Source: Lama glama
Taxonomy: Eukaryota
DNA: 64,000 bases
Direction: 5' to 3'
NCBI GenBank assembly: GCA_028534125.1
Contig: CM052816.1
Coordinates: 8,744,001-8,808,000, forward strand
The number at the start of each line of letters is the position of its first letter. Positions within the stretch are counted from its first letter, which is position 1. Of the stretch, positions 1 to 64,000 are shown piece after piece. The notes under the pieces are model-generated. The model was not told where the DNA came from. It worked only from the letters and a program-made list of their open reading frames with translations, and searched no databases. Position numbers and translations under genes: made by a program.

Positions 1-1056
1 GAGATTAATTATAGTCGTTCCTTGTCCATATCCACCGATCTCCATCTTTTCCTAGCACAACTTGATACGGCTGGATTCTTAACTTACTTACTACCTCATA
101 TGAATTAGGAGTTGCATTCAGGAAATCCTATACCAGGAAACTTGGTATTGGTTGGGATACTGTAATCCCATACAATCAAATGCTTTGATTTCTGAAAAGT
201 ATCTAAAACCAGTACGTGAAATCATTTTCCTGTTCATGTCTCATCTGCAGTCCTGCGAGAAAGCCTTCTAGAAACTCTTTGAGGGAAAGAACTTCCTCAT
301 GCTGATGGAAATGTGTTTCATGTTTCTTAGCGAAGTGTTGGGTAAAAAGGTGCTAAGTATTCATAATAAGGAAATTCTGCTCATATTTTCTCTGTGTATT
401 TACTTTTTCAAAGGAACTCTGTGGGAAGTTAAGGAACCTGCACATTTATAGAATTTTAGGAGTGCATGGTGCATGCATAGTTCCTTAGTTCTAATGGAAA
501 TACTTATCTCTATAGTACTTAAGTGTTTCTGAAGTGAATTCAGCTGAACTGAATAGCTGGGAGCCAATTTACAAATGGAAATATGGCTGAATCAATTCAT
601 TTAGCTTTGAACTCTGATGTAAAGATACTACCATATCATAAAATACTAATGTCCATTAATTTCACGGTAAAGCCTTGCTAATGTGGACATTTGTTAGCTT
701 AAGTATTTATTAGCATCTCAGTGGTGAATTGGCCTTTTGAAATTCCTTTTGGTTCAAAGTTGCAGTTTTTGTACTGCAGAATTTTTTTTAAGGGAGACAA
801 GATGGTGACACTGACTAAGCATACATAGCATATATCATATGTTTCATTTGTGCCTTCATTAAGTGTACAGTGGAGAGGTTTACAAATTAATTTTTTTAAT
901 TGAGGCTGTTCTGTATTTCAGCTCATACGGAAGCTCCTCTGAGTAGTTACATTTCCCTGCACTGCCAGACTATTCTGTCCTTAAGGTGGCTTCTGTGGAA
1001 AGGGGAGTGTGAGACCTGATTTAAAGCTACTTTGTTTATTGGGAAGTAGCATGAAG

Positions 1057-1121
1057 TTTTTTTTGTTTGTTTGTTTTTAACATTTTTTATTGATTTATAA
1101 TCATTTTACAATGTTGTGTCA
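1057..1121 (-). mobile_element. Very short 5'-truncated L1 3' end with TSD
   Basis: Shares cattttacaatgttgtgtcaa with the L1 piece at 45910; flanked by atgaagtttt (1051) / atgaagcttt (1122). Confidence 0.75.
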
Positions 1122-1980
1122 ATGAAGCTTTTTTTTAACAGTATCTTTTATTTTTTAATTTTTCTTTGCAGCTTAAGAAACATTACCTTCTTCAGTATCA
1201 TGAAGTTTTTGTAAATTTTATTCTCAGTTCCAAATTTTCCAAATCTTTAAGACATACTAGATGTGTCTAATATGCTGTCCTTGGTAACAGTAAAATGAAA
1301 TCCTTCTTACCAGGCTGAATTTTATACCTTTATGTAAATACCATTCTTCCCTTTTTCATTCCTTTACTGTGCTGTTCACTACATATTCAGGTTAGGTTGT
1401 TTTGCTTTTGACTCTTCTCATTTGATTGGCATTTTTACAGTGAGCTCCACTTACTGAAATCCCAGAGTTCCAGTTTTTGAACCTCTGTAATGTTAATACT
1501 TTGTATCCTTCTTTAAAAAGGGAGTGTGATGTTAGCTTCTTTAAAAACTAAAGCTCTGTTTTTGGAGAATGTCTTGGTGAATTTAACATACTTTACAGTA
1601 CCTGTGTAGTACTTTCTAGAGCATAAGCAAACATTTCATTCAGTCAAATATATGTATTTGAGTGCCTGCCTACTATATACCACGTGGTTTTAGATACTGC
1701 ACACCTTTCAGTGAATAGACAAAAATTTTGTGAGACTTAACATTCTTTTTTGAGCTTATACCATATATCTGACATATAGTTGCGAATTTGTCTCTTGCTG
1801 ACAGTTAGGAGCAAAGATGCCTAAATCTCAAACTGTGTGAGGACGTGAACATTTCCTTAATATCGTTGGGATAGTTTACTGAGTTTGAGCCCCAAACAGC
1901 ATTCTGAGCCATCCAGAGATTGCCTTGATTGGACAGGTCAGCAGGGACCCAATTAGGTCTCCCTTTGAATCTTCCTTAGT

Positions 1981-2171
1981 TAGCATTTCTCAAACATCAA
2001 CCATGCATAATAATTACCTAAAGAGCTTGTTAAAAATGTAGGTTTTACCACCTCATCCCCAGATTTGTTTGACAGGTTCTGGAATGGGGCCCAAGAGTCT
2101 GTATTTTTAACACAAACCTCAGATGATTTCTGCTAAAGGAAGACCAGAGAACAACGCTTTGAGAAGTACTG
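1981..2171. mobile_element. MER5-like hAT-Charlie element
   Basis: tttctcaaac...gagcttgttaaaaatg...ctggaatggggcccaagagtctgtatttttaaca...ctttgagaagtactg. Confidence 0.7.
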
Positions 2172-2871
2172 TGCTGAGGTTTTGACACTCCATTGTATTG
2201 AGCTGTAGGGGTAGTTAGCAATTATTTTGCTGAGAAGGCTTTGACTATTGTAGGAAATGGCTATTGTCTTTATTGTTGTCATTTCATAATTGTTGGGCAA
2301 CTGCTTTTTGTAGTGAAAGTAATCCTTGTATTTGTGTAATGCTTTGCAGTTTACAAAAGTACTTTTACAATCCCATGATTATTACAGTACCTCTTGATAT
2401 GTAGATAAGTTTCATTAAGAATGTTTGACCAGTGAGCAAAAATAGCTTTTACGGAGCCAGAGAACAAGAAAATGGCAAAGCCAGAGCTAGAACCTGTGTT
2501 TTTGGCTGCTGGTTCAGTATTCTTTGCACTGTATTAGATATACTGTGAGTTTAGCCAGCTTCCCATTCTTAAGCCCAACTACTGGTTTAGTGGGCCACTT
2601 CTTAAGTGTCCAGTCACTGAAGGGCTTCTATTTGTAAGTATATATAGCATGGTTCTGTATCATTAGTTCAGGTTTGCCTAGAATTTAAATTTATGGATAG
2701 GTATTCGTGTGTATATTCATTGCTTTTTTTTCTTTAAAATCAGACCTTTCCTTTCTAGAAGCTTATATTGCCTCTTCTACATTCCCTTTCCTATGTCTTA
2801 CGGAACATTTTAAGCCCAGACCTCGTGTTCTTTCTTCTATTACCTCTACTTTGTTTTGAGGGTGTGTGTGG

Positions 2872-3048
2872 TTTTTTGTTTGTTTGCTTGCTTGTTTATA
2901 TGTTTTGGGTAGGGGGAGGTAACTAGGCTTGTTTACGTGCTTATGTATATATTTATGTATGTATTTAGTGGAGGTACTGGAGATTGAACCCAGGACTTCT
3001 TGCATACTAAGCACACATTCTACCATTGAGCTATAGCCTACCCCCCCA
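2872..3048 (-). mobile_element. tRNA(Ala)-derived camelid SINE (Vic-1 type)
   Basis: Minus strand reads GGCTATAGCTCAATGGTAGAATGTGTGCTTAGTATGCAAGAAGTCCTGGGTTCAATC (A and B boxes), then a non-tRNA body and A-rich tail. Confidence 0.85.
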
Positions 3049-3719
3049 CTTCTATTTTTAAAAGGTTATATCAGACTTTGGAATCATTCTGTTTTCTCAT
3101 TGTGTTCATTTGCTAAAGTAGAGAAATTTGAGTTAATTTTTTAAAACCTAGAATCGATCTATTTTAAATGTTTTGCTAAGCAAATTAGTTAATGTAGAGT
3201 GGGGGGGGGAGAGGAAATGTTCCATCCAACCAAAATTATTTGTTCTGTTAGATTTGTAATATAAGTGATCACTGTAGTGTAGAAATTACCCTGAAGGAAA
3301 CTGTTTGATCTCTAAATAGTGTACTAAGGGATAGTTTGATTTCCATTATTTTCTTGGTCTAACATTTTAATGTATGTTTTCCCACATTTTCTCTTCTTAT
3401 GGAATAGAGGTAAGTTGCTTTAGCCTTGAGAATTTGAAGTTTAAATTAGGAAGTCAGAAAAGGCATGGGTTTGATACTAAGTAGGGTAAATAGTTGTAGC
3501 TTTGGACATGTTGAGTTTAAGGTGACAGTGTATCCCAAGTTTGGTTCTTGTATAGTTAAGCCTAGGCCAGGGAATTAGGATTGGGGATAGATAAGAGTAA
3601 GAATCAGCATAGAAGTGATATTGGAGAAAGTAAATTGAGAAGTGAGAACTGAAACCCTTGGTGGAAGTTCAAAGTTAATCAAGGCAAGAGGAGAGTTGGG
3701 ATAATGGGCTGTGGAGTGT

Positions 3720-3760
3720 GCTGGGCATGTGCTCTACCACTGAGATATACCCTCCACCCC
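3720..3760 (-). mobile_element. Truncated 5' head of a Vic-1 type SINE
   Basis: gcatgtgctctaccactgagatataccctccacccc matches the SINE head only; B box and tail are absent. Confidence 0.6.
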
Positions 3761-5693
3761 AGTCTTGTTCAATTTTAAATTACTTACGTGCTTGTTAATT
3801 CCCTCCCCAGGAGGGTAAAATTGTAAGGGTGGGAAAAGCAGCCAGTTTTAAAAGATTTGAACAGTTCTGGGAAAGTCAGTGAAGTAAAAGATTGAATTAG
3901 TATCTAAAATTTCTTGAAATCATCACATTATCAGAATTATTACTCTGATCACCATACCCATAGCTAAAACTATGGTTCTTTTCTTAGTTACTTCATGTCT
4001 AAATCAGTATGGAGAAATGGGTCCATTTGGTATTTGTGTTTCTGGTTTTAATTGCTTGTATTCTATAGAAAACATATACTGTCTACTAAACCTAATTTTC
4101 CAGTTCTCTGAAGTAGCCAAATAGCAGGATTACCTAGCAAAAATGATCCGATCCCAAACCATTTCAAAGGTATTTCTGCAAGTTGTAAACCAAAAGGATT
4201 ATGAATAAAAATTTTGTGTTACTGACCTTATAAAATCTGAATGTATTTTAAATGTGAAATAAGAAGAGAGGGAAATAGATTGATGCTCTTAAGTTTTTGA
4301 TGGCAAGAGAAAGGATGTTAAGATCATGAAATTCTAGGTGTCTTCTATTCAGAGTGCAATGAAGGCTACAAATGTCAGAGCAAATATGGGCAGGGAAGCT
4401 TGAGGAGAAAAAGAGTTACACAGCCATCTCATATACCAAAAATTAATCAAAAATCAGGTGACCCACATTTAGTCTGGTGTCTAGTTCTTCAGAAGAGCTG
4501 AAGAGTTACCATGAATCAGAACATAGTCAAACCTGTACATTACAGTCCTGTTTTCATGATGAATGCTGTTAATAAGATGGAGCTTAATAAGTATTAACAA
4601 TTTTAGGTTGAAGGGGTTATAGTGTCTTAAGACTCAAATTCACAGGTGGCCTGCAGCTTCCAGAAGTAATCAACAAGTGAATGCAGTACCAGGAGGACTG
4701 GTGACTTTTGAGACTCAGGAATTTAAATTGAGACTCATGAGATTGTGTTGTGGTTGAAGGTAGCCTACTTTTGGAATCTGGTGATTTAGGAGGACAGGGG
4801 GAGTAAGAAGTGCCTTTCTTAACTGTTGTAAATGAATTGTTAACCCCAACACATACACCAAAAACAAAAAAAGGAAAGGAAGTCAACATGGCATGATTAC
4901 AATAAGAAGCAGGAAAGGAAGAGGGTTTAGGAAAAGATAAACAAGAATTGCCTGTTGGTAATTTTTTTTGGCCCATAGTAATTTGGATGGTTTTGAAGGA
5001 TGGAAAGAGCTATCTATAATTTTAAGAATATCGTGAAGGGCAAAATTATACTGTTAAGGATGATACACATAAATATTAATGTGTAGGAACATTAAAAAGA
5101 ATTTAGACAAAAAAGATAGGGTAGCTGGAACTGTTAGCAATGACAACCTAAAGGGGGAATTTGAGCTAGTTCTTAGGTTTAGCAAGATTGTACTAGACCA
5201 GGTCCTTAATTTCTACCCTCATTAAAAGGAACATAAAGATTGGATGACGGTGAGTTGGCAAGAGATTAAGATACAGTATTTTTGAGAATTTAGATGCTAT
5301 GAAAATGGATATGTTATAGCACTGATTCAGTGTTTACACTTTAGTCATCTAGTAGGGACTCTTGACATTACTAACCTAAAGATGAAAAGGTAAATGTCAT
5401 AGGAAAAGATATTTACCTCTTAAAACTATCACTTTTAAAATTTTATAATTATTTGGTTTATTTGAATCGAAGGTAAGTAGATGCTTCCTGATGACCTTAT
5501 ACTTTCAGTGCGTGAAGTTTTTTGTATTCCTTGCTTTGTTTTCCTTGCCACATCAAGCATGCCCTAGCCTGTTAAAACCTCTGATACAGCTTTTTATTTT
5601 TTAATTCAGCAAATGTTACTGAGCATTTGCTGCATGTAAGGCATTATGCTGGATGCTAGGAATATGGCATTGTGAATAAGACCAAAAAATGGC

Positions 5694-6570
5694 TGTATTG
5701 TGTTAGGATTCTCCAGAGACACAGCACTGATGGATTATATATACAGGCAGACCTTGAATGTATTACAGGTTCAGTTCCAGATCACCACAGTAAAGCAAAG
5801 TTACACAAACTTTTTGGTTTCCCAGTGCATAAAGTTATGTTTACGCTATAGTGTAGTAAGTCCTAACCATAATTTGAGCTTTCAGCAAGTTGTGATCTTT
5901 TTGCAGTAGTAACATCAAACATAAAAATCACTGATCACAGATGACCATAACAAATACAATAATAATGAAAAGGTTTGAAATATTGTGAGAATTACCAAAA
6001 TGTGACAGACACAAAGTGAGCAGATACTGTTGGAAAATGGTGCCAATACGCTGTTGGACACAGGGTTGCCGCAAAACTTGAATATGTAAAACGTGATATC
6101 TGTAAAGAACAATAAATCAAGATCTGCTTATAGATACACAGGAAGACATTTATTATGAGGGATTGGCTCAGGTGATTATACAGGCTAAAAAGTTCCATGA
6201 TGTGTGATCTTGCAAGCTAGGGGCCCAGGAAAACCAGCAGTAGTTCTAGTCAAGCCTGAAGGCCTGAGAACCAGGGAAGCTAATTTAGGTCCTGGTTTGA
6301 GTCCTGATGTCTGAACAGGAGCATGGATGTCCAGGGGAGGAGAAGATGGCTGTCTCAGCTCTAGCAGAGTACATTTTCTCTTCCTCTGTCTTTCTGTTCT
6401 ATTCAGGACCCCAGCCCTGGCCCCACTTTGGGTGTGGGGTGATCTTTACTTAGTCTGTTACTGAAATGCTAATCACCTCTGGAGACACCTTCACAGACAC
6501 CCCAAAATGTTTTACCAGCTATTCCAGCATCCCATAGCCCAGTTAGAATGATGCATACAATTAACCTGTA
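5694..6570 (-). mobile_element. MLT2-type (ERVL) solo LTR interrupted by a Tigger element
   Basis: ttaggattctccagagacacag start and atttattatgagggattggctc...cctgaaggcctgagaaccaggga body resemble MLT2. Confidence 0.75.
5744..6130 (-). mobile_element. Internally deleted Tigger1-derived DNA transposon, TA TSD
   Basis: TA|caggcagaccttg...caggttcagttccagatcaccacagtaaagc resembles the Tigger1 terminus; other end gatctgctta|TA. Confidence 0.8.
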
Positions 6571-9500
6571 GTCAATTCCCACTTACCTCATTTTTCTGAA
6601 TTCTGTTAGCATCTTTTTTTGTCAGCACCAATAACTTGTACCAGTATCATCTTAGATGTGTGCTTTTTGTGTGTGCCTTCATGTTTTAATTAGAATTTGT
6701 TTGGATATGGGTTTAGAGGAAAGGAAATGAGAGCAGAGAGATTTGCTTTGCCTTTTCTAGCATCTTCTTCAGACCTTAAGGTACCCTTTTTTTATGCTCT
6801 AAGTAATGATGGTTTTCTAAATTGCAGGCTCATTCTTCAGCCTACTTCCTTGATTGGCCAGGCAACACTAAGTCTAAAGGCATTGATTTGAAACAAAGGG
6901 AAATTGAGTCTCCTGCATTTTTTTTTCTTCTGTCCGTTAAATTACTTGATTCTTCTATGTTTTGAAACTGTTAGGAGGAATAGCTCCAAATCATGATCAC
7001 TCCAAATCAAGAAAGCTCCAAGTCAAACCAGTTTTTTGTTTTTCCCCAATCTTACAGGAATCTGAGCTACCTACAGTGCGTACATTACTTTACCACAGGG
7101 TACTTAGTACCAACACATTGTTGCTCACATTAAAAAAATGTCTAAAGATAAAACCTAAGTTTTTAGGCTGAAGGCACCTCAAAGTGAAGAACAGAAGTGA
7201 AATTTTCATGTTGCTATGTTTCAAATTAATCTGCAAACTTAAATGCTCTCAGAATCAGATTAGTACTTGCTCATTACCTAGGTTCTGTGAGGACTGAACA
7301 TTAAGCTCTATCTTACCAGGTATAGAGTGAGAAATACCAAAGTAACTACTTGAATATTGTATTGTTAAGGGGTTGGATCTTGGATCCAAGCAGTAGTCAG
7401 TGGCTATGGGAATTCCGTGAAATGGGAAAACACTGTAGGATAGGCTACTTAAGGAAGATTTCTTTGGCATTCAAAATTGAAATGGGGAGTTAGAAGCTCT
7501 CAAAATAGAAGTGGAAAACCTGGAAGTGAAGGTAGAACTGACTAAAAGTAGGATTTGGATAAGCAGAAGACTGTTTCTGGCTCCTAATCTGTGTGTAATA
7601 ATATCTGGATGGAAAGCACAGATGGGGAGGGAATGAGGTGTTAGCTTTAGAGAAATAAAGCTATCTATTCCTTGAGATCAAAAGGAAGTATGAAAGATAG
7701 AAACACCTGTCACTTAGGTTTAAGGAGCTATAGTACCAATCTCTAAGCAAAAATCCTAATTATTTTAGAAATGGATAGTTGTTCCATAGAGGAAATGCCT
7801 TTGAAACATTTATGTTTTAGCAGGTTTTTTTCTTTATGGACTGTTTTTCTTTTTGACGTTGCAAATAGTGGGTCTGTCTAAATCTCTTAAGTAAACAAAT
7901 AAGGATAGAAGTGCCCATTAGCTTGACTTAGAGTATTCTGTTAAAGGCTTAATTTGCAGATGACTTCTCATAAAGTGCATTGTGAAATTGTATAATTACA
8001 TGAAGAAGTGTAAATTTGTGCCTTTTATATTTCCGGTTTGTATTTGGACACGGGTGGTTGTAAATTTTACTTGTTTATTGTAGTTTTGTTACGTAGCCAT
8101 TGATGCACATCTGCTTGTGTAGACATGGCTTGTAATCTTAAGAGAGTTGATTTATGCTTTCCCTTTTGCCTTTGACTTCTTGTGACTTCCTGTCATTGCC
8201 TTAGCTCTTTCTGGAGTTGGTGTTCTTGTATAGAGTCTTTTTTCCTTTAAAACCTAGATAAATTAGATTTACATAAAAAATCCTCTCTAACACTTAACGA
8301 TTGGACATTTAAAATGGCAAAGGCTGGTTCCTGCCAGCTTCCTAGCACAGATCTGCCTCTGCCGTTAAGTAAAGGAAGACGGAAAAAAAGGAAGGAAAAC
8401 AGAATAAACAGAGGAAATTCCAGGAAAGGAGAACATAACCTTTTCACTTTGTTAATCACTTATCTTTTAATATTATTATTTGTTATGTTTTATCCATCTT
8501 CACCCACCTACACACCCACCCCACAAAAAACCCACCACCGTGAGCTTTTCTTTGAAGTAAATGTTTGAATGAATGTGAAGGGTATTGAATTCCTATATGG
8601 AAAATAAGGTTAGAAAAGGGAAAATTAAAGCAGCTTTGAACACAGTTTTAGGTGCAATAAGCACAGCCCAGCTCTACCATTGACAAATCTGTTGCTTTTC
8701 TTAGGCTAGTGGGGACAGTCTCTATAAGGTTAAACAGAAAGTCTTTACCTACCTTTTTTTTAATTTTTTTTTTAACAAAGTCAGTGTGAGAATGAATACC
8801 TTTTTATGTGTTTGATGATAGTTACTCATGTGTCATGTTAGGAAATAGTCCTCTGGAACAGTTGAAGCAAAAATGTAGTAAGGAATGTGAACTTTTTAAG
8901 CCTAGTCCCTTTATGATCTTTACGTAAGATTCCAGGGAGTATATTCGTTGTATCTGAATATGGGGCCATGCTTGCATTTTTTAGAAAAATATAATTATTA
9001 AGATATTAAACCCATATTAGCTAGTTTCAGTCTTGGTTTTCTTTCATATCAACTAAAAACCTGCATTACAGCAAAATTTTTAAAAAGGAGTGAAAAGCAG
9101 TAGACAGGTTCCCACTAGACCAATACTTACTAATGCTTTTGACACATATATATTTTTTAAGCTCTTTTCCCCTGTTTTGAAAATTTTTTAAATAAACTTT
9201 TCAAATGGTAAATCCTGGTATCAGTCTTAACTAGAGTTAACAAAAAAAATCATTCCAGTCTAGCTGTAAAATACTCCCCCACACCTTTTTTTTGTTTTTG
9301 TTTGTTTGTTTCTGCTTTTTTTTAATATTTTAAATAATGGCCAGTTTTCTTTTCAAGCTGAATTCATAATCTAGATTAGTTTGAAATAAAAATAGTAGTG
9401 CTCATTTTTAGAAAATTACCCCTACCAGACTTAGAGGCATATAGAAACTTGAAATCATTTATTGCAGTGATTCCCAGTCCTTGGATTGAAGTCTCTGAAA

Positions 9501-10103
9501 TTAGCAGTTGATATGCCTAAAATTATTGGATACAAGTGGTATGTTTATCTGCAGTAATGTAACATGGGATAATTAAAAGCGTGATTCCTCCATAAAAAGC
9601 AGATGTCATCTTTGTGGTAATACTGTTCAGATTCTGTAATCTGAAATTAAGCAAAAAACTTTATTAATAAAACTTGGTAGGAAATGAAACAGTTACAATA
9701 AAAGATATCTCTGCTTTTTGAAATGTTTTGGAATGGCTGTGTAATCTCCTTCATTTCTCCAGTTAGAAAGTAGACCAGATGAAATTAAGGAACTTGCCCA
9801 AAGTCACAGGCATCAGTGGCAGTTGGGTATAGAATTAACCTGCCCTGGTAAGAGGAGTGTTAAGTCTGCCACACAAGTCCTAACTTAATAGAACAATGAG
9901 GTCACTCTTTACCCTTATTTTGTGTTGGGCAATGTGGTCAGTTAGTGAGTTAGTGGGTTCATTGACTGCACAGAGGAAAACTTAACTTTAAGTAAAGCCT
10001 AACCAGAGAGGAAAAACTGTCTTATTCTTACTTAAAAATTTTTAATATTTGGTGATACTGACTTTTTATAATGCCCTTCCTTTTCGTTTCCCCCTTTTGT
10101 TAG

Positions 10104-10230
10104 GTGGTATGGTCAGGAAAAAGACTACAATGTGCTAGTCATGGATCTTCTTGGACCCAGCCTCGAAGACCTCTTCAATTTCTGTTCAAGAAGGTTCACA
10201 ATGAAAACTGTACTTATGTTAGCTGACCAG
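10104..10230 (+). CDS. CSNK1A1: Casein kinase 1 alpha, exon 3 (127 nt): (R)[42 protein letters not shown]
   Basis: Pyrimidine tract + TAG acceptor ending 10103, donor CAG|GTATGT; translation matches CK1-alpha, including the [12 protein letters not shown]1 motif. Confidence 0.98.
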
Positions 10231-11972
10231 GTATGTGAAATTTTTATGAGAATAAAAATTGAGAAATACTATTGTTCAACACTATTTGACTATAATTTAA
10301 ATGTATGTAAGCTAGACTATTATAATCTTGTGTGTCACTATTTAAGCATTATATCAGCAAAAAAAGATACAGATAATAAGATGTACTTATTCAAGTGTAT
10401 TACTCTGATATTACTTGTAGATGTTTTCCTATGGATATGGGACGAAAATGGATTATACTGGTTTATTACTTACCTGTAGACTGGTAGTTTTTAAGGTGCT
10501 TCCATCAGACGGAGTGTATTTGTTTTAGTGTTGAATGTAGCAGTTTTCCTTGTAAGATTTTGAAGAAAGGATTTGGAGTGTATATATGTATCCATAAATA
10601 TGTATGTTGAAATTTTGGTTAAATTAAACAAATTGAATGCTATGTATTATATGTGGAACCCTTATGAAAGGTGTATTTTTTGAGGAAAATAAGGTACTGA
10701 AATAACTTAAGGAAGAATTTTTGACCAAGTAGATGTTTCTTGCAGTAAAGGATTCTTAGCCATTGGTAATATTTAAGCAGCACTGCGGAAATTTTAATGT
10801 CATGAATTAGATTCATGCTGGAGGGTTGATTAAATTATTTAAAGCCAGAGCTCAGATTTTTTTTAATCTAAAGGAGATGAAGAAAATTAGTTTTAAAGAA
10901 TTTTAAAATAGGGGAATGGGGTCAGTAACAAGCCTTGAGGAAACCTAATACAGTAAAAGATAATAGGTAAATGTCAAGGAATTTATAATTTTAAAATTTT
11001 GGTCACGATACCTTGAAGGGCAAGAAAATGTTGGACGTGCTTCAAGTTAAACTAAATGTATTTATAAAAATGCTGTGGAAGAGATTGACATTATTAAAAT
11101 TTAGATTGAATGTCATAATAAATTTAAGTGAGGTGATGAACAGAATTGGCATTTGAGGTAGAGTTTTACAAAGTATAAATTCAAAGTATTAAAAAATAAT
11201 AATAAAGTCAAGGGGTTAGAAAGTAGTGCTTATTTTCTTAATCAGCAACTGTTACTGCCTAAGCTCAACGGAAAAACTCTGAGTGGCTCAAGCAAATATT
11301 AGCAAATTACAGTGTTCTATTTGTGGCACGTTAAAAATTCAAACATTAAACAGTTAAAAAACCTTTCAATAATGTTTTAACTAACATGAATGAATCTTAA
11401 CGAAAGTTTATATTCTGTAGGTTCAGTAACATGCATTCATACAGTGAGCATTTGTTTGGGGCCTGCCACTCTACTTGGATACAAAGAAGAGTGAGAACTA
11501 GTATCTTCCCTCTAGGAGCATAGAGTCTAGTGGAGAGAAATGGAAAGGTTCTATCATAGAAGTTTATATTGGATACACTGGTATCATCAGAAAAAGAATG
11601 TAATTCATGGAAGGGAGTTGCAAGAAAGCATTTGTTTTAAGGAAGTCACAGCTAAGTCTTGCTCTGTAGATGACAAACAACACTTGAAGTAGTCTGTAGT
11701 TTGTGCCGTTAATTATCTTTTGCCTGACCTTAAACCAGTAAGTGAATAGTCATAGTGTAATGATAGATTTTACTTAGCTAGGACAAATATATACATAAAG
11801 TGAGCCAAATGTGTTTTACTTCTTTAATATGCAAGTTGCTGTTGTACCTAAAAGAGTGATATTTGGACATTGTATAGTTCAAGCCACAGATCATGATTTG
11901 GCTTTAAAAGGCATTTGCCAAGGTGTAGAGGAGTAAGGTTTAGAATCTGTATATCCATGGTGATAAAAGCTC

Positions 11973-12201
11973 TGGAGTTTGAGATTTACAAATGTTAGCC
12001 ACTATATATAAAAATAGATTTAAAAAAAAGTTCTGTATAGCACAGGGAACTATGTTAAATATCTTGTACTAACCTTTAATAAAAAAATATGAAAACATAT
12101 ATGTATGTATATGCATGACTGGGACATTGTGCTGTACACCAGAAATTGACACATTGTAGTTGACTGTACTTCAATTTTTTTTAATTAATAAATAAATAAA
12201 A
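11973..12201 (+). mobile_element. L1 3' end fragment
   Basis: ctgtatagcacagggaactat...gctgtacaccagaaattgacacattgta, typical of artiodactyl L1 3'UTRs, with an A-rich tail. Confidence 0.8.
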
Positions 12202-12329
12202 TGGAATCCTGACATATACTACTGAGATGAGCAAGAACATATGGGTAGAAGGATAATGTTGGCAGCCTTTGGATATGAGAAACATTTTCAAATTCAGCTT
12301 GTAACTTTTACAGAAAAGGGAGACATATT

Positions 12330-13010
12330 TGATAATTTGAAAATTAAAACTATTACAGAAGATGCCATAGTGAAGATATTTTTCACAATTTAAATCTATT
12401 TACATAATAAATGACTGATTAAAGACTGTCAATTATATGCAAAGAATTCTTTAAAATTGACAAGAAAAGGACAAGCCAAAATAATAATGGACAAAGGCTG
12501 TAGATTGACAGTTCATAGAATAGTACTAAATCCAAATGGTCAGTAAAAATAAGTAGATTACCAAATTGTTAGGAAAATTCAAGTGAGATCAATACCTGTC
12601 AAATTGGCAAGATTTAGAAAGAACTAAAATAACTTTGCTAGTAGGAAAAAAATGCTGCTGGGAAAGTGAGTTGCTATAGCCTATTCTGAAGGGCAGTCCT
12701 GTAGCACCCATCAAAATGAAAAAAACACGTACCCTTCAACCCAGTGACTCCCCATTGTAATCTTACAGGATTCATAGCCCATAGAAATAAAAGCACTAGT
12801 AGATAAGGATATGTTGGAATATATTAATAACGTTATTGTTTACAATGGGAAAATAAGGCAAACATTGGGAGTACTGTGAGTTAGGGGATAATTGGGGAAT
12901 ACTTCCATCTATACCACAGAATATGTGTAGCCATTAAAAGCAGTGCTAAAACCATACCATTTGACTTGGCAGATTCCAAGAAATTAAGAAAAGCTTGTTA
13001 GAATGGCATG
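12330..13010 (+). mobile_element. Highly decayed L1ME-like fragment
   Basis: A-rich, with aatggacaaaggc...acagttcatagaa and acccttcaacccagtgactccc motifs; boundaries approximate. Confidence 0.45.
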
Positions 13011-13744
13011 TTTCCTTTTCAGTTTTTTAATATGATTGTAGTATGAAGGAAAATCATGGGAGAGTCCAAAAAACATGCAGGAAGGAAACTCAGCTTGTAT
13101 ATGTCCTATTGATATAAAAGTTACGTACTTACATTGTACGCTACCAACTTTCAGGAGTGTTTGAGATATGTAAAAATAAGGGAACAAGAATAAAGTGAGT
13201 AGAATACTTTTATATCAGTTTAAAGCAATAACAATAACTTATAGCTTATATAACAACTACTCTCAAATTATGTGAATTTGTACGTACGTATATAAGAGCT
13301 TGGAAATAGATCTGGCTAATACTAGGCTTTTTTAACACAGGTACCTCAGGGGGCGTAAGATTGGTTTTTACTTTATATAATTTATTACAACTGAAACAAT
13401 TTTAAATTTTACTGCTTTTGTGAATAAAAAATTACAAACATCAGTTCTTCCTATCAGGTTAGGTACTGTCTTGTTTATAATCATTAATATGGAAAGAATA
13501 AGCCCAAAGGACATGGCAGGTTTATTCTTAGATCACCATCAATCTAGAGAGAAATGGAGAGCCTGGTTGCCCCTTCTGTTTAATTTTGTCTAGCACTATC
13601 TTTGTGAACTCTAAATAAAATTAATAAAATACCTGTGATCTTGAAAAATAATTGACTTGTTGAAATAGTTGAGAAGTAATGTTGCTTTCTTTCGTCTCTT
13701 AATTCAAATCACTTACTTGATTCTCTCTCCCCTCTTTTTTCCAG

Positions 13745-13843
13745 ATGATCAGTAGAATTGAATATGTGCATACAAAGAATTTTATACACAGAGACATTAA
13801 ACCAGATAACTTCCTAATGGGTATTGGGCGTCACTGTAATAAG
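13745..13843 (+). CDS. CSNK1A1: CK1-alpha exon 4 (99 nt): [33 protein letters not shown], catalytic loop
   Basis: ctcttttttccag acceptor, AAG|GTTAGT donor, HRDIKPDN catalytic motif, in frame with exon 3. Missed by the ORF track. Confidence 0.98.
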
Positions 13844-13986
13844 GTTAGTCAAATGTTCTTTGCATGACAGCACAAAGAGTAAAAAACTTGAAGAATTGCT
13901 TTGGTGAACTTTTCAGTCTTTATAAAGTCATAGTAAGTTGAATTTGCTATTGGTAATTGGTTTAAAAGATTGTGCTAAAAGGATAA

Positions 13987-14037
13987 TCTATTAACTTAGT
14001 AACTTGAAATACTCTATTAACTTAGTAACTTGAAATA
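13987..14037. repeat. Perfect tandem duplication, 25-nt copies with period 26
   Basis: tctattaacttagtaacttgaaata at 13987-14011 and 14013-14037. Confidence 0.95.
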
Positions 14038-16237
14038 AATTCTCTCCAACTTAACCAAGATTAGTTATCTATGTGGAAATATAAAATTCCAAGGGCTTTA
14101 TAATGAAATGTAAATCATGTATATCATTTAACTATTCAAAAATTGTATCTTTTTCATTCATTCAAATGTCAAAAAAAAAAAAAACCCATGAACTTTTCTT
14201 CCTGAATGCTAAAAATTAGATTTTAACCTTTGTCTCTGAAGTGTGGGTTTTTGTAATACATGTGCTTGTGCCAGTGTGGAAACCACTGACATATCTGTCA
14301 CCATGGCGTTAACATTTGCTGACTGAGCATGGTTGATAATGAGAATTCTTCAGTCCTTGGATTTGTGTATTCAAAAGGATAATTTGGGGCGTGCTTCAAA
14401 AGTAGTTTACAGTTTTTATTTGGATGCCAAGTTGGGTGAGTTCTCCACCCCTCTTCTCCCCTTTTTAAGGAAAATAGAGACAAGTGAAATGAATATTCAT
14501 ACATTATTGAGGGGAGGTCCCAGAATGATTGAATTTATTGGGTCATTGGGTTTTAGCTAGTGACGTATGATTGCAGTTAGAAACTAATTATGTTGAATTT
14601 TTTCTGCAATGATTAGTTTTACTGAGTGAATTGCTTTACCGATTTCAATGTTGAGCTCGGGCAGACAGGCAGCATTGGCAATGCACTAAGCATGTTGTGA
14701 TCTGATGATCTGATAGAAATTTGTCAACTTCAGGACAACTTGGGGGCTTTTTGGGGTTTTTTGTGTTTTTTTGTTTTGTTTTTGGAAGGATTATTCCCAT
14801 GTGTTTTATTAAACCATTAGGGAATGTTTGGTGTTTTTAGGTCTAGCTATAAATGTTTACCTTTGTTTGCCTGTATGAATGCCAACTTAGAGCCATTACC
14901 ATTAGAACTGGTGTTATTTGTTTATGTGTGAGACATTAATGTTGTTCTGACCAAGTTTTAGGAAATCTAAGGGGTTTTTTTGTTGTTGAAAGCTTAGCTT
15001 TAAATAATAAAAGGTGTTTAAATCTACATATAACCTTTCTTGCCATTCCCAAATTGCATCTTTTTGTTTTTAATATTATGTGGCTTCTCTTTTTGAAGCA
15101 TCCAGGTTCTTAATTTTCATTGTATAACCTGGTAATTTAATTGAAAAAAAAATTACTGGTCTTAATTTTGGGGGGCACTTTTGTTAGCTGACCCTAATAT
15201 TTTGACCATTTCCCAAGCCCTTTTCCTTCCCATTTTCTTTCTGCTAAAGATCCATTATCATGTGATCCGTGTTCTGCATGTTGACATTGCAGTACATGGT
15301 TTTTGTTTTAAATTTAATGATGGCCTAGATAATTCCTCTTTGCTCCCCCCTCCTTTAAAAATAGCTTATTAATCACATAGTTGTGTTAGAAGTCCAAATT
15401 GCTTAGTGATATGTAAACCTTTATAGAATCTTGTGTCCTCTTTTAGAGATAGTAAAGAATATTGTGAAGCTGCTTTGCTGCCATACAGATTCAGAGAGAC
15501 CCAGTGGTAAAAATGCAGTGTTTACCTAAGGTTCAGATTCTAAATGTTGTTCTTGAACATTTTGGATTAGTGTTTGTTTATGTAGTTGGTTTTTAGTGTT
15601 TTCTGTATTGTAGTTTAAAAAATGCCAATTGTATGAGACTGGATTCTTGGTAGCTCGTTCCAGTAGTTTTCTGTTTGTGGGAAAGAGTGGAGGGGGTGCT
15701 TTTGAGGTTGATTTTTAAAGTCAAATTTCTTATTTGGAAAATTGTTCTGAATTTGATATTTAGGAGTAGTCACTCCAGTCTTAGTGAATTTACTCATCTC
15801 TTCCAGTAATCAGCCCTGCATGCTTATGAAAATAAATTTTAAGGTGACTAAATGCCTTCTACCTCTTCCTTACTGAAGATTTTTTCCCTTGTACAATATT
15901 TTTTTGGGGGAAGGGCAGATTGTGGTACCAAAGATTACAGATCCAAATTCCCCAGTTTTGATTAAAAAATTAAAGAGCCAAATGTCACCATTGCTATCCC
16001 TGTTTCAGGCAGTGACACAATATAGTGGCATTAAAAACCTGAGTAAAGAATTCAAATGTTCTTAAGCATGTGATTCTTATTTGGAAAACTGAGAAGCTAC
16101 AGTGCTTGGTGGAAGAAGGATGGCATTTGGCTACCCTGTTCTTTCTCTAATGCCTCGGTGTTGCCTGTCTGCGCCGGCCATTGTTGCAATGTAAGCAATA
16201 CTGTTTGATGCACTGCCACCCTCTATTGTCTGTTTAG

Positions 16238-16321
16238 TGTTTAGAATCTCCAGTGGGGAAGAGGAAAAGAAGCATGACTGTTAGTACTTCTCAGGACCCA
16301 TCTTTCTCAGGATTAAACCAG
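16238..16321 (+). CDS. CSNK1A1: Alternative 'L' cassette exon (84 nt, 28 aa): CLESPVGKRKRSMTVSTSQDPSFSGLNQ, containing the basic NLS
   Basis: tgtttag acceptor, weak donor CAG|GTCTGA, frame-preserving; translation matches the known CK1-alpha-L insert. Confidence 0.95.
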
Positions 16322-19300
16322 GTCTGAAACTGTCTCCTATTCCAACCTCAATCCCAAATTCATGTGCTTTTCTTTTTTATTGTTTTATTTTGATTATTTT
16401 TGTTTTGTTTTAATTCTGGAGAATGTAGATCTTACTCAAGCACCTCTTACGTTGGCATTATTCAGACATACTTGGCAAACATATAACATTACTAAGATGT
16501 TTCTTTGTGGCTTTTGCTTAAAGCTTCCAAAGTTTAGAGAAAACCTAAATGAAAACAGGGTTATGTTTAGATCTCTAACATCCACATGAAGAAATATGTT
16601 GGTGTATTGAAATTCTTTACCTAATGGTAAACTTGAAGTAGACTGTTTAGTTTTTTAAAATGTATTTGGAGTTGCAGAACTTAATGCATGAAATTATATA
16701 CATCTAAATTCAGTTGCATCAGTGCTGTGTGATGAATGTATTCTGCCTCAGCTATCTTCCCCTTCCCTAATGATCTTCAGGTAAGTGTAGATCAGATTTC
16801 AGATCTAGTGTTTCCAGAATTGATTTACCTCAATGTGAATTCTCTCACCTTCAACCAAGTGGCAAAAAATGCTTAAAGAGCATTATATGTTCTGGAACTG
16901 GAATACATTGTATTCTAATATATATCTAATAATGGTAATATAATTGAAGCACTTATCAATTCCCATTAGTAGCACATAAGATATATTAAACAAATGCATA
17001 ACCTGATTTAGTGTTAGCAGGCTAGATAAACATTTCAATAATTTTCTAATTTTTTTTAATGTAAGCAGAACTCTTCACATTTTATTTTAGTTTTATAGGA
17101 TTTATATAGCTTTATTACTATATTAATTTCCAGATAAGGGAAAATAGCTTTAAAAAAACACATTTAGGTTTGTAAATTTTGAAGCTCCTAAACAAAAGAA
17201 TTTTTATCATTCAATTTAGTATATACTGAGGAAGTATTGGCATGAGCAATCAAAGATGCATTTGATGTGTGAGCATACTTTATAGTTCCTTAATTAAATC
17301 ACATACATCATCTGGGTAATCATTTCATCCATTTCTATACTGCCCAGTATTATTTCAAGGACTACATTCTCCTGCTGCTAGAAAGGTTTCAGAAATTCAA
17401 TTTTATTTTTATTCACAAATACCAACTGTGGTGCCTAGATCTTGGTTGGGCAGAGAGGTGTAACATGGTGGGTAATTAGGTACACTGTAAAGCATCTGTA
17501 CTGCCCTGTTTCTACTTATCCATACATTTGCACGTTTTTACTTAAAATATAAGTATAACATAATCATTTAATAATTTCCATAAAATTGTATTGAATTGGT
17601 CATACTCTTTACATATAGTTTATCTGGATTATGAGAAAAAGTGACCTTGTGAATTTTTTGGAAGGACAGGGAAATGTGACCCCTGGTTAAGAGAAAAACT
17701 GCTTCAAATGCCAAAAACTAAAATTGGCAGTAATGTTTCTGAAGTGCACCTCTGATAAGTAGAGTTATCTCAGTATAGCCAACGTTAACTCATTTCTACA
17801 TGCCTTTGAAGAATATGCTGCATTCTTTAAAACAGGCACAAATTTTGCTTAGAACATGTAGTTAAAATTCATAGAAAAGCAACTTGACATACCAAAGAGA
17901 TTAGACTTCTCTTTGCATCTGCAAATCTATAAGAATATATTGTTTTACTACTTATTGAATACTGATTTTTCCTTGTTTGGTTTTACCTTTGCATATTTGT
18001 AGCTGTTTGCTTATATCCTTGGTATTACATGGTTTCATTACACTTTCATTATATGTTTTATTTATTTTAAATTCAAAATGTAAAGAGTTACTAAGGAAGC
18101 CTGATAGGTGCTAGAAGATAATGTACTATCAAGAGATTTAAAATTTTTTTATTTTAAGTAGTTTTCCTTTTGGTTGTTTGCTCTTAAAATGGATACCTTT
18201 GTTTAGCAGTAGCATTACTTTTCCTGGCTTATTTTCAGTTTTTATAAGGAAATTTAAAATTTGTTTGCTTTGTTGTTTTTTGCTTTGATATTAAAAATTG
18301 AGATACATAAGGAAAATAGTGTCTACATTTTTTATTTTCTTAATAAGTTAGATTTCTTCCTTTAGAGTTGTATAAGAAAAGAACTCTCTAGTGAACACCT
18401 AATCTTTATAAAGTAGTCTTTTAATTGTGATAAAATGATTACTGAGTTGCAAATGGAGCTACTAAAAGTAGCTTTAGACATGAATGTTACCATCAGACAT
18501 AATCATGTCAAAGTTGTTCCTATTATTTTTCTCCTCCATTTTAGGGGTAGTAAAGGAAGCAATCCTAGAAAATAACCCTTAGAGAAGAGTCTATGTCCGA
18601 ATCACTTTTCATTTATAACCCACATAATTTCTTAAGGTTCATTTTAAAGTACCATAACGCTGGATGTCCTTTTATATTTGTTTTCCTTTGTTCGCTTTTC
18701 AGTGTGAATCTGTTGAACTTAGTCATACTTTTTTTTGTTTCACCTAAGAGTGTATTTTGCTCATTTTAATATTTGTATACTGAGCTAATTTTCATACCAA
18801 AAGAAACAAGAGTATGAGCTTTATTTCTCTTAGTGTTTTATAACATTTACTTTCATATTTCTATTTTATAATAACTCAGTTACTTAAGAAGTGGGTTTTT
18901 TAAAAGTGAGTTTAATCATACTAGAGAGCTCTCATCCAGTTACATTTTACTAAAACTTTAGTCTTCATTCTTTTGTAGTAGACCAAGAGAAATAAGTATT
19001 TCATTGTTACCATGGTTTATAGAAGCTCAAACCTCAGTCTTTGCCATTCAACAGATAACTAAGACAGTATCTTAGTTATTTTTCATCCTCCTAAAAGAAG
19101 CACTTGGTCATATCTTTTTCAGCTAAATCAGTAACTTGCTTAATTTATTTTTTGATGTAAACCCTAAGTCTAGGTGATCAGGTTTCCCAGCGCATCTCAG
19201 ACTGTAACCTTCGGCATAAGGGACCTTGTGTCGCCCTAATGAGAAGAACTACAAAATTTAGGTATAACTAGAAAAAAATAGTGTAGGGCTACATAGTATA

Positions 19301-20409
19301 AGGGCACAGAGACCTGCTTTGCTTGATAAACTTTATAGATATAACCCATAGTAAGTGATTAATGAAAAAGTCTAAAATTTTAAGTTAAGCTTATTTTGCT
19401 TTAGAAAGTAGGTAAATATGAATATATTTTGGGTTTGGGGTAGTTTTTTGTTGTTTTGTTTTGTTTTGGCTTATTTTGTGGGTTTTTTTGTTGTTTTGTT
19501 TAAGAATACTTTTGTTTGGTTTTTTTCTTCCTCTTGTAAAGGTTTTAATCATGGAGAGTAAACCTGAATTGCTTTTAACAATTAGCTATATTAAAAATGA
19601 GTACCTTATTCCCTGTGTACCATATAAATGAGATATAGCTCTAAGTATTATTTTGTTCTAAAATGCTAGTTTGGTGTTTTTGTTTGTTTATCTAGTTTGG
19701 TTTTTAGTTAGCTCATTTAAACTGTTGTAAGCCACTTGATTTAAATAAATACTGAAGTACTTTTTTTAAGATTTTAGATCAACTTGTTATGTTTTCTAGA
19801 AGTTTAAACTTACCATGTGCATAACTAAATGTCAGTTGGAAATGAAATGCATGCTTATTTTATAAATGCTTATTTTTAGTAAATAAAAATCTTGGTTTTG
19901 TTGTCAGTATCAAACTTCCAGAGTTGTCTTACTTTAGATAACCAACATTCTGTTTGCATACTAGGGAGTGGCCCTTGTTAAATGGAAGAGTTCCAGATAG
20001 TTTTTCATATTTAGTTTTTAAAATCCCATGCTTGTTTACTAGTAGTAACAGGATGTCAGCTTCATTATGGCACACAGCACACCTGTCAACAACTCTGCTA
20101 TTCAAGCCATGCATACATTTCCCCACTACTTTAGAAATTCTGAAGACAGGCTCCTGAGTGTGTAATGAACTGAGCCTATGAAATTGTTCCGCTGACAAGG
20201 ATCAACCATTTAACTTTTTTTATCTTGCTTTTTTGATACGGACTAGTAAAAGACGATTGGAGTGTTGAGTTTGTTCATTATCTGTTCTACTTATGATGTT
20301 TTATTTTGATACAATTGAACAAAGTAGAATAGAGATGCCATTTAATGAATAAGAAGCAGTTTAATTGAACAAGGTTGGAAACCTAATGTCTCTTTATTTT
20401 CTTTTAAAG

Positions 20410-20549
20410 TTATTCCTTATTGATTTTGGTTTGGCCAAAAAGTACAGAGACAACAGGACTAGGCAACACATACCTTACAGAGAAGATAAAAATCTCACTG
20501 GCACTGCTCGATATGCTAGCATCAATGCACATCTTGGTATTGAACAGAG
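20410..20549 (+). CDS. CSNK1A1: CK1-alpha exon 5 (140 nt): [46 protein letters not shown](S)
   Basis: AAG acceptor ending 20409, GAG|GTGAGT donor, DFG motif and CK1-specific SIN motif. Confidence 0.98.
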
Positions 20550-21294
20550 GTGAGTTTGAAAATTGAATTTTTATCAAATTCATAGCAAAAACCATTAACG
20601 GGTTTTAGAAATATTTTAATTAGATTCTTAAAATTTTTTAAGATGTCTCTTGGCTGAAGATTTGAAGAATGCTCATTAATCCTTTTTATCTGCTGGTTGA
20701 GACAATAAAGAGAAGCCAATTAAATGAGGCCTCTTTTTTTTTTTTGGAAGGTTGTCTCTTGGGGAGAAAATATTACATGATGGAAAGTTAAAGGATAAAT
20801 GCAACTTTAGTTTATTTTTACAGCTGAAGACAGTTCTTATTTTCTTAATACTGATCTTGGGCTTTTTATATTTTAGTGATGCAAGTTGAGTTTTGGGGAA
20901 CAATGTATTGGTTTTTTTTTTTTTACAAGGAAAATGTTACCCTAGTGAACCAAAAGGGTATTGGTGGACTAGCTTCTGTTCTACTCTTCTAGTCCTACAT
21001 AAATTAATAGGATTTGATTTAAACATTGTCATAATTTCTATGCTTTCTATTTTTTGACCTGGGTTCTAGTTTTTCATCTACCTTCATCTTTCATCAGTCT
21101 TGTTTTTGTTTTTGTTTTCTTAAAACAAGCATAGAAATGACATATTACATGCTTTCAGATTAGGGGACTTCATGAGAAGAGTTTTAAGCTTAGGAAATAA
21201 CCATGAGTATCTGAATACCTTGAATTAAACTATAATTTCACATCTTCTGTAAGCCAGTGTATTACCAATCCTTAAATACATGTTTCTGTCTGAA

Positions 21295-21315
21295 TGTGTG
21301 TGTGTGTGTGTGTGT
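21295..21315. repeat. (TG)n microsatellite
   Basis: Directly visible. Confidence 0.9.
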
Positions 21316-21747
21316 AAATATAAGTGTATGTTCATTTATATATTCATAAAGTTGTTTAATTAGCTTTAAAATATTAATTTATTTCAGCATCCCTAAATTA
21401 TCTTTGTGAGCTTCTGCAAAACTTGTGTGTCCTAATACGTGGTTCTTCCATCTTTATTAGTAACCTCATTTAGAAAATTATTTGGCTAAATTCTTTTCGT
21501 TTTTCTTAAAAATTAAATATCTGGATGATGTTGTGTTTTATAGTTTTGGATCCTATAAGAAAATTTTGTTTAGAAGTAACCCATTATGAACTTCTTTTAA
21601 AAAATTACATAAACTAAGTAAGTTTTTCACTAGACACCAAATTAGTCTCTGTCCTTGCTTGGGAATATTTGTTCTTGTGTACCTGACTTACTTTCACATG
21701 TTCTTTACAGTAATTCCAGCTTACAAACTTACGTTTTCTTTCTCTAG

Positions 21748-21826
21748 TCGCCGAGATGACATGGAGTCATTAGGATATGTTTTGATGTATTTTAATAGAA
21801 CCAGCCTGCCATGGCAAGGACTAAAG
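21748..21826 (+). CDS. CSNK1A1: CK1-alpha exon 6 (79 nt): (S)[26 protein letters not shown]
   Basis: ttttctttctctag acceptor, AAG|GTAAGC donor, SRRDD and LPWQGL CK1 motifs; phase matches exon 5. Confidence 0.98.
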
Positions 21827-22867
21827 GTAAGCCAAACTGACGTTACCAGTGTTTTGGTTTTGTTTTAATAATACAAATATATATTGGAGATGACCTTTAA
21901 GGTCCCTTCCAAGTATGAGGTTTTCTGAGAGTGAATAACTTTATCTTTACCTTTTATTGGGAAAATTAAACCTGATTACTTCAATAGGAAATTCAGTAGG
22001 AAATAATAGACTACCACTGTCACACCTGAAGAACAGTTTCCTTTGCAACAATAAGCAGGTACCCCATGGGTAACCAGTAACTTTTTGGGATAGAGCTTGA
22101 CATGGGCTAAGAAGAGTGGAGACTGTCTCATTTTGATGTATTGCCATTATGCTGACAATCTATACTTTTATGTATAGTGGAACTGGTTTATCTAGTAATT
22201 CTAGCTGTATTATTTAGTTATCTTAACATTTTACTTCTTGCTATTAATTAGTTTTACCATTACTTTTGTGAGTATTTGTGTGTTAATGATGAAGTACTAT
22301 GTTCTAGAATTTAATGGCTATTTGATATTTTATTGGTCCTTTAAAGGAAAATGGTCCCTATATTTATTGAGTATCTGAGTTCAGTGTTGTGTAGGTAACA
22401 TTATCCAGTATGAATACTTTGTTGCAGAAACACTTTGACTTAACATCAATTATAAATGTCACTAAATCATGGGCACTTTTTTTGGAGGGATGGTATTGAT
22501 CTGCTTATATCTTTGCCCTGTTGTTGAATGTGGGTTAAGAAATCTTATTTCTCCCCCCCTTTTTCCCCCCAAAATCTCATTTCAAGTTTAACTCTACCCA
22601 TTTTTACTTAAATCATACATCTTGATGTTCCTGTTAGACTCACCCTTTCCTAATAACTAAAAACGTTCTTAAAGTAGGAAGTCATGTGAAAAGTTAACAG
22701 TTTAGGAAAAGAAAAATTTAGATGCATTATACTTGGAATTCTTTTTTATTCTAGGCTATGATTTCTCTTGAATATCAAATTTTACTTTTATGTCTAGTGT
22801 GTTAAACTAATAAGGTTCTTCTTAGTAGTGTTGAGTATGTCTGTGTGGTTTAATTCATTTTCCACAG

Positions 22868-22942
22868 GCTGCAACAAAGAAGCAAAAATATGAAAAAATT
22901 AGTGAAAAGAAGATGTCCACGCCTGTTGAAGTTTTATGTAAG
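22868..22942 (+). CDS. CSNK1A1: CK1-alpha exon 7 (75 nt): [25 protein letters not shown]
   Basis: ttttccacag acceptor, AAG|GTCAGT donor, in frame. Confidence 0.98.
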
Positions 22943-24329
22943 GTCAGTGTACATGATGAATTTTTTGGTTTTTTTTTAAATATGAGTGATCCCCAAAAAG
23001 GGAACATTTTACTTCTGTGCTCCAGAAGCTAAGCACCCTATTAGGTAGCTATTTTATTATTTCAAATTTAATTTTTGATGATCTAGATATCTCTAAGAAT
23101 AGCTTGAACATATGAGTCATTTTAAATAATTGTTTTATGTTTCTGGTTTGTTTGAGCCCTAAAATCTAATCTGTTCGAAATTGGAGGAAAAATAAGAAGG
23201 CAGGCAAATTTTTCTAATAGAACCATATCAATCCATGAGAAAATTAAAGTAAGAAATACTCCCCTTATCCCTAAACTGGTTCTAGAGAAGAAAGGATATC
23301 CACAATTGGAATATCAAGGAGTTAGGGAAACAAAGGCAGGCAGATCAGAACGGTCGAAATATAGCAAGTGTTTGACAGTATAGATGGCATCATAGATGAA
23401 TGAGGTTCATTTCTCTGAAATCTCAAACTTTATAGAGAGGCATGTGAGTTGAGAATGGAAAGATACTTGTTGTCATGATGGATTATCATGGTCCCTTTCA
23501 TAGAAAGAAGACCGCTGGTCATCTTTGTGACAGTTGCATACCTGAAATGATTAGAAGACCAAAATTATATAGTTGGGCGATAGAAGGGAGAAATCGGCAT
23601 GAATTGAAATAGTACTTTGTGGAAGAGGGGATATGGTGATGTTTTTATGCATCCACAAATTTGCTTTCTCTTTTCCTACACACCTACAGGAAAAGAGGGG
23701 ATGGTTTGGGAGAATATGATCTTTTGGGGCTCTTTGGGATTTGTTTTAAATTATGAAATATGTTTTAAGTTAATGAATAAAATATTCATGTTAATTGTCC
23801 TCCCCACCCAAATAACTTAAAAATCTTACACTTTAGGAAGCAAAACATTGTATTTTCTTACACTACTTACTTCCAAAGATTCATTGCCTTATCGGGAAAT
23901 TCAGCCATTTTTACAGGAAAAGAAAGGGAGGATTTGGTACATTCTCTACTTGTGGGCTACATCTTAATTTTGATCTTAAAAATTGTATACTATGTATTTC
24001 TGAATTAGAAACATAAAATTGATTCCAGGCACAGTGAACATGGCAGTATTAGGTATTACTTTAAGTAGTGGGATTGTTTTTAATCTCACGGTCCCGAGGC
24101 ACTTCTTATTTCATATGTGTAACGTTAAGTGGTGTTGGTGATTTTGTCAAGGTTTTGCCTGTTTTCATGTGACTGCGCATAAAATTCACTATTTGACCTT
24201 CAGTTCTTCAGTTGTCATTAACTCTGTTTGTAATACGTGTAAAAGCAAGTTCGTTTGCTAAATGCTGCTTATCATCAATACAGACCATGAATATATATTC
24301 AGAATTTAAAAGTCTTATTAAGTGTTTTT

Positions 24330-24950
24330 TAAACAATAAAAATGTACGGTATTTTAGTTTTAGCTGTCCCCTGAAAAATGAAACAGTATGAAAGTATTTT
24401 GTAAAAATTAAATCTATTTGCATCAATGCAATCAATAAAAATAAATGTTGCAGGTGTATACATTCTACCTTCTGGATGTGAAAAATTTCTCAAAAGCATA
24501 AGATTGTGGGAAGAGACTGCATCTTTTAACTCACCTCCCTTAACAATTCACATACACTCAAGGGGAGGAGTTGTATGGATTTTTGTTTTAATAATTTATT
24601 TCTACATTCCTGAGGGCGAAGTCCTTTGGTGACCAATATCTACAGCCTTAAAAATGTTTATATAAATCCTCAAGAATCTTTCCTAAGAAACCAGACAAGC
24701 AAAAAGTTCATGCCCATGGATGTACTTATTAGTGTTGTTTATAATAGAGAAAAATTGGAATCCCCTAAATGTCCAATTATAGGGAACAGGTTAATTATGA
24801 TATATTTGCTAGATCAAATAATATGCAGTGTTTTTGAAGTTCGTGAAGAGGTTGGAAATAACCTAGAAGAATGCTTGCAATCTGTTAATGGGAAAAAGCA
24901 GGCTTTTATGAATGGAATTTAGTAACAGTTATGGGAAAAAGAAAAGACAA
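24330..24950 (+). mobile_element. Highly decayed L1M fragment
   Basis: gttgtttataatagagaaaaattggaatcccctaaatgtccaattataggga motif; boundaries approximate. Confidence 0.45.
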
Positions 24951-25488
24951 GCCTGGTCTGTTTGTAGGACATTGGATTGATCTATATCATAATAGCAGTT
25001 GCTTTGTATGATTGCACTCTTGGTGATTTGATTTTTCTGTGTATATATATTTCTCTACTACTATTAAAAAAGAAAAGTAATTTCAGAATGGAGTACCCAT
25101 TACTTACCTTGTTCTAGCAAAGAGCATTGCTGGCTTCCGTTTTGTCATTTGTTCATTGTTACCATCCAATTATTAGATACTCATAAAATAATAGATTAAC
25201 AAGTGGGATATCTGGATTATTTAAAAACATGATACAGGAAAAGGATACTTATTTTCTTCTACCAGTATTAAAAGATATTGTACATAAAAAGGTGCTCAGG
25301 ACGATAAAATTTTGTTAAACTTATGTGAATACCAAGTCATAGTATAGTTTTTTTAAGTTCTCAGATCTTCCAACAAAGTAGTAAAACATCCTCAAATACA
25401 GTTTTCACTTGTATTTAAATACCTCTTTTTTTCTGTCTTAAATAAATTTGTTTTTTTTTACTTTGTGTTTTAACTCTTAAACTTGTAG

Positions 25489-25595
25489 GGGTTTCCTGCA
25501 GAATTTGCCATGTACTTAAACTATTGTCGTGGGCTGCGCTTTGAAGAAGCCCCGGATTACATGTACCTGAGGCAGCTATTCCGCATTCTTTTCAG
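25489..25595 (+). CDS. CSNK1A1: CK1-alpha exon 8 (107 nt): [35 protein letters not shown](R)
   Basis: cttgtag acceptor, CAG|GTAGGT donor, in frame. Confidence 0.98.
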
Positions 25596-26540
25596 GTAGG
25601 TTTTTAAAACTATAAACTCCAGCGAGGGAAATTAGTTAAATCCACCCAACATTATCTATTCTGACAAGTAGCAAGTAAAATTATGTCTAATCCTTATGAA
25701 TAAAATGTTAACCTGTAAGTTTTGACATTTTTCCATTTCCAAATGTCGTTGAAATATTTCAGTTTGGGATGGAGAAACTGTTGAATCAGACTCAAAGTAG
25801 AGTATGTTTTCCACAATAGTTACACAATTCACATTAGATAAAAGTGGCTGTTGGTGGCACTTGGGACTCCCCAACTTGATAGAGAACTCTATTCAATTCT
25901 AGCTGAAGAGTAGTTGAAGTATCAGACGGTTACGGAGTTTATGACAGCGTAGGGGCAGGCCCAAACTTTGGGATCCCTAGGTGCAGCCCACAAATGGTCT
26001 TGGAACAAACTATATATGTAGAAAATAGAGTATATGTAGCTCAGAATCTTAGTTGGAAGAGAAGAATTAGAGGTAATCTCTAATTCCAGCAAAGTCTTTC
26101 CAAGCCACCAGCGTAGATGTCTCTTTCACAGACTTGCAGTCCTATGTCTACTCCGTATTATTTTTAGAAGGTACCTCCTATTCTCATTATCCCCCTGGAT
26201 AATTAATAGCTTGACTTGGTTTTAGTTGCTCATGTTTTCATTCCCACTCCCCTGCTCCTTTCAGGAAAGTTTAAAGGCAGCTTCTTTTTGAAAAGGGGAA
26301 GGATTTATTCTTCTTGAATACAGCAGACCAAAGTGGTGACATCATTTCTCTCCAATCATAACATGTAAAAAGTAGACTTAACTAAACAGTCATCTATAGG
26401 GAAAGAAATCTCTTAAAAGCTACCACACCTAAAAGATTTCATTTCCCTGAAAAATGCTCTCATTGTTTTGAAAGTTCAGTACAGTATTAAACTGGACCCT
26501 GTTACTAATGGATTGATGTATATAATTTTGTATTTTCCAG

Positions 26541-26689
26541 GACCCTGAATCACCAATATGACTACACATTTGATTGGACAATGTTAAAGCAGAAAGCAGC
26601 ACAGCAGGCAGCCTCTTCAAGTGGGCAGGGTCAGCAGGCCCAAACCCCCACAGGCAAGCAAACTGACAAAACCAAGAGTAACATGAAAG
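26541..26689 (+). CDS. CSNK1A1: CK1-alpha exon 9 (149 nt including the 36-nt 'S' extension 26654-26689): (R)[49 protein letters not shown](G)
   Basis: ttttccag acceptor; distal donor AAG|GTTAGT after 26689; internal donor CAG|GCAAGC after 26653 gives the form lacking the 12-aa S insert. Confidence 0.97.
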
Positions 26690-29600
26690 GTTAGTAGCCA
26701 AGAACCAAGTGACGTTACAGGGGAAAAAAATTGAACACAAAATTGGGTAATTATTCATTTCTAACAGTGTTAGATCGAGGAGGTGGTTTTAAAATACATA
26801 AGAATTTGGCTCTTTGTTTTTAAAAAAAGACGTCCTTGGAAAATTTGACTACTAACTTTAAACCCAAATGTCCTTGTTCATATATATATGTATATGTATT
26901 GTATATACATATATGTGTGTATATTATATCATTTCTCTTGGGATTTTGGGTCATTTTTAACAACTGCATCTTTTTTACTCATTCATTAACCCTTTCCAAA
27001 ATAAACATTTGGTGTTGGGAATATGGTATAATCAATCAATCCAAAATCCTAGACCTAACACTTGTTGATTTTTGATAATGAATCTGGTTAGCCATGGTAT
27101 TTTGACTTTCAGACTAACAGTTTTAAGAATTTTTCTGCATGTTAATGCATTAGCATTTAAAATGGAAAATTGTGAATATGATCTAATTTCAGGAGGTGAG
27201 TCTGGCATTGCCCCCACAGTGTCTATCTTCTCAGTTGCAGAGCACCTCATTTATTCTCTTACATGCTCAAGTAACTGAAAAGCTTGACACATCTTGTCTA
27301 GTCACAAAAATAAACCTCTTTTAGTTGCTATTCAGCTACAGATGTTAATTTCAAAATGATTCTTTTCTTTTGACTTTATTTTTTATATTATGCAAATATT
27401 CAGGGATCCACTGTGGAACTGAATTCTGCAGTTAGTCCTTGCGAATTGTGGGGTTGGGGGCAAACGGGGCAAAGACCATTGAGCTGCTACCTATTTCCTT
27501 TCTTTCTGTCTGTGGCACTCTTAGTGCTACTAAGGAGTAGAATTGTTAGTGCACGGTGCCATTTCTTTCCACTGCTGCCGTACAGTTTGACTCCTGTTAT
27601 TCCTTCGTTTTTCTTTTCCCCCTTCTGGGGCTTACCTCCTGATACCTGCCTGCCTCCTGGAAGTGGTGGGCAGGTACGGTTTGTTTTTTGTTTCTAGTTA
27701 CTTAATTTCTGAATGACTGCTCTAGTCTGAACTTTTTGGTCCATGTTCTTAGTATTGAATTTTTAAAATTCTGTTATTTAAAAAGAGACTCTAATCTCAG
27801 GATACTTTTCAAGAAATGTAATTAACTGATGTCATCCTCATCCCAGCAGCTCATCCATTAGGAATGAAGTTGAGATATCATGTTTCTGTATTTGGGAAGG
27901 ATTCACTGTTGAAGGTTTAATGTAGTGGGGTTCTTAGATGATGAAATTTGAGCTCAGGATAGCAAACACTAATGTTTGCCCAGTGTTCTGCCTCTGCATC
28001 ATAGCTGGGACGTAATTGTCTCTTCTGAGTGTTTTAATCATTGTGCAACTAATCCTAGTATCAACAAGTTCTTAATGAGGTAGGTAGCTAGTATTGCTGA
28101 GAAATGATCCTACCGTTTAGGTAAGACCACATAGAGTCTCAAAACTGAGAACTTACTACACTTGACATCTACAGTGTATTTGCTTTTTCTCACAAAATGA
28201 AACCAATTTTTTCCTAAAGCTGACTGGGATAATAGGATCATCACAAGTTACAGTTTCTGGAACTGAAAATTAGATTGAAATCTAATCTGACCTAGAATAT
28301 TTTACTTCAGGCATTCGGCAGCCTTCAGAAAAAATTACCTTGTTTTGAGCTAGTTCCATTGTTAGTTTACTGTGTGTGTTTTACTCAATAAACAAGCAGA
28401 ATTTTTGTCCTGCCTTATCCAGGTCTTAAAGATGAGAAGTTGGATCCACTGAGTTAGTATGTTTCCTTGGAAGAAACTGTAATTAAACTTAAGTTTAATC
28501 CTTCTTTTGTATTGTAGTTATTTTTCATAAAAGCAACTTAAAATCTTACAAAAAATTTATAGCATTATTAGATACAAGAGTTATACAAATTATCACATAA
28601 ACACAGACTTGTAACATTTTGAAGAATTAGATTTTTCATAAACATACTACATATTATTTACTTTCAGAAATGCATTTCTAAGTGCTGTGTTTTGACTCCA
28701 AACAAAGTATTGCTTGCTATTAAAACTTGCCACTCCACAGAATACAAACAACAAAATTTTAATCTGACTTGTTTTATTTTGGACATAGAACTTAGCGCCC
28801 TAAACAAAACTTACACAAAATCCACCATATATAAAGCCATGAAAGCATAGCAGGTTTGAGGGTGGCAGAAAAAAAAATAGTACATTTTTCTAGGTAAGAT
28901 TTTAGAAGTGCTTTTAAAATACATCATATGATTTGTTATTTGCAAGTTATACTTTCAGGGGCTTCCACATCAGAGAATTCAGTTTCTTAGAAGAATCTTC
29001 AGAGGGTAGATCTCTATAATTTGCAGGAACATCAGTTCCTGAGGGGAAATCATTTCCCTCAATAGTGACATTTACTAATATGTTTTATAAGATTTTTGGG
29101 GGGGAAATCTATATACCTGATGTTTCTTCCATGAAAAGCTATAAATTGTCTTAACAGTTTGCAAGAATGTGCAAAGACTTTAAAGTCCAACTTGTCCAGC
29201 TTAGATGGGCTTCTTACATGTAATAGACTTCTGTTTACTTTTCTCAAGACAAGATCTTTTGAAATATTCCATTCTGAAGCCCATCAAAAGACTAAGGAAC
29301 AAGACATCACTCCTAATGCCCACCATCATCAGTACTATATTTAAGTGTTCAGGTACCACAAGACTAATTACTGTTTTTATACACATTAAAGGGAAATATT
29401 AAAGTTTTACATCTGATACTTCCAAATGCATTTTCACTTTCTTTTGTTCAACTGTATGTGATTATCTGGAGGTACTTTTCAAGAAATTTAAGAAGTAGTA
29501 AAGGAAATATTTTTAGGATACTTAGAATCCATTTAAGTTCACCATTTCTTTAGTTGAGTGTGGCAGAGATGGGGAGAATTTCAGAAGGTAGTAGAGCCAA

Positions 29601-31526
29601 AGTTGGATCTTCACATGATTCTATTCTCAGCATCTCAACCCATCTGTTCACTATTTCAGCCATCAGTACTAAGCATAGATGTATCATAATATACATGGAT
29701 GTCAAGTTATTGGCATTTAATAGATTAGAAGTATTTTTCCATCACATTATCCTACCATGTCCATGGTCTTCCTTGAATTACCTTCCAGTGTTTACTGGGC
29801 TTCACCTACCATTTATGTCTAGCTTAACTTTTTCTGGCTTCACCAATTGCTGCTAGGATCGTGGCTGGTCATTCAGCAATGTAACCCAAATCACAGGGGA
29901 AGACCTTGAAATATCTGGAGAGACTGATCTGCTCTGAATACTCTCAATCCAAAGAAGTGCCAGGGAGCTGCATCTGCTTGCTGAAATTTTTGTCAGCTTT
30001 TTTTCACTGTGGACAATAAAGCTGGAGAGAAAAGAACCAAATAACCCAACAGGAAATGAAGATGGGCTCAAGAGTTGATTTGTGGTCATCTGAAGCCCAC
30101 ATATCCAAGGCTTGCTGGACCTATCAGACTTTTCGACTTGTCAGATTAACAACAACCATCAGAAGACCTAGAAGAGTACAGTGTTGCTGTGACTCTGGTG
30201 TATAATGCAGACCATCTACCAGTTGGGGAAGGAATCATTTGTAACAGGTATTTTAAAATTGAACAACCTCAGAAATCTGTAGCAGGATGTATTCTGTAAA
30301 AGGGAAGACAAAAGAAACCAGATCATCAGTCTATTTTTAATGCAGTTTAGAGATGATGTGTACCCGCTGTACTTAAATTGTCATTAATCTTATTTGTAAA
30401 AATAAAATCTCTTTCCTTTATCTTTTCCCAACTTGATACATTTTTAGTTACTGTGGAAAAGGAAGAGTTAGTCTAGTTTTTTTGTTTTTCATCAACATTT
30501 ATACTGCCCACCTGATTCAAAATTCTCCAAGCTTGATTCTGATTCTATGCAACCAAAAAAAAAAAACCACACTAGCATATTATAGGAAAACTTACTTAAT
30601 ATAAATGGCATTGCATAGTGAATGTGAGTATTAGTCAAAATTAATTTCTAAAAGTTAATGCCTTATATTGTGCAAAAGAGCCTAAATTTTAAAAGTCCAT
30701 CACAGACTTTCCAGCTTTACTTTGTGTAAATATCTCTGTGAACGAGTTTGTGGTTCTATTGAAAAGAATCAAATTCGTCTGAAGTTAATTCACAAATAGG
30801 AGCAGATGCATACTTTACAGATTTCAGATTGAGGGATAGAATCTCCAGGTTAGTTGTATGAAAATAAACGTTTCTTTTCTTTTTGCAGATTTGAAAAGAA
30901 ACTTAAATGTAGCTATTAACTCCTAAATTTGTCACATTAATCCTCCAACCCTGTTTTAACTTTTTCCCCCTCTCTTTTTTAGGAACAAAAGGAGTCATTC
31001 CTTATTTTAACTGTTGCGGTGAAGATGGGTTTTTGGACTTTTAGAAGCCAGGAGACACCACCTGAACTACAAGACAAGCCAAGGACTGATGCACACTGGA
31101 GAAGAGAATGCTTAGTACTTGAAGATTGAATACTGAATACCTGCTGAATGCTTCTATTGAGATTTTTCTTAAACATCAGTAACATTTTAGGACTGATTCA
31201 TTGGAGATACACTGATCTCTGGGTGGAGTATCCTACCATTGGCCAATCTGAAGAGTTAATTCTGGATTTGACGCTCTTCTCTACGAGGAATATTGTTAGG
31301 CTAGCTTTTAATGAGCCCCTAAACAACTGTAATCATTAATTGACCCAATAGTTCTTCAAGTATCAGATTAAAAGATGAACAGATATAATTCTTACCTAGA
31401 TAAAACTTTTATCCATATTAAAGACAAAAGTTTTCTAATATTTAACTGAAAATGTAACATGTTTTCTTTTAGTTTGTTAATGACAGTGGTTTCCATTTTA
31501 AAGCTGTTTGGATATTCAATATAGTA

Positions 31527-31920
31527 CAAGTTTCCCCTGCTATCTGAAAATAGAGCATTCCAGTGAAATTTTTTGTAAGCTAAAATGCTGTAAAGTGAAG
31601 AAATAATTACCTTAGGATACCTCTTGCCAATAAATCAAGGTAACGCACAGATGCTCACAGACACTGTTCCAAGCTGTGGGTCCCTTGAGGCTGAGGGTAT
31701 TTCCCAGGGAAGGAACTTGGCAGTGCCACTCACTACTCAGGGCACATGCTACCTCTGTAATGACTTGCTATAAAACACTGAACACTATGTTCGTTTTTTA
31801 CTTTCTTTCGTAAAATCAAGTATCCTTTGGATTTCCAGTTAGTGAAACAGGTAATAATGTAGGTCTTTTGTATAAAGTGAAGTGGGATAAGGTGAAATTT
31901 TGACAAGTAGGAGATATCTG
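31527..31920. mobile_element. Non-autonomous TcMar/Tigger-type element in the last CSNK1A1 intron
   Basis: TA-flanked, imperfect TIRs caagtttcccctgctatctgaaaat / attttgacaagtaggagatatctg. Confidence 0.65.
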
Positions 31921-33643
31921 TAATTAAATAATTCAGTATAATGTATAAGAAAGCTATGGGAAAAGAAAGTCCAAGAGTTTAAGAGTTGTGAAAACATTCT
32001 TACGTGTGTGCGTGTGTGTGTATATAATACATATATGTATAAGTTATTCTTATGTGCAGTACTTGGAACCAATTGCTCATTGGGATAAAGTCATTGTTAT
32101 TTAGCTAATCCATAGTTTTAATTTGTTTTAAAATACTCTTGTATCTTAACATTGGAACTAAGTTGTAGGATATGGTTAGATTTTTAAATTTTAATTCAGG
32201 TTGATTTGACAATCTCTTTGTGCTTGTGTTGTTAATCCTATTTAATAATATGCATCAAATAGGTAATATTCCTGTGGTAAAGTACATTTTCAGAAAATTT
32301 CATTATCTTTCATTTTTGGCCTTTGCTTTACTTGGTCAGGCAACAAAGATCTATTTTGCATCTACCCTGTTAGGCACTATGGAGAGATAGAGAAGTTCGA
32401 TACTCACATCTTTGTTCTCGAGGCTTGTCACACTATATTTTCTAAATAAACAAAGATGACTTTCTGCCCTTAAATGAAAAACCTCCTAGTTAACAAGTGG
32501 GAGAATATTTACCAAGAAATGATCTGTAATTGTTTGGTATTATCTTTGAAAAAACCAAGGCATAAATGCTTGAGAAGTAAATTACAGAAGTATTTTTCCC
32601 ACAAAGCACGTTGGAGATAGTCTGGCAAATGTTGAAGTACAAGAAAAGAAGCATCTTCTGATTGACAAAAACGTGGTTTGTGCAAAAGGAAGTGAGCAAT
32701 CAGAGTGGGCTAAAATGAGCTGTAAATTAGGTTGGCTTTAAGAGAAGGGGTTGGACCTAGGGGCATTGAAACCTTAAAGAAGGACTGTAGGTGAGAGATG
32801 TTGATGAGATTTTCAGGATATTGAGAGACAGGCATATTTTCTCTACCTTTAGCCACAGATAAAGCTTGTAGTTAATAGAGAGTCATATTTTCTCTGATTG
32901 CCTTTAGCTGTGGATAGAACATGCAGCCATTATTTATCTGAAGCAGACTTGTACTCAAACCTGCCCTTATGTGGAAACCCTAAGGTCTAATTTGTGGGAA
33001 AGGTGTGTTTATAAGGGGGAAGCTTGAAGAAAATCCCAAAAAACCTCACTTGTTTACATTTTTGAATCAGTGATAAAACCTAGTCTTTTTAATATAACTG
33101 AGAGAAGTAAAGAATTTTTAAAGATCTAAGGTTTCTGTGTAGAAATCTTATCAGATGTGTGTTCAGTGGAATAACTCGATAATTATGCCTTGAATACATT
33201 TATTACTAAAGTCTATTGTTCCTCATTTGTATTAGAAATAATGTACAGAAAATTTCCTGTTCATGGTATATTTAAAACTGTCCTTTCTAGTTGATAAAGT
33301 AATTTTATTTTTTATTTGAGAAATATTTGAACACATAATGTGTTCTAGGTTCTAGAAATACAGAAGTAAACCAAACAGGCTCATTGGAATTACCTATAGT
33401 TCTCTACCTTGAGAATTGTATGCTGGACTGGAAGGCTTTAGTTCACGGTACACTACTCCTGTCTAGAAGCATCTAGAACAGAAAAGTTTCTTGTTTATAA
33501 AAATTGACCTAGTGATTTTCAAGCAGATAAAAATAACATGAGTTGTCATTCTTAAAGTAATTTTCCTACTTTAGGTGTGGTTGAGGAAATTTTTTAAGTT
33601 GGAGTTTTAACATTCTCTTTTCTGTTTTAATTTTTTTAAATAG

Positions 33644-33651
33644 GTTTCTAA
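33644..33651 (+). CDS. CSNK1A1: CK1-alpha terminal exon 10, coding part: (G)F-stop
   Basis: Long T-rich tract + TAG acceptor ending 33643, then GT TTC TAA completes the known ...GF* C-terminus from either exon 9 donor. Confidence 0.95.
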
Positions 33652-34170
33652 GCATGAATCGAGGAACAGAAGAAGCAGAGCAGATGATCGGAGCAGCATT
33701 TGTTTCTCCCCAAATCTAGAAATTTTAGTTCATATGTACACTAGCCAGTGGTTGTGGACAACCATTTACTTGGTGTAAAGAACTTAATTTCAGTATAAAC
33801 TGGCTCTGGGCAGCATTGGTGATGCTGTGTCCTGAGTTGTAGCCGCTGTAATTGTGAATATTAACTGAGATAGTGAAACATGGTGTCCAGTTTTCTATTG
33901 CATTTTTTCAAGTGGAAAAGTAAACTAAATGGTTGACACACAAATTGGTGGAGAAATTGTGCATATGCCAATTTTTTGTTAAAATCTTTTGTTTTGAACT
34001 ATACTGCTTTGAGATCTCCTTTCAGAAGAACGGCATGAACAGTCTTCAGCCACAGTTGTGATGGTTGTAAATGCTCACAATTGTGTGTTCTTAGGGTTTA
34101 TCCATCCTGGGGTTTGCAAGTTGTTCACTTAAAACATTCTTAAAATGGTTGGCTTCTTGTTTGCAAGCCA

Positions 34171-34670
34171 NNNNNNNNNNNNNNNNNNNNNNNNNNNNNN
34201 NNNNNNNNNNNNNNNNNNNNNNNNNNNNNNNNNNNNNNNNNNNNNNNNNNNNNNNNNNNNNNNNNNNNNNNNNNNNNNNNNNNNNNNNNNNNNNNNNNNN
34301 NNNNNNNNNNNNNNNNNNNNNNNNNNNNNNNNNNNNNNNNNNNNNNNNNNNNNNNNNNNNNNNNNNNNNNNNNNNNNNNNNNNNNNNNNNNNNNNNNNNN
34401 NNNNNNNNNNNNNNNNNNNNNNNNNNNNNNNNNNNNNNNNNNNNNNNNNNNNNNNNNNNNNNNNNNNNNNNNNNNNNNNNNNNNNNNNNNNNNNNNNNNN
34501 NNNNNNNNNNNNNNNNNNNNNNNNNNNNNNNNNNNNNNNNNNNNNNNNNNNNNNNNNNNNNNNNNNNNNNNNNNNNNNNNNNNNNNNNNNNNNNNNNNNN
34601 NNNNNNNNNNNNNNNNNNNNNNNNNNNNNNNNNNNNNNNNNNNNNNNNNNNNNNNNNNNNNNNNNNNNNN
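34171..34670. other. Assembly gap (500 N), probably a false gap
   Basis: 34139-34170 and 34671-34702 are the identical 32-mer cttaaaatggttggcttcttgtttgcaagcca. Confidence 0.95.
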
Positions 34671-35023
34671 CTTAAAATGGTTGGCTTCTTGTTTGCAAGC
34701 CAGCTGATATGGTAGCAACCAAAGATTCCAGTGTTTGAGCATATGAAAGACTCTGCCTGCTTACCTGTGCTAGAAATAACAGCATCTAAAGTGAAGACTT
34801 AAGAAAAATTTAGTGACTACTAGATTATCCTTAGGACTCTGCATTAACTCTATAATGTTCTTGGTATTAAAAAAAAAAAGCATATTTGTCACAGAAATTT
34901 AGTTAACATCTTACAACTGAACATGTATGTATGTTGCTTAGATAAATGTAATCACTGTAAACATCTATATGATCTGGGATTTTGTTTTTATTTTGAAATG
35001 GGAGCTTTTTTGTTTACAGGTTC

Positions 35024-35029
35024 ATTAAA
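35024..35029 (+). terminator. Proximal poly(A) signal ATTAAA
   Basis: Preceded by several TGTA (CFIm) motifs at 34924-34959 and followed by a T-rich tract near 35061. Confidence 0.6.
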
Positions 35030-38000
35030 AACTAAAAACTGTTTCTGTAAGGAAATGAGATTTTTTTTAAAAACAACAAAAAAAATGCCTTGCTGACTCA
35101 CAAATCAAAATCTCCCTAATTTTTTAATAGACTACTTCAAGCCATTTGTTACATAGTATTTCTTTGCAAATCATTTTAGATTTAGTGTTACAACTTTTCC
35201 TCGGATTTTTTTATTTAAAAAAATTTTTTTTTTCCTGTAGGGGAAAGGCATTCTGTCATTTTTCTTTTTTTAATGACTTACAGACACAGTACTCACTGCT
35301 GCGGCTGCAACTGCCAGGACTTGGTCGCTAGCCAGTACTTGGTATTGTAACTCTTGCAGCCTCAGGCTAACAAACAGCTGGACTGATTTTGAATAAGAAT
35401 GAAAGCGTTAAAGGGTTTAACTATAAAGTGAAGCTTTTCTTTAAATTTCTTGTTAATTGGCTTTGAGCAGATAGACTCCTAACCTTGGAGAGCATTACAC
35501 CATGTGAGGTTCATGTGATTGCTGACCCTCCCTGGCCCTTACCCATTTCTATAAGTTATCTGCACTTCCTCTCTCAATTTTATATGCAGCTCTTTTCTCT
35601 TTCTGACCCAAGAGAAAGAAAAACTTAATTCTTTAGTGTAATTTATTCATTTATAGCATGTCACGATAAATTAAAAGAACTTTTGTCTGAAAATGCTGCC
35701 GCCAGGAGCCTATCGTGTAAATGTAGATATTTTATAAAATAACCTTGAAACTGTAAATTGACACGTTTGGTCAGATTGTCAGTTTTAATTTGTTTTTTTG
35801 TTGATTTTTTTGAAAACTACATTAGCAATAATTCATTAAATGGTTACCACATTCTGCCATTAACGGATATATTAGCACCATCATACTGCAGAAATCCTAG
35901 TGAGTATGAACTTTGGGGTAGGCAGCTTCTTTGTTTCCTTTCTATCCACCCATGTCAGTTAAGGTATTTGTTTCTTTGACTAATAAACCCTTTGATACTT
36001 TTAGCCAGAAATCAGTCTCATAAAGCTATTTTTGAGTATAGTTTGTGTAAAATAAAAATGTTTAGCTCTGGTAATAACTTTTCCAAGCTGAACTCCCTCT
36101 AGCAAGATATTTTTCAGTGCTTTTATTTACTATGCACTTAGACTATGCACTTTTTCTGAAATATTTTTGTAACACTTAACTTTTTTGTATTTTTGCCATT
36201 TGAAAAGGTTGTGGTGTAGTTGGTCTGTAATTAAGTTGCAGATTTAAAACTGCTGTTAGCTTTGTAAATCAAAATAATAGGTGTTTTTGTCCTGGTATAT
36301 TGTCATTCCATCTGCAGCTGGAGCTGGAATCCCAATGATCTTCTAGCTACCATTCATTTTCTTCACAGTTCACAAAAGAAGAATGTGAAATTCGGTGAAT
36401 GCTGTTACTAATCCTGTCGGGAGATGAATCTCATTTCACCAAAATTAAATTATGTTTTTCCAGTAAAATGATGATACAAGTTGAAGACACATCACTCTGA
36501 AATTTGGAAGACCTCACCACTTAAGGCTCCACAGTGGCTTACTCAGCTGAACTCTAGGTTACTACTCTTTACTTTGTTCACCCATTGGGGGGTGCAGTTT
36601 TTTTAAATGTTGGGAGATGGCCATTCTAACTACTGTTGAATGTCTCTGTTTTGGGAAGGTATAACAAGAAAATAAAAAAGAATATATATGAAGGGAGAGA
36701 CTGGTTATCTCCTCCCATACGGTTGTGCTCATGCTCCTATGACCTACAAAGTGGAATTTTGGAGGGTTGCTTTTACTGTTATTTTCCATCAACAAGTATT
36801 ACAAGATTTTCCTACTTTTACTAATCCTTCCAATACTATTAAATGTTTTGAGCAGGTTATCCTTTAATAATTACAAGCTTAATTCCATTATTATAATAAC
36901 TAGCAAAAGGATTTTAGAATCCAAGCCAGTGACTGAGCTAGTTTTCCCTAACATTTGCTGAAATACCGAGAATAAGTTCTTGTAACTTGACTACAGTGAA
37001 CCATGGGAATTTTAAGAGGGGGTGGCCTAGGTATTTTCAGCTTCTAAAAATTCAACAGTAGTCTGAGGCAGTTGATACCAAGCCAGACTGATACTTAGTG
37101 GTATTTTTGTTTTTCTCGTCGGTTTCTAAATATTGATAACCATGTGACTAATGGGTGAATAGGTCTATGTGAGGTATAGTAAAATGTTACAAGCAACTAT
37201 AAGAATTTATGTATCTCAGATGTGCTGTCTCCTTTAAAGGGAGATTTTGTGAGACTATAACCATGTTACCATTGCTCACAATATTTTGAGGATCTCCTCC
37301 CTCAAAAAAAAGTACACTCCCTCTACTGCTCCTTCAGGAGTAGAAGTTTATTTATTGACAAACTTTTAGTGTGTTGCTAACCATTGAAATGGCCAGAGAT
37401 GTCAGTGAGTCAAGTGTAACAGTAATGAGGTTGTGCATTCTGTATTTAATCGTCAGACAGTATATTGTTGAAGTGAAATGATTTGTTTTCTCAAACGACC
37501 TGTTAGGTCAGTTTTCAGGACATACACGATTATGTAGTGAAAATGTTGAGCAATTTCAGAGCTGCTAGAGAAGCTAGCTGCCCCAAGAGAGGTTTCAAGT
37601 TGTTGGTCAAATACATTGTGTCTGTTGGTTGAGGCTATTGAACCCAAGGTGGCTAGAATTCTACAATGAAGGTGTGGCAAGTTGGAGAGGCCCGGAAATT
37701 CACACAGTTCAGTTGTTTGGTCTCTGTTCCTTTTCATCTTGATGGGGTGAGTTGGTTTGTTACACCTGTTACCAAATCAGATCCCTTAAAATTTTTTTTG
37801 AGGAACTCCTACCTACTGCCTTTCATGTGCATCCATCTGGATTGAAATTAAGAAATGTTTGTAATATTAGTGATTATTTTTAGTATGGGAGCAATGTTGA
37901 GTTACTTGGTGTCAATACCACCCAAAACCTGAGTGAAAGCACCCGACTCAGATGACTTCTGCATGAGTAGATGAGTAGAATGGAGGTGGAGAAAGTCTGT

Positions 38001-39096
38001 AGGAGACCAATAGGTCCATGTCCTTCATCGTGAGGAGGCCAACAAGGGCATATAAATCAGTTATTTTAAAGTCAGTTTTTCTATTTAATCTGGCCTATTT
38101 ATCACTCCAGTCATGTACACTTTTCATAGGTAAATATTTGTGTATGGACAAGTTTGAAGAAAGGATTTTAACTATTTTAACATCACAATGTGCATTCCAG
38201 CTTGACTTGATTGTCAGGAGCTGCGCCAGCCACAGGGAATTAAAAGGTGACTAAGATAATTCCATGTTAACTCACAGTGCAGTAGAGGAGATCACAATTT
38301 TGTGTCCCAAAGTAACCATTGGTAAAGAATAAGCATTTGGATGCTATGGGAAGACTTAGCAGGGACATCCTCTTGGAGTTGTCTAAGGTTTTTGGAAGAG
38401 TAGGCTAGAAGTCTAAACTAACGTGGGAGCAAATATCTTAACATGAGAGCAGCAAAGGAAAGCTCTGAAATAACAGATGGGTCTAAGTGTGGCAGAGAAT
38501 AAAATAGCTACAGAACCATTGGAAAGAGTGGACAGTATTGGAGGTGCTCTTTGGGAGGATCACAAAGTATTGATTGAGGGATGTATTAGAGGTAGGGAAC
38601 CCATTTAAGCTGTTGTCGGAGACCAGGATCATTCCACAAAAGGAAAAGCATTGTGGAAAACTTGTGACTGAATAAGAGACTAACCTATCCAGAGAGTCCA
38701 AGCAAAGAGATCTTTAGAATCCATTGGAATATAGAATTAAAAGTTGTGAGAGAGGGTTAGATCACCCATTGGTACTGAAAAGAGGACAGAGGGTGAAATC
38801 TGCTGAATATACTTTATTTTGAATGAAAAATACCAGAAGCATTTTATTTCCTGAAGTTGATAAGACTCGGGTTGCATTTTAGGGAAATTTATATGGTTGA
38901 TATCTGAATTTCAGTTCAACATGGTTACCATATCATTTGGAGGAAGTGGAAAAAGATTACCCCATTTTAAAGTACAAGAAAAGTTTAGTGATCCCCTTAT
39001 TCTCTTTACACAGATTAAACAGTTGATTCAACAGTTTGCCCCCTTTACTGTATGTACATTTACTCTTTAAAGCCATTTGAGAATCATGGCCTTTTA

Positions 39097-39238
39097 AAAT
39101 ATATATATATTTTTTTGTTTTGGGTGGAGGTAATTAGGTTTACTTATTTGCTTATTTGTTTTAATGGAGGTACTGGGGATTGAACCCAGGACCTGCGTGC
39201 TAAGCGTGCACTCTACCAATAAGCTATATGCTCCTCCC
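39097..39238 (-). mobile_element. Vic-1 type SINE with 19-bp TSD
   Basis: Same head as the other copies; TSD tgagaatcatggcctttta (39078-39096) / tgagaatcataacctttta (39239-39257). Confidence 0.9.
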
Positions 39239-39557
39239 TGAGAATCATAACCTTTTACACCTAAGTATTTTAGTGTAGGTTTCCTAAGAATTAAGACATG
39301 CTCTTAATATCAACCATTATGCAATTATCAAAATCGGAAATTTTAATATTGACCTGACTTTCTAGTTCTAGTTCAGTTTCATCAGTTAGCCTAATGTCTT
39401 TCATAACATTTTTTTTCAAGCTCTGTCACAGATCCAAAACAAGGGTCATTTATTGTTCTTTGTTTCTGTGTAGTGTCCTGTAGTTTGAAACAGTTCTTCA
39501 CCCTTTGTCTTTCATAACACGTGTCTGTGTCCGTGTAACGTTTTATTTACTTCCCAA

Positions 39558-39950
39558 CTGTGTCCACTGAGGGCCTAGAGTCCATGATACTACAGTAGCA
39601 GTGAGCACGCCTAACACCTAGATCTTGATTTCTAAATACTAAAGGGAACTATGGCTCCTTGGAGAAATGTCTGACTTCAGGGCTGAGGCACAGAAGGTAC
39701 AAGATGAACCTGGAACATTCTGATGTGCCAGAAAGGAAGGAAACCTTGAAAAGTGATGGTTACGTGTCAGAAGGACACAGGAGCCACTTGAAGGCTTTTT
39801 ACTGGCCAAATCTATCAGTTACATTATCAGAATATCGATAGCAACATAACTCACTAAATAAGAACACGATTTCCATACTGATACAAAAATGAAGAGATGG
39901 GAAAGCTAAAGTAGAAAGTCAGCTAATAAAGGTAAAAGTAATGATTCATT
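39558..39950 (+). mobile_element. Old L1M (L1MC/L1MD-like) 3' fragment
   Basis: ggctccttggagaaatgtctgacttcagggctgaggcacagaaggtacaagatgaacctggaacat recalled as old L1M 3'UTR; boundaries approximate. Confidence 0.55.
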
Positions 39951-39958
39951 TAAAAAGT

Positions 39959-39990
39959 CAGAACATTTGCAGAACATTTGCAGAACATTT
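39959..39990. repeat. 11-bp tandem repeat (cagaacatttg) x ~3
   Basis: Directly visible. Confidence 0.9.
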
Positions 39991-42983
39991 ACATTGTCTT
40001 AAAAGTGGCTCCCTACTTTACGGAGTGCCTGAACACTTGAAAATATTTTTAACATTTTTGACCCTTATTCTCAGTTGGAAAGTAGAGAGATGGTATTCAA
40101 GTTTCTAAAATGGGAACAGTGTTTTCATAGAAGTCTTGCAGAATGTGAATTCATGTCGAATTTTACAGTTTTCAAGATTATGTACATCATCTCAATCCTC
40201 TTAATAATCATGCAGAAGTTACTGTTATTCCCATTGGGTAACTGGAGGAAAGTGTGGGATGGGATAACTGGGGAAAGTGTGGGACTACCTCAGTCAAGAC
40301 AGTAAGTTTTGCAGAGCCAGAACCTAAACCTGATTTCCTTTAGTTTTTCATACTGTTAAACCGTGGTGTCCCTCCCTGTGTTTCACCACTTCAAACCCAG
40401 AGATTGATAATGTTAGTTATTGAGTGATTTTTGCCAGGCACTTTTACAAGCACTTCACCTGTTTCTACCTAAATTGTCACAGCTTCCCATTAGGTAAGTG
40501 TCATCTCCATTTCACTTTTGAAGATAACAAAGCACAGGGTTGGAGAAGGTACTTCTCCCTGTTCTCTTGGTTTCCTAAGTGAGAACTAACTATTCCCCCT
40601 TTAAAACTGTTTATATTGCCCATGTGTCTTAAACAACAAAGTACTGAATAGGATGGTAGCCTTGGAGGAATTAAAATTCAAAATGATGTGATAGGAAGGT
40701 TTTCATAAACAAGTCGTCCACATAACTATTTGGTGTTAATAGAATCTACATTTAGGACCAAATACTAAAGCTTACTTTTCTTTGGTCTCAGAGATCAGTT
40801 GATGGACGTGAGGCCAAAAAGATGTACAGTACATATGTATTCAAGTTCCCAAAACCAAGACTGGGTTTTTTGGTCCAAAACCCAGACCAAACAATACTGT
40901 TGACATTTAAAAAAACTGTCCTTCCTAGTGGCACCTGCCATTAAGCCAGAGTGATTTTTTAAATACTGCACTTACCAGCCAGTCTCCACCTAGTTATCAC
41001 TAAGTACCTCATCTGTATGTTGACAAGAAAGGAAAGTATCTGCTAGTTTTGCTACTGAGCTGTCTTATTAAAAATTGACATTAGTTTCAGTCAGTTTAAA
41101 CCTGTTGATTAAAATTGTTGGTATTGGATGGACTTAAGACCTGTTATCCATATCTAATACAACCATAGGATACATTAGTAAAATTGCTTTCTGCTGGATA
41201 AAAATCAAATTTGATCAAGTTATTTTTGCTTGTGGTTGTGACTACTTCATTTACACTTTTGGAGTAGTTGCATGTAACCAGGTTTATATAGGTAGGTTAT
41301 ATACTAGAATATTCACTGAGATTTCTGTCTCTCCAGTACAATAGTACTTTTATAGCATCATATATGGAGTAGAATGTCTTAGGAAAATGTGGCATTTTTC
41401 TCAACATTACCATTGTAAGTCTGCAGTGTTACTGATTCAGAGAAGAAATAACTGAAGTAACCATTGGAAACAATTTCTGTGGGATGTCAGGCAGTCATCT
41501 GCTGGTTCTCTGCCAATGAACAGTGGCACAAATCTTGATGAAGTGCTGCGTTAGATTTTTAGGGTTGGAAGGGGGTAGGTGGGTATTTTTAGAAACTGCT
41601 CTCAACAGTTGCTAAGTAAATATGTTTTTATTAATTGCAGAACTGGTTTGTACTGTGCTAACATGCTTAGTCTAATGTTTTAGTCTAGATTTAGACACAG
41701 TAAAACTAATAAATTAGCATCTAGATTGTGTGTGTGTGTGTGTGGCCACCAAAAACACAAAGGTAAATACTTTGGACAGTTTTAATATGCTTGACTATCC
41801 TGACTCCTGCAGAACAGTGAAATGTGTTACCTTGAATTTTGTGATGGCGTGCATGATTTTTTTTTTAGCCTGTGTACAAAAGTGCAAATTCTATACAAAC
41901 AGTAATAGAGATTAATTTTACTTGCAGGTAGATTAGCAATTAAGGAGTCTTTTAAATGCCAGGCACTGTGGTGGTCCCCAGGGATTCAGGGGTGACAGTT
42001 CACATGAGGCTATATGCAATATGGGATGTTATCAAAATGGATTCATTGCTAGTGGAGCAGATGGAAATTAGAGAAGATGATCTCTTGAACTGCATGTTAA
42101 AGGATGAGAATACCTGAGTAATACCTAAATCATGACTAATTTTTCACAAAATTTGAATAATATGGAAGTATGGATTGTAGGAGGAAAAGTCCCATGCAGC
42201 CATGTCCCTATCCAGACAATTGTATAGATCTACAAGCCCTTGCACTGCCATCAAGGAGGAGATCTGAGAATGATAAGATAAATGACCTTAAGTGGTAGGG
42301 GCAGAGGAGGAGGATAAGTTGTGAGAAAATGCAAACAGCAAGCATAAAAACTTTAAGGAGTGTTGGGCAGGGAGCAGAGGACAGGACAGTTTTCAGCGCA
42401 GACTGCAGTCCCAACAATAGAGTATCTTCCTTGTCCACTTGCACCATCCAACCCTAACCATTGCTTCAGTAACAGCATCATAGATTGGTGGTGGTTAGGA
42501 CTCCTTGAGTTCTATTACATATTAAAGCACGTGTTTGTTGGATTTTAAGGCTGATAATCTGCCTCTGTGAGATACAATGTAATGTGTCCTAAAATGCCAC
42601 TTGTCCACGGTTCCTGTCTTTAGAGGAAAATGTGTTATAACTGGACATCAGGAAGAAAAATACCATACATTTATTTTATTCCATGCATTGTCACCCAGGA
42701 GAATATTAAATCTTGTAGAGGGGATTTTGCTGCTTGCAAAATCTGGAGATACCCACCCTTGTGCTTTTTTGTCTCCAGGTAGTGTATATGGACTGGTAAC
42801 AGGCTAAGGTGGATAAGAAAACAGCAAGACATGGAAAGCGTACAATATGGTCATTGAATCTTGAAGCTCTGATCTTCCTTTGGAATAATACCTGTCTAAG
42901 GTTACAGAACTTATTAGTGCCAGAGCTAGAAAAGGAACCTAGCTGAGTCCTCTTGTCGCTAAGCTGCGACTCCAGGCACAGGG

Positions 42984-43162
42984 CAGTGACTCTCCTAAGT
43001 AGAGTTCCAGAACCAGCAGCAGCATCTGGGAACTTGCTAGAAATGTGAATTTTCATGCTCTGCTACCAACCTGCTTAATGGAACTCTGGGGGATGGAGCC
43101 CAGCTATCTGTGTTTTAAGAAGCCCCTTGAGTATTCTCATACTCACTAAAGTTTAACACTGG
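42984..43162. mobile_element. MER5A-like hAT-Charlie element
   Basis: accagcagcagcatctgggaacttgctagaaatg...ctgtgttttaagaagccc...cactaaagttt. Confidence 0.75.
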
Positions 43163-43630
43163 CAAAAGAGTGACACCAGATGGGTGCTAGAGTGAACCAG
43201 AAGAGACCTATGATTTCATTTTGTTTTCTCATCTATAAAAATTTATGATTATAAATAAACTCTAGATTGTTACCTGCTGGTGGTTGTGAGTGTGGAATGA
43301 AGTCAAACACCATATATAGGTGAATGATTGGTCGCAGATGATGGAAAGCTGAAACATTCTCTTAGCTCATGAAAGCTGTGCATCTCCTCCCAACTCCACA
43401 TTTGGTGACGTGTTGGTAACTCAAAATAAGCTGTGGTGGGAAATTGAAAAATCCTATATACCAGGGCTTAGCCACCACCCCCAATTGGTTTATGAGCATA
43501 CTCCTGGTTCCAGATTACAAAGCTCATCAAATTTCTTTATCCTAGTTTGTGACTCTCAACTTGAGTTAAAATTACTTTTTAAATGATTGACGTAGAACCC
43601 TTTTAAGTTGGAAGTTTTTTTTAAAAATAT

Positions 43631-43773
43631 GGGGCAGGTATAGCTCAGTGCTAGAGTGTGTGCTTAGCATGCAACAGGTCCTGGGGTCCATCCTCAGTAC
43701 CTCCATTAAAATTAAGTAAATAAAGCTAATTAACTCCCCCTCACCCCAAAAAAGGCAAAAAAAAAAAAAAAAA
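43631..43773 (+). mobile_element. Vic-1 type SINE
   Basis: ggggcaggtatagctcagtgctagagtgtgtgcttagcatgc head with a poly(A) tail. Confidence 0.9.
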
Positions 43774-45053
43774 GAATAGGCGAGAGATCTGATTTCTGTA
43801 TCTTAACAGTACTTCACTTTCTGTCTAAACTAGTTATTGGTGAATCCTGTGTCACACCTCCCTGCCCTCAACACACATTTTCAGTAACAAAGGCGTGGGG
43901 CCAGAAGTGCCCCAAGCCAGAGATGTTGCTTTGGGAGTGGCCACTACACAGGTGATAGTTGAAACTCCAGGACTCAGTGAGTTTTTCCAGACTCAGTTTT
44001 GATCTGGATGTGAAGAGGTTTGAACACAGAACTCTGGGGCAATACAAAGATAAAGAATGATGAATTACTGAAGAAAAATGGAGAGCAGTCACAGAGGAGG
44101 GCATCCAGAAAGTCATGTGTCATGTGGAGATGTCAAGAAGGAAGCTATATTACCAGTCAAGGTACTTTATGTTGATTCCTGCAACAAACAAACTGTAGAA
44201 TAATTTCTTTATGCAAAATAAATAAGAAAACAGCAAGGCAAAATAAATTTCTCCTTAATATGAGTGGAGGAGTCTTCCATCTCAGCCTCCCAGGTTGAAG
44301 CAGCAGGGAAAAGATGCTGGAGGCACACCAGCATTGAATGGCCTCATGGGATTAACATGTATTGCTTTTTCTTTTCACAGACCATTGGCTAAAACTAGTC
44401 AGGCCCAATCTGTCTGCAAAGGAGGCTTATAAACTTTGGAGCACAAATTGTTTGCAGGTGCTGTTGTAGAGAAAGTTGGGTGTGTCAGAATGTCCTCTGG
44501 CTCTTTATACCCTCAGGTTTTCAGGCTAGATCTTCCAGGACCGCAGAGCCTGGAGCCAATAAACTGATGGCTCTCTGGCACAGACTCCTCACCTCTTTCA
44601 GGGCTTGTCACATAGGAAAATAAGCCATGAAGTCACTGTTGCTAGGAAATGTGTAAACACAGCAAGAAATCTGTCTATCTGCTGAGGGTTTAGTGTTGCA
44701 ATTTTCCCATAAATGACCAGCAGCTGTTTGACCCTTGGGGCACTCTCGCTCCATGTTGACATAGGAACAAGGAAGAAAAGAGTATGTATCTACCCTGCTA
44801 GAAAAGTTTCTTTTAGGGCAGAAGCCATAACTTTTTCCCCTTGTTCATGGAATCTAGTACAAGAAAGTGACCAGTAAAACCGCTGTTGAATATTAATACA
44901 GACCAGGATAATATTAGCTTTCAGCAGTAGTATGGATTTTATGGTCAGTTACAATCTAAACATTATCTCTTTTTCAAGTTCTGTTGCTAGGCCACATCTA
45001 TCTTGGACCTATGCAAACAAAAAATTATTTTTTGCCTAGCTGCTGGTGGTTTT

Positions 45054-45607
45054 CTTTTTTCTTTTTTTTTAATTGATGTATAATCAGTTTACAATGTTGT
45101 GTTAATTTCTGGTGTACAGTATAGTGATTTATACATATATGTATATTCCTTTTCATATTCCTTTTCATTATAGGCTATTACAAGATAGTGAAAATAATTC
45201 CCTGTGCTATACAGTAGGACTTTGTTGTTACCCTATTTTATATATAGTAGTTAGCATCTAGAAATCCTAAACTCCCAATTTATCCCTCCCCACCTTTCCC
45301 CCTCCCCTAGTAATCATGTTTGTTTTCTATGTCTGTGAGTCTGTTTCTGTTTTGTAAATAAGTTGTGTCATTTTTTTCGAGTCCACACATAAGTCATATC
45401 ATATGGTATTCCTTTTTCTGGCTTACTTCACTCAGTATGACAATCTCCAGGTCCATCCATTTTGCTGCAAATGGCATTATTTTATTCTTTTTTATGTCTG
45501 AGTAGTAGTCCATTATATACATATACCACATCTTTATTCAATCATCTGTTGATGGACATTTAGGTTACTTCCATGTCTTGGCTATTGTAAATAGTGCTGC
45601 TGTGAAC
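45054..45607 (-). mobile_element. 5'-truncated L1 with TSD
   Basis: Poly-T start, L1 3' sequence (gttgatggacatttaggttacttccatgtcttggctattgtaaatagtgctgc); TSD ctgctggtggtttt (45040) / ctgctggtgatttt (45608). Confidence 0.9.
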
Positions 45608-45909
45608 CTGCTGGTGATTTTAGATTCAATGCTTTTAAATGGCTCCACCATTAATCATTACTACCCCCAAAAGAGACTAGCAAAAGCTTCCCAGATTCAG
45701 CTTCTTTGAAAATTGTAATCTCCTCCCTAACTGTGAAAGGAATTTTATAGTTACTTGATACTTGATCCTGGGCTTGTGTATGTGTGTGTTGTGTTTAAGT
45801 ATGTTTTCAAAAGGTCAGGGTTGCAGGCCTACCTAAATTGGAAAATTTTAATTCTTTTTCTTACTCCAAACAGTGCTGACCCTTCAAGTGGACTTAAAAA
45901 CTGAAGTGC

Positions 45910-46084
45910 TTTTTTTTTTTTTAACATTTTTAAAATTGAGTTATAGTCATTTTACAATGTTGTGTCAAATTCCAGTGTAGATCACAATTTTTCAGTTATA
46001 CATGAACATACATATATTCATTGTCACATTTTTTTTCGCTGTGAGCTACCACAAGATCTTGTATATATTTCTCTGTAATCTTGG
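45910..46084 (-). mobile_element. Short young L1 3' end with perfect 13-bp TSD
   Basis: TSD aaaactgaagtgc at 45897-45909 and 46085-46097; poly-T start. Confidence 0.88.
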
Positions 46085-48622
46085 AAAACTGAAGTGCCTT
46101 TTTATGCTTGCCTTTTGCTCAAGAACCTGCTATCCATTCTGCTTTCCAAAGGCCCTCAAAGATGACTTGAAAACTTAATTTGGGTCTGTTTAATAGCGAG
46201 CTTCAGAACCCATACTTAAGGTGGTTTGTTGCTTTGTTAACATTGTGTGCCTAGTGATTTGCCACATACAGTGTGTGATTAAACTCTCACCTCTGGCTTT
46301 TTTGCAACCTGAGCTCCAAGATCCTCATGCATTGCAATGGTTAGCTAAGTATCTTGATTGACTCACCATGTCTACAAATGAAGCTACTATGTTGCCTCCT
46401 TAAACCTTCTTTTCCTCCTATAATTCTCTCTCTGTCTTGAAGAATGGAAGCTCCCAAGCAGGACACCTGGGGAGCCATCCTTCACTCATCTGCTCCTCAC
46501 TGGTTCTCCCTAAATTTGGCCTTTAAAGCCTCTCTGAACTCTTGCAGTAGCCTCTAATATAGTCTTCTTGCCTTCAATCTAATTTCTCCAATACATTCTC
46601 CCCTTCATTCTTCCTGAATGTGCCACCCTTATTTCAGGATAATGATGAAACTCCATGGTTTGTCCCCTGCTTACCAAGCTATTCAACCTCATCTCTTGGC
46701 TTCTATCCTCAGCTCCAGTCTCCATCCCAACACCCTACACCCCAGATACACTCAGTTCCCAGGACTCACTGTGCCATCATGTCTTCATGTACTTCTTGTG
46801 TTAGAAATACCTTCCACTTTCTCCTCCTATCTGGCCACTTGTTCAATTCACACAACTCTAGGAAGCTGGTGGCATTTAATGACGAACTAGGGCCCACACC
46901 CTTCCGGAGCAGCTCTGCTCACCATTGTCCTTTGAAAAAAAAAACACATGGACAAATTCCAGTCAGAAATTCTACACCATTCCCTTTTCTCCTTGAACTC
47001 CTATTTCCAGTCTGTTTTCCCCACAGGGTTTAATTGATTATACATGCAATTCATTTTCATGCCTTACTGTCTTTTAATGATTGCCATATTATATTTCTTT
47101 GAAACAAAGATATGCACTTAATTTCCATTTTTAATTTCTTGTGACCATGAAACTTGGAAGTGCTGTATCTTCTGTCTAGAGTTGCTGTTACAGTTTTTAG
47201 ACCTAATTGATCAAAGCCACATAAATGTATTACAAGTTCTGATAACCATTTGAATATTAAGAGTTAAATTTTAGTTATTGAGATGGGTTTTTTAAAATGC
47301 ATGTTCATATATACATTGATAAATGTTATTTATTCTTAGATTGAGACAGGAATCACCATCAATGCTATCCCTGTTTTTCATTTTAATTCATGTATTAGTT
47401 TAGAAGTCTTGTTCACATAATTATGTGAAACCAGAAGAAGTTTTGTTATTACATTGTCACTTAATTCTTTGCCTTCTTTCCAAGATATATGTCCAAATCA
47501 CTCAGAGATCTTTTACTGAAAATCAGTGAACAATTCCATTAGACCTTCCTTCAATGTTGTACCATGGCAACCTCTTTTGTATAAAGCTGATTCCCTGAAG
47601 GAAGAGCACTGTATGCCCACTGTTTGAAGGCCCATGAGAGTAGAAGCTTCTTGGGGTAGGGCTGCCGTCAAGGCCTTAGGCTCCTAAGCCCACAAGGGGC
47701 CACCAGTAGTTTTCTTCTGGCTCTCGCCTTACTCCTTTCCCTCTTCAGGCTTGAATCTCTGGATCTGGTTCTTGAAACTTCCTTGAGCTGAGTATCAGGA
47801 TTGTTTTCGGCCTCCCACTCTAACAACCCCTCTCCCTGAGCTGACTATCTCTGCAGGACAAAGACTCACCTAGTATAATTAGCAAATCAACTCCGTGATC
47901 TAAAATGATGGTGCTGCTCTTAAAAACATCAACAGAGAGAAGGCCTCTCTGAAAGCCAGCCCACCACATTCACCTCCTGGGTTCAAAGTGATGTGCTTTT
48001 TAAAAGACAAGTTGGTTGGAAGCTTTCAGTGTCAGCTTTTTGAGCCATGTACAGTCAGCTCTTAAACAAGGTAGGGAACTAGCAGGCTCTACCTAATTCC
48101 CTAAACCACTCTAGAAAATTGGGCGGTGCTGGCCCCAACTTGCCTCTGTTAGCATTTTAGCTCAGGGCATTAACTTTGCTTTTGTGTCTGGCCCTACTTG
48201 GATCCATGCCTCTTTCTGACCACATTAATTATCTCAGTTTTCTCCAAGACCCTCTCCTTGTCTTGCTCCCATTTCCAATAAAGATGAAGTCACAACATCA
48301 ATGCTGTGTATGTTGGTAACTTTCTCTTGCATTAACCTTTGCTCTGAAACAGAAACAAAATCCTATTTGCTGCTAGGAGGCAGCTTGATGCCTTGGAAAT
48401 AGCCAGGAAGCTGGTGGAGACCAAAGACCACAGACCACAGTTACTAGACTTCACTTTATCATTGACAGTGACCCATGTTACCGCCTTCCTCCACCCTGAC
48501 ACTCAATTCCTGCATGTAAACAATTGGATACAATTTTTTGCCCTGTCTTATCTGCCTACCTAGGGTCAAGGGAAAAGCAAAAGTTTTGTTTGCTATGTTT
48601 AGAACAGTACCAAGCATACAAT

Positions 48623-48654
48623 CAGCTGTTGACAGCTGTTGACAGCTGTTGACA
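48623..48654. repeat. 10-bp tandem repeat (cagctgttga) x3
   Basis: Directly visible. Confidence 0.9.
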
Positions 48655-49239
48655 AATGTTAGCAACCGATATTGATATCCAAGGGGAAGGCAGTCCCAAA
48701 ATTTGCGGCCTAGTTCCCAAGGAAATCTTTCTCATGATCTCACGGAACATAGATTATGTGGATTTTGATAGAGGAAGATGGAGCTCCAACTGGTGAGCAG
48801 ACCTAGAGAGTTAAAGCATTATCTCCTTAAGCCCATCATCCAAATGGGAAAAGCCAAGAGCCACACTGCTGAGGCCTGGGCTGCTAGGGAAAGTGGGCGG
48901 ACAGGCTGCTTTGCCAGCTCGGACTCAGCCCGCTGGTTTCCACAGCTCTTCATGGGGTGAGTCATGGTAGCTGCATGTCTGGGCAGCCCAACCTGCCTAG
49001 TGGAGGGAAGGCTGGGGACACCTGGGAGAGCCAGTTCTGCCCCAGGGTGACTGCTGGGAAGAGCCTCCACTCCCAGCCCTGAGGTGGATAATAGGGAATG
49101 CTCCAGGTGGAGCAAGGGAAAGAAGATGTGCTGGACAACAATGGCCCAAACTGAAGTGGCTGAGGAGGCCCAGGCCCTGTTCTCAGACAGCTGTGGTCCA
49201 TCCAGAGCAGAGACCATGCACACAGGAGCTGGGAGAAGC

Positions 49240-49420
49240 AGTGTTAGTGGCTAAGAGCTCAGTGCTGGAGTCTCAGGACATCTGGGTGTAGCTTCCAGCC
49301 CCACCACCTACTGGCTGTGTGACTTTAGGCAAATCACTCAGCCTCGCAGCTCTAAAGAGGGAGATGATATCTGTCCCCTGAGGTTTTCATGAGAATTCAA
49401 TAATGTTTTGTAAAAACACA
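49240..49420 (+). mobile_element. MIR SINE (similar remnants near 52070-52280, 54980-55170, 58470-58640, 59530-59640, 61590-61680)
   Basis: ctggctgtgtgactttaggcaaatcactcagcctc MIR core. Confidence 0.65.
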
Positions 49421-50099
49421 ATTCAGGATAAAGATCTCTGCAAATGTCTAGCCAATGGAGTTGGAGGCATTCCAGGCAAAGCTGAACCAAGGGGCTGAGG
49501 CTGGAAAGTGATGTCCTCCTGAGAGCTGAGGAGGCAACCGAGAAATTCACCGCGCCGAGTGAGGTGGGGCAGGGGAAGGAGGCGTGAAGGAAGGTTTCTT
49601 CAAGTGTAGGGTGTCAAGAAGACCCGATTCCAGAGACAGCTTTTTACACTTTAGGACACAGGGAGCCCGTAAATGTATTTTCAGAGGTAGGGGTGCCTTC
49701 AAAGCACTGGAAGGCAGCGCTATATTGTGTTTTCAGGTGCAAGTTTTGGCACATTTCCTTGGGGAGGTGACATGGGCAATGAGGACAAGGCAAAGCAGCA
49801 GCCTACCACCCGGGACACACCCACAAGCAGTCGTCAGCCTCACACTGCACCCCTGGAGGAGGAGGTAAGAAGCCAGCGGGTGACCCGAGTCTCAGGTCTT
49901 GGAGACTCGTGGACTGAGCTCCCAAGGCCCAAGCCCAGTGTAGAGACCGGGCGCTCCGCGGGCTCTCTGGATACAGTGTAGAATGAAAGAGAGCCAGGAG
50001 CCCCTGGCCCAGCCCGGTAGTTGTGAAGGAGGAAGAACAGCCCAGACTGGGAGCCGGAGGTACAGGAGCCCACAGCAGGCTGTGGGAGAGCTGGGCCTA

Positions 50100-50230
50100 C
50101 AAGTGCGGGGGCTCCTCCCTCCACTCCAGCCTCCCCGTCCCCGCCCTCGCTCTCCGCCCCTCCCCCAGGCCGAGGAGCGCCGCCCCCACAGCCAGCGGGC
50201 TCTCACCCCCACCCGGGGAAGGGAGGTGAG
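50100..50230. promoter_or_regulatory. Small CpG/GC-box patch (SP/KLF sites)
   Basis: About 10 CpG in 120 bp; ccccgccc at 50139, ctccgcccc at 50152, gccgccccc near 50179. Confidence 0.5.
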
Positions 50231-53200
50231 GTCAGCAGTTTTCCGAGAGAGGAGGGTGCCGCCCTGCCTGACATGGTTTCACAGTCTCTCCCTCGTCTCT
50301 CCTTCTCGCTACAGTCAGGAGCTTCTGATGAGCCTTGCCAGGCAACCTTTGCCTCCTTGGAAAGCCTCCAGCACACTCACAAGGAAACCGTCCTTGCCTG
50401 TATTCTGCATTCTTGGAAGCCCTTCGCACTCCTTGTCCAGAGAGGCTTGGCGCTGCTCCTCACCCACTTGCCCTCTTCTGGTGGCCTCACACACAGTGCG
50501 GGGCACAAGGCCTTTCCCCTTCTCTCCACTGCCCTGGAAGGCGGTCATTGCCCACCCGGAGAAACCCAGGTAGGAGGGCAGAGGCGCAGGGCAGTGAGTG
50601 AGCCTCAGGACTTGCCTCTCCGTGGCCCCCCTGCAGAGATGCAGACTTCCCAGCGCAGCAGCAGCAGCAGCCCAGTCCGCCTTCACAAATACCCAGCCAG
50701 GTCATGTCAGCCCTCTGTTCAAAACCCCACCTCAGTCTGGGTAAGGCCCAGGTCTACACAAGCCCTACACTCACGCCGTCTGTCACTTCCCTGATCTCAT
50801 CCATGTGGCTCTCCCTCAGCCTCCCCTCCAGTCACCCGGACACCTCACTGCTTCCCTCTCACCAGGACATGCCCACCAGTCTGGGGCATTTGTATGTCCC
50901 CCAGAGTCCTCCTTCTCATCTTTGCTGGAATGTCAGCTTCTCAGGGAGGCGGCCTTCCCCGACCGCGCTCTTTGCAGATTCAACCTGCTCTTCACTCCTC
51001 AGACCCCTCTCTCTCTGTTTTATTTTTCTCCAGCTAACCTACTGGATATTTTACTTATCATTTTAAAGTAACAGTCATCTCAGTCCCAGATAGGATGATG
51101 GCAACACGAGAGCAGATGCTTTTGTCTGTCTTCACTGCTGTATCCCTGGGATGTAGTACCATGCTCTGCCCACAGCAGGCCCTCCACAAACACCTCTGAA
51201 CGCTGAAAGGATAAATGAGGGGATGCATAAATGAATTAAAACAGTGACATATGCTATTTTGCCCTCCTGGGCAGAGGAAGTCCCCTCCCAGCTATGGGAA
51301 ATCCCCTCCCAGCTTTGGAAATCCTGGGAAGTGCCAGATGTGACCTTTTGTAAGAGAGAAGGGACCAAGCTGTGCGCCAGGATCTTGGCTGTTAAAACCA
51401 CCAGGTGCAGTCACCTCCTCCCAGCCACCTCCTCTAAACATGCTTCTTTTATATTTTAGAGAGAGCTTAATCCACCCCTTTGGTCCCAATTGTCATTCTT
51501 GACTACATTTTCTCCACTTTCTTTGCATCTTTCATATTTATTGGAAGTACTATAAAAGGCTCAAATCTTTAGCATGCAGCTTGATGAATTTTTACATATA
51601 TGCCCACCTGGGTAACTGCCACACAATTCAAGATCTGAGCCATTTCTGTCACCATGGGAGGCTTCCCCAAAGGTCCTCACCCTCCTGACCTTGTCACCGT
51701 AGGATCGGCTTCGTCCGTTTTAGAACTTCACTTAAATAGAATCATACAGCATGTGCACTTCTGTGACTGTCTTCTTTTGCCCAACATTGTCTGTGAGGTT
51801 TCCCTGCATTGTCCTGTCAGGCGTTTGCTTTTCTTTTTTTTTTTATTGCTGTATGTATTCCTTGTCACATCTTCTTGAGTGTGGATTACATGATCTGGAC
51901 CAGTTCTTTCTTCAGCCTCACAAAGGACACGGGGAGCCCTACACTCGCTTATCCCTCTGGTCTGTGGCTTTTCATGAATACACAGGTTGGAGAGAGACTC
52001 GGTTGCTCGGCTCCAGACTTGGAGACTTCATCACAGGCCATGGAAGGCAGATCAGCTTCACAGGCAAGGGCTTGGGCCTTGGAATCAGGCCTGGGTTCAA
52101 AATGCTCATCCATCACTTCTTGGCAATGTGAACTTGGGCAAATCCCCAGGCCTTCATTTCTTTTCTTCATCTGTATAATGCAGATATAATTATACTACTG
52201 ACTGTGGCATTTCTGTGAATATTAAAGAAAATGACCATGAGTCTGGTGCTCAGGGCATTGTAGATGCTTGATAAATGCTGGTCCTTTTTTATTATGGCTT
52301 TATACCACCAGACACTCCTCCACAATGGTCTTTATTGGCATCTTTGCCCAATAGGCCAATCCGTAGCTATTTCCTGGCCATCTCGCCTCACCTCTACTGG
52401 GCTGCCTGCTGAGGCCTCAATTTCCCCAACTTTCAAAGCACTTTTATAAATGGGCACAGGGGAGCAACCGGAATCCAGAAGAAACATGAGGAAACGCACA
52501 TATACATTTACAAGCATCATAATGAAAGCTTTGTATCCTCTCTGGATAAGATCCATTATCAGACCTTTCCCATAGGACTTTGAACTTGAGCTTCACAAAG
52601 TGCTAAGTGAAGAGGTAGCTTAAGTGCAGGAGGCTGGCCCCAAATTGAGATTCAATCTGCTTTCCTGAACGGAGACGCCTAGGCCACTCACACCTACCCA
52701 CAAGGAGCTGTTGCCTCCCAGCCAGAGAGCTGCCGTCTGCACCAACGCAGCCACACGTAAGACCCAGCCCCACAGAGGGGGCCTGGGCGTCTTGTGGGGT
52801 TCCTAACGTCACTCCATGACTCAGCCTCTGGGACTACCAGCCTGGCCACGACACAGCAGCGTGGCACACGCCATGGCTCTGTCAAGGGTGCATTGGGAGC
52901 GTTTAGTCACTCCACCCGCCACCCATGATGACCTAGGAACCATCACGAAGGACTGATAACAAGAGCAGTAGTATAGGATATGGTTGACAAGTGACAGTCT
53001 CTCAGTCACAGATTAAGTGGGACACGGAGTGGCTTAGGAACTGTGGCTGTCCTTGTTGGTGAGAGATCTCAGCACTGTCAGCGAGTGCTTAGCCCCTCCT
53101 TCCTCAGCGTCCTCCTTGCAGTGAAATTCAGAGCCATATACCAGGGCTCTCTCACTGTCCCTGCGGCAGTCACCCTGCAGGACACGCTGCAGCACGCTGG

Positions 53201-53311
53201 CAGCCACTGTGCAGCAAATAATATAATAACGAACTTTCGTTGAGTGATGACTCTGTGGCAGGCGCTTCATGCCTTAGTTCATTTAATCCAATCAACAGAT
53301 TTGTGAGATGG

Positions 53312-53751
53312 TGGTGTGGGTTGAATTGTGTCTTTCCTCCAAAGATGCTGAAGTCCTAACTCCCAGTATCTGTGAATGTGACCTTGTTTGGAAAGAGAGT
53401 CACTACAGATGATGACGTTAAGATGAGGTCATTAGATTGGGCCCTCATCCGGTACAACTGGTGTTCTCATGAAAGAGGAGGAATTTGGACACAGAGACAG
53501 CACACAGGGAGAAGGGCATGTGAAAATGAAGGCAGAGATCAGGGTGATGAGTCTAAAAACCAAGGAAGGTCAAAGACTGCCAGCAAACCCCAGAAGCTAA
53601 GAGATAGGCCTGGATCTGATTCTCCCCACAGCCCTCAGAAGGAACCTACCCTGCTGACACCTGGATTTCAGACTCAGCCTCCAGAAAGATACACTTTTGT
53701 TGTTTAAGCCACCCAGTTTGTTTGTTACAATAGCCCTAACAAACTATCACA
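53312..53751 (+). mobile_element. MLT1 (MaLR) solo LTR nested in a MIR
   Basis: TG...CA ends, gtgaatgtgaccttgtttggaaa motif, 5-bp TSD gatgg/ggtgg; MIR-like sequence on both sides. Confidence 0.85.
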
Positions 53752-56616
53752 GGTGGGGACTGTTTTTATTCACATGTTGCAAACAGGAAACTGAAACTTG
53801 AGTCTGCCAGGGCTTTAGAGAGAGCTAGGGAACTGAGGTGGGATCAGCAGAGTTCCCAAGGGGCTGTTTGTTCCCTGACATTTGAGCAGAAGCCCCCTAC
53901 CGCCGTCCCCCCACCGTGGGTGTCCGCTCCTATAGCAGCAGGAAGTTTCACACCCAAGCTCAGCTCTCTGTTGCCTTAAGGCCTGAAGAAGGAAGTCAGT
54001 GGCTGGGGAAAGGAGCTGCCAATACAGACCCAAGGCTGCAGGGTGGAGGGGCAGAGGCCTGACATGCATGGGGGCATCTGGCTTGAGGATGAAGGAGCCA
54101 CCAGAACAGCCCGTGTCCACATGTCCTCTCTTTACTCTTCAAAGTCCTTAACAGACCTCTGGTGGAGGTGAGGACCCTGCCAAGGCCACAGCACAGAACA
54201 GCATGGGCCCAGCCAGGAAAGGAAAGGGTCTTTTTGTCTAGAGGGTGTGGAGATGTGGTGAAGAGGGACCAGGTACACCAGTGTTCAAATTCTGTTTTCT
54301 TCGTTCACTGACTGGGGAAATAATGATATTACAGCCTTACCTTATAAAGTAGTGGCAATTAAAAAAAACCCTCACCCGGCACAGCCCCTGGCACAGACCA
54401 AGGGCACAGTGTTAGTGGCTGTTTTAATAACTGTTATAGGAATGACCCTGAGCAAATCCTGAGAATAAACATGGTGTGGCGAGAATGATGTCTCTGTCCT
54501 GTACAGAGAGGCAGAGCTGGGGCAGCCAGCTAGCAGGCCTGGGTGCCCCCTGGCTCTGCCACAAATCCCTGGGTGAACTTGACTGAGTCCAAGGGAGGCT
54601 GGGGGAGCCGGCTTTCGGCTTTTGCAGCCTCTGTAGTAGGAGGCTGGAAGAAAAGGGGGCCCCTGTCAATTCTCCAATGTTCAAGGCCAGGGCTTTGCCG
54701 GCATCCGGGGCTCTGAATAGCTGCCAGCAGGATGGGGTTCAGAGGCCTTCCTCTGGGTGCCAGAAAGAGTGGGGTTTTCCGGGAGCCAATGTTTCTGGGT
54801 TTAGCTTGTTCCCCAGATGGGGTGTGGTGGAGGGGCTGAACTTGGCAGACTTGGTCTTGGCTCATCCTGGACTCGCATTAGAATGCTTTGCCTCTTTGGG
54901 GCCTCATATCTCCCCACATGTAAACTAACTGTTCCTTTCCAGTGATAAAATCCTGGATTTTCTTTCCTACCTCAAATGACAGTAGGTACTTACTGAGTGA
55001 TTACTGTGTACCAGGGGCACAGCTTTTCACACACTTTATCAGCTTAAACCTCACAGCTCTAGGAGGCAGCTACTATTACTCTCCCATTCTGCAGATGAGG
55101 ACATTGGGGATCAGAGAGGCAGATTACCGTCCCTGAGGTCACACAGCTGGTAACCAACAGAGGTGGGATTTATGCTTTTGTAATTTTGTCTAGGAGCTTG
55201 CTTCCCGCCCCAGCCCTCTCTGCTCTCCCATTCTCACACACTGGGTGTAACTGGGCCCTTTTCCTGAGCACATTCACCAGAAATGCCTCCTCTTTGACTA
55301 ATTTTTAAAGATGGTGTTAAGAACACAGTGGAAGGAAGTTGTGCCAGAGCCATGACTCATCATGGGAAGAAGGCAGTCAAGGGATGGTGTGGTTTTAATA
55401 TGCGTGCTGCCTGACCAGGCGCAGGCCCCACTCCCCTCCTGCCCTCGCCCCACCCAGCCCCACTCTGAGCACTGGCCACAGCGCTGACCGGCCTGGGAAG
55501 GGATGCAGCGCTGGCTGTAACGCGGGCCCTCCCCTGCCCAGGGTCAACCCGGTGCTCCAGTTTACCAGGACCAGGCCTCCCAAGGAACGAGGCCCCCCGG
55601 GTTGCAGGCTCCCGACTGACTGCTGCCTGATGCTGTGTGTTTACCTGGCACCAGGCTCTCCTGACACCCTCTGATGCCTTCAGGTATGCTCTTTCTCAAA
55701 GGGCCTGCCCGGCCTGGAGGTGTGTCTGGTGTCTGGACCCTGCAGCCCACCCAGCCCTGCATTGGGCAGTCTCTCTAAAGAAGGTTTCCTGCACTGAGTT
55801 CCACAGCTGGTCCAAGCTAGATCCACGGTGCCCGGCCCACAGCCACACTTGTCAGCCTGCTCACATTTGATTTATTGAAAATGCCATGAAATATTTGAAT
55901 TGTCCAGCACTCCCTGTGCTGGCCCCATGTTACCCTCCTACCATGTCATTTCCTGGAGCCACTGCCACAAGGGTATGTGTGTGCATCCTGGCTCATCACT
56001 CAGGATTCTGAGAAGACCGAGAAGAGAATCCATGCTCTGGGCTGGTCAGAAACTGCCTGGTTTCTATGGTGACAAAGCGTGTGGCACTGGTGCGTGTGAG
56101 CACCTGGCAGAGCGTGGCTCTGGGAAAGCCTCTCTAGTCCTCACAGGCATCTGAGCACAGTGACACAGCACCCCAGAAGCCCGGCACAACATCGAGCTCG
56201 GGCCAAAGGGCGAGAGAACCCGCAGTTTGGTTTTGGGGAGCTGACATATTCAGCCCTGCTCATGAAGGAAGCTTGTGGAAAATATTGGAGGAAAAAACCT
56301 GAGATTCTTTCTCCAGGGATATGAAACACACACAAATCAAATGCCGCAAGTGAAAATGAGTGTTCTGAATTAGTTACCACAATTTAAAAGTAAAATTCAC
56401 ATTAAAATGTGGATTTTTGTTTTCTTTTGAAAAACTGGAGAATCTGGCAGCACTGGGCTCTTGTGTGGAAAAATTCGAAGCAGCTGAGGGTCCTCACCCT
56501 GACTTAGCCCTAAGCTCTTCACTTAGGATCTTTCTAACTGTGGCCCATTCTCCTTATGCCTAGCCCACTTCACTCTTTTCTGTTGTCTGCCGCCTTCCAC
56601 AGGTGGGAGAATTTTT

Positions 56617-56747
56617 TTTTCCATCTTTTTTTGGAAGGGAGGAAGTAATTATTTATTTACTTATTTTAACGGAGGTACTGGGGATTGAACCCAGGACCTT
56701 GTGCATGCTAAGCACACACTCTACCACTTGAGCTATGCACTCCCACT
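56617..56747 (-). mobile_element. Vic-1 type SINE with 14-bp TSD
   Basis: tRNA-like head on the minus strand; TSD gtgggagaattttt (56603-56616) / gtgggcgaattttt (56748-56761). Confidence 0.9.
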
Positions 56748-57121
56748 GTGGGCGAATTTTTAACGTCTATGTAGTCCAACTGTCAAAATAAGTCCAATAA
56801 TTTGAGGAAGCCATGCACACTCTGACCTGCTCTTGTTCATGCACAGACCACATGAACATTTAAGGCTCTGAGAAGTCCTGCAATTTCATAGAGGTCCCCA
56901 TCTGACATAATGGGTGTCTCCCCCAGACAAAGAGTGGATGCCTCCTCAGACAGTCCCTGTGTCTTTGGGGCAGCCCCCTGGGGCAGCCTGACCCTCCTCC
57001 CCTTCCCTGCCCCCATCCCAAGCCAGGGTTGATGCTTTGGCATCTTCTCAGAGCACTGGGCAGGTCTCAATGAACTGCCTGAGGTGCACCTGTGTGATGT
57101 GGGGGATGCTGCCTGCCTGTT

Positions 57122-57355
57122 TGACTCACAGAGACAGAGACAAAAGGAGATCAGGTGACAAACTTCAAACCCAGAGCCACTGAGTCAGTGTCTTACCCCC
57201 TGCCTTGACCTTGGCCTGGGCGTCCCTTCACAAGCCTGGATAATGCCAGTATCCTAAGAGCTATCAGTAATTAAGATCTCTTCCTCAGGACCACTGACCA
57301 CTGATTTCAGGCCCCTCCCAGGCTGCGTGCTGTGTTAGGTAGGAGCGCTGACTCA
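57122..57355. promoter_or_regulatory. Cluster of three AP-1 sites, candidate enhancer
   Basis: TGACTCA 57122, TGAGTCA 57181, TGACTCA 57349. Confidence 0.55.
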
Positions 57356-59039
57356 GGCCACGCCAGCACCCAAAGCAACTCTAGAGATCACCCCATCCAG
57401 TCTAGTTCTTTCATGTCAGCTTGGCGATGGCTTCCTGGAGGGCACTGTCGATTCTGAGTGAGTCTGATTCAGCACTCAGCTCAGTGAACAGGTAACGCTA
57501 TGATCCATTGGTAACACTGGCCATGGTTGGAAAGGAAAGAGTGGTGGGTTTGCTCCAGGTTAACATCCTGGCTCTTGTCTGTGGATTAGTTCAGAGACCC
57601 TTCCTGGGGTTGCAGGGAGACTATAAGAGGGAGCTGGGCTCTCCAGGCTATCAAGGGAGCTGAGGCGTGAAGGAGACAGCTGAGGGCACAGCCATCTGGG
57701 AGGACCTTGTCCAAGCCAGCCTCAGAGTGCCTGCCACTCCCCGAGCCGCCTTCTTAGGAGCAGTCATGTTGGTGCCGTGTGACTGCACTTTCCTGGTTAC
57801 AGCCGATTAGACTGCACTTGGGGGCTGGGGGCCCAGTCTGTAGGGTAATTCGCCAGCCTTTGAGTAGCCCGGCGGGAAAATGAACTGGACCGAGTAGATC
57901 TCCTAGGGAATGTAAATCGAAGGCAAAGAGCAGAACAGTTTCCGCCACAAAAACCGAAGCGGATCCACAAACAGAATTGCAGGGAGGAGAGAAGCCGCGG
58001 GAGGGTCAGTGATGCACCCGGGAGTGACACCGCCAGTTCCTGCAGCTGACACGTCAGTGCTGGGAGTCACCCTAGGCCAGGGTGTGTAGGGGCAAAAGCC
58101 ATGCTTGCCGGTTTATCCACAATCAGTTCCCTATAACCTACAGATTCAGATTCTGGCCAAAGGGGCTTCTCCTTCCCCAAGGGCTGGGCTGTCCGGGTGG
58201 GCTCCGGAGGGCAGGTCAGCAAGGTCATGGGTGGGATTGGTCACAGTGACAGCCAACTGCAAGTAGAACTCACACCAGACGGATTCCTGGGCCATGACGG
58301 GCACAGCACCTGCCCTGTGACACCTGCCCTCACTTTCAGGGCCTAGTAAAGCTCTCCATCTCGGGAAGGGATGGAATTGGGGCTTAAGACAACCTGTGTG
58401 AATTCATCATTGGCTGCAGCCTGGTTTTAGTCTTTCACGACTTCAATAAACCTTGATAATGAGCAGATAAGAGCCTGGGCTCTCTAGCCAATCACCTGGA
58501 TTTGCCACTTACCGTCAGCATGACTTTGGGCAAATCATGTAAATTCCCTGTGCCTCAGCTTCCTCAGCTGTGAAATGGGGGCAGGGATGACACCACTGGG
58601 ATAAAGGTAAACACTGAGAATAAGGCCTGGCACAAAGTAAGGGCTACTGAATGTCAGGCCCTGTGCCAGGCGCTGAGGGTACCAAGAGATTTGGCCCCAG
58701 CACTCGCCAAGCCTGAAATCTAGAATTCAGTGGCCGCTGAGGGCTCCTGCCCACCCTGGGCCTCCATGCTGTGGGGAAACTGGTCTCTTCTGGGCCTGAT
58801 CTCGCCAGCCTTGGTGAGACTGACATCTGCCCCTGCAGGTCCAGTCCTGCTTCAACCCTCCCGCCCAGCTGGCTCTCATGTCCTGGCCAGGCCTGGCAGT
58901 GGCCAAGCCTGTGCTCCAGGGGAGGGAGGCATTCAGGGCTGGGGGTGGGAGGAAGAAACACTACCACCACCGGAGCAGCTGTGGGGCTTCCTTCTGCTGA
59001 GTGGCCATGGTGTGGCGGGTACACGCTTATGGAAATCCC

Positions 59040-59491
59040 TGTGTCCATTTCCTAGGGCTGCTGTAACAAATTACCACCAACCCGTGGCTTAAAACAACAG
59101 AAATTTATTTCCTCACAACTCCCGAGGCCAAAAGTCCAAAATGAAGGCGTCAGTTGGGCCATGCTTCTTCCAAAGGCTCTAGGGGGAGAATCCTTCCTCG
59201 CTGCTTCCGGCCTCTGGCAGCTTCTGGCGTTTGTTGGCTCACGGCAGCATCACCTCCGTCTCTGTCTCGGTCTTCACACAGCCTTTGCTCTGTGGGTGTC
59301 TGTGTTTTGTCTCTGTGTCCAAATTTTCCATAAGGACTCTAGTCATATTAGGTTTACGGCCCACCCTAATCCAGTATGACCTCAAGGGAAGAACCTTGAT
59401 TACATCTGCCAAGACCCTATTCCCAAATAAGGTCACATTCACAGCTGCCAGTGGTTGTAAATTGTAAAGGGACACTATTCAACCCAGTACA
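59040..59491 (-). mobile_element. MLT1 (MaLR) solo LTR
   Basis: cctagggctgctgtaacaaattaccac...ggcttaaaacaacagaaatttatt...ttcccaaataaggtcacattcaca; TSD atccc/attcc. Confidence 0.85.
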
Positions 59492-60008
59492 ATTCCTTAG
59501 GCATCCCCTATCAGAATGAATTTGGTGCACTTTCCCCCATTTTACAGATGAGAAAACTAAGGCACAGACCAGCCCAAGGCCATATAGCAAGCAGGACTTC
59601 AAACCCTGCTCTCTGACCTACAAAAGGCCTCTGAGTCCTTAACAGTGACCAGACGCTAGGGCGCTGGAGGAGGGACTGGAGACACGTGTATGAGGAAGAA
59701 GGAAGCAACAGTAGGAAATCCTTCTCAGGGCAATGTCCAAGGCTGCTTATCAGCCCAGGGACTGGACCTCAGCCTCCCAGCCCTCCTCCCCTCTTCCTCT
59801 AGCCCCACCACCCTCAGTCCTTCCCCGCAGCAGGCAGGGAACAGCTTAGCCTGATGCTCTGCTGAGGTCTGTTCTGTGCTGATCTGACCGGAATAAGCCA
59901 GCAGCAGCTCAGGAGGCAAAGCTGGAAGGAATGTTTATCTGGGGCCAACAGAAGGGAGAGAGCTGGAGCCCACAGCCAGAGCCCTTTGCCTAAGAAGGGC
60001 CCCTATCT

Positions 60009-60009
60009 C

Positions 60010-60049
<40 letters not shown>
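60009..60049. repeat. (TG)n microsatellite with one interruption
   Basis: Directly visible. Confidence 0.92.
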
Positions 60050-60050
<1 letters not shown>

Positions 60051-62974
60051 GACTGGAGGCCCAGCAGAGTGCTGTGACCCAGCCCTGCTGCCTGTCCTGA
60101 GGCTCTGCCAGAGCTGAACAGCTGCTGATTCTGACCACAGGAGTGTGTTCATTAGGGAGGGAGGGCCCTAAGAGACATCCCAGCCCAGGAGTATGAAATA
60201 AATGGCGGGTCTACTCCCAAACTCCCTTCCTCTGAATCATCCCCGCCACAGTGCCCTACAGCTACTGTTGATCGATTGGAGCTGGCAGAAGAGATAAAGA
60301 TTGCCCTGTTGCTCCAACTCCAGACCCAGGCTCAGACCTTCTATGACGTCTCCCCGAGGGGTTGAAGAACCCCCTCCAGGTCCTAGGGCTTGAAGACAGA
60401 AGCAGGCCAGGGCCAGATCTCCCAATCTGGATCCCAGGCCCTTTTCCATGACACTCAGATTTATTACATAGGGTGACACCCAAGCCTTCCCGTCTTCCCG
60501 CTCCCCATGAATCATCCCTGGCTGCCTCCGAGAACCAGGCAGTCTCAGCTGCTGAGACTGCAGCCCTGGCGCTGGCATCCGATGACAGCTGCTGCTGCTG
60601 CTGCAGGGCCCACCCTGCCCTAGGCCGGCGGTCTGGTTGGCAGGGAAGCACAGAATGGTTCTGAAGTACAGGTAGGGGCGTGCCCAGTCAAGAGAGTTCA
60701 AGGAGGGAATTCTGGGCAGAAGAATCCGCACGTGCAGAGGGCCAGACAGAGCTGAAGGGACAAGGGAGGGTGGGGTAGGGGCTGAAGGGGCTGGGAGGCG
60801 GCAGCCATCCTCATGGTTTCAATGACATGACGCCATTGTCCACAAGACCTGGATTCTGATCTTGGCTTAGTCACAGTCTGGCTGTGGTGCCTGGAGCAAG
60901 TCCTTGCCCATCTGTACAGTAGGGACGCAGAACCCCGGTGCTCACATAGGCCATTCCTGCCCTGTCAAGGGTCCCCAGTGCACTCCTCACTGTCCCAGCT
61001 GGTGGAGGGGACCAGATGCAGAGAGAGGCTCAGCCTGGCTGGGAGCTAGCTCAGCTGTCCCTGGGCTTCTGCACGGCCCAACACAGGATTGGGGTGGGGA
61101 GAGGGACACTATATCCTTCTCACCATTATGCGCTGGGGCAGGAGGCAGCTTGGCAAAGGGTACCAGCCACCACACACTGCTCTGACCCTGGGTGAGTCAT
61201 GCAGCTTCTCTGGACCCTCCCCTCCCTAGGGCAACAGACCACTGGCCAGGGACCTGAGGCCCTGGCAGCTGGTGGGGCAGCTGGAGCCAGGGAGGGGGGT
61301 ATGCCGGCACAGCCGAGGAATGTGTTTACTTCCCCCTGTGCTGGGAGGAAACTGAGCAAGGCCCCTACTGGATTCCTTCCCAGGCAGGCCAGCAGGCCTC
61401 TCTGTCTCCTCCCAAGGCTGGCCACATTGTTCTGGGCAGCCCCTCCTACCAGCCACATTTCAGGGCTCTCCTGTCTCACTTTATTGTTTCATAGTTAAAC
61501 CTGTACCAGCTGGGGCCACCCACTGGTGTCTGGCCCTCGGCTTGGAACCAGGACCCTCTCTCCCCCAGCTACGTGTCTAACCACTGTGATGCCCCTGACA
61601 AGTTCCTGGCCTTCTCTGGCCTCAGTTTCCCCTTTCTATCATGCAGAGATGTGATGAGGTAAGAAGCTCTGACAGACCCTTCAGGCCCAGGTCAGGGCCT
61701 CCATGAGATGTCCTGGGAAGGCAGGGTGATCTGATGGGAATCATGGGTGATAGTTCATTCAGTAAGGTTTCAGTGCCTGAATGTGCCAGGCTTTGTTTGA
61801 GGTACTGACAGTCCAGCAGCAAACAAGACAGATGCAATCTCTGGCCTCAGTGAGGGAGACAGTTGAAAAAACACGTAATCGTGGTGAAAAGCAGACCCCC
61901 TGCTAACAAGCTATCAGAGAGGGAAGAGATGGAGGGTCAGGGAAGTCCTTGCCCAGGCGGTGACATTTAAGTAGAGGTGTGGAGGAGGAGATGGTGCCAG
62001 TGTCACCATGGAAGAACACTCAGGCTGCAGAGCCAGACTGTCTCAAGGAGTGAGGAGGCAAGACTGGTGGGGGACATATAGTCAAGGAACTGACTCTACC
62101 ATTAGAGGCCCTGGGACCTTAGAAAGTGCCCTTGATCTCCCTCCCCAAGGCTCACTGTTATCATCCGCAAATTAGCCGAAATATCTAACTTGCAAGGATT
62201 TAATTACATAGTGTCCCCTGCTTATTTCAGTGGTTTATGAAGAATACATCCTTAATAAATGGCAGCAAAGTATCTAGTTATGCCCTGTGCATATATAATT
62301 TATAACTATTGGTCTGATTATATTTTATAATCCAGTCCTCTTTTTCTTTTTCCTTCTGCTCCTATTTTTAATTTGGAATTTCATGCTACATTTTTTGTAT
62401 TCCTTTAAATTTCTGTAAAGAGGACATTATTATTATTATTATTACAAATAATAGTAATAAAATAAGAGTGTGAGAGAAAGTATGTAAGCTGCTAGGCAAA
62501 TGTGAAGCATTCTTAACAAGTATTTCAAGTGTCTCAAGCTGCATTGGTATATAATACATTGCACCACAGATCCAAAAGATCCTTGCAAATCGTCACCCAT
62601 GTGCCAAGGAGCTGTGGACATTAAGTCTCTTGTCCCATGGGGCTCTGGGAAATGGCACAAGGGATGCACTGGAAGAAGGCAGGCCTTGCAAGGAAGAGAG
62701 AGAGCCAGTAAGAGAAGCCCTGGGTGCCCTGAGCTCTGTCAGCAGAACTCTGGTTGACCGTCCTAAGGGAGAGAACTTGGCTGTATGCAGACTGAATGAA
62801 AGAAGATGGGGAAGAAGTTTCTAACACATTCCTAACAATTCAATTCCAAAGATGAAATGATCTTGACAGGTAGTAATTGTGTGAGCTGTACAAATATCCT
62901 TTAAGCAATGGATGGGAGATGGTATGGCGGGGGGTGGTGGTGAAGGATATGGGAAAGTTGGAAGAGATAATGTC

Positions 62975-63370
62975 ATCAATTAGGTTCAGATCTGACTACA
63001 GGAAACACAAGTTCAAAACTGTGGCTTACACAATATGGACACTTATTTCTCTCTCCCATGAAAGTATAAAGACGGGTCTAAGGCTGGTGTGGTGGTTCTA
63101 CTCTGCTTAACCCTCTGGTTCACACCCACCTTCCCATGGTATGGCCCTCATCTACATTGGTACAAAATGGTGGCCGTCATTCCCACGTTCCAGGAAGCAA
63201 GATGGAAGAAGAAACAGAATCAGAAAGGTGAAGGGACAAAGATGGAAAGGGCAGAGGAAGACTCTCAGAAGCCATATCTCACTGGCCAGAACTTAGTCAC
63301 TTGGCCATGTCCAGTGGCAAAGGAGGATGGGAAACGTAGTCTTTATACTGGGTAGTCATGGTTCCCCCTA
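62975..63370 (-). mobile_element. Old MLT1(J-like) LTR remnant
   Basis: gtggcttacacaatatggacacttatttctctctc...ctcactggccagaacttagtcacttggccatgtcc; boundaries approximate. Confidence 0.6.
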
Positions 63371-64000
63371 ATAAGTCCACCTGTGGAAGGAGAGAATTAA
63401 TGTTAAGGAGTAATCAGGATGGTGCTTCCGATCTCCTTCAGCTCTAAAAGTCCATGAGTTTGTGATTCTTGACCCTCTATCACCCTCTACCCAAGGTCTG
63501 AACCCTTGCTTTTGACCCAGAGTGGATATCTGAGTGGAACAGGATGAGACTGCTAAGGGAAGGCAGGGAAGGCTCACAGAAATGCTATATTAGAGAGGAG
63601 ACTGCCTCTCTGTTCTCCATGCTGACTGAGCACCATCCCTGATATTTGGAAGCCTCTCAGGGAAGCCATGACCTCTGCAGCCTACAGAATTGCCTTTCCT
63701 TGGGGCAATGAAATGTTCTGTTCTCAGCTTTCACAGGTGGGCAACCTACTAAATGAGCACTTGAAGGATGTTTCCATATCTATCCCAAAATGGAGGGAAG
63801 CTGCGGTGCACTATGTCAGGAAATGCCCTGGATTTACCTGTTTGTGCGAAGGGATCCTTTCTGGAATTCAGAATCAGGAAAATGCTTATCTCCAGCTGAG
63901 TTCACATGATTTTCTTTCTCTGTTAACACATCAGATAACGCAGTGGCCTTCTGTTGTGTTTGCTGCCTTAGCATTATGACTCCTCTTCCTCCTTTTGGTT

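Follow-up and report, generated by a model that had tools for sequence, protein, structure and literature searches.

A candidate long-range RNA stem in the intron upstream of the L exon of the CK1α gene

The L exon of CK1α and two complementary intronic arms

We analysed a 64-kb stretch of llama DNA, hereafter the window, in which positions are counted from the first letter. The gene was confirmed as CK1α. The best solved-structure matches of a downstream exon were to casein kinase I isoform alpha (E 1.8e-15, residues 153-182 of a 337-aa chain), and translation of 16238-16321 confirmed the L exon named in an earlier sequence-only reading of this DNA, with a 28-aa insert containing the nuclear localisation signal PVGKRKR. 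According to the available text of PMC11255964, the nuclear localisation signal of CK1α lies in the L insert, and variants with this insert are found in the nucleus and do not rescue Wnt/β-catenin regulation. Literature searches on the L exon and on RNA structure in the CK1α gene yielded no published work on the control of L-exon inclusion. In a search for orthologues, a degenerate pattern of the L exon gave no match in metagenome, prokaryote genome or viral contigs. The exons and the L-exon acceptor were located as follows.

13784-13843, + strand: last part of the upstream constitutive exon (...GIGRHCNK), with the intron following from 13844 (GTTAGT)
16213-16237, + strand: polypyrimidine tract and acceptor AG of the L exon (direct reading)
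16238-16321, + strand: L exon, 84 nt, 28 aa (translation)
20410-20499, + strand: start of the downstream constitutive exon (LFLIDFG...; solved-structure match)

The sequence-only reading had also described an 18-bp gapless duplex between 14661-14678 and 16155-16172, with pairs 1 to 11 all Watson-Crick and four G-U pairs in total. Direct reading and RNAduplex both reproduced it; the core consists of 14 Watson-Crick and 4 G-U pairs, the latter at pairs 12, 15, 16 and 18. The two arms, with a spread of 1.5 kb, lie in the intron 13844-16237, and the 3' arm core ends 60 nt upstream of the L-exon acceptor, as had been stated. RNAduplex gave -31.1 kcal/mol for the two core 18-mers, and the gapless stacking sum was -35.2 kcal/mol. 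The extensions described on either side were present as well: CGG (14658-60) pairs outward with CCG (16174-76) across a bulged G16173, and GGCA (14677-80) pairs inward with UGCC (16151-54). Extended in register, the duplex 14642-14680 × 16151-16190 comprises about 35 bp (30 Watson-Crick and 5 G-U) at -48.1 kcal/mol by RNAduplex, with its 3' arm 47-86 nt from the acceptor; arms of 26 × 28 nt gave -41.3 kcal/mol. A still longer candidate, a 64-bp duplex between 14625-14710 and 16122-16202 (-59.6 kcal/mol), was rejected as evidence: shuffled arms gave a mean of -44.8 and a minimum of -66.0 kcal/mol, and the value is mostly what RNAduplex (100 × 100 nt) yields for any long sequence pair.

14661-14678, + strand: 5' arm core (direct reading, 18 gapless pairs verified)
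16155-16172, + strand: 3' arm core (direct reading, duplex energy)
14642-14680, + strand: 5' arm, extended (RNAduplex)
16151-16190, + strand: 3' arm, extended (RNAduplex and whole-intron fold)
14681-16150, + strand: loop closed by the predicted stem, about 1.47 kb

Both arms are GC-rich within an AT-rich stretch (53% and 58% against 33-34% G+C) and have kept CpGs, two features noted from the letters that held up on counting. Four of the ten CpGs of the intron fall in the 76 nt of the arms, where 0.78 would be expected at the CpG depletion of the intron (Poisson P = 0.008 in a post hoc test). The extended duplex had an energy of -48.1 kcal/mol on the sense strand and -39.0 kcal/mol on the antisense strand, and the core had -31.1 and -22.1 kcal/mol, the sense strand being 9 kcal/mol more stable.

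The complementarity could be the relic of an event at the DNA level, either an old local inverted duplication or two oppositely oriented fragments of an ancient repeat. It would then be real, and the RNA may pair, without a role in L-exon splicing. We judge this origin somewhat unlikely. The complementarity does run in register past the core and decays outward, as in a decayed inverted repeat. However, each arm matched only itself in the genome, in agreement with the earlier statement that the arms are not an inverted pair of repeat elements, and the entire 2.39-kb intron was single copy apart from one 42-nt T/G-rich stretch in the loop, whereas a SINE used as the positive control returned 2888 candidates. 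This search is blind to very old, diverged repeat families, and a relic of such a family would be invisible to it. The five transition-type differences in the 35-bp duplex also argue against a relic: on the sense strand each of them reads as G-U, with no A·C among them. Since the definition of the duplex came from folding the sense strand, this count carries a bias. The retained CpGs point the same way. Exact arm strings gave no match in metagenome or prokaryote genome contigs, and Rfam at the gathering score gave only three matches in the whole window, all tRNA-like and all outside the arm region. The window also holds an inverted pair of tRNA-derived SINEs, the source of its strongest helices.

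Departure of the duplex from chance

Dinucleotide shuffles of the intron served as the null; they were made over the whole intron or within blocks of 100 or 40 nt, the block versions keeping local composition. The best gapless helix in the shuffles had a mean of -23.5 kcal/mol (sd 2.5). The observed -35.2 kcal/mol was reached in one of 250 whole-intron shuffles and in none of the 100-nt (0/250) or 40-nt (0/182) block shuffles, with a Gumbel P of ~1e-3 at the level of the intron. The second-best real helix of the intron (-23.2 kcal/mol) equalled the shuffle mean; because the rest of the intron behaves like the null, the -35.2 kcal/mol helix is a lone outlier. The extended duplex at -48.1 kcal/mol was reached in 0 of 727 shuffles, whose minimum of -40.8 kcal/mol fell 7 kcal/mol short. 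When the core was held fixed, 12 of 1000 shuffles matched the outer 20-nt extension and 22 of 1000 the outer 40-nt extension. The inner extension was not significant with the core held fixed, and the inner flanks had no excess pairing; the outer flanks alone were not significant in free RNAduplex (89/1500 and 97/1500 shuffles).

These results bear on the explanation that two GC-rich patches, present for an unrelated reason, for instance as protein-binding splicing elements beside a regulated exon, match by chance and form an unselected stem. We consider this improbable, since shuffles that keep the composition of each block never produced the helix, the extended form lies well beyond the best shuffle, and the remainder of the intron follows the null. 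Other measures favour chance. A cruder local alignment by pair score reached the observed score in 8 of 300 shuffles, by which the duplex is only mildly unusual, and shuffles readily equal the RNAduplex energies of long sequences. Intron 15856-15890 and exon 16239-16275 also form a strong-looking pairing (-34.5 kcal/mol), yet it lies within the shuffle range and was rejected. Moreover, the arm pair was picked from 64 kb by the sequence-only reading, and the scan behind the finding covered very many windows. From the intron P of ~1e-3 and a pair space about 82-fold larger, we estimate that ~0.08 such helices would be expected by chance in the AT-rich 47 kb at a spread of up to 5 kb, that is, per AT-rich gene body of similar size. 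Overall, the arm complementarity is unlikely to be of chance origin.

Real sequence was used as a second reference. The arm duplex ranked fifth in the 64-kb window at a spread of up to 5 kb, and in the AT-rich 1-47 kb only an inverted SINE pair exceeded it. An inverted-repeat finder reported 74 inverted repeats; as the program takes only Watson-Crick matches into account, the arm pair was not one of the longest 25. In 200 kb of neighbouring sequence, at a spread of up to 2.5 kb, 18 helices had -35.2 kcal/mol or better, a count in favour of a relic. Several of them look like what we take to be ancient MIR-type repeat cores in inverted orientation, and old repeats can therefore make such helices. 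Against a relic, all 18 lie in sequence of at least 45% G+C, and the 40 kb of neighbouring sequence at 38-39% G+C contained no helix below -29.6 kcal/mol.

Predicted fold, candidate branch points and a possible second partner of the 3' arm

A fold of 13846-16340 (2495 nt) kept the stem, with 16 of the 18 core pairs in the minimum-energy structure and pair probabilities of at least 0.968 for the first 15 core pairs. In the whole-intron fold the probabilities were 0.86-0.90 for 16174-78 and 0.4-0.73 for 16179-90. With the opening costs of 11.2 and 11.6 kcal/mol taken into account, the net energy was still about -18.5 kcal/mol. In silico, the stem is the dominant feature when the whole intron is folded at equilibrium. 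For 2.5 kb of RNA, such predictions are an unreliable guide to structure in vivo.

Two motifs near the 3' arm were considered as branch points.

16145-16151, + strand: CUCUAAU, branch-point-like (direct reading)
16204-16210, + strand: UUUGAUG, better-placed candidate branch point, A16208 (motif rule)

The sequence-only reading had proposed that the stem may mask CUCUAAU. The motif is present as described, and its role as a branch point did not hold up well: an AG at 16194-95 intervenes before the acceptor, and because CUCUAAU is upstream of this AG, it falls outside the AG-free zone before the acceptor. The branch-motif rule yUnAy makes A16208 a candidate; this position falls in the AG-free zone (16196-16235), with 29 nt separating it from the acceptor G at 16237 and 18 nt from the end of the extended 3' arm upstream. 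The positions of these motifs suggest that A16208, downstream of the 3' arm, is the likely branch point rather than CUCUAAU. The version of the stem's role that consists in masking the branch point is weak.

In the other version, the duplex would bridge upstream regulators to the exon. GCAUG motifs occur in the loop at 14690, 15276, 15818 and 16066 and are enriched in the intron, with six observed against 1.9 in shuffles (at least six in 30 of 2000 shuffles).

14690-14694, + strand: GCAUG, candidate RBFOX-type site, 10 nt inside the loop from the 5' arm (motif)

The location of this motif near the 5' arm and the enrichment in the intron fit the bridging idea. In the predicted fold, the 14690 motif is partly paired in a small hairpin (14681-84 × 14690-93). 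Papers retrieved for this gene together with exon inclusion and RBFOX did not deal with the L exon.

A further segment, in the downstream intron, is complementary to the 3' arm.

17445-17474, + strand: alternative partner of the 3' arm in the downstream intron, resembling the 5' arm (RNA pairing)

The 3' arm (16151-16178) forms 25 bp with this segment (19 Watson-Crick and 6 G-U, -32.8 kcal/mol), which is weaker than its upstream pairing (-41.3 kcal/mol). None of 183 downstream-intron shuffles reached -32.8 kcal/mol (Gumbel P 0.006 in a post hoc test), and the segment is single copy in the genome. The downstream-intron partner of the 5' arm was not significant (10/183 shuffles). The pairing of the 3' arm with 17445-17474 flanks the L exon and would loop it out.

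The double-stranded region may also serve another use, as a substrate for A-to-I editing, as a platform for a dsRNA-binding protein, or in back-splicing of the L exon through 16151-16178 × 17445-17474; we regard this as highly improbable. A 35-bp imperfect duplex is within the range used by editing enzymes, editing sites are strongly enriched in pairs at or below -30 kcal/mol in the available text of PMC8052449, and the second pairing does flank the L exon. However, the duplex contains no coding positions, and both arms of the main stem belong to the same intron, with no exon between them.

The two partners also raise the idea of a toggle. Pairing of the 3' arm with the upstream arm (14642-14680) would keep the exon in play, and pairing with 17445-17474 would loop it out; the balance, perhaps governed by how fast transcription proceeds or by proteins acting at the neighbouring GCAUG sites, would set the share of CK1α with the nuclear localisation signal. 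We hold this to be decidedly unlikely. If it were true, the nuclear-to-cytoplasmic ratio of a kinase central to the Wnt and p53 pathways would be under the control of a conserved RNA switch.

Proposed role of the stem and comparison with known systems

Our preferred reading, which is possible but tentative, is that a long-range stem inside the CK1α pre-mRNA, within the 2.39-kb intron from the HCNK exon to the L exon, tunes the 3' splice site of the L exon. During transcription, the 5' arm (14642-14680) would be made before the 3' arm (16151-16190), which would emerge about 1.5 kb further on, pair with the 5' arm and close the loop of about 1.47 kb. From the base of the stem it would then be about 18 nt to the probable branch point (A16208) downstream, the effective intron would be cut from about 2.4 kb to about 0.85 kb, and an 'RNA bridge' would bring the GCAUG-bearing region by the 5' arm to about 90 nt or less from the exon. 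While occupied by the stem, the 3' arm would be barred from pairing with 17445-17474, which would loop the exon out. Formation of the stem may favour L inclusion and the nuclear kinase isoform; this direction is a guess on balance and the least certain part of the proposal. We infer that the stem may form in vivo, may be conserved and may affect splicing. If so, the control of L inclusion could be approached directly through the paired 20-40-nt elements, and interference with them could shift how much of the kinase is nuclear and how much cytoplasmic. A stem that is not conserved would simply be another strong intronic helix without a function.

Inverted SINE pairs resemble the CK1α arms in being complementary over a long range in one transcript; unlike such pairs, the CK1α arms are single copy and have no RNA family match. 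In ATE1, competing long-range structures choose between splice outcomes, according to the available text of PMC7797038. As in ATE1, the 3' arm of CK1α may have two mutually exclusive complementary partners, the second one supported post hoc; unlike ATE1, in which the exons are mutually exclusive, the CK1α case involves a single cassette exon and is known from sequence alone. Case studies in the accessible part of PMC8052449 describe RNA bridges by which distant RBFOX or QKI sites come close to a regulated exon. The CK1α stem would similarly set the GCAUG 10 nt from its distal arm about 90 nt upstream of the L exon; unlike the UGCAUG of RBFOX-type sites, the nearest motif in CK1α is AGCAUG, and the site is a motif call.

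The closest class for comparison is that of the PCCRs. As defined in the text available from PMC8052449, both regions are intronic, in the same gene and at most 10 kb apart, they pair over at least 10 nt at -15 kcal/mol or lower with a helix of at least 5 bp, and the arms are conserved. The CK1α gene is absent from two case tables of that source (297 and 1136 rows), and its full catalogue may already list the pair uncommented. The strongest pairs are depleted in the 75 nt next to intron ends, according to the same available text, which counts against the CK1α 3' arm at 47-86 nt from the acceptor. Unlike PCCRs, which are defined by arm conservation, the CK1α arms are known here from a single llama sequence. 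Like PCCRs, they are intronic, lie in the same gene, agree in distance, length, energy and helix, and sit beside a regulated cassette exon; at -31 kcal/mol or better, the duplex would belong to the strongest class (group IV, at or below -30 kcal/mol) of the human intronic-pair catalogue, as that class is given in the available portion of PMC8052449.

The predicted RNA stem and its place in the casein kinase 1 alpha gene

The casein kinase 1 alpha (CK1α) gene lies on the + strand of the window. The top solved-structure matches of the LFLIDFG exon were to casein kinase I isoform alpha, with an E value of 1.8e-15 over residues 153-182 of a chain of 337, and the insert encoded by the L exon, with its nuclear localisation signal, matches the description in PMC11255964. 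Since the preceding exon ends at 13843 and the L exon starts at 16238, the intron in question is 13844-16237.

Exons and intron around the L exon
ends 13843, + strand: exon upstream of the L exon (...GIGRHCNK, then GTTAGT)
13844-16237, + strand: intron preceding the L exon, 2.39 kb, bounds from the flanking exons
16238-16321, + strand: L exon, 84 nt; its translation is the 28-residue L insert including PVGKRKR
starts 20410, + strand: exon downstream of the L exon (LFLIDFG)

A sequence-only reading had proposed that two arms of this intron pair as a switch for L-exon inclusion. All its coordinates for the duplex proved correct when read from the sequence. Positions 14661-14678 pair with 16155-16172 in 18 gapless pairs, the first 11 Watson-Crick and 4 in total G-U; both short extensions of this core are present, CUCUAAU lies at 16145-16151, and 60 nt separate the end of the core 3' arm from the L acceptor. 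RNAduplex gave -31.1 kcal/mol for the core 18-mers, -41.3 kcal/mol for 14655-14680 with 16151-16178 (25 bp) and -48.1 kcal/mol for 14642-14680 with 16151-16190 (35 bp, 30 Watson-Crick and 5 G-U). The observation was confirmed and somewhat enlarged. Antisense pairing was weaker, at -39.0 vs -48.1 for the extended form and -22.1 vs -31.1 for the core.

When 13846-16340 (2495 nt) was folded, the minimum-energy structure held 16 of the 18 core pairs. The first 15 core pairs each had a pair probability of 0.968 or more; the CGG/CCG and GC/GC extension had 0.86-0.90, and pairs farther out 0.4-0.73. Opening the arms in ±150-nt context cost 11.2 and 11.6 kcal/mol, for a net duplex energy of about -18.5. 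The CpG observed-to-expected ratio of the intron is 0.14, and the arms (76 nt) contain 4 of its 10 CpGs (Poisson P 0.008, post hoc). The intron also contains a tandem duplication of a 26-nt unit at 13983-14034, its two copies 96% alike, and a short direct repeat of two adjacent GATCTGAT copies at 14697-14715, just inside the loop past the 5' arm and a GCAUG.

Comparison with shuffled and real sequence

The verdict on chance varies with the statistic; therefore, all statistics are given. The gapless stacking energy was -35.2, whereas dinucleotide-shuffled introns gave a best helix of -23.5 on average (sd 2.5). This value was reached in 1/250 whole-intron, 0/250 100-nt-block and 0/182 40-nt-block shuffles (Gumbel P ~1e-3). 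The extended duplex, computed in shuffles around the six best helices of each, was matched by none of 727 (mean -28.6, sd 3.3, minimum -40.8; observed -48.1). The intron's next-best real helix had only -23.2, so the remainder of the intron resembles the null. The sequence-only reading had called for an energy check against shuffled intron. A plain pair-score local alignment gave 59, a score reached in 8/300 shuffles (mean 46.0, sd 5.3), and the 100x100-nt RNAduplex was unremarkable. The latter yielded a 64-bp form (-59.6) that we rejected as inflation, as shuffled arms averaged -44.8 and went as low as -66.0 (n=2500); for pairs drawn at random from real sequence the mean was -28.4 and the lowest value -53.6 (n=2500).

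Outer flanks alone (20, 40, 60 nt) were matched by 89/1500, 97/1500 and 175/1500 shuffles, and inner flanks alone by 931/1500, 805/1500 and 1234/1500. With a fixed core, 127/1000, 12/1000 and 22/1000 shuffles did as well as the outer 12, 20 and 40 nt, and 387/1000, 813/1000 and 505/1000 did as well as the inner flanks. The genuine feature is the core with a modest outward extension.

Comparison with real sequence agreed with the shuffles. The core helix ranks fifth in the window (spread at most 5 kb); of the four better helices, two come from one inverted tRNA-derived SINE pair, at 39158-39220 and 43650-43712, and the others from the GC-rich 48-62 kb. Just three anti-diagonals within 1-47 kb, the core helix among them, have -35.2 or better. 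In 200 kb of upstream sequence 18 helices reach this energy, all where G+C is at least 45%, and the 40 kb there at 38-39% G+C held no helix below -29.6. Chance is unlikely at the level of the intron (roughly 1e-3); scaling this to the whole AT-rich gene body, we estimate an expectation of about 0.08 helices of this strength. We consider it quite probable that the structure is not due to chance.

Copy number and neighbouring repeats

Each arm matched only itself in the 2.35-Gb assembly, and the whole intron had one other genomic match, of 42 nt. Because arms and intron are single copy while a SINE positive control was found (2888 first-look candidates), the earlier statement that no repeat-element pair makes up the stem stands, as far as BLAST-type searching can show. 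Rfam gave no RNA family match in the stem region, and no orthologous sequence was found in metagenome, prokaryote-genome and viral contig collections. A 2.39-kb intron without detectable multi-copy sequence, despite a nearby SINE with thousands of copies, may hint at constraint.

Elsewhere, the inverted SINE pair (39158-39233 and 43634-43712, ~4.5 kb apart) forms the strongest helices of the window (-40.9, -38.1); Rfam scores each of the two elements as tRNA. A tRNA-Ala (AGC) called by ARAGORN at 56670-56744 on the - strand (42.2 bits in Rfam), a candidate gene or SINE head, sits beyond the kinase gene in the GC-rich 48-62 kb (50-57% G+C). A run of 500 N at 34171-34670 is either an assembly gap or withheld sequence.

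Splice-site context and possible role

One proposed mode of action was masking of the branch point. The only AG dinucleotides in 16140-16237 are at 16194 and the acceptor (16236), and because the former intervenes, CUCUAAU lies outside the AG-free zone. In UUUGAUG, A16208 and the acceptor G (16237) are 29 nt apart; a pyrimidine tract follows, and the motif fits the yUnAy rule. Judged from its sequence context, A16208 is the probable branch point. The stem ends ~18 nt 5' of A16208 and therefore would not cover it; masking is doubtful. A 5'-splice-site-like GUAAGC (16190-16195), in the outer 3' arm region 43-48 nt before the L acceptor, contains the sole AG between 16140 and that acceptor.

The upstream intron contains six GCAUG (three as UGCAUG) vs 1.9 in shuffles (30/2000 reach six), a density 3.6x that of the gene body; one lies 10 nt into the loop from the 5' arm. 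The L exon has one, and the downstream intron (16322-20409) three, with 1.8 expected from base composition.

The 3' arm can alternatively pair with 17445-17474 in the downstream intron (25 bp, -32.8), a stretch that is similar to the 5' arm and single copy in the genome. None of 183 downstream-intron shuffles matched this pairing (Gumbel P 0.006, post hoc); if formed, it would leave the L exon looped out. For the 5' arm, its own downstream-intron partner was not significant (10/183). Pyrimidine-rich 15856-15890 can also pair with the purine-rich 5' L exon (16239-16275; 14-bp helix plus flanks, -34.5), inside the shuffled-intron range.

Literature searches found no work tying the CK1α gene to long-range exon RNA structure or conserved complementary regions, to RIC-seq or to intronic base pairing in alternative splicing, and none on the L exon among work on exon inclusion and RBFOX. 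The gene is unnamed in the case tables of a human catalogue of intronic conserved complementary pairs (PMC8052449), whose full catalogue may list the pair anonymously. Any function in splicing, and which way it would act, is inferred; the stem makes a credible candidate long-range splicing element of known kind.
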